A DNA stretch of 25,738 bases from a virus (Duplodnaviria; Heunggongvirae; Uroviricota; Caudoviricetes): IMG/VR virus record IMGVR_UViG_3300024287_000004, positions 64,492 through 90,229 of that record; one strand, 5' to 3'. The number at the start of each line of letters is the position of its first letter. Within the stretch, counting starts at the first letter, position 1. Shown piece after piece: positions 1 to 25,738 of the stretch. A program made the position numbers and the translations under genes. The notes beneath the pieces are model-generated. The model made no database searches. It saw only the letters and a list, made by a program, of their open reading frames with translations, and had not been told where the DNA came from.

Positions 1-175
1 TCCCGTCAGCTACCGCCTCTGCGATAGCTACACGCCCCGATATACAATTATGGTGGTAGCGACGGGTTCCAATATTAGTCCAATTAAATTGCCCCAAAGC
101 GTCTTCCTCTACAACGTACCTAGTGTCACCATACCACTTGATAATAAGCGGAAATTTCAGGTCTTCTGCTTTCAT
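1..175 (-). CDS. Hypothetical phage protein, runs off the window edge (MKAEDLKFPLIIKWYGDTRY...)
   Basis: ATG at 175 overlaps the TGA of the upstream ORF (ATGA coupling), with GGGGAG upstream; frame open to position 1. Confidence 0.6.
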   Translation of the reverse strand, partial: MKAEDLKFPLIIKWYGDTRYVVEEDALGQFNWTNIGTRRYHHNCISGRVAIAEAVADG

Positions 176-431
176 TTTTGCTCCCCTTTTAACTTAATTA
201 ACATTCCCCGTTTATCGTATTCTGCATCCGGGGCATAAATTGCCCACTCTCCAGCGCACTTTCCCTCGCCATGCACAATTTTAGGCACAGCTAGGCCGTG
301 GATGAGGGCTACGACTCTGGCCCCTGTGTCTGCGTAGACGCGGGCAGCATCCTCTTTGCGTCCATCGTTAAGGGCGTTGTAAAGGGCTGAGCCTTTCCCG
401 GCGATGATGCCTCTGTAGGGATGCCTTTCAT
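172..431 (-). CDS. Hypothetical protein with uncertain start, possibly frameshifted just after the ATG
   Basis: Protein-like frame (RHPYRGIIAGKGSALYNALNDG...) ends in coupled ATGA at 172-175; the coupled ATG at 431 is one base out of frame. Confidence 0.45.
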
Positions 432-607
432 CACCAATGCCTGATAATGAGGCCGATTTCAACAGCAAGTAGTATAATAGCTGCCCCTATTCCTACTTTG
501 AAAACAACGTCAAAAGCTGCTGGGTTGCTAGCGAGGAACGTAGCCAAAGCCACAAATGCCACTATTACAACACACCCGATAGCAAAACATTTAATTAACT
601 CAATCAT
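431..607 (-). CDS. Small two-TM membrane protein
   Basis: Two hydrophobic segments; GGAG before ATG 607; overlaps neighbours. Confidence 0.7.
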   Translation of the reverse strand: MIELIKCFAIGCVVIVAFVALATFLASNPAAFDVVFKVGIGAAIILLAVEIGLIIRHW

Positions 608-867
608 CTCCACTCCTTAAAGTTGCACGAAACAGCTACCTCGTGCCTTGTTCTTGTGTGCTGTGTCACGAAGGCGCAGCCATTCTTTGCTACGGCGTGG
701 CACATAATGTACTTTTCTACACGTTCATTCCCGGTGGGGGTCGTTGTGCACGAGCTAGCCGGTGCTGCTACGGTATTATCACAGCCGGTTAGCAAAGTAA
801 CTAGCAAAGCAGCTATGATAACATAGCCCAGCACAGCCCACAAGCTTTCCTCTCGTTGGCTAATCAT
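604..867 (-). CDS. Putative lipoprotein
   Basis: Hydrophobic signal followed by lipobox LTGC; Cys-rich mature part. Confidence 0.7.
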   Translation of the reverse strand: MISQREESLWAVLGYVIIAALLVTLLTGCDNTVAAPASSCTTTPTGNERVEKYIMCHAVAKNGCAFVTQHTRTRHEVAVSCNFKEWR

Positions 868-1159
868 CTCCGCCCCGCATAGCTAGCATAACCTCAACCG
901 GGAGTGATGCCCAGCTAACTTTTGTGTCCATATCACTACGGGTAGGCGGGATTAGGGCTAACGCGTGAGGTTTGATGTTCCACAAGTTTCCCTTGTCACA
1001 ATCAAACTCCACTTCGTAGCAGTCTACAGTTTGTGTAAAACCGCTAAAGGTAGTAGTGCGCTTTGCTAGCCCACCCCTGATGGTGCATGTTTTGCCACTA
1101 AGCGTTAGGTGTTTACCTGTGAAAACGCCACGGTCACCCGGTTGGAATACGTATTTCAT
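860..1159 (-). CDS. Hypothetical protein (MKYVFQPGDRGVF...)
   Basis: ATG 1159 coupled (TGATG) to the stop of the upstream gene; start shortened from the ORF track. Confidence 0.7.
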   Translation of the reverse strand: MKYVFQPGDRGVFTGKHLTLSGKTCTIRGGLAKRTTTFSGFTQTVDCYEVEFDCDKGNLWNIKPHALALIPPTRSDMDTKVSWASLPVEVMLAMRGGDD

Positions 1160-1344
1160 CACAAGCTCCGGTAGAAATTGGCCCACAGGCACAGGAACAC
1201 CACGGCAACCATTCCAAGGAAGGTAAGAAGCGGGAAGTGAGTAAGTAGATAGCCTAGGGTTGCTGCCGCAGCCACGGAAGCCACGACAACGAACAAGCAA
1301 AGGCCAGCCTTAAGGAACGAAGCAGTGAGACGTTTAAAATTCAT
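1159..1344 (-). CDS. Small two-TM membrane protein
   Basis: Strong SD AAAAGGAG; two hydrophobic helices. Confidence 0.75.
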   Translation of the reverse strand: MNFKRLTASFLKAGLCLFVVVASVAAAATLGYLLTHFPLLTFLGMVAVVFLCLWANFYRSL

Positions 1345-1388
1345 GTTTGTTCTCCTTTTTAGTTAGTTAGTATCCTACCTAACTAATT

Positions 1389-1928
1389 TTAGCGTGTCAA
1401 GTGTTTTTCTTCGTAGCTGCGCAACATAGCATCCAGCTTAGCACACATTTGCGCATCTGCCCCGGCTAGGGCCGTATCCAACAGATGACGTTTCTCGGGC
1501 ACGTAAATACGCGCAAAGTCCGGGTCATTGGCGATAATGTCAGGCGTGTTGTGCAGCGAGTCGGCTAGCTTGACAATTTTAACTTTCTTGCCACACTGGG
1601 CCAAGCGTGCTGCCTCGGCCTTCATGCGTGCTGCCCGGTTCATGCCGGGGTATTCCCGCTTGGTCATCCCATCCACAATCCATCCCGTTTCGTGGCCGAA
1701 CAGGGCGAAGATGGCCCCGCGTTCAACGCCGGTATCCTCTAACACATCATGTAGGCAAGCGGCATTGATGATGGTGGCGTCATCCCCGTACCCGTGCTCC
1801 ATCAGGATTTGGGCTACCGCCTGAGGGTGAGTCCAGTAAGGATCGCCGGAGTACTTGCGTTTCTGTTTTACGGCATCATGTGCGCCTATGGCGAAGAACA
1901 TGGCGGGTCTTTGCAGCGTTACTAGCAT
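1389..1928 (-). CDS. HD-domain protein, RelA/SpoT-hydrolase (small alarmone hydrolase/Mesh1-like) family
   Basis: Motifs H..VKQKRKYSGDPYWTHP, LHDVLEDT, VDGMTK, VKLADSLHN; own SD AAGGAAAC before ATG 1928. Confidence 0.85.
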   Translation of the reverse strand: MLVTLQRPAMFFAIGAHDAVKQKRKYSGDPYWTHPQAVAQILMEHGYGDDATIINAACLHDVLEDTGVERGAIFALFGHETGWIVDGMTKREYPGMNRAARMKAEAARLAQCGKKVKIVKLADSLHNTPDIIANDPDFARIYVPEKRHLLDTALAGADAQMCAKLDAMLRSYEEKHLTR

Positions 1929-2228
1929 GTTAGTTTCCTTTCTTGTTAACTCTTTGGCGACGCTACCTTTTACCCGGTCGGGAATGGTACGTTCGGAGAT
2001 GTAGTAAGCCCCTTCACTTGGGGAGTACCAAGAGCGCAACTTCCACCCATCCGGCACGGTCTGTTCTCCAGCCGAAGTTGCGCACAACATACGCAAGCTA
2101 TCCATTCGGGCCTCCAGAACGTCACCCACGGTGAGCCTCCAGTCGCCCACACCGAAAATCACCGTGTCAGGCTGAGCATGGTCGTAGCCCATTTCTTCGA
2201 GGGGTAGAGTGGCTAATTTATTTGTCAT
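1929..2228 (-). CDS. Hypothetical protein segment fused in frame to the HD hydrolase (no stop codon)
   Basis: ATG 2228 with GGAGG SD, overlapping the upstream gene end; reads through into 1928. Confidence 0.55.
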
Positions 2229-2919
2229 TTGGCCTCCATTCCGTAGCGGCGGGCTGGGGTGCCTGCTGGGCGAACAGCGAACCATCTTGCTCATGCATCA
2301 GCCGCCAGTAATGTGCCTTTGGCAACCAGCGCACAGCCGACTCTGCCGAAATGCAGACTACTTCACCATCCTCGCGGCGCAGCACGTACCCTACGATGTT
2401 GTAGCCGCGACCGGCGATGTCAACGGTTTTCCTGTTTGTCAGGCACACTGGACCGTGCGTTGCCGTCAGCGGTGCCACCTCCCCGTCAACCGAGTTCGTC
2501 CAACGGCTGGCGTCCGCCGGGCGCTCGTAGCTCGCGCTTGCCGTGGTGGCCGCAGGGGATGCGTCCTTTGCGCCTTTTGCGTAGCCATCTTCTTCGGCAC
2601 GAAGCAATGCCTGAGCATGCTCGTTGCGCTGGCGGTGCATCTGGCGGTGAATCTCAGCATCCTCGGCGTTGTATTCTTCCATGCGGCGCTCCATTTCCCG
2701 GTACTTCGCTGGGCTTACGCTACACATGGGTTGATGACGCTCGTTCGTCCCGAAGTGCAGCGCGGCGCTATCGCGGTCGGTGAAATATGCATCGCAGTGG
2801 AAGCAGCGCCATCCGGCCTGCTCCGTGGTGGCCGCTTGCGGTGCTGAACATGCTGCGCGGGAATCGCACGCACAACGCGGGTACGTGCAGGCTGCGCTCT
2901 TGGTATTATTGGTGGTCAT
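2218..2919 (-). CDS. Prophage-type hypothetical protein with C2H2-like Zn finger (CFHC...H)
   Basis: CxxC-x12-H motif, Ala/Pro/Thr linkers, overlaps neighbours. Confidence 0.7.
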   Translation of the reverse strand: MTTNNTKSAACTYPRCACDSRAACSAPQAATTEQAGWRCFHCDAYFTDRDSAALHFGTNERHQPMCSVSPAKYREMERRMEEYNAEDAEIHRQMHRQRNEHAQALLRAEEDGYAKGAKDASPAATTASASYERPADASRWTNSVDGEVAPLTATHGPVCLTNRKTVDIAGRGYNIVGYVLRREDGEVVCISAESAVRWLPKAHYWRLMHEQDGSLFAQQAPQPAATEWRPNDK

Positions 2920-3073
2920 CGTCGTTGTCCTTGTTGATCTGAGTAGCGGCCTTCTTTGCCGCATCGTTCAGCAGGTATCGGATTGCGCCTTCCGGGTGTG
3001 CTTGGCGCTCATGGTCTTTGCGCTGGCGGTTCGTGTCGAACTCGCGTTTGCACAGATGGCACTTGATAATCAC
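2906..3073 (-). CDS. Small C2H2 zinc-finger protein
   Basis: GTG start coupled (GTGA) to upstream stop; CHLC-x12-H-x4-H. Confidence 0.7.
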   Translation of the reverse strand: MIIKCHLCKREFDTNRQRKDHERQAHPEGAIRYLLNDAAKKAATQINKDNDDDHQ

Positions 3074-3606
3074 TCGCCGCCCCCTTTCTGGCTGTCGTCT
3101 GTCTCCTGGGAGGGGGCTTTGATATGCGAAGCGACCCACTTGCGCACCGTTTGCCACCGCTCCTCGCCCGCATGCTCGTTCGGCACGCGCACGGTTTGCC
3201 TATGTCGGCCCCAGTCCGGATGCCTTTGGCGTACCGGGCCGCATATTTCAATCTCGACCCAGCGATGATCGCTCACATGCTCGTCGTTGACCCACATGAT
3301 TTCGCGCGCCAACTGCTCGGCGATGTTGAACTTCGTCCCCAGCGATTCCACGTCGTAAGTGTCGATGCTTGCGAGATTTATTCCGCGCGCCTGACCCACG
3401 ACGCCAAGGGCGCAGAACTGTCCATCAGCCTCCAGTTCGCCCGCCACGAGACACTTATCTGGCATGGCATCGAGCGCCACCAGTAATTCGCGCAATAGCG
3501 CCTGACCGCGCTTCCCCCTGATGGCTGACATGACCTGAGCGCGATACCGGCCCAGTGCGAGAGGATCGTCGTCGCCATAATCGTCGCTGTATCCGCTGCG
3601 ACTCAT
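3070..3606 (-). CDS. Prophage-type hypothetical protein (MSRSGYSDDY...)
   Basis: Long ORF, ATGA coupling, GGAGG SD; resembles accessory proteins of proteobacterial prophages (recognition from memory, not searched). Confidence 0.8.
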   Translation of the reverse strand: MSRSGYSDDYGDDDPLALGRYRAQVMSAIRGKRGQALLRELLVALDAMPDKCLVAGELEADGQFCALGVVGQARGINLASIDTYDVESLGTKFNIAEQLAREIMWVNDEHVSDHRWVEIEICGPVRQRHPDWGRHRQTVRVPNEHAGEERWQTVRKWVASHIKAPSQETDDSQKGGGE

Positions 3607-4094
3607 GCCGCACCTCCCACAGCGGGCTGGCTGTCGTCTGCCGGGGAGCGGATGTTGTCGATAGCAGCGTCAAGCCTCTCTGGACGCTGTTTTTCTAGAG
3701 TCAGGCGTTCACGCGAAACCATTGCACGAATGCTGCGATACCGGGCCGCCTCCCGTACCTCGTCTGTCGCGGCCTGTGCGGGTGCTGCGGCAGCGTTTTG
3801 GATGAAGCGCGCAGCATCTAGCAACACTTCCAGCGTGAAGCCAGATGCACGGATCACATACGGCTCGCAGCCGATTACTTGCCCATGCATGCCACCGCCC
3901 GGTTTCTTGGATTCGTGCAGCTTAACCAGTTCTTCGACCAGACGATTGGCCTCAGTCGTCTCTGCTGCTGGCTGGATAGCGGCGGTAGCGGCAAGGGCAT
4001 CGCTAATCGTGTCTTGAAAGCCGATGTTGGGGATATATCCTGCGGCTTGCTTGAGAGTGTCGCGCAGCACGCGGATTTGTTCTTGTTCAGTCAT
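3603..4094 (-). CDS. Hypothetical protein (MTEQEQIRV...)
   Basis: SD AAAGGAG before ATG 4094; coupled to downstream gene. Confidence 0.75.
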   Translation of the reverse strand: MTEQEQIRVLRDTLKQAAGYIPNIGFQDTISDALAATAAIQPAAETTEANRLVEELVKLHESKKPGGGMHGQVIGCEPYVIRASGFTLEVLLDAARFIQNAAAAPAQAATDEVREAARYRSIRAMVSRERLTLEKQRPERLDAAIDNIRSPADDSQPAVGGAA

Positions 4095-4172
4095 GAATTT
4101 CTCCTTTCTGGTGGAGCCGGGGACCATTTAGGGTAAACTACACCGGCGATTTTGCGGCACGGGCTTTCGGCG

Positions 4173-4883
4173 TTAAGCCGCCTCCATACGATTTACTAGG
4201 TTGATAACCGTCTGAGTCCCCCAAGTCTTGCCACGGGCCGTTTTAATGCCCATCCTGTTGAGTTCCCCGGCCATCCCTTTAAAGCTCATCCCCCGCTGCC
4301 GGAAGGCCCCTAGGAGCATCCCCATCTTATTCGCAAATTCGTCAGCCTTCTCCGCGTTTTTAGCCGCACCCTTGGCACGGGCTACAACTATCGTGTTCGG
4401 GTCTTTGTGGTTCGCGTAGCCGAGTTGTACACCACTGACTTTCAACTCGCTCAGGGCCGCTTTCGTGCGGTCAGAAATAGAGCTACGTTCCTTCTCCGCG
4501 AAGGTGGCATACAGGTGAAGCAACATCGGCTCAACGTCCTCGCCAAGAGCAACAGCGATGAACTTTGACTTGGCGCGTTTAATGAACCCCGCCACAAATT
4601 CAACGTCACGGGAGAGACGATCAAGCTTGCTAACGATGAGGGTAGCGCCTAGCTTTTCTGCCTTGATTACAGCGTTATGCAGAATAGGTCGGTCCTCGAA
4701 CCCAAGCTTACCGCTAGCCCGTTCCTCCACTTCCTCAAGGATTTCGTAGCCGTTCATGGCTGCGAACTGCCGGATAGCTGAGCGTTGGGCCTCAATTCCG
4801 AGGCGTAGAGCCTCTTCCGCGTCATGCCCCTTCTTTTTATCCTCGGTGGAGACCCTTAAATATGAGATAAGCTTTTTCGTCAT
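4173..4883 (-). CDS. Serine recombinase / resolvase family protein
   Basis: YLRVST catalytic motif, IVSKLDRLSRD, AEKERSSISDRTK, G..LG; C-terminal DNA-binding segment; SD GGGAG. Confidence 0.92.
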   Translation of the reverse strand: MTKKLISYLRVSTEDKKKGHDAEEALRLGIEAQRSAIRQFAAMNGYEILEEVEERASGKLGFEDRPILHNAVIKAEKLGATLIVSKLDRLSRDVEFVAGFIKRAKSKFIAVALGEDVEPMLLHLYATFAEKERSSISDRTKAALSELKVSGVQLGYANHKDPNTIVVARAKGAAKNAEKADEFANKMGMLLGAFRQRGMSFKGMAGELNRMGIKTARGKTWGTQTVINLVNRMEAA

Positions 4884-4915
4884 GGTCACTCCCGTTCAAA
4901 TACTTAATGAACAGG

Positions 4916-4944
4916 AGTGTACCTTCAAAACTCTAGACGGTCAA
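4916..4944 (-). promoter_or_regulatory. Sigma70-like promoter for the recombinase operon
   Basis: TTGACC-17-TACACT on minus strand. Confidence 0.65.
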
Positions 4945-5321
4945 GCTGTTTTCGCACTGTTGTTTTCCTGCCACGCGGAAAGGGTTTTATCCAGCAGGGC
5001 TTCGTATTCGTACGAAGTCGTATCCCGTTTGCGGAGCGGCACCGGGCAACCTGCTTGCTCAAGCTTAGCCACCTTACGGCTAATACGTGCTTCGCGGTAG
5101 TGGTATTTCAGTTCAACCAGCATTGCACGCTGGTTTGCTACAAGCTTCGCAAGCTGTTTACGGTCTTTTTTGGCGTAACCAAAAGCCTCCACCATAAACG
5201 CAGTCTTCCCGAGCACACGAGCACTGCGAGCTTGGTCCACCCAGAAATTAATCATCTTGTGCTGCCCTTCGATACTACGCGCGTTGAAAGCAAGCATGGA
5301 TTGCAGGAAGTTAGTTTGCAT
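4941..5321 (-). CDS. Hypothetical protein (MQTNFLQSML...)
   Basis: SD AAGGAG, basic helical ORF. Confidence 0.75.
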   Translation of the reverse strand: MQTNFLQSMLAFNARSIEGQHKMINFWVDQARSARVLGKTAFMVEAFGYAKKDRKQLAKLVANQRAMLVELKYHYREARISRKVAKLEQAGCPVPLRKRDTTSYEYEALLDKTLSAWQENNSAKTA

Positions 5322-5366
5322 GTTTGTGTTCTCCTTCAAGAAGTTGTGTTTTGTTGTTGAACATCA

Positions 5367-5395
5367 ATCTTAGGGCTTACCGGTTTTTACGGCAA
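5367..5395 (-). promoter_or_regulatory. Sigma70-like promoter
   Basis: TTGCCG-17-TAAGAT on minus strand upstream of 5321. Confidence 0.55.
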
Positions 5396-5441
5396 GCTTT
5401 TTCTCGTTCGCAATCTTAGTGTTGGTTGGAAACAACACAGA

Positions 5442-5741
5442 TTATTCTTCTGCCACCACAGAGGATAGGTCAAGCTTGCCCTTGCCTCGCTGAGCACGGG
5501 CGTAGGCCATTCTCTCTCGTGGAGTCAGCTTGGGACGCTCCTGTACAGCCTCAGCACGGGCTTTGAAGGCGTTTACAGAGGCGTTCGAACGCACCATAAC
5601 CACCTGATACCCAGCATTAAACAGCATAGCCTCCCCCGGCTGTTCGTCTGAAATTTGCCAACCATCAAGAGCCAAATCCACAACCTCAGCCAACAAAGCC
5701 TCAAGGGTGGCATGTGTAACAACACGTTGTTCATTGTTCAT
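5442..5741 (-). CDS. Hypothetical protein
   Basis: SD TTAGGAG; 99-aa ORF. Confidence 0.75.
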   Translation of the reverse strand: MNNEQRVVTHATLEALLAEVVDLALDGWQISDEQPGEAMLFNAGYQVVMVRSNASVNAFKARAEAVQERPKLTPRERMAYARAQRGKGKLDLSSVVAEE

Positions 5742-5950
5742 TATCTATCTCCTAAAGTTTATTTCCCACCAACAATGACGGCCAAGACTGGGCCTTGGTA
5801 ACCCTCTCCGCTGTCAACCAAGCTTTCCTTGACGCTCAAAATCGCGTCAGCGTGGTTGTTCGTGTCAACTTGGATAACTCCAAGCTTGTTTTCTAAGTTT
5901 TTAAAGTAAACGTACACCTAAGTTTCCTTCTAAGTAGTAAATAAAGTAGT

Positions 5951-5979
5951 AGTGTACAGCTTGGCTATCTTCCTGTCAA
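5951..5979 (-). promoter_or_regulatory. Leftward sigma70-like promoter
   Basis: TTGACA-17-TACACT on minus strand. Confidence 0.7.
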
Positions 5980-5994
5980 GCAAAGTAGTTAGGG

Positions 5995-6023
5995 TTGACA
6001 GAATAGAAGATACGTGGTAGACT
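5995..6023 (+). promoter_or_regulatory. Rightward sigma70-like promoter, back-to-back with 5951-5979
   Basis: TTGACA-17-TAGACT. Confidence 0.65.
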
Positions 6024-6145
6024 AACGACCGAACGAGCCGCTAGGCGAGTGAGGGAGTATCTAAAGTAGATATATAAAGTAGTATTTTATATTTATAAAA
6101 CTAAGTAGTAATAACTTAGTAGTACAACTTAAGTAGAGTGGGGTA

Positions 6146-6174
6146 TTGACAAACTAACTCTGTTGTGCTACTAT
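6146..6174 (+). promoter_or_regulatory. Sigma70-like promoter
   Basis: TTGACA-17-TACTAT, 20 nt before ATG 6195. Confidence 0.7.
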
Positions 6175-6194
6175 CACACTTCTTAAGGAATTTT

Positions 6195-6539
6195 ATGCAA
6201 GACGGAGTAATTAAGACGGTGGAGAAGCCACTGTTTGTAAAAGGTAAGCACGAGCTACAGGCTTTGCTAAAAAAGATTCAACGAGGTTCGGCGGAAGCCG
6301 TCGATATGTTGATTGAGACGATGAACAACACAGAGGTAGAGGTTAAGACCCGCGTAGCTTGTGCTCAGTCACTCATCGAATACGAAGTGAAGATTACAGA
6401 CCAGATCAACAAAGACCAGCTAACCCGACAGGTAGCAGAGGTACGGGCTAAGGGCCTGATCGGCAATGGTTCTACTGTTGACGGCGAAGATAAGCCACTA
6501 CCGCCTAGGGTAGATTTTACCCAGATTCAGGAAGTGTAA
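6195..6539 (+). CDS. Hypothetical helical protein, possibly terminase small subunit
   Basis: SD TAAGGA, 114 aa; first gene of the rightward arm and no other terS candidate precedes terL; function is inference only. Confidence 0.55.
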   Translation: MQDGVIKTVEKPLFVKGKHELQALLKKIQRGSAEAVDMLIETMNNTEVEVKTRVACAQSLIEYEVKITDQINKDQLTRQVAEVRAKGLIGNGSTVDGEDKPLPPRVDFTQIQEV

Positions 6540-6555
6540 CTTGGCAGATAGGGGC

Positions 6556-6584
6556 TTGACAGCAGCTAGGTAGTGTGGTAATAT
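6556..6584 (+). promoter_or_regulatory. Promoter heading the RNA island
   Basis: TTGACA-17-TAATAT with TG extension and AGCTAG in the spacer. Confidence 0.75.
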
Positions 6585-6821
6585 GCCTCCTACATGAAGA
6601 GATGGGTACTTGATTGTCTCTCTTTGAAAGGTAGGTGATCCTAGTTTGTTGGGCTTCATGTGATGTGTTCTCCTTGGTCAGTTGGGTGTGCGGCTGGTTA
6701 CCGCTGTACGGAAGTACAACACGCCATCCCCGCAAACTGTAAGCGGGAAGAATCATACGGAGGGTGGAAGCACGCAAGTTGCTGCCTAACTTCCCGGACC
6801 ACGTAACCGGGACAGAATTTA

Positions 6822-6897
6822 GCCGTTGTAGCTCAGTGGTAGAGCAGCGCCCTTGTAAAGCGCAGGTCGTCAGTTCGATTCTGGACCATCGGCACCA
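6822..6897 (+). tRNA. tRNA-Thr(UGU)
   Basis: Cloverleaf, loop CTTGTAA, TTCGATT T-loop, encoded ACCA; bulged T-stem. Confidence 0.9.
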
Positions 6898-6905
6898 AGT
6901 TAGTA

Positions 6906-7021
6906 AGCAGCTTATGTTCCGTGTGCTGCTGTCTCCGAAGCTTCCCTACACAAGCGTAACACGGATGCGGGTTAAATTGGAGATACTACGGTGAAGGGAA
7001 CACACCGATATCAAAACCGCA
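6906..7021 (+). ncRNA. Candidate multi-pseudoknotted ncRNA
   Basis: Stems 6918-24/6959-65, 6966-70/7017-21, 6989-93/7003-07; cross-pairings 6931-38/6977-84 and 6944-47/6995-98. Confidence 0.5.
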
Positions 7022-7024
7022 CAT

Positions 7025-7100
7025 CCTTCTCAAGCTAATCAATAGAAAGCGACGGTCTGAAAAACCGTAGAGCGTGGAGAGTTACCACGGGGAGGGGCCA
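7025..7100 (+). tRNA. tRNA-Phe(GAA), non-canonical T-loop
   Basis: ACGGT-CTGAAAA-ACCGT anticodon arm; T-arm CGTGG-AGAGTTA-CCACG; GCCA end. Confidence 0.8.
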
Positions 7101-7112
7101 AACAAATAGTGC

Positions 7113-7142
7113 TTGACAATTAGGTAGGAAGTCAGGTAATAT
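7113..7142 (+). promoter_or_regulatory. Sigma70-like promoter
   Basis: TTGACA-18-TAATAT. Confidence 0.6.
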
Positions 7143-7170
7143 CTGTTTGTGACGTAGCGAAAGCTACTAT

Positions 7171-7246
7171 CCGGGTGTAAGTCAGCGGTCAGACGGCTTA
7201 GTTTGGGGCTAAGCAGCCGGTGGTTCGAATCCATCTACCCGGACCA
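7171..7246 (+). tRNA. tRNA-Pro(UGG)
   Basis: CTTAG-TTTGGGG-CTAAG, TTCGAAT T-loop, ACCA. Confidence 0.92.
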
Positions 7247-7377
7247 GATTTATTTAAGCAACTGCCGACCGGGAACGAATAAGCCGAGCGGAGGAAGGGC
7301 GGTAATAGCCGTGCAACTTGTGTTGACCCGAACGAGTGGAATGCTTTGAAATAATCGGGTCCAGATAAAGAAAGTGC

Positions 7378-7407
7378 TTGACAGCTAGAAAGCTAGTGTG
7401 TTAAGAT
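7378..7407 (+). promoter_or_regulatory. Sigma70-like promoter
   Basis: TTGACA-18-TAAGAT with two AGCTAG in the spacer. Confidence 0.6.
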
Positions 7408-7421
7408 GCTGTAAAGAATTT

Positions 7422-7502
7422 GGGGATAGGGACTGCTATGGAGTGGTCACCCGCCTAGCAAGCGGGACAGCAGCCGGGATCGTACCCTCGGTATCTCCAC
7501 CA
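7422..7502 (+). tRNA. tRNA-Ala(AGC)
   Basis: G3-U70 in GGGGATA/TATCTCC, CCCGC-CTAGCAA-GCGGG, ATCGTAC T-loop, ACCA. Confidence 0.85.
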
Positions 7503-7506
7503 AGAT

Positions 7507-7586
7507 TGTCGCGTAGCTCAAAAGACAGAGCAGCCCAACAGGATACCCGAACTGGGCGGTTGTAGGTAAAAACCCTACCGTGACTA
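7507..7586 (+). ncRNA. tRNA-like element with 15-nt anticodon loop and no CCA
   Basis: D-arm GCTC/GAGC, GCCCA/TGGGC stem, GTAGG-TAAAAAC-CCTAC T-arm, 6-bp acceptor. Confidence 0.6.
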
Positions 7587-7721
7587 ACTAGCAATCGCAG
7601 AAGCGGCGTGAGGAAATCATAACTCACTGAGGCAAGTCGCCAAGAAACAGAAAGACAGAAAGTGTCATAGCTAACAAAGCTATAGTGACTTGACAGATCG
7701 GAGAGACGGTCAAAGAACAAC

Positions 7722-7795
7722 GCGGGTTTGGTATAGTGGCTGTGCAGCGTCCTTCCAAGTCGTTTAGGCCGGTTCGATTCCGGCATCCCGCTCCA
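7722..7795 (+). tRNA. tRNA-Gly(UCC)
   Basis: GCGGG acceptor, CTTCCAA loop, U73-CCA. Confidence 0.9.
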
Positions 7796-7801
7796 AGTAA
7801 T

Positions 7802-7876
7802 GCACGCATGGCCGAGTGTCTAGGCGCAGGATTGCAAACCCTGCTTAGCTGGGTTAGATTCCCGGTGCGTGCTCCA
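7802..7876 (+). tRNA. tRNA-Cys(GCA)
   Basis: TTGCAAA loop, U73-CCA, TTAGATT T-loop. Confidence 0.88.
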
Positions 7877-7986
7877 AGGATGTAGTAGCTGGAAGGCAGG
7901 TAAAGCCTGTCAGGCTAAACTCCGGGCCTAGCGGTATCTAGGATTGCCTTCGCCGGGAAGGGACTACAAAAACCGAGCAGAATAAT

Positions 7987-8078
7987 GGGGGAGTGGCGAA
8001 GCTGGTTGAAACGCGCTAGTTTTAGAAACTAGTACAGTTAATGGCACATCGTGGGTTCGACTCCCACCTCCCCTACCA
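7987..8078 (+). tRNA. tRNA-Leu(UAG)
   Basis: CTAGT-TTTAGAA-ACTAG, long variable region, ACCA. Confidence 0.9.
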
Positions 8079-8084
8079 AGTTAC

Positions 8085-8168
8085 GGCGTGTTGATAGAAG
8101 CAGTTACTTCAACTTACTTTTGAAAACAGTGACCGCCGAAAGGCATAGCTGCTTCGCTTGTTACCGCC
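8085..8168 (+). ncRNA. Y-RNA-like element 1
   Basis: GGCG/CGCC and GAAGCAG/CTGCTTC helices around conserved TGTTGATA/GCTTGTTAC internal loop, TTACTTC motif; upstream of the Ro60-like gene. Confidence 0.78.
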
Positions 8169-8199
8169 AAATATTCGGCCTTAAGGGCCTCAGTGTTAC

Positions 8200-8300
8200 G
8201 CTATGTTGATAGTTACAGTTACTTCTCTTCCATTTGAGGCGAGCGGTTCGATTCCGCCGTATCCGGGCTGGTTGCCTTTTCTGTAGCGTTTGTTACTAGC
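8200..8300 (+). ncRNA. Y-RNA-like element 2 (retains a T-arm)
   Basis: GCTA/TAGC and GTTACAG/CTGTAGC helices, same loop and motif; GCGG-TTCGATT-CCGC. Confidence 0.8.
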
Positions 8301-8308
8301 AAATTTTA

Positions 8309-8446
8309 AGTCGTGTTGATTGATACAGTTACTTCTCCTTGTAAGAGAGTGGTCGTTGGTTCGAATCCAACCCCTCGTGTGCTGGTCACACTTGGGTAGC
8401 TCAGTTGGTAGAGCACTTAAAATACCTGTATCGCCTGTTACCGACT
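8309..8446 (+). ncRNA. YrlA-like Y RNA with circularly permuted tRNA domain
   Basis: GTCG/CGAC and GATACAG/CTGTATC helices; inner order is anticodon-like arm, T-arm, closed acceptor-like stem, D-arm. Confidence 0.88.
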
Positions 8447-8497
8447 ACTTATAAAGCCCGTACGGGCAAAACCTAACCAAGAAAAGGAGAACGAGAA

Positions 8498-9808
8498 ATG
8501 TCATCGCTTAATCGTAAAGCAAAGTCCGTTACCGAGCAAAACTATCACGGGCTTGCAGTAAAAAAGTTGAAAGCAGAAGACCAGCTTACCCGGCTGACTC
8601 TGGCTCACATGCTGTTCGAAGATCAGTTTTATATTGACGGTCAATCCTCAGCAGACGCCCTTAAGGCTGCTGTGAAGGCTGCTAACCCGGCTTACACCGT
8701 GGCTCTGGCTAAGACAGCCCGTACGCAGTATAAGCTGCGTCATGTGCCACTGCTGTTGGTGCGTGAGTTGGTGCGTAACGGTAACATCAAGGCCGCTGAA
8801 ATCGCAGACGTTATCCAACGTCCTGACGAGATGGGCGAACTGTTGGCTATCTACAATGCTGAAAAGCGTCAGCCGCTTGCCCATCAGCTTAAGAAGGGTT
8901 TGGCTCTGGCCTTCGGTAAGTTCAACGAATACCAGCTTGCCAAGCACGATAAGAACTCCGCTGCGTACTCTGTCCGTGATGTGATGTTCATGGTGCGCCC
9001 GAAGCCGGTTAGTGAGACTCAAGTAGCGCTGTTTAAGCGCATCTCAGAGGGCCAGATGGTAACCCCAGATACGTGGGAAACCCAGCTTTCGGCAGGGGCA
9101 GACAAGCGCGAGACGTTTGAGCGCCTGATGGCTGAGAAAAAGCTTGGTGCTATGGCGTTCCTGCGCAATTTGCGCAATATGGATCAGGCCGGGGTATCCT
9201 CGACTGTGATTCGTAACTACGCACAGACGCTGGATGTGAACAATGTCCTGCCGTTCCGCTACATCGCCGCAGCACGCGTTGTGCCTCAGTTTGAGGATAT
9301 GTTGGAAGCAATGATGTTCCGCTCGCTGGAAAGCGTAGAAAAGCTTCCGGGTAAGACCCGTTTGCTGGTTGATGTATCGAGTTCGATGTATACACCGAAG
9401 GTGTCTGCAAAGTCTGATATCACTCGACAAGATGCGTCTCTTGCGTTGGCTATGCTGTGCCGGGAAGTGTGCGAACAGGTTGAGATTTACAGCTTTAGCG
9501 GTAAAGCCCTGCGTATTGCGCCTCGTCGCGGTTTCGCTCTGGCTGATGCTATCAAGACTAGCCAAGGTTGTTCCGGTACTTATCTTGCGCAAAGTATCCG
9601 TGACACAGACGGCGAGTATGACCGTACTATCGTAATCACTGACGAGCAATCGAGTGATATGGTTACGGCCCCTAAAGGACATACTAAGGGGTACATCATC
9701 AACGTTGGCGCGTACAAGAACGGTGTGAATCACACTGCATGGACAACGGTTACTGGCTTCTCGGAAGCTGTGTTGGACTACATCAAAGCTGTTGAGAAGC
9801 TTTCGTAA
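8498..9808 (+). CDS. rsr: TROVE-domain / vWA protein, Ro60 (Rsr)-like RNA-binding protein
   Basis: TROVE-type motifs (QLKKGLALAFGKFNEYQLAK, LGAMAFLRNLRNM) and vWA MIDAS LLVDVSSSM...GT...VITDEQS; strong SD AAAAGGAG. Confidence 0.92.
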   Translation: MSSLNRKAKSVTEQNYHGLAVKKLKAEDQLTRLTLAHMLFEDQFYIDGQSSADALKAAVKAANPAYTVALAKTARTQYKLRHVPLLLVRELVRNGNIKAAEIADVIQRPDEMGELLAIYNAEKRQPLAHQLKKGLALAFGKFNEYQLAKHDKNSAAYSVRDVMFMVRPKPVSETQVALFKRISEGQMVTPDTWETQLSAGADKRETFERLMAEKKLGAMAFLRNLRNMDQAGVSSTVIRNYAQTLDVNNVLPFRYIAAARVVPQFEDMLEAMMFRSLESVEKLPGKTRLLVDVSSSMYTPKVSAKSDITRQDASLALAMLCREVCEQVEIYSFSGKALRIAPRRGFALADAIKTSQGCSGTYLAQSIRDTDGEYDRTIVITDEQSSDMVTAPKGHTKGYIINVGAYKNGVNHTAWTTVTGFSEAVLDYIKAVEKLS

Positions 9809-9816
9809 GAAAGGGC

Positions 9817-9845
9817 TTGACAAGCAGCTAGCTAGGTGGTATAGT
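9817..9845 (+). promoter_or_regulatory. Sigma70-like promoter
   Basis: TTGACA-17-TATAGT with AGCTAGCTAG in the spacer. Confidence 0.8.
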
Positions 9846-9888
9846 ACCGATCTAGCTAGCAAAGAGCTTCTAACGAGGCTCCTTAAAA

Positions 9889-9964
9889 ATAACCTTAGTG
9901 ACAGAAACAGTTACTTCTTTCTTTTGGTGAAAACAAACGTTCTGTTTCGCTTTTTCTAGGTTAT
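9889..9964 (+). ncRNA. Y-RNA-like element 4 (minimal), downstream of the Ro60-like gene
   Basis: ATAACCT/AGGTTAT and GAAACAG/CTGTTTC helices, 8x9 internal loop, TTACTTC motif. Confidence 0.72.
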
Positions 9965-9976
9965 CTTTAAGATTGT

Positions 9977-10059
9977 GGGCGAGTGGCTTATGGAAATTGG
10001 CACACCTGCCGGATTCAAACTCCGGGCTTTTGTGGGTTCGAGTCCCACCTTGCCTACCA
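9977..10059 (+). tRNA. tRNA-Leu(CAA), short variable region and long D region
   Basis: CCGGA-TTCAAAC-TCCGG, GTGGG-TTCGAGT-CCCAC, ACCA. Confidence 0.82.
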
Positions 10060-10069
10060 AACAATCAAT

Positions 10070-10156
10070 TGCGGGGTAGAGAGTAGTTGGTAGCTCGTTA
10101 GGCTCATAACCTAAAGTCGAAAGACCCCGCCGGTTCGATCCCGGCTCCCGCAACCA
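10070..10156 (+). tRNA. tRNA-Met(CAU) (initiator/elongator/Ile2 unresolved) with long variable arm
   Basis: TTAGG-CTCATAA-CCTAA, GTC-GAAA-GAC extra arm, ACCA. Confidence 0.88.
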
Positions 10157-10160
10157 ATTA

Positions 10161-10248
10161 GGAAGTAATGCCGAAATGGGTAGGCAGCAGACTTTTAATC
10201 TGCCGAGGGGAAACCCCAGAGTGGGTTCGATTCCCACTGCTTCCACCA
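10161..10248 (+). tRNA. tRNA-Lys(UUU) with long variable arm
   Basis: GCAGA-CTTTTAA-TCTGC, GGGG-AAA-CCCC extra arm, ACCA. Confidence 0.88.
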
Positions 10249-10282
10249 ATATTATATAAAACAGACAGCACGGAGTTAGTCG

Positions 10283-10678
10283 TTGAGTAAGCAAGACCAG
10301 CTAGGGATGAACACTAGCACAGCTAGTGGCAGGTTGGTAAAGGACATTCTTTACAGTCTGGTAGTAAAGACCGGGCAAAATAACTGCTTTGTTTGTGGGT
10401 TCCCGATGTCGAGAGATACTTTCTCTATCGAGCATAAGACTCCGTGGCTAGGCAGTGAAAACCCGGTAAAGTTGTTTTTCGACTTGGAAAACATAGCGTT
10501 TAGCCATCATAAGTGCAATATTCGAGCAGCTAGGAAAACAAGAGCTTCTTGCGGTTCTCCTGCAAAGTACGCAGGCGGTTGTAGATGCGATATTTGCAAA
10601 AGCGGTAACGCGGCAAGGGCTAGGGCGAGGTACAAACCTGAACTACGGGCTGCAAAGTACGCCAGAATCGGCAAATAA
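10283..10678 (+). CDS. HNH-family endonuclease-like protein (paralog A)
   Basis: CxxC...IEHK.PW...N..FSH..CN; TTG start with GGAG; extra C-terminal CRC..C. Confidence 0.75.
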   Translation: MSKQDQLGMNTSTASGRLVKDILYSLVVKTGQNNCFVCGFPMSRDTFSIEHKTPWLGSENPVKLFFDLENIAFSHHKCNIRAARKTRASCGSPAKYAGGCRCDICKSGNAARARARYKPELRAAKYARIGK

Positions 10679-10682
10679 CTAT

Positions 10683-10760
10683 TCCGTAAAACCCGAGCAA
10701 GGGCATGGGCGCGGCTGTTAACCGCTGGATAGCTGGGTTCGATTCCCAGATACGGAGCCA
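10683..10760 (+). tRNA. tRNA-Asn(GUU)
   Basis: GCGG-CTGTTAA-CCGC, TCCGT acceptor, GCCA. Confidence 0.9.
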
Positions 10761-10832
10761 GAATTGTGAGTATCGGGTGTAGCGTTGGTATTTAACTCTC
10801 CGGGATAGCAACCGTCAACGCGGCGTAGCAGT

Positions 10833-10909
10833 ATAGTCATCGTCTAATGGAATAGGACACATCGGCTTTCACCCTTTGGATACGAGTTCGAGTCTCGTTG
10901 GCTATACCA
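10833..10909 (+). tRNA. tRNA-Glu(UUC), weak anticodon stem
   Basis: CTTTCAC loop, ACGAG-TTCGAGT-CTCGT, ACCA; two mismatches in anticodon stem. Confidence 0.8.
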
Positions 10910-10910
10910 C

Positions 10911-11088
10911 AAAAGCATAGACATTTAGGTAGCAAAAGCGAAAACCGCTCGTAGGCATACGAATGGCGAGGTAAATTCGACCGGGGTGGCCCGGACCAAG
11001 TAGCTTCCAAGTACCGTACCTCTAACCGCTTCCGGGGCGGCGAAATGGTTCCGAATGAGGGAGGCGGAACGTAAGTGTCTATACTTTT
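10911..11088 (+). ncRNA. Candidate ~180-nt multibranched ncRNA
   Basis: 16/17-bp closing stem 10911-27/11072-88 enclosing about six hairpins, one with a GGCA tetraloop. Confidence 0.55.
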
Positions 11089-11176
11089 GTGGTAATAAGA
11101 ATGCCCCTTATGGAAGTGCCATGTGGATAGGGACACGAATACTGATACCGTTGCGTTAGGGTGGCATTCTTATTAT

Positions 11177-11251
11177 GGTCTGTTAGCTCAGAGGAAGAGC
11201 AGGGTCTTTACACGGCTCAGGTCGGGATATCGTAATTCTCACAGACTACCA
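11177..11251 (+). tRNA. tRNA-Val(UAC), atypical T-loop
   Basis: TTTACAC loop, ATCGTAA T-loop, ACCA. Confidence 0.85.
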
Positions 11252-11259
11252 AACAACTT

Positions 11260-11345
11260 GGGACGTAGGCAGGATTGGATAACTGCGCCTGACTGTAAAT
11301 CAGGAGTCACCGACTTACTTGGTTCGATTCCAAGACGGCCCACCA
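11260..11345 (+). tRNA. tRNA-Tyr(GUA)
   Basis: CCTGA-CTGTAAA-TCAGG, long variable region, ACCA. Confidence 0.9.
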
Positions 11346-11375
11346 GATTTTTTAAACAGGCATTCAAGGATAGCC

Positions 11376-11681
11376 GTGAGTAACACAGCAATAAAGAAGA
11401 AAAGCAAGCTAGGGATGAATATTAGCACGGCAAATGCAAGGCTACAAAGAGATTTGCTTTACGCGCTTGTTGTGAAAACTGGACAGAACGCGTGCTACAG
11501 GTGTGGCCGTGAAATGACCAGAGAAACGTTTTCAATCGAGCACAAGGTAGGTTGGTTGAATAGCGATGACCCTGTAGGGTTGTATTTCAACTTGGATAAC
11601 ATCTCGTACAGCCACTTAGGCTGTAATTCAAGGGTAACTTCTAGGCGCGGCTATTTACGACCCGGAGAAACGCCGCGATAA
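11376..11681 (+). CDS. HNH-family endonuclease-like protein (paralog B)
   Basis: GTG start with AAGGA SD; 46/73 identical residues to 10283-10678 by manual alignment. Confidence 0.75.
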   Translation: MSNTAIKKKSKLGMNISTANARLQRDLLYALVVKTGQNACYRCGREMTRETFSIEHKVGWLNSDDPVGLYFNLDNISYSHLGCNSRVTSRRGYLRPGETPR

Positions 11682-11710
11682 GTATCTACGCAAAGGTACT
11701 TGAGAATAAA

Positions 11711-11785
11711 GGCTCTATCGTATAGTGGTTATTACGCCGGATTGTCGATCCGAGCACGGGAGTTCAATTCTCCCTAGAGTCGCCA
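11711..11785 (+). tRNA. tRNA-Asp(GUC)
   Basis: CGGA-TTGTCGA-TCCG, GCCA. Confidence 0.9.
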
Positions 11786-11790
11786 AACAT

Positions 11791-11865
11791 ACTCACGCCC
11801 GGTGGACTTCCGGCTCAGCGGCTACGAACCGCAGATGCACCGTTCGACTTGGTGATTGGGGTCCA
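11791..11865 (+). tRNA. tRNA-Arg(ACG), degenerate acceptor stem (possible pseudo-tRNA)
   Basis: GCGG-CTACGAA-CCGC and T-arm intact, TCCA end; acceptor pairs poorly. Confidence 0.6.
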
Positions 11866-11949
11866 AGATAAGCTGCTAACGTCTCCGCTTGCATCGCGGC
11901 ATCCGGCGTTACGGTCTGTAGAAAGAGTCAGGCCAGCTTAGCAGACAAT

Positions 11950-12023
11950 GGCGTGTATAGTGTAATGGGAGCATGGCTGGCTGTGAACCAGTCAGACAGG
12001 GATCGAAACCCGTGCACGCCCCA
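11950..12023 (+). tRNA. tRNA-His(GUG)
   Basis: Encoded G-1:C73 8-bp acceptor, CTGTGAA loop, ATCGAAA T-loop. Confidence 0.9.
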
Positions 12024-12174
12024 CAGAGTACCCTTGAATGGGGCTTGAAGTCCTAGCTTGCTAGGCACTACAGGTTGGCCGTATAGGGGCCACGGGTCGC
12101 AACCGTGGCAAAGAACGGCGTGATGGCACTAAAGTGCATGACTTTTAACGCGTGGGGAATAGTAAAACGCCAAT

Positions 12175-12248
12175 AGTGGGTTAGCTCAAAGGTAGAGCAC
12201 TGGCTTGATAAGCCATAGACGTTGGTTCGATACCATCACTCACTACCA
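12175..12248 (+). tRNA. tRNA-Ile(GAU)
   Basis: TGGC-TTGATAA-GCCA, ACCA. Confidence 0.9.
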
Positions 12249-12257
12249 GAATACTGT

Positions 12258-12332
12258 TGCGGTGTAGCTCAGTGATAGAGCAGCGGAATTTGACTCCGTT
12301 GGTCGGTGGTTTGAATCCACCCACCGTTGCCA
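12258..12332 (+). tRNA. tRNA-Gln(UUG)
   Basis: GCGGA-ATTTGAC-TCCGT, GCCA. Confidence 0.88.
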
Positions 12333-12339
12333 TTACCAT

Positions 12340-12416
12340 AGGTCCGCATGTTCCAAGTCGGCGAACGTGGCTCCAAACCATGTTGAGGAAGGTTAGATTC
12401 CGTTCCGGGCCTGCCA
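12340..12416 (+). tRNA. tRNA-Trp(CCA)
   Basis: CGTGG-CTCCAAA-CCATG, AGGTCCG/CGGGCCT acceptor, GCCA. Confidence 0.88.
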
Positions 12417-12426
12417 TAACAAGCTA

Positions 12427-12456
12427 TTGACAAAGATAGCTATCTAGTGCTATACT
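12427..12456 (+). promoter_or_regulatory. Sigma70-like promoter with palindromic spacer
   Basis: TTGACA-18-TATACT; AGATAGCTATCT palindrome in the spacer. Confidence 0.7.
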
Positions 12457-12468
12457 AAGCACGCAAAT

Positions 12469-12559
12469 GGAAGATTAACCAGCCGGGGCGCTGGCGTGGT
12501 TTGCTAAACCTACGGTGCGCTTTGCAGCGCATGGCAGTCGGGATGTCAGTCTTCCGCCA
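12469..12559 (+). tRNA. tRNA-Ser(GCU)
   Basis: TTGCTAA loop, TGCGC/GCGCA long arm, 5-bp D-stem, atypical T-loop GTCGGGA, GCCA. Confidence 0.85.
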
Positions 12560-12697
12560 AAAATAAGGAGCTTGTATGCGCTATATTAAGCCGAAAGGTG
12601 TAAGTGATCCTATCTCCCGTCTTAGGCGGGAAGAAGGTTGGAATAGCGACAAGCGAAAAAAGACCCTATTTAAGAATAGGGCAATGTTAGATAAATT

Positions 12698-12787
12698 GGA
12701 GGGTAATCTAGCCGGGGATGCTAGCGTTGCCTTGAAAGCATCTGGAACGTCATACGTCAGGGGTTCGATTCCGCCTGCCCTCCGCCA
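12698..12787 (+). tRNA. tRNA-Ser(UGA)
   Basis: CTTGAAA loop, long arm, GGAGGG acceptor, GCCA. Confidence 0.88.
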
Positions 12788-12793
12788 TACAAC

Positions 12794-12869
12794 GCGTCTA
12801 TAGCACAATGGATAGTGCATGGGCCTTCTACTCCCAACGGTGGGGGTTCGACTCCCTCTAGACGCTCCA
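12794..12869 (+). tRNA. tRNA-Arg(UCU)
   Basis: GCGTCTA/TAGACGC acceptor, CTTCTAC loop, TCCA. Confidence 0.88.
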
Positions 12870-12870
12870 A

Positions 12871-13190
12871 GTTCCCCGACAGGGAATCGCTACGTTAGGA
12901 AACTAACGCTAGTATCTGGCATCTATGCCTGCCCAAGAAAATAGACGGTCTTAATGTGAGGTTCCCGTAAAGAACCCGCCAAAATACCCGCCAATAGCGT
13001 GCTATTGGCTCAAGGGCTGAGGCCCTTGCTTTAATTCCCCCGTTAGGCTCGTCCGAAGCGGGAGATAGGCAGTGTGGCCCCTTTAGACCTAATTCGTCAC
13101 GGGAGTAGCTTGCTGCCGGTGCGGAGAGGGGTTCACAACTGGAACCCATGTTGCTGAGCAGGTAGCGTGGCAGGTAACACTAAAATGTCA
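12871..13190 (+). ncRNA. Candidate ~320-nt structured ncRNA after the last tRNA
   Basis: Dense hairpins (CGTTAG-GAAA-CTAACG, GCCAATAG/CTATTGGC, CAAGGGC/GCCCTTG, GGGTTC/GAACCC); no credible plus-strand ORF. Confidence 0.45.
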
Positions 13191-13197
13191 TTATTAC

Positions 13198-13232
13198 GCC
13201 CTGCACTCTTGTGAGTGCGGGGCTTTTTGTTT
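13198..13232 (+). terminator. Rho-independent terminator ending the RNA island
   Basis: GCCCTGCACTC-TTGT-GAGTGCGGGGC followed by T-run. Confidence 0.85.
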
Positions 13233-13243
13233 TGGGAGTTTTA

Positions 13244-13966
13244 ATGGGTAATCGTAAAGTCACTGTAGAAGAATTCTTAGAAAGAGCGCGTGCAGCGCAC
13301 GGGGCCATTTACGACTATTCAGATTCGGGTTATCGCACTATGAGTCAGAAGGTAAAGATTATCTGCGCAAAGCATGGCGAATTTTATCAAACCCCAGAAA
13401 AGCATGTAACGGGGCAAGGCTGTAGGAAGTGTGGCAAAGAGAGAACGGCTGAGAAGCAAGTATGGAGTTTAAGCGACTTCACTCTAAAGGCAAATGAGGT
13501 TCACAGTAATAAATACGACTACAGCAAAGCCGAGTACCGCTCATATAGCACTAAAGTTGACATCCTATGCAAGGATCATGGCGTTTTCAAACAAACGCCC
13601 GGTTCCCACCTACAGGGGAATGGTTGCCCGAAATGCGGTAGAAAAGGTTGGTTTAAACCCACTGAAAACGCAATCCTTTACGTTCTGACAAGCGAAAAAC
13701 TCACGAAAATTGGCGTGACTAATAACCACGTAGGCGAGCGCATTGGAAATATTAAGTACGAAACAGGTATTGTATTTAAACCTTTTGCACAGTACAAGCT
13801 GGGATTGAAGGCGCTGAAAGTAGAACAAGAAGTCCTAAAGAAATTAAGAAAAACATTTGCATCTCCGGGTGAGGTTTTTACGGGTTCAACTGAATGTTTT
13901 AAATCACTAGATGTCTCTTTTGTTTGTGAAATTGTAGAGAAAGAAATTTGTAAACATGGCGGATAA
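13244..13966 (+). CDS. Putative homing-type nuclease: repeated Cys/His Zn-binding (DUF723-like) units plus GIY-YIG-like/T5orf172-type C-terminal domain
   Basis: Two C..HG.F.QTP..H..G.GC..CG repeats; LYVL...TKIGVT...ERI; start at ATG 13244 after GGGAG. Confidence 0.78.
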   Translation: MGNRKVTVEEFLERARAAHGAIYDYSDSGYRTMSQKVKIICAKHGEFYQTPEKHVTGQGCRKCGKERTAEKQVWSLSDFTLKANEVHSNKYDYSKAEYRSYSTKVDILCKDHGVFKQTPGSHLQGNGCPKCGRKGWFKPTENAILYVLTSEKLTKIGVTNNHVGERIGNIKYETGIVFKPFAQYKLGLKALKVEQEVLKKLRKTFASPGEVFTGSTECFKSLDVSFVCEIVEKEICKHGG

Positions 13967-15401
13967 GCAAAAAATTTACGGGCCATGCTCACGAAAGCAG
14001 CAGTTGGTTCTTTTGGATAACGAGTCGGATATTTTGCTTACAGGTGGCGGGGCTGGTTCTGGTAAGACCCATACTTGCATCATTAAGGCACTTAAATTTG
14101 CGGAAGACCCTGCTGCCCGGATCGTTGTATTGCGTCTCACCTACCCAATGCTGGCCTCAATCGGGGGGCTTATTGAGGAAGCGAATAAGATTTTTTCTGA
14201 TTTTGGTACTGAGTACAAGGTTCAGCTAAAAGAGCACCACTTCCCTAACGGCGCACGCGTCAAGTTCGTGGCAATGCCTACAGACTTGAAAGAAGTTCAG
14301 GGTTGGCAACCTACCCACGTTATTATTGACGAGGGAGCCGAATTCACCCTAGCAGACATCCTAGCCCTACAAGCACGTATCCGCTCCACTACTTACAAAA
14401 AGTACAAGCTGAGCATGACGATTACGTGTAACCCGGATCGCAACTCTTGGCTGTACGACTGGGTGGAATTCTCGCTCGATCCCGACACCGGGATTCCTAA
14501 GCCGGGAACGGAGAACATCATTCGCTGGTTCGTTATCCTGAACGGTAAAATCTACTGGGGAGACAGCCCAGAGCAACTTTACAAGGAACACGGTGAAGGC
14601 TACATCTACGGTGATACTTTCATCCCGCTAAGCTTCCGCTTTATCCCGATGACCATTGAGGATAATCCTGTCATCCTCAAACACAACCCCCGCTACAAAG
14701 CTAACCTGCTATCGCAAAGCCGCGTTTCGCAGCTACGCTATCTATATGGGTCGTGGACCGCAGTACCGGAAGGCAGCAGCGTATTCAACCGTGCTTGGGT
14801 TACGGAGAACGGGCGTCTGGTGGACTTTGCCCCACCAGAGGTACAAAACCGCGTTCGCTCGTGGGACTTGGCCTATTCCATCCCATCTGAAACTTACCCT
14901 AACCCGGACTGGACAGTCGGTGTGAAAATGTCCCGTTCACGAGAGGGCATCTACTACATTGAGGATGTCGTGAGGTTTAGGAAGCTAACAGATGGCGTAA
15001 TTAAGACGATTATAGACACAGCCGAGGCCGATGGCAAGAACCAACTTGTAACATACCCAAAAGATAAGGGTGGCGGTAAAGCTAACAGCGTCCACATGGC
15101 CCGTATCTTCGCAGAGAACGGCATGTTCACACGCGGTATCCCCATCTCCCCGCACTCTAGCAAGATGCAGCGTTTCTTGCCATTTTGTTCTTTGTGTGAG
15201 GCTGGGTTGGTAAGGCTGGTGAGAGGCCCGTGGAACGAAGAGTTCCTATCTGAGCTAGAACGTTTTACTGGGGATAAGAAGGCCAAGGACGATCAGGTCG
15301 ATGCAACAAGTGACGCTTTTAACACGCTTGCTAAGCAAACGTTGATGCCTGCATTCAGCATCCCCGATCTAACTAAGCCGTCCCTAGTGCCTAAACTTTG
15401 A
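13956..15401 (+). CDS. terL: Terminase large subunit
   Basis: Walker A GGGAGSGKT, Walker B VIIDEG, TCNP motif, RNaseH-like WDLA...DDQVDATSDAF. Confidence 0.97.
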   Translation: MADKQKIYGPCSRKQQLVLLDNESDILLTGGGAGSGKTHTCIIKALKFAEDPAARIVVLRLTYPMLASIGGLIEEANKIFSDFGTEYKVQLKEHHFPNGARVKFVAMPTDLKEVQGWQPTHVIIDEGAEFTLADILALQARIRSTTYKKYKLSMTITCNPDRNSWLYDWVEFSLDPDTGIPKPGTENIIRWFVILNGKIYWGDSPEQLYKEHGEGYIYGDTFIPLSFRFIPMTIEDNPVILKHNPRYKANLLSQSRVSQLRYLYGSWTAVPEGSSVFNRAWVTENGRLVDFAPPEVQNRVRSWDLAYSIPSETYPNPDWTVGVKMSRSREGIYYIEDVVRFRKLTDGVIKTIIDTAEADGKNQLVTYPKDKGGGKANSVHMARIFAENGMFTRGIPISPHSSKMQRFLPFCSLCEAGLVRLVRGPWNEEFLSELERFTGDKKAKDDQVDATSDAFNTLAKQTLMPAFSIPDLTKPSLVPKL

Positions 15402-15439
15402 TTGCTACCACACTAGCTAGCTCACTGTCAAGTAGGGAG

Positions 15440-15468
15440 TTGACAAATTGTGGGTTTTATGGTACAAT
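15440..15468 (+). promoter_or_regulatory. Promoter for the head operon
   Basis: TTGACA-17-TACAAT before the portal SD AAAAGGAG. Confidence 0.75.
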
Positions 15469-15495
15469 CGCCTCATTAAATAAAAAGGAGTTAGT

Positions 15496-16986
15496 ATGGC
15501 AGCTAAGAAGCCCAAAGATGGTGCTGGACTAGCAGCCGATAACGGAGCAGTAATCCCGCGACTATCGCTCGGTGAATCTGGCCTTGTCGGGCTGCGAACT
15601 TCTAACGGTCAGATTCTTGAGGAAGCTAATAGAGCATTCCGCTTCCCGGCGTTTCTAAAGACAGTTAATGAGATGCGCAATGATCCAACGATTGCTGCCG
15701 CCCTTAACGTCTACCGCATGATGCTAACGCGTGTTGATTGGACGGTACAACCTCCACAAGACGCGTCTGAAACAGAAAAACAGAGAGCAGCTTTTATTGA
15801 GTCCTGCATGGATGATATGGAGCACTCTTGGGGCCAATTCATCACGGAAGTAGTGACGTATATTGAATACGGCTTCTCCGTACAGGAAAAGGTCTACCGC
15901 CGTCGCCTAACGCGTAACGGCAGCAAACATAATGACGGCTTGGTTGGCATTCGAAAGATTGCCCCGCGCTCGCAAGATACAATCCGGCATTGGTGGTTTA
16001 GTGATGACGGGCGTGATTTGGTGAGCATCGGTCAAAGCCTGATTAACCTAGAAAACGGCTCACGATACGCTGCTAACACTACTGCTAAAGACGGTGTTAT
16101 CACTATCGACCGCTCAAAATTCATGCTATTTAGCGCAGACAGCGTTAAAGGCAATCCAGAAGGAAAATCCCTACTTAAAAGCGTTTATCTGCCCTACAAG
16201 CAGCTATCCATGCTTAAGGACCAGTTGCTTCTGGGTGTATCAAAAGATATGGCCGCTGTGCCGATTGTGTACCTGCCACCGGACCTGATGGATGCAAATG
16301 CCACAGACGATAAGAAAGCAGCGTACCAAGCATATCAAAAGCTCGTAGAAAATGTGGCGTCGGGAACTCAGAAGGGGATGATTCTCCCGATGATGTACGA
16401 TGACAACGGCAAGCAGATGTTTGAGTTTAAGCTTATGGAAGCTAAGGGAACCAACAAGTTTGATATCCCTAACATCATTAAGCAACTTCAAAACGACATC
16501 TTCGTAGCTCTTAATTGTGACGTAATTGCTGCAAGCGGTGAAGGTTCTTTCGACATTGGCGAAGCAAAGACAAACTTGCTAGCTTTGGCAATCGAGCATC
16601 GCCTGAACGAAATTCGAGACGTTCTTAATAACGATCTTATCCCACAACTGTACGCTTTGAATGGATGGAGCCAAGAAAGGCTTCCAACGTTCGAATACGG
16701 CGACATTGTTGACCTTGATTCGGAAGCATTCTCTAAGCTTGTACAACGTGTTGCTAGTGTTGGTTTGGTTGAAATTGACCGCCCAGTGCTTAATAAGATT
16801 CGTCATGCTATGGGTGTTCCTGAGCTAGCCGCTGATGCGGAAGTAGACAAGGAAAATCTGACAGGTGCAGCGAGTCGTAGCGGTGACGGGATGAAGCCCG
16901 GAACTACAGGTGAGGGTACTGCCAAGATTAACGGTAAGAACAGTAAAACCGACAAATCGGCAAGCAATGCCGACAATTCTGCGTAA
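15496..16986 (+). CDS. Portal protein
   Basis: 496 aa directly after terL; YGFSVQEKVY and NNDLIPQLYALNGW portal-like segments. Confidence 0.9.
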   Translation: MAAKKPKDGAGLAADNGAVIPRLSLGESGLVGLRTSNGQILEEANRAFRFPAFLKTVNEMRNDPTIAAALNVYRMMLTRVDWTVQPPQDASETEKQRAAFIESCMDDMEHSWGQFITEVVTYIEYGFSVQEKVYRRRLTRNGSKHNDGLVGIRKIAPRSQDTIRHWWFSDDGRDLVSIGQSLINLENGSRYAANTTAKDGVITIDRSKFMLFSADSVKGNPEGKSLLKSVYLPYKQLSMLKDQLLLGVSKDMAAVPIVYLPPDLMDANATDDKKAAYQAYQKLVENVASGTQKGMILPMMYDDNGKQMFEFKLMEAKGTNKFDIPNIIKQLQNDIFVALNCDVIAASGEGSFDIGEAKTNLLALAIEHRLNEIRDVLNNDLIPQLYALNGWSQERLPTFEYGDIVDLDSEAFSKLVQRVASVGLVEIDRPVLNKIRHAMGVPELAADAEVDKENLTGAASRSGDGMKPGTTGEGTAKINGKNSKTDKSASNADNSA

Positions 16987-16995
16987 AGGAGCCAG

Positions 16996-17829
16996 ATGGC
17001 ACATTCGCTCTATAGACTACTAGACACGGTTTGGAATACTCCCCATCTGGTGACAGAAGCAGCACTACGCCCGATTGTAGATTACCTACAAACAAGGACG
17101 GCAGGTGAAATTGCTATGTCGTCAGCGGTAGTGCCAAATGCTAAAGCTCCCCAACCTGAAAAGGTTGGGGGCATTGGAGAGATTAAAGTTGACGGTGTTT
17201 TGACATACAAACCTGTGGTTGGTATGTGCGGGCCTGTCGGTGTTAGCTACCAAAGCATTCTCCAAGACGCACAATCCCTGATTAACGCTGGCGTTGACAC
17301 TATCGTGATGACGCACAGTTCCCCCGGTGGACAAGCAGCACATTGCTTCTCTACTGCCCTTGAGTTGCGCGATATGTGCGACAAAGCGGGTGTAAGACTG
17401 ATTAGCTACATTGACGTTCAATCGTGTTCCGCTGCCTTGGCCCTCGGGGTCGTTGCTGACGAGGTATATATTCATCCAAGCGCCTATACAGGCTCAATTG
17501 GCTGTGTATGTGCTCTCGTTGATAAAAGCAAGGCGATGGCCGATGCAGGATTGAAGCCAATTTATATTGCTTCAACTCCCGGTAAAACCGGATTCAATGC
17601 AGACGGAAGTTTCTCCGACAGCTTCCTAGAAGAGTTGCAGGCTGATGTTACCCGCCTAGGAAATCAATTTGCAGAGCACGTATCGAAGTTCACAGGAATT
17701 GATGTTGAAACTATCGCTGCGATGGACGCAAAAACATACCACGCGGAGGCCGCTGTAGAGGTTGGTCTTGCAAACGGGGTTATGGATCATAAACAATTTG
17801 CAGACTATCTAACAAAGGATAAAACGTGA
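16996..17829 (+). CDS. Prohead protease, S49/ClpP-like
   Basis: HSSPGG, SCSAALALG, TGSIG motifs; position after portal. Confidence 0.9.
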   Translation: MAHSLYRLLDTVWNTPHLVTEAALRPIVDYLQTRTAGEIAMSSAVVPNAKAPQPEKVGGIGEIKVDGVLTYKPVVGMCGPVGVSYQSILQDAQSLINAGVDTIVMTHSSPGGQAAHCFSTALELRDMCDKAGVRLISYIDVQSCSAALALGVVADEVYIHPSAYTGSIGCVCALVDKSKAMADAGLKPIYIASTPGKTGFNADGSFSDSFLEELQADVTRLGNQFAEHVSKFTGIDVETIAAMDAKTYHAEAAVEVGLANGVMDHKQFADYLTKDKT

Positions 17830-18365
17830 TTGATGCACTAAAACGAAAACTGGGCATTGCAGCGCAAGCCGACGACGCCCAAGCCGGGGCTAACGGGGAT
17901 GTTGAAGTAAAGATGGAAGACCTTCTGGAAACTAACTCTCAACTTACAGACCAACTGGCCGGATACAACGAAAGGTTTGCCGCACAAGCGGCTGAATTGG
18001 AAGCAGCCCTTAGAGAACTGGCAGAAACGAAAGCCGCTCTAACCGCCATCCAAGAAGCAAACGCAAAAGCAGCAGCAGATACGCTGGCTGCAAAGCTAGC
18101 CGCTCGAAAGGAAGCTATTGTAGCTGCCCTTGGCACAGAGCGTGCAGACGCGTTTATGGCCGCTACTAAAGATATGCCGGATGAGCAGTTTAAAACGGTT
18201 ATGGCTGCTATGGCCCTAAACGCAGAAGCAGAAGCAAATAAGCCGGAATTCACTGAGGTTGGTGTTGACGCACAGGCTGATGTGAATGCGCTGCAAGCGG
18301 AAGCAGCAAGTAATGGTACAGCGGCTATTTTGAAAGCTAAGTACCAGCAACCAGCCGCAAAATAA
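17826..18365 (+). CDS. Capsid scaffolding protein
   Basis: Ala-rich coiled coil between protease and decoration/capsid genes. Confidence 0.7.
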   Translation: MIDALKRKLGIAAQADDAQAGANGDVEVKMEDLLETNSQLTDQLAGYNERFAAQAAELEAALRELAETKAALTAIQEANAKAAADTLAAKLAARKEAIVAALGTERADAFMAATKDMPDEQFKTVMAAMALNAEAEANKPEFTEVGVDAQADVNALQAEAASNGTAAILKAKYQQPAAK

Positions 18366-18389
18366 TTAATTTCAATTAAAGGAATAAAT

Positions 18390-18818
18390 ATGACTGTAAT
18401 TGCAACAGAAGGCCAATTTAGCCGCCTTTCTTCGCTGCTTAAGGGCAATGACACTCCAGAGAACATTAAGCTTTTCTCGGACCTTATCACTGCAAACGAA
18501 GCCGCTGGTGCTACCTACTCGCTGGGTACTGTGCTTGGAAAAATCACTGCTTCTGGTAAGTATGTGGTTTGCAAAAAAGGTGCTGTAGACGGTTCGCAAA
18601 ACCCGGCAGCGATCTACTGGGCTAACAACTTCGGTGAAGTAAAAGACGCCGTGCTTGGTGCTGGCGCTGACACTAAAGTTCTGGCGCTGACTCGCGGTAA
18701 GCTGGTGGTGGCTAAGGAAGCTTTGAAACTGGACGCCTCATTTGCAACCGGCGCTGATAAACAAGCCGTTTATGACGCTCTTAAAGCTCTCGGCATCCTC
18801 GTTGAAGCATCGTTCTGA
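18390..18818 (+). CDS. Head decoration protein
   Basis: GTVLGKITASGKY...DGSQNP motif, immediately before the capsid gene. Confidence 0.85.
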   Translation: MTVIATEGQFSRLSSLLKGNDTPENIKLFSDLITANEAAGATYSLGTVLGKITASGKYVVCKKGAVDGSQNPAAIYWANNFGEVKDAVLGAGADTKVLALTRGKLVVAKEALKLDASFATGADKQAVYDALKALGILVEASF

Positions 18819-18856
18819 TCGCTGCTGACGCTTTAAACAAGAAAGGAAACAAATAA

Positions 18857-19891
18857 ATGATCGTTCGTTCATTTGGTAACGGTTTTGAAGTTCAAGACTG
18901 GACACAAGAGATTAATACTATCCCTAACCAGTGGGGTACTATTGGTCAGCTTGGAATCTTCCAAGAAGAATCCGTAGCAGAGCACGTTGTAGTTTTCGAA
19001 GAAATCACTAAAGACGGCAACCTGATCGTTGACCGTGTGCGTGGTGAACGCGGTAACGTTGGTCGTGACGCTTCGCGTAAGATTCACTCGTTCAACGTTC
19101 CGCACTTCCCGTACGATGACGCCATCTACCCGATGGACATCCAAGGTAAGCGTGCCTACGGTTCGGCTACAGAGGTAGAAACCTTTGACGCTGTTCGTGC
19201 TCGCAAGATGGAACGTATCCGTCAAAACCACGCATGGACTCTGGAAGCAGCCCGTGCGCAAGCAATCGTGCAAGGTACTGTGTACGCTCCTAGCGGAACC
19301 GTAACACAAGACTGGTATGGTGAATTCGGCGTTGCTCGCCCCGCTGCTACTGACTTCCTGCTAGGTACTTCGACTACCGAAGTGCTGGCTAAGATCGAAA
19401 CTGTAATCGCCCAAATCCAAGACGCCTACGGTTCGTCAGTGAGCATGACTGGTATTGTCTGCTTGTGCAGCAGCCAGTTCTTCTCGAAGCTGATTGCGCA
19501 CGCAAGCGTTAAAGCCGCTTACCAGTTCTACGTTGCTACCGCTGGTCAAGACCCGCTGCGTGGCCGTATGGCTGCTGGTGGTTCGGCAGTGCCGCTGCGT
19601 CGTGAGTTCTTCTACGGTGGTGTGCGCTTCATCGAAATGCGCGATGCCTACAACGGAACTAAGCTGATCCCTGACGGTGAAGCATACTTCCTGCCTACTG
19701 GTACTGACGCATTCCGTACGTACTTCTCGCCTGCTAACCGCTTCGGCTTCGTCAACACCCTTGGTGAACAAGTCTATTATTTTGAGGCGGCGGACCCTAA
19801 GGGGACTTGCTACACCATTGAGACAGAGAGCAATTTTGTTAATGCCCTATTGCGCCCTCTGCTTGTGGTTAAAGCTAACAGCAGCAACTGA
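18857..19891 (+). CDS. Major capsid protein (lambda gpE-like family)
   Basis: 344 aa, IN.IPNQWG..., SF..PHFP.DD.I, FYGGVRF.E motifs; strong codon bias. Confidence 0.93.
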   Translation: MIVRSFGNGFEVQDWTQEINTIPNQWGTIGQLGIFQEESVAEHVVVFEEITKDGNLIVDRVRGERGNVGRDASRKIHSFNVPHFPYDDAIYPMDIQGKRAYGSATEVETFDAVRARKMERIRQNHAWTLEAARAQAIVQGTVYAPSGTVTQDWYGEFGVARPAATDFLLGTSTTEVLAKIETVIAQIQDAYGSSVSMTGIVCLCSSQFFSKLIAHASVKAAYQFYVATAGQDPLRGRMAAGGSAVPLRREFFYGGVRFIEMRDAYNGTKLIPDGEAYFLPTGTDAFRTYFSPANRFGFVNTLGEQVYYFEAADPKGTCYTIETESNFVNALLRPLLVVKANSSN

Positions 19892-19970
19892 TAGGTAGTT
19901 AAGAACTCGGCGGATAAACACCGCCCAGTCTCTTGATCCAAGCGGCCCACGGGCCGCTTCAATAAGGAGA

Positions 19971-20531
19971 TTGAAAATTAAAAAGTGTACAAGCTGTGAT
20001 ACCGACAAATCACGGGACAACTTTCACAAGAGGGCCGCAAGCAAAGACGGGCTTTCTCCAAAGTGTAAGGCTTGTATTGCAGAGTACCAAAGATCGTTTT
20101 CTGCGGAAACAAAGGCCGCTAAAGCTAAGGCATCTAAGGAGTGGTACGAGGCAAATAAAGATAGGGCTAGGGAAAGTAGGGCGGCTTATAGTAAGAGAAA
20201 CGCTGCTAGGCTAAGAGGGGTTGAGAAATCTTGGCGAAAATCTAATCCTGTTAGAGTTACTACTTACAGAAGTAAAAGACGCGCTGCTAGATTGAACGCC
20301 ATTCTACGGTTGGATGAGATGGACTCGGAATTCAATGACTTGTTTATTCTGGAAGCCCATGACCTAGTTAGACTGCGGAATAGCGTTACTGGCACAAAAT
20401 GGCATGTTGACCACATAGTTCCTCTCCAATCCAAGGTTGTTTGTGGCCTTCACTGGTACGCTAATTTGCGAGTTATTACAGCAAAGGAAAATCAAATGAA
20501 GGGAAATAGAGTTTGGGAGAATCAATGGTAA
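19971..20531 (+). CDS. HNH endonuclease with N-terminal Cys4 Zn finger
   Basis: CTSC...CKAC; WHVDHIVPL...CGLH...NLRVITAKENQMK; TTG start after AAGGAG. Confidence 0.88.
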   Translation: MKIKKCTSCDTDKSRDNFHKRAASKDGLSPKCKACIAEYQRSFSAETKAAKAKASKEWYEANKDRARESRAAYSKRNAARLRGVEKSWRKSNPVRVTTYRSKRRAARLNAILRLDEMDSEFNDLFILEAHDLVRLRNSVTGTKWHVDHIVPLQSKVVCGLHWYANLRVITAKENQMKGNRVWENQW

Positions 20532-20938
20532 TCGACCCTACTACAAATATTGGAAAGATGCGGCTAAGGCTGGGCGACTACACAGACCTCCCTATTTTCG
20601 GGGATGAGGTTTATCAGTCCGCGCTAGACGACTGTAACGGGAATCTCCCACAAGCTTGTAAGTTGGTGGCTCAGTATATTCTTGCCACTCTAACGGGACA
20701 GACTCATCAGAAGCTTGCTCAAGTCGAGGTTTATGGCCGGGAATGGTTCATCAGCTACAAGGAATACATCAAGCTAACAATTCTAAACCCGAATTTCATG
20801 CAGGCTATTCCGCCCCCATTCGGTGTTACTGAGCCGCTACCGCTTGCTGATTTTCAAAGTGACTGGAACCTTTTGTACGGTGTTACAGAGGCCCAGCAAA
20901 ACCATGCCCTAGCTACGGCAGTCTGCCCTTATTTCTAA
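20525..20938 (+). CDS. Head-tail connector/adaptor
   Basis: IGKMRLRLGD N-terminal motif typical of adaptors; synteny; start moved to ATG 20525 after GGGAG. Confidence 0.7.
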   Translation: MVIDPTTNIGKMRLRLGDYTDLPIFGDEVYQSALDDCNGNLPQACKLVAQYILATLTGQTHQKLAQVEVYGREWFISYKEYIKLTILNPNFMQAIPPPFGVTEPLPLADFQSDWNLLYGVTEAQQNHALATAVCPYF

Positions 20939-20947
20939 GGAGGGCGC

Positions 20948-21307
20948 ATGATTGATCCCGTAGTTAGAACAGTAGCTAACTTGATTAAGCTACGTGGTGG
21001 ACCACTAAAGATGTCTATTGCGACTACCGGTGTGTACAACCCCGATACATCAACAGTTGATAACGTTGTAGTGGACTACACGGTACAGGCTCTTGTGTTG
21101 GATGCCAAGGAATCGCTTGCAATGGGCAGCTTGGTTAAAGCCGGTGACAAGCAGGTTTTCATTAAGCCCGATCCAGTAAATCCCAAGCCGGAACAAGGCA
21201 CTACAGAGCTTACTATCAGTGGTGAAGTGTTCAAGGTTTATCTAGTTAAGCCGCTTAATCCAAGTGATAGCAAAGTGATTTATTACGAAGTGTATGCGAG
21301 GCGGTAA
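20948..21307 (+). CDS. Head-closure / stopper protein
   Basis: G.YNP.T...; GSLVKAGDKQV; synteny. Confidence 0.7.
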   Translation: MIDPVVRTVANLIKLRGGPLKMSIATTGVYNPDTSTVDNVVVDYTVQALVLDAKESLAMGSLVKAGDKQVFIKPDPVNPKPEQGTTELTISGEVFKVYLVKPLNPSDSKVIYYEVYARR

Positions 21308-21751
21308 ATGGCTCTGGGATTCGCTGATTCGATTCGTTTAACCGCTGAAAAACAGTTAGCGGAGGTTGATAAAAAGGTAGAGGGCGTGGCAGTTGAGCTA
21401 TTTACAGCCGTGGTGAATTTCTCCCCTAACCAAATCAAAGGTGCTATCTATTCAAAAGGCGAGTTCATCAATAACTGGCACGCTGCTAGGAATGGTGAAG
21501 ACCTCTCCAACACAGGCTGGTTTAGCGATACAGGTGAGGGTAGCAGATTGAGTATAGCTGGAATTAAGGCAGCTAAAACTTTCTACCGACGAGATGGCTT
21601 TGTAACGCTAAGCAACAGCACCCCCTACGCGGAGCTTGTTGAGTATAAGGGCTGGCCTACTAGTATTAACCCGGCTTGGATTAGAAATCTCCCGCCATAT
21701 GCCCCTGTTCGCAGCGCATGGAGCCATGTCGTTCCTAAATTTAAAGTGTGA
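21308..21751 (+). CDS. Neck / tail completion protein (HK97 gp10-like)
   Basis: LSNSTPYAELVEYKG motif; synteny. Confidence 0.7.
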   Translation: MALGFADSIRLTAEKQLAEVDKKVEGVAVELFTAVVNFSPNQIKGAIYSKGEFINNWHAARNGEDLSNTGWFSDTGEGSRLSIAGIKAAKTFYRRDGFVTLSNSTPYAELVEYKGWPTSINPAWIRNLPPYAPVRSAWSHVVPKFKV

Positions 21752-21757
21752 GGGTAG

Positions 21758-22129
21758 ATGACAATTAGGACGGAAGTAGAGAAAAAGCTAGCTTCGCTAA
21801 ACATCCCCATCGCTTACGAAAATGTCAGCTTTACCCGGCCTACCGGGGAGTGGCTAGAAGTGTTCTTTCTGACACCAAATAAGTTGCTGAGCAATGTAGC
21901 AGCAGATGGTTACAGGGAATACGGGATGTTTCAGGTGAACGTACATACGAAGCTTGGAACAGGTTCAGGCAGGGCTACGGAGCTTGTGAACATGATTAAA
22001 AACCTGTTCCCCGTGCTCCCGAAGACAGGCTCATTTAGCGTGGAGAGTCCACCTAACGAAGCTAAGGGATTCCCAGATGGTGAGCATTGGTGCGTCCCAA
22101 TAACAGTGCGCTATCGCGCAGAATTTTAA
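21758..22129 (+). CDS. Tail terminator protein
   Basis: IAYENVSF, G.FQVNV, W.VPITVRYRA; directly before the tube gene. Confidence 0.75.
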   Translation: MTIRTEVEKKLASLNIPIAYENVSFTRPTGEWLEVFFLTPNKLLSNVAADGYREYGMFQVNVHTKLGTGSGRATELVNMIKNLFPVLPKTGSFSVESPPNEAKGFPDGEHWCVPITVRYRAEF

Positions 22130-22146
22130 TTTAAAAAGGAAATCAC

Positions 22147-22593
22147 ATGAGTAAAGCACGTACTAGCGCCGGTACAAAACTGTATGTTTCGGCCACCCTG
22201 CCAGCTACTTACGATAAAGCTGGTTTTACTGCCCTTACTTGGGTTGAGGTCGGTGAAATCTCCGATCTAGGTAGCTTCGGTAAAAAGTACAACCTTGTTA
22301 CGTTTAACCCGCTGGGCGATCGTAAAACTATTAAGCGTCGTGGATCGTACAACAACGGTACGCTGTCGCTGAAAATGGCGGCTGTTCCTACGGATGGTGG
22401 TCAGGTTATCCTGCAAGATGCCGACGACGACTCGCTAGGATTTAAAGTTGTAACCCAGTCTGGTAGTACTTACTACTTCTCTGGTCAAGTTATGGGTGTG
22501 ACTCTGGAAGTTGGTTCGGTCGATCAGATTATGGGCGCAAGCTGCGATATCGAGATTGACGACGACATCATCACAGACGCATTGACAGCCTAA
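22147..22593 (+). CDS. Major tail tube protein
   Basis: LTWVEVGEISDLGSFG, KRRGSYNNG motifs; strong SD. Confidence 0.88.
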   Translation: MSKARTSAGTKLYVSATLPATYDKAGFTALTWVEVGEISDLGSFGKKYNLVTFNPLGDRKTIKRRGSYNNGTLSLKMAAVPTDGGQVILQDADDDSLGFKVVTQSGSTYYFSGQVMGVTLEVGSVDQIMGASCDIEIDDDIITDALTA

Positions 22594-22599
22594 CAGAAG

Positions 22600-22625
22600 G
22601 CCCCGCTTCGGCGGGGCTTTTTTAT
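22600..22625 (+). terminator. Rho-independent terminator
   Basis: GCCCCGC-TTCG-GCGGGGC + T-run. Confidence 0.9.
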
Positions 22626-22643
22626 TGCCTGCTAGCTAACTGC

Positions 22644-22672
22644 TTGACAAGCTAGCTAAAAGGTGATATAAT
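22644..22672 (+). promoter_or_regulatory. Consensus sigma70 promoter for chaperone/tape-measure genes
   Basis: Perfect TTGACA-17-TATAAT flanked by GCTAGCTA motifs. Confidence 0.85.
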
Positions 22673-22740
22673 CCGGGCACAAACGCCGCGAGGCGTACGT
22701 AAGTAAAAATCTACCATTATAACACACAAAAGGAACTACC

Positions 22741-23172
22741 ATGTCATTTGATATCGCATCTCTTTCGATTAACGAATCTACCGTACTGCACTTGACGCAC
22801 CCCGGAACTGGCGAAAAGCTGTACGCCGACGATGCTAAGAAAAAGCCAATCACTATCACTGTGGGTTCTACTAGCTCGCGTGAATACCGCGACTACATGG
22901 CTGGTGTACGTAACCGTAACCTGCAACGCCAGCGTGCCGCTAAGGGCCGTGACGTTATCATTACCCCGGCTGAACAACTGGAAGAAGGTCTCGGCCTGCT
23001 AACCGCAGTTTGCTTTGGCGCAGAAAATCTGGTGTACAACGGTAAGGCCGTGAAAACATCGGCTGACTTCCGCGAACTACTGGATGACCCTAAAATGTCG
23101 TGGGTTAAAGAGCAAGTTGACCAGACAGTGGGTAGCGTTGACGTTTTTATCAAGGAGTCGTTGACGCACTAA
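22741..23172 (+). CDS. Tail assembly chaperone (gpG-like)
   Basis: Between tube and tape measure; L.L.HP.TGE...ITITV motif. Confidence 0.8.
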   Translation: MSFDIASLSINESTVLHLTHPGTGEKLYADDAKKKPITITVGSTSSREYRDYMAGVRNRNLQRQRAAKGRDVIITPAEQLEEGLGLLTAVCFGAENLVYNGKAVKTSADFRELLDDPKMSWVKEQVDQTVGSVDVFIKESLTH

Positions 23173-23225
23173 TTCTTTACGTCCGGCAGGAGGCGTTCTA
23201 TAACGCCACCCCGGAAGGCAAGAAG

Positions 23226-23729
23226 ATGAGTCGTGCTGAGGAAATCGAGCGGAGTATCGAACAGCACGACAAGCAAAAAGTTATTAAGCAACACAGCGAC
23301 GACGACTCCGAATCAGAGTTTGAAGATTTGGAACCGCCTCCCGTAGCTGTGATTGAGCGACAAGAGATTCCCATGCCTGAGCTTGTGCCGGGGTCGGAAT
23401 ACCTTGTCGCTTTTTTGCATTCTGCTGGGACGGCAACAGCAACCGGAATGGGCCTAACCGGGTTGTCATGGCAAGAGCTTGAGGCATGGGCCAAGTGCAC
23501 CGATAACATCGGTATTGTAAGTCCAAGGGATATGAAGATTCTCCACACACTCAGCAGAGCATACGCGAATGAATACGCTAGAGCGTCTAAAAAGGATGCT
23601 AAGCCACCGTATGAGCCTAATGTTGTGTTGGACGAAGAAGTACGCGAAGTGGTTTCTAATAAGGTGGATGACCTCTTTGCGAGTTTGGTAGCCTTCCAAT
23701 CAAAGGGAGGTAAGAATAAAGGGAAATAA
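23226..23729 (+). CDS. Tail assembly chaperone second ORF (gpT-like), probably a -1 frameshift extension
   Basis: -1 frame is open from 23142; GLSWQELEAW motif; precedes the tape measure gene. Confidence 0.75.
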   Translation: MSRAEEIERSIEQHDKQKVIKQHSDDDSESEFEDLEPPPVAVIERQEIPMPELVPGSEYLVAFLHSAGTATATGMGLTGLSWQELEAWAKCTDNIGIVSPRDMKILHTLSRAYANEYARASKKDAKPPYEPNVVLDEEVREVVSNKVDDLFASLVAFQSKGGKNKGK

Positions 23730-25738
23730 TGGCAACAACAGACATTTCAGTATTGCAGGTAAAAGTTACCAGCACAGGTATTACTGATACTGCCAATAAG
23801 CTTGATAAGCTAGCCCAAAATGCCGACAAGGCCGAACAAGCGGTTAGAAAGCTTGGAACTCAAGTCCTTGCGTCTAACAACGGCTTGGCCTCTTCGTCAG
23901 GCGTGGTAGTAGCTCTGACTAACGCCCTGCTACAGCTTAATAGCACATTGAGTAGCGTAACTGTTCAGACTAACACTAACACAAACGCAATCAGGAGCCA
24001 CACGTCAGCAATGCGTGACGCGCACGACGCCGCCCGTGGTCTTGCTGGTTCGCTGGGTGCGCTATGGGTAACCTACGGAAATATGCTGCCTCTGGCGGCA
24101 GGCTTGGCCGTTGGTGCTTCACTTAAAGGTATAATCTCATCAGGTGCCGAAGTGGAACATGCAATTGAGTCCTTGCGAGTAAAAGGCGAAGAGTCAGTAG
24201 AAACCGCCAACAAAATCCGTGAGTCGGTACTGTCCATCGGGCAGGGCGTTTACGGGCCACGTGAAGTGGCTAAGGCGTTCGATGCCTTGATTCTAGCTGG
24301 TCTTAGCGGCAAGGAAGCTATTGATGCTGTTAAAGCATCCCTGAACCTTGCAACCGCTGGCGGCGATAAAATCGAGAAGGCCGCTGAGTCGCTGGTAACC
24401 ATCGGTACAGCCGTTGGTGCCACATCCAAGCAATACGACTACCTAGCTGATGGAATCTCCAAAGCTGCTAACGTATCGCTTGCATCGGTCAATAGTATTT
24501 CAGAAGCCGTTAAGCGCGGCTCTGTAGTGAACAAGTTGTACGGTGCGACGTTTGAAGATATCCTTGTCCAAGCGTCAGCCCTGTCCCAGTTGGGTATTAA
24601 GAACAGTGCCGCTGGTACTGCTATCTCCAACTTCTATGCCGATGCTACAGGTAAGACAGAGAAGGCTAAGAACGCTCTTAAAGAGCTAGGTATGTCATTC
24701 TTCGATGCCACCGGGCGAGCTAAGCCGTTGGTGGCGGTGCTGGAAGAATTTCAGGAAAGACTCAACAAGTTTACTGAGGGCAAGCAAAAGAGCCTGATTC
24801 AAGATATCTTTGGCGAACGTGGTTTGCGTGACGTAGTAGGTCTGCTGGCTATGGTGAATAGCCAGTCTGATTCGGCTAAAAATAAGCTCGAAGAAATGTC
24901 GCAAGCTATTAAAAATGCGGCAGGCACTTCGGCCCTAGCTTCTGCCCAGTTGGCTCTTACGACTGAAAACCAATTGAAGTCGGTAAAGAACACGCTTGAA
25001 ACTACTTTCGTCAAGGTGTTTAACCAGATTGAGCCAGAAATCAACATCCTTGCTGGGGCGCTTAGAAAGGCGTTTAACTCGCCCGAGTTTGAAAGTGGGT
25101 TGGGTGCGCTTGCAAGTGGCGTTGCTAGCCTGATTAAGCTCATTGTGGAGTACAGCAACGTTCTATTGCTAGCTGTGGATGGAATGTTGCTATGGAAAGC
25201 CGCCACGGTTGGGGGAGAGCTATTTACAGCAGTCGCCATTGGCGCTCAAAAAGCCGCACAAGCTATGGGGTTGCTAGCAGCAAGCACAGACGCAGCAGCT
25301 ATTGCCGCAGGCGGCTTCACGCGTGCTCTGGGCCTTGTTGGTGCTATCCTTGCCGTTGTAGGCACTGGATGGGCGTTGTACAGCGCAGCAACGCACGAAG
25401 CAACGGATAAGGCCAAGGAAAAGGCTGATGCCTACACTTCTAACTACCTTGAAGTTCTTGAGCAAGAGGCAGAACGACTTGCAAAGACTAACAAGCTGAT
25501 GGAAGAAGGTAAGACCGCAGCAGAAGCCCAAGCTAACGCTACACGGGAACTTGCTCTGGCTAAAGCCCAGTCCGTCAACCAAGACTTGATTGATGCGGCC
25601 TTGAAGAAGCGAAATGCTGCCGCAGAAGAAGCCGCCAAAGGCCCCGGAATTGGCCGTAGCGCAAACGACTTCGCAAGAAGCCAGCTTGCTTTGAAAGCCG
25701 CACAGAAGGAGCTAGATGACGCTGTTGAGGCATCTGCA
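23729..25738 (+). CDS. Tail tape measure protein (truncated by window end)
   Basis: ATG overlaps TAA (TAATG); open Ala/Leu-rich helical frame MATTDISVLQVKVTSTG... to the window end; GGGAGG upstream. Confidence 0.93.
   Translation, partial: MATTDISVLQVKVTSTGITDTANKLDKLAQNADKAEQAVRKLGTQVLASNNGLASSSGVVVALTNALLQLNSTLSSVTVQTNTNTNAIRSHTSAMRDAHDAARGLAGSLGALWVTYGNMLPLAAGLAVGASLKGIISSGAEVEHAIESLRVKGEESVETANKIRESVLSIGQGVYGPREVAKAFDALILAGLSGKEAIDAVKASLNLATAGGDKIEKAAESLVTIGTAVGATSKQYDYLADGISKAANVSLASVNSISEAVKRGSVVNKLYGATFEDILVQASALSQLGIKNSAAGTAISNFYADATGKTEKAKNALKELGMSFFDATGRAKPLVAVLEEFQERLNKFTEGKQKSLIQDIFGERGLRDVVGLLAMVNSQSDSAKNKLEEMSQAIKNAAGTSALASAQLALTTENQLKSVKNTLETTFVKVFNQIEPEINILAGALRKAFNSPEFESGLGALASGVASLIKLIVEYSNVLLLAVDGMLLWKAATVGGELFTAVAIGAQKAAQAMGLLAASTDAAAIAAGGFTRALGLVGAILAVVGTGWALYSAATHEATDKAKEKADAYTSNYLEVLEQEAERLAKTNKLMEEGKTAAEAQANATRELALAKAQSVNQDLIDAALKKRNAAAEEAAKGPGIGRSANDFARSQLALKAAQKELDDAVEASA

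What the first reader, a model, noticed from the sequence alone, without database searches (positions are those of the whole stretch)
8085..9964. Phage Ro60 (TROVE) gene flanked by an array of four covarying Y-RNA-like genes inside the tRNA island
Seen: four elements (8085-8168, 8200-8300, 8309-8446, 9889-9964) share one architecture: terminal helix, 8x9-nt internal loop (TGTTGATW / GYYTGTTAC in three copies), a 7-bp helix and an invariant TTACTTC. The 7-bp helix covaries across copies (GAAGCAG/CTGCTTC, GTTACAG/CTGTAGC, GATACAG/CTGTATC, GAAACAG/CTGTTTC), as does the terminal helix. The ends are conserved while the interiors differ. Three copies precede the TROVE-vWA gene and the fourth follows it behind its own promoter. 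Established: bacterial Rsr binds adjacent Y RNAs (YrlA/YrlB) that tether it to partners such as PNPase, often near the RtcB ligase, and some phages carry Ro60/Y RNA. Inference: a multi-adaptor RNP system, one Ro ring with four interchangeable RNA cargos, for tRNA protection, repair or decoying during infection. No rtcB is in this window.
Basis: partly seen in the sequence, partly recalled or inferred. Interest (0 to 1): 0.9.

Follow-up and report, generated by a model that had tools for sequence, protein, structure and literature searches.

The report
Phage Ro60 gene with four Y-RNAs
An uncultured 90-kb phage encodes a ring-shaped Ro60-type RNA-binding protein flanked by four small RNA genes that share one conserved docking stem; this is a real but already known kind of protein-RNA pairing, here in an uncatalogued variant whose function is untested.

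Summary
Four same-strand elements lie at 8085-8168, 8200-8300, 8309-8446 and 9889-9964. They share a terminal helix, a 7-bp helix and an invariant TTACTTC, and they flank a 436-aa TROVE+vWA gene (8498-9808). The predicted fold of that protein matches solved Ro60 structures, best the Thermus phage phiLo Ro60.

A covariance model built almost entirely from other phages finds exactly these four sites in the 25.7-kb window. The same module lies beside TROVE homologues in 33 loci, with a median of 3 and a maximum of 6 per locus. 89 of 90 hits are on the gene's strand, with strong covariation.

That is a degenerate form of the GNCGAA Ro-binding motif.

Element 3 is a YrlA-type tRNA mimic (Rfam 43 bits, below the cut-off of 69). 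Element 2 keeps only a T-arm, and elements 1 and 4 are short.

The concept is published: Chen 2014 reported Y RNAs beside Ro60 in 22 phages, and Hu 2025 showed that phage Ro60 binds two Y-like RNAs and host PNPase. This scan has also found TTACTTC-handle arrays before on other DNA. What is new is an uncatalogued handle sub-family. Function, transcription and binding are untested.

The parts
7378..7407 (+). Promoter-like site (TTGACA-18-TAAGAT). Likely start of the transcript carrying tRNA-Ala, Gly, Cys, Leu, then Y1-Y3 and the TROVE gene.
   Evidence: Consensus scan. It belongs to a promoter family with a shared spacer. This is a consensus match only.
7987..8078 (+). tRNA-Leu(TAG) with encoded CCA, ending 6 nt before Y1. 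Its 3' processing would set the 5' end of Y1.
   Evidence: ARAGORN; Rfam tRNA 57.6 bits. The processing role is inferred.
8085..8168 (+). Y1, a short Y-RNA-like gene. Terminal helix 8085-8088/8165-8168. Handle strand TGTTGATA 8089-8096. 7-bp helix 8097-8103/8149-8155. TTACTTC 8104-8110. 38-nt A-rich insert with a GCC-GAAA-GGC hairpin (GCCGAAAG 8135-8142).
   Evidence: Sequence. R1 33.4 bits, E 8e-6, and not in the model's training set. Fold z-score -2.3.
8200..8300 (+). Y2, a Y-RNA-like gene with a T-arm only. Terminal helix 8200-8203/8297-8300. Handle 8204-8211. 7-bp helix 8212-8218/8281-8287 (one G.U). TTACTTC 8219-8225. T-loop-like GCGG-TTCGATT-CCGC at 8243-8257.
   Evidence: Sequence. R1 28.8 bits, E 1e-4. 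T-loop pattern.
8309..8446 (+). Y3, a YrlA-like tRNA mimic. Terminal helix 8309-8313/8442-8446. Handle 8314-8321. 7-bp helix 8322-8328/8426-8432. TTACTTC 8329-8335. Anticodon-like hairpin 8333-8349 (loop CTTGTAA). T-arm 8355-8371. Closed acceptor-like stem 8372-8396. D-arm about 8397-8416.
   Evidence: Rfam YrlA RF02553 43.1 bits, E 9e-8, below the gathering score of 69. R1 26.7 bits, E 3e-4.
8498..9808 (+). 436-aa Ro60-type protein: a TROVE HEAT-repeat ring plus a C-terminal vWA domain with MIDAS residues D292-x-S294-x-S296. An AGGAG ribosome-binding site lies upstream.
   Evidence: Pfam TROVE 1.3e-12 and PHROG 850 1.9e-36. PDB sequence match to phiLo Ro60 9l5y/9kop, E 1e-17, over residues 15-430. 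AlphaFold2 pLDDT 85.8, and Foldseek TM 0.73 to 9kop, with hits also to 1yvp, 2nvo and 9nen. Invariant residues.
9817..9845 (+). Promoter-like site TTGACA-17-TATAGT (11 of 12, TG-extended) in front of Y4. A perfect 9-bp inverted repeat (9827-9835/9852-9860) brackets the -10 hexamer.
9889..9964 (+). Y4, a short Y-RNA-like gene of the common handle type. Terminal helix 9889-9895/9958-9964. Handle TAGTGACA 9896-9903. 7-bp helix 9904-9910/9942-9948. TTACTTC 9911-9917. 24-nt insert with GGTGAAAA 9926-9933. It ends 12 nt before the next tRNA (9977).
   Evidence: R1 53.5 bits. Sequence. Rfam has no match even when the element is searched alone.

Best explanation
This is a phage-encoded Ro60/Y-RNA particle.

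Shown:
- The 436-aa protein is a Ro60-type ring (TROVE + vWA).
- The four flanking RNA genes share a conserved, covarying docking stem. It consists of a terminal helix, an invariant bulged U, two covarying base pairs, a pyrimidine, a G.U pair, a small asymmetric loop, a 7-bp helix and then single-stranded UUACUUC.
- This module is found almost only beside TROVE genes, on their strand, in dozens of phages and some bacterial assemblies.

Inferred:
- The stem is the handle by which each RNA docks on the outer face of the Ro ring. This follows how Y RNAs bind Ro60 through the GNCGAA-type bulged helix.
- The invariant UUACUUC is a second contact with the same protein.
- The variable inner modules give each particle a different partner. 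These modules are two short A-rich loops, one T-arm, and one full permuted tRNA mimic of YrlA type.
- By analogy with Rsr-Y RNA-PNPase in bacteria and phiLo Ro60-Yrl-PNPase, the most likely partner of the short RNAs is host PNPase or another RNA-decay enzyme. The tRNA mimic would engage tRNA-recognising enzymes.
- The RNAs are probably made from the tRNA-island transcripts by host-type promoters and released by tRNA-processing cuts.
- The net effect would be to remodel host RNA decay or quality control early in infection.
For: Protein:
- Pfam TROVE and PHROG 850.
- Full-length match to the solved phiLo phage Ro60.
- The AlphaFold2 model matches phage, frog, Deinococcus and human Ro60 structures at E<1e-9.
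- The MIDAS residues are invariant in 22 homologues.

RNA:
- Exactly four CM hits in the window.
- 90 hits in 28 sources, 89 of them on the TROVE strand.
- A sequence-only seed gives 113 hits on the TROVE strand against 3 on the other.
- All 12 whole-genome hits in five complete phage genomes (832 kb) fall inside the TROVE loci.
- 87.7% of cells are paired against 54.6% in shuffles. The covariation score is 0.845 against 0.226, and no more than 0.2 when the partners are slid.
- The two extra handle pairs covary: A-U 31 / G-C 24, and G-C 53 / U-A 4, with 0 of 2000 shuffles as good.
- Y3 hits Rfam YrlA at E 9e-8. At least 13 related loci also have sub-threshold YrlA hits.

Literature:
- YrlA-like RNAs lie within 4 kb of Ro60, on the same strand, in 254 bacteria and 22 phages. 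They carry a conserved GNCGAAN0-1G motif, and several Y RNAs per species are usual (PMC4201824).
- Phage phiLo Ro60 binds two upstream Y-like RNAs and forms complexes with host PNPase (PMC12135203).
- The crAss001 TROVE gene is transcribed within 10 min of infection (PMC10136315).
Against:
- The window's handles do not carry the literal CGAA motif. They read GUUGAUAG, GUUGAUUG and AGUGACAG.
- Y3 is below Rfam's curated YrlA threshold (43.1 against 69). Y1, Y2 and Y4 match no Rfam family.
- The single-sequence folds are only modestly better than shuffles (z -1.3 to -2.3).
- The covariation alignment was fitted to the model's structure, which leans towards that structure.
- The host, and so whether it has PNPase, is unknown. 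No rtcB is in the genome.
- The closest GenBank protein relative (RsoM2USA, 48% identity) shows no such element.
Confidence: 0.75

Rival explanations
1. The elements are cis-acting parts of the tRNA/TROVE transcripts rather than stable trans-acting RNAs. They would be binding sites through which the TROVE protein regulates its own mRNA, or processing and terminator structures that punctuate the polycistronic tRNA transcript.
For: - Y1-Y3 fill the space between tRNA-Leu and the TROVE start codon, and Y3 ends 51 nt before the ATG.
- Y4 sits just after the stop codon.
- In relatives, the copy directly downstream of the gene often has an 18-19-bp terminal helix that could act as a 3' stabiliser or terminator (L006, L007, L010, L012).
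Against: - In other loci, copies lie up to about 1.9 kb from the gene with tRNAs in between (L014, L009).
- Y4 has its own promoter-like site.
- The inserts carry tRNA-like T and D arms, as in stable YrlA RNAs.
- None is followed by a U-run terminator.
Confidence: 0.1
2. The handle is read by something other than the TROVE protein, such as a host RNA-processing enzyme or a second phage factor. On this reading its closeness to TROVE genes reflects shared residence in tRNA islands rather than direct binding.
For: - TROVE genes and these elements both sit in same-strand tRNA islands: 171 same-strand tRNAs against 0 on the opposite strand in 24 loci.
- The literal CGAA Ro-binding motif is degenerate in this window.
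Against: - Phages without tRNAs near the gene still carry the elements next to TROVE: Xanthomonas Tenjo, 44 kb, L025 and L023.
- In five whole genomes, hits are confined to the TROVE locus although tRNAs extend further.
- The handle aligns with the stem of Rfam YrlA (GGCGA.../...CUUGUCGCC against GGYGA.../...CUUGUUCC).
Confidence: 0.08
3. The elements are decayed or rearranged tRNA genes and recent local duplications with no function of their own.
For: - Y2 and Y3 contain tRNA arms.
- ARAGORN and GenBank call some family members tRNAs (L036, L037, CcrColossus).
Against: - The shared part is not tRNA-like, while the interiors differ.
- The helices change by compensatory substitutions within the window and across 89 sequences.
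- The module is conserved in phages of Bacteroides, Caulobacter, Xanthomonas and Microcystis.
Confidence: 0.03

Closest known systems
Bacterial and phage Rsr (Ro60) with YrlA/YrlB Y RNAs (Chen et al. 2014, PMC4201824; Rfam RF02553)
   Same: - A TROVE+vWA protein with several small RNA genes within a few hundred bases, on the same strand.
- A stem formed by the 5' and 3' ends that carries a GNCGAA-like motif, with CUUG on the 3' strand.
- A 7-bp second helix.
- One RNA with permuted T-arm / closed acceptor / D-arm tRNA mimicry (Y3), one with a T-arm only (as reported for M. smegmatis YrlB), and others without tRNA parts.
   Different: - The handle has an invariant bulged U.
- It has a pyrimidine opposite U instead of a C-G pair.
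- An invariant UUACUUC follows the 7-bp helix, where the Rfam consensus has CUA.
- Y3 scores 43 bits (cut-off 69), and the other three are invisible to Rfam.
- No rtcBA genes are present.
- The locus lies inside a phage tRNA island.
Thermus phage phiLo Ro60 with Yrl1 and Yrl2 (Hu et al. 2025, PMC12135203; PDB 9kop, 9l5y)
   Same: - The closest solved structure (E 1e-17 by sequence, TM 0.73 by fold).
- A phage-encoded Ro60 with several Y-like stem-bulge-stem RNAs next to the gene.
- No PNPase gene was seen in the window; the rest of the genome was not searched for one. The phiLo genome has none, so a host enzyme would have to be recruited.
   Different: - About 23-24% protein identity; 436 aa against about 500.
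- Four RNAs rather than two, one of them downstream.
- A tRNA-mimic member.
- Binding and PNPase recruitment are shown for phiLo and not tested here.
Deinococcus radiodurans Rsr-Yrn1-PNPase (RYPER) and metazoan Ro60-Y RNA particles
   Same: A ring protein plus an RNA whose end-stem docks on the ring and whose loop recruits or gates other factors, with two to four different Y RNAs per species.
   Different: Only fold-level similarity to these proteins (14-18% identity). The RNA sequences are unrelated apart from the bulged-helix logic.
Felix O1-type Ro60-like (DUF2828) proteins with ACAGCAA-handle RNAs, and Bas63 gp130, which counters the Ppl defence system (earlier scan notes; preprint 10.1101/2024.10.10.617714)
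   Same: A Ro60-shaped phage protein next to a tRNA island, with handle-bearing small RNAs. This phage's terminase is distantly related (about 41% identity) to those of ~90-100-kb Pseudomonas phages.
   Different: A separate sequence family. Felix O1 has no match to this RNA model or to the TROVE profile.

Membership tests
Ro60 / Rsr protein family | TROVE (HEAT-repeat ring) domain | tested here: met
   Pfam PF05731, 48.1 bits against a cut-off of 23. PHROG 850, 1.9e-36.
Ro60 / Rsr protein family | C-terminal vWA domain with a MIDAS motif closing the ring | tested here: met
   Pfam vWA_Ro60 scores only 22.2 bits, below its cut-off of 27.7. However, D292-x-S294-x-S296 plus T381/D382 are invariant in 22 homologues, and residues 283-436 of the model match vWA folds.
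Ro60 / Rsr protein family | Overall fold like solved Ro60 rings | tested here: met
   AlphaFold2 pLDDT 85.8. Foldseek hits to 9kop (TM 0.73), 1yvp, 2nvo and 9nen, all at E<1e-9 and over the full length.
Y RNA (general) | 80-130 nt RNA whose 5' and 3' ends form a long stem, with a large internal loop | tested here: met
   The elements are 76, 84, 101 and 138 nt. The end-stem and second helix are supported by covariation. The true RNA ends are not mapped.
Y RNA (general) | Encoded close to Ro60 and on the same strand | tested here: met
   All four lie within 420 nt of the gene, on the same strand. The same holds in 33 loci.
Y RNA (general) | Physically bound by the Ro60 protein | not testable with these tools
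   Needs EMSA or RIP. Shown only for the phiLo homologue (PMC12135203).
YrlA (Rfam RF02553) | Score at or above the curated gathering threshold | tested here: not met
   Y3 scores 43.1 bits against 69, though at E 9e-8. Y1, Y2 and Y4 have no hit. Y3 is therefore YrlA-like and not a member by Rfam's rule.
YrlA (Rfam RF02553) | Permuted tRNA-like domain: T-arm, closed acceptor-like stem, D-arm | tested here: met
   This holds for Y3 only: GTTGG-TTCGAAT-CCAAC, and TAGCTCAGTTGGTAGAGC aligned to the model's T and D arms.
YrlA (Rfam RF02553) | GNCGAAN0-1G motif in the Rsr-binding stem | tested here: inconclusive
   The window has GUUGAUAG, GUUGAUUG and AGUGACAG, so the literal CGAA is absent. Other members of the same family carry exact matches such as UGGCGAAG (L027) and UGGUGAAG. 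The motif position and the pairing partners are conserved.
rsr-yrlBA-rtcBA RNA repair operon | RtcB ligase (and RtcA) encoded with rsr | tested here: not met
   No RtcB match anywhere in the 90-kb genome, while the controls were positive.
RYPER-type complex (Ro60-Y RNA-PNPase) | The Y RNA loop binds PNPase and tethers it to Ro60 | not testable with these tools
   The host is unknown, and the complex-prediction tool takes no RNA chains, so an RNA-protein complex was not attempted.

The most novel reading that the evidence does not exclude
The UUACUUC-handle RNAs would be a distinct, mostly phage-borne class of modular Y RNAs. On this reading they let one phage Ro60 ring be loaded with several different adaptors: A-rich loops for RNA-decay enzymes, a T-arm, and a full tRNA mimic for tRNA enzymes or anticodon nucleases. 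The particle would work early in infection as a counter-defence or tRNA-surveillance device that protects the phage's own large tRNA set.
Probability: 0.15. Interest if true: 0.75.

Novelty: new variant of a known kind. Interest (0 to 1): 0.42.

Why it matters
What Ro60/Y-RNA particles do in bacteria and phages is still largely open. This locus adds little in concept, because phage Ro60 with Y-like RNAs is published.

It does help define a well-conserved handle: a bulged U, two covarying base pairs, a G.U pair, a 7-bp helix and UUACUUC. That handle marks 1-6 partner RNAs beside TROVE genes in every locus but two of those searched (33 loci), including cultured Xanthomonas, Caulobacter, Brevundimonas and crAss-like phages. 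Current Rfam models miss these RNAs, and gene callers sometimes label them as tRNAs.

A dedicated model would improve phage annotation. It would also give experimenters clear mutational targets, and cultured systems in which to ask whether phage Ro60 particles retarget host RNA decay or counter tRNA-directed defences.

Tried and rejected
- **Rfam at gathering thresholds.** Only tRNAs were found. Y4 searched alone gave only noise.
- **Near-identical phage DNA.** None.
- **Collection scan with the 22-nt window-type motif.**
  - It returned 53 stretches.
  - Only 2 carry a TROVE gene.
  - Inspection showed that 50 of the rest are one conserved protein-coding gene read antisense, which is a single chance event, and one is another chance hit.
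  - This is not evidence against linkage. A looser collection-wide pattern was not run, because chance hits would swamp it.
- **Felix O1 genome.** No match to the RNA model or to the TROVE profile. The Felix O1/Bas63-type Ro60-like system is therefore a different family, and its Ppl counter-defence phenotype cannot simply be transferred here.
- **Ralstonia phage RsoM2USA**, the closest GenBank protein at 48% identity. No element was found even with filters off.
- **Bacterial comparison.**
  - Only 2 of 301 sampled genomes of one class had a TROVE gene. One of the two was the centre genome, already known to carry the elements (its locus L096 gave the three expected hits). The one new locus had no hit to either model. 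That result is uninformative.
  - Whether classical YrlB-type RNAs share UUACUUC therefore remains open. The only evidence is the Rfam YrlA consensus, which lacks it.
- **Wolin-lab review PMC10870794.** Not held.
- **Guessing the Bas63 accession.** The guess returned another BASEL phage, and I dropped this line.
- **Resemblance to human Y RNAs.** From memory, human Y RNAs have UUAUC after the upper stem. I could not verify this with the tools, so I do not use it.
Full report
**Context**

The window is bases 64492-90229 of a 90,229-bp IMG/VR virus record rated 100% complete. It holds a terminase, a Mu-type portal, an S49 protease and an E-type capsid gene downstream. A same-strand tRNA island with at least 18 tRNAs lies at about 6.8-12.9 kb. 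The terminase is only about 41% identical to those of ~90-100-kb Pseudomonas myoviruses. The host is therefore unknown.

**Observation**

Reading 7900-10200 confirms the four elements exactly as described. Each has:
- a terminal helix of 4-7 bp;
- an 8-nt 5' strand (TGTTGATA/T in Y1-Y3, TAGTGACA in Y4);
- a 7-bp helix ending in CAG;
- an invariant TTACTTC;
- a variable insert of 38, 55, 90 or 24 nt;
- the 3' strand of the 7-bp helix;
- a 9-nt 3' strand (GYYTGTTAC, or GCTTTTTCT in Y4);
- the closing strand.

CAGTTACTTC occurs exactly four times in the window and in the whole genome. The 22-nt 5' pattern gives 4 matches against 0.01 expected. The 7-bp helices differ among the copies by compensatory changes, with one G.U pair in Y2.

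**The protein**

ORF 8498-9808 has an AGGAG ribosome-binding site and encodes 436 aa.
- It matches Pfam TROVE at 48.1 bits and weakly the Ro60 vWA model, and PHROG 850 at 1.9e-36.
- Its best match among solved structures is the Thermus phage phiLo Ro60 (9l5y/9kop), E 1e-17, over residues 15-430.
- An AlphaFold2 model built on 22 homologues has pLDDT 85.8.
- Foldseek places that model with phiLo Ro60 (TM 0.73), frog Ro60, Deinococcus Rsr and human Ro60, all at E<1e-9.
- The MIDAS residues D292, S294 and S296 are invariant.

It is a compact but complete Ro60-type ring protein. Ninety-three GenBank phage records carry homologues.

**Linkage of the RNA module to TROVE genes**

I fetched 24 viral loci with homologues of 39-68% identity, six GenBank phages and six prokaryotic assembly contigs.
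- A sequence-only seed (T-N-N-Y-G, 2-4 nt, 7 nt, NTAC[ACT]TC) occurs 113 times on the TROVE strand and 3 times on the other. 87 of the 113 have a perfect 7-bp partner within 260 nt, against 34 expected.
- I built a covariance model from 25 short elements, of which only Y4 comes from this window.
- That model gives 90 hits at E<=1, 89 of them on the gene's strand.
- With filters off it finds exactly Y4, Y1, Y2 and Y3 in the window, with the next hit at E 1.6.
- In five complete phage genomes (832 kb in all), all 12 hits at E<=0.01 lie inside the TROVE loci.
- At E<=0.01, 33 loci carry 1-6 elements, with a median of 3. Of these, 60 are short, 18 have a T-loop, and 12 have T and D arms.

Four elements in a graded set is therefore typical for this family.

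The module is not strictly viral. A 266-kb Halothiobacillus-type scaffold and other assemblies carry it beside their TROVE gene. I did not test whether these are prophages.

**Structure**

On the model-fitted alignment of 89 distinct sequences:
- 87.7% of cells pair, against 54.6% in shuffles;
- the covariation score is 0.845, against 0.226 in shuffles and no more than 0.2 when the partners are slid;
- all 12 pairs show double changes.

This alignment is fitted to the structure and leans towards it. The MAFFT-only alignment already gave 11 of 12 pairs with compensatory changes.

- The first 5' base is an invariant unpaired U.
- The next two bases pair with the last two of the 3' strand. The counts are A-U 31 / G-C 24, and G-C 53 / U-A 4, with 0 of 2000 shuffles as good.
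- Then comes a pyrimidine, and then a nearly invariant G.U pair (50 of 53).

Y1-Y3 differ from the common type, to which Y4 belongs, by a compensated G-C to U-A swap. Both types coexist in this genome and in those of L006 and L007.

The 5' strand consensus U-R-G-Y-G-A-A-G includes exact copies of the GNCGAAN0-1G motif that Chen et al. place in the Rsr-binding stem. The stems line up with the Rfam YrlA consensus: GGCGA...CUUGUCGCC against GGYGA...CUUGUUCC. The window's own copies are degenerate (GUUGAU, AGUGAC).

UUACUUC after the 7-bp helix has no counterpart in the Rfam consensus, which has CUA there.

**The individual RNAs**

- **Y3** matches Rfam YrlA at 43.1 bits, E 9e-8, below the cut-off of 69. 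The match runs through a T-arm, a closed acceptor-like stem and a D-arm. Y3 also has an anticodon-like hairpin with loop CUUGUAA.
- **Y2** keeps only a T-loop-like hairpin.
- **Y1 and Y4** are short and A-rich. Each carries a second GNYGAA motif in the apical part, a feature enriched in short family members (8 of 28 against 1.0 expected). Most of those members are close relatives.

Sub-threshold YrlA hits occur in at least 13 related loci.

**Expression context**

Six promoter-like sites with a perfect TTGACA lie on the + strand of the island, and five of them share a spacer motif. One lies before tRNA-Ala (7378) and could drive the tRNAs, Y1-Y3 and the TROVE gene. Another (9817-9845) precedes Y4.

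Y1 starts 6 nt after tRNA-Leu, and Y4 ends 12 nt before the next tRNA. Ordinary tRNA processing could therefore set those ends; this is inference.

In 24 viral loci there are 171 same-strand tRNAs and none on the opposite strand. Residence in tRNA islands is the rule for this gene.

**Comparison with the literature**

- Chen et al. 2014 (PMC4201824) found YrlA-like RNAs within 4 kb of Ro60, on the same strand, in 254 bacteria and 22 phages. They noted several Y RNAs per species, and predicted that more Y RNAs evade homology searches.
- Hu et al. 2025 (PMC12135203) solved the phiLo phage Ro60 structure. They showed that it binds two upstream Y-like RNAs and forms complexes with host PNPase that damp its activity.
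- A jumbo-phage survey mentions TROVE proteins with a tRNA-like partner.
- A preprint reports that a Ro60-like protein next to the tRNAs of phage Bas63 counters the Ppl defence. Felix O1 matches neither my RNA model nor the TROVE profile, so that system is a separate family.
- The crAss001 TROVE gene is among the earliest transcripts.

Earlier notes of this scan report the same TTACTTC-handle arrays on other DNA. This is therefore a repeat finding within the scan.

**Verdict**

The Y-RNA reading is well supported by family-level linkage, covariation, the YrlA-like member and the Ro60 fold.

It is a known kind of system. What appears undescribed in Rfam and in the papers I could search is this handle variant and its short, tRNA-free members.

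Function, transcription and binding are inferred only. The proposed role in tRNA protection, repair or decoying has no direct support, and no RtcB is encoded.

Noticed in passing
window 6146-6174, 6556-6584, 7113-7142, 7378-7407, 9817-9845, 12427-12456: The tRNA island has six + strand promoter-like sites with a perfect TTGACA. Five of them (all but 6146) share a spacer resembling gcaGCTAGgTAG..gtGgTAnAnT, which suggests one phage promoter family read by host sigma-70 polymerase.
   Followed up: partly
window 9827-9835 / 9852-9860: A perfect 9-bp inverted repeat, GCTAGCTAG/CTAGCTAGC, brackets the -10 hexamer of the promoter in front of Y4. It lies just after the TROVE stop codon. It could be an operator, or a 3' hairpin of the TROVE mRNA.
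   Followed up: partly
window 8135-8142 (Y1) and 9926-9933 (Y4): Both short RNAs carry a second GNYGAA-type motif (GCCGAAAG, GGTGAAAA) in their apical part. The motif is enriched in short family members (8 of 28 against 1.0 expected), mainly in close relatives. It could be a second protein contact.
   Followed up: partly
L032:1673-1740 (CcrColossus 'tRNA-Gln'), L036:1962-2037, L037:2133-2208, L029:2212-2287: The first three of these tRNA calls (GenBank or ARAGORN) overlap members of the Y-RNA-like family. They are probably tRNA-mimic domains miscalled as tRNA genes. The fourth (RsoM2USA, L029) lies 214 nt upstream of the TROVE gene, but no family member was detected there.
   Followed up: partly
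L005:4841-5106; L033:1-132: Some TROVE/tRNA islands also hold a tmRNA. L005 has a permuted tmRNA (Rfam 96.7 bits), and a tmRNA is annotated in crAss-like phage cr106_1.
   Followed up: no
L041-L093 (IMG/VR): The 22-nt window-type handle motif also matches the antisense strand of one abundant conserved phage protein gene in 50 contigs. This is a chance coincidence amplified by many near-identical contigs, and a trap for motif-only scans.
   Followed up: yes
L006:3877-3974, L007:3874-3964, L010:3870-3965, L012:3874-3971: In close relatives, the element directly after the TROVE stop codon has an 18-19-bp terminal helix, much longer than in Y4 (7 bp). It may double as a transcript 3' end.
   Followed up: no
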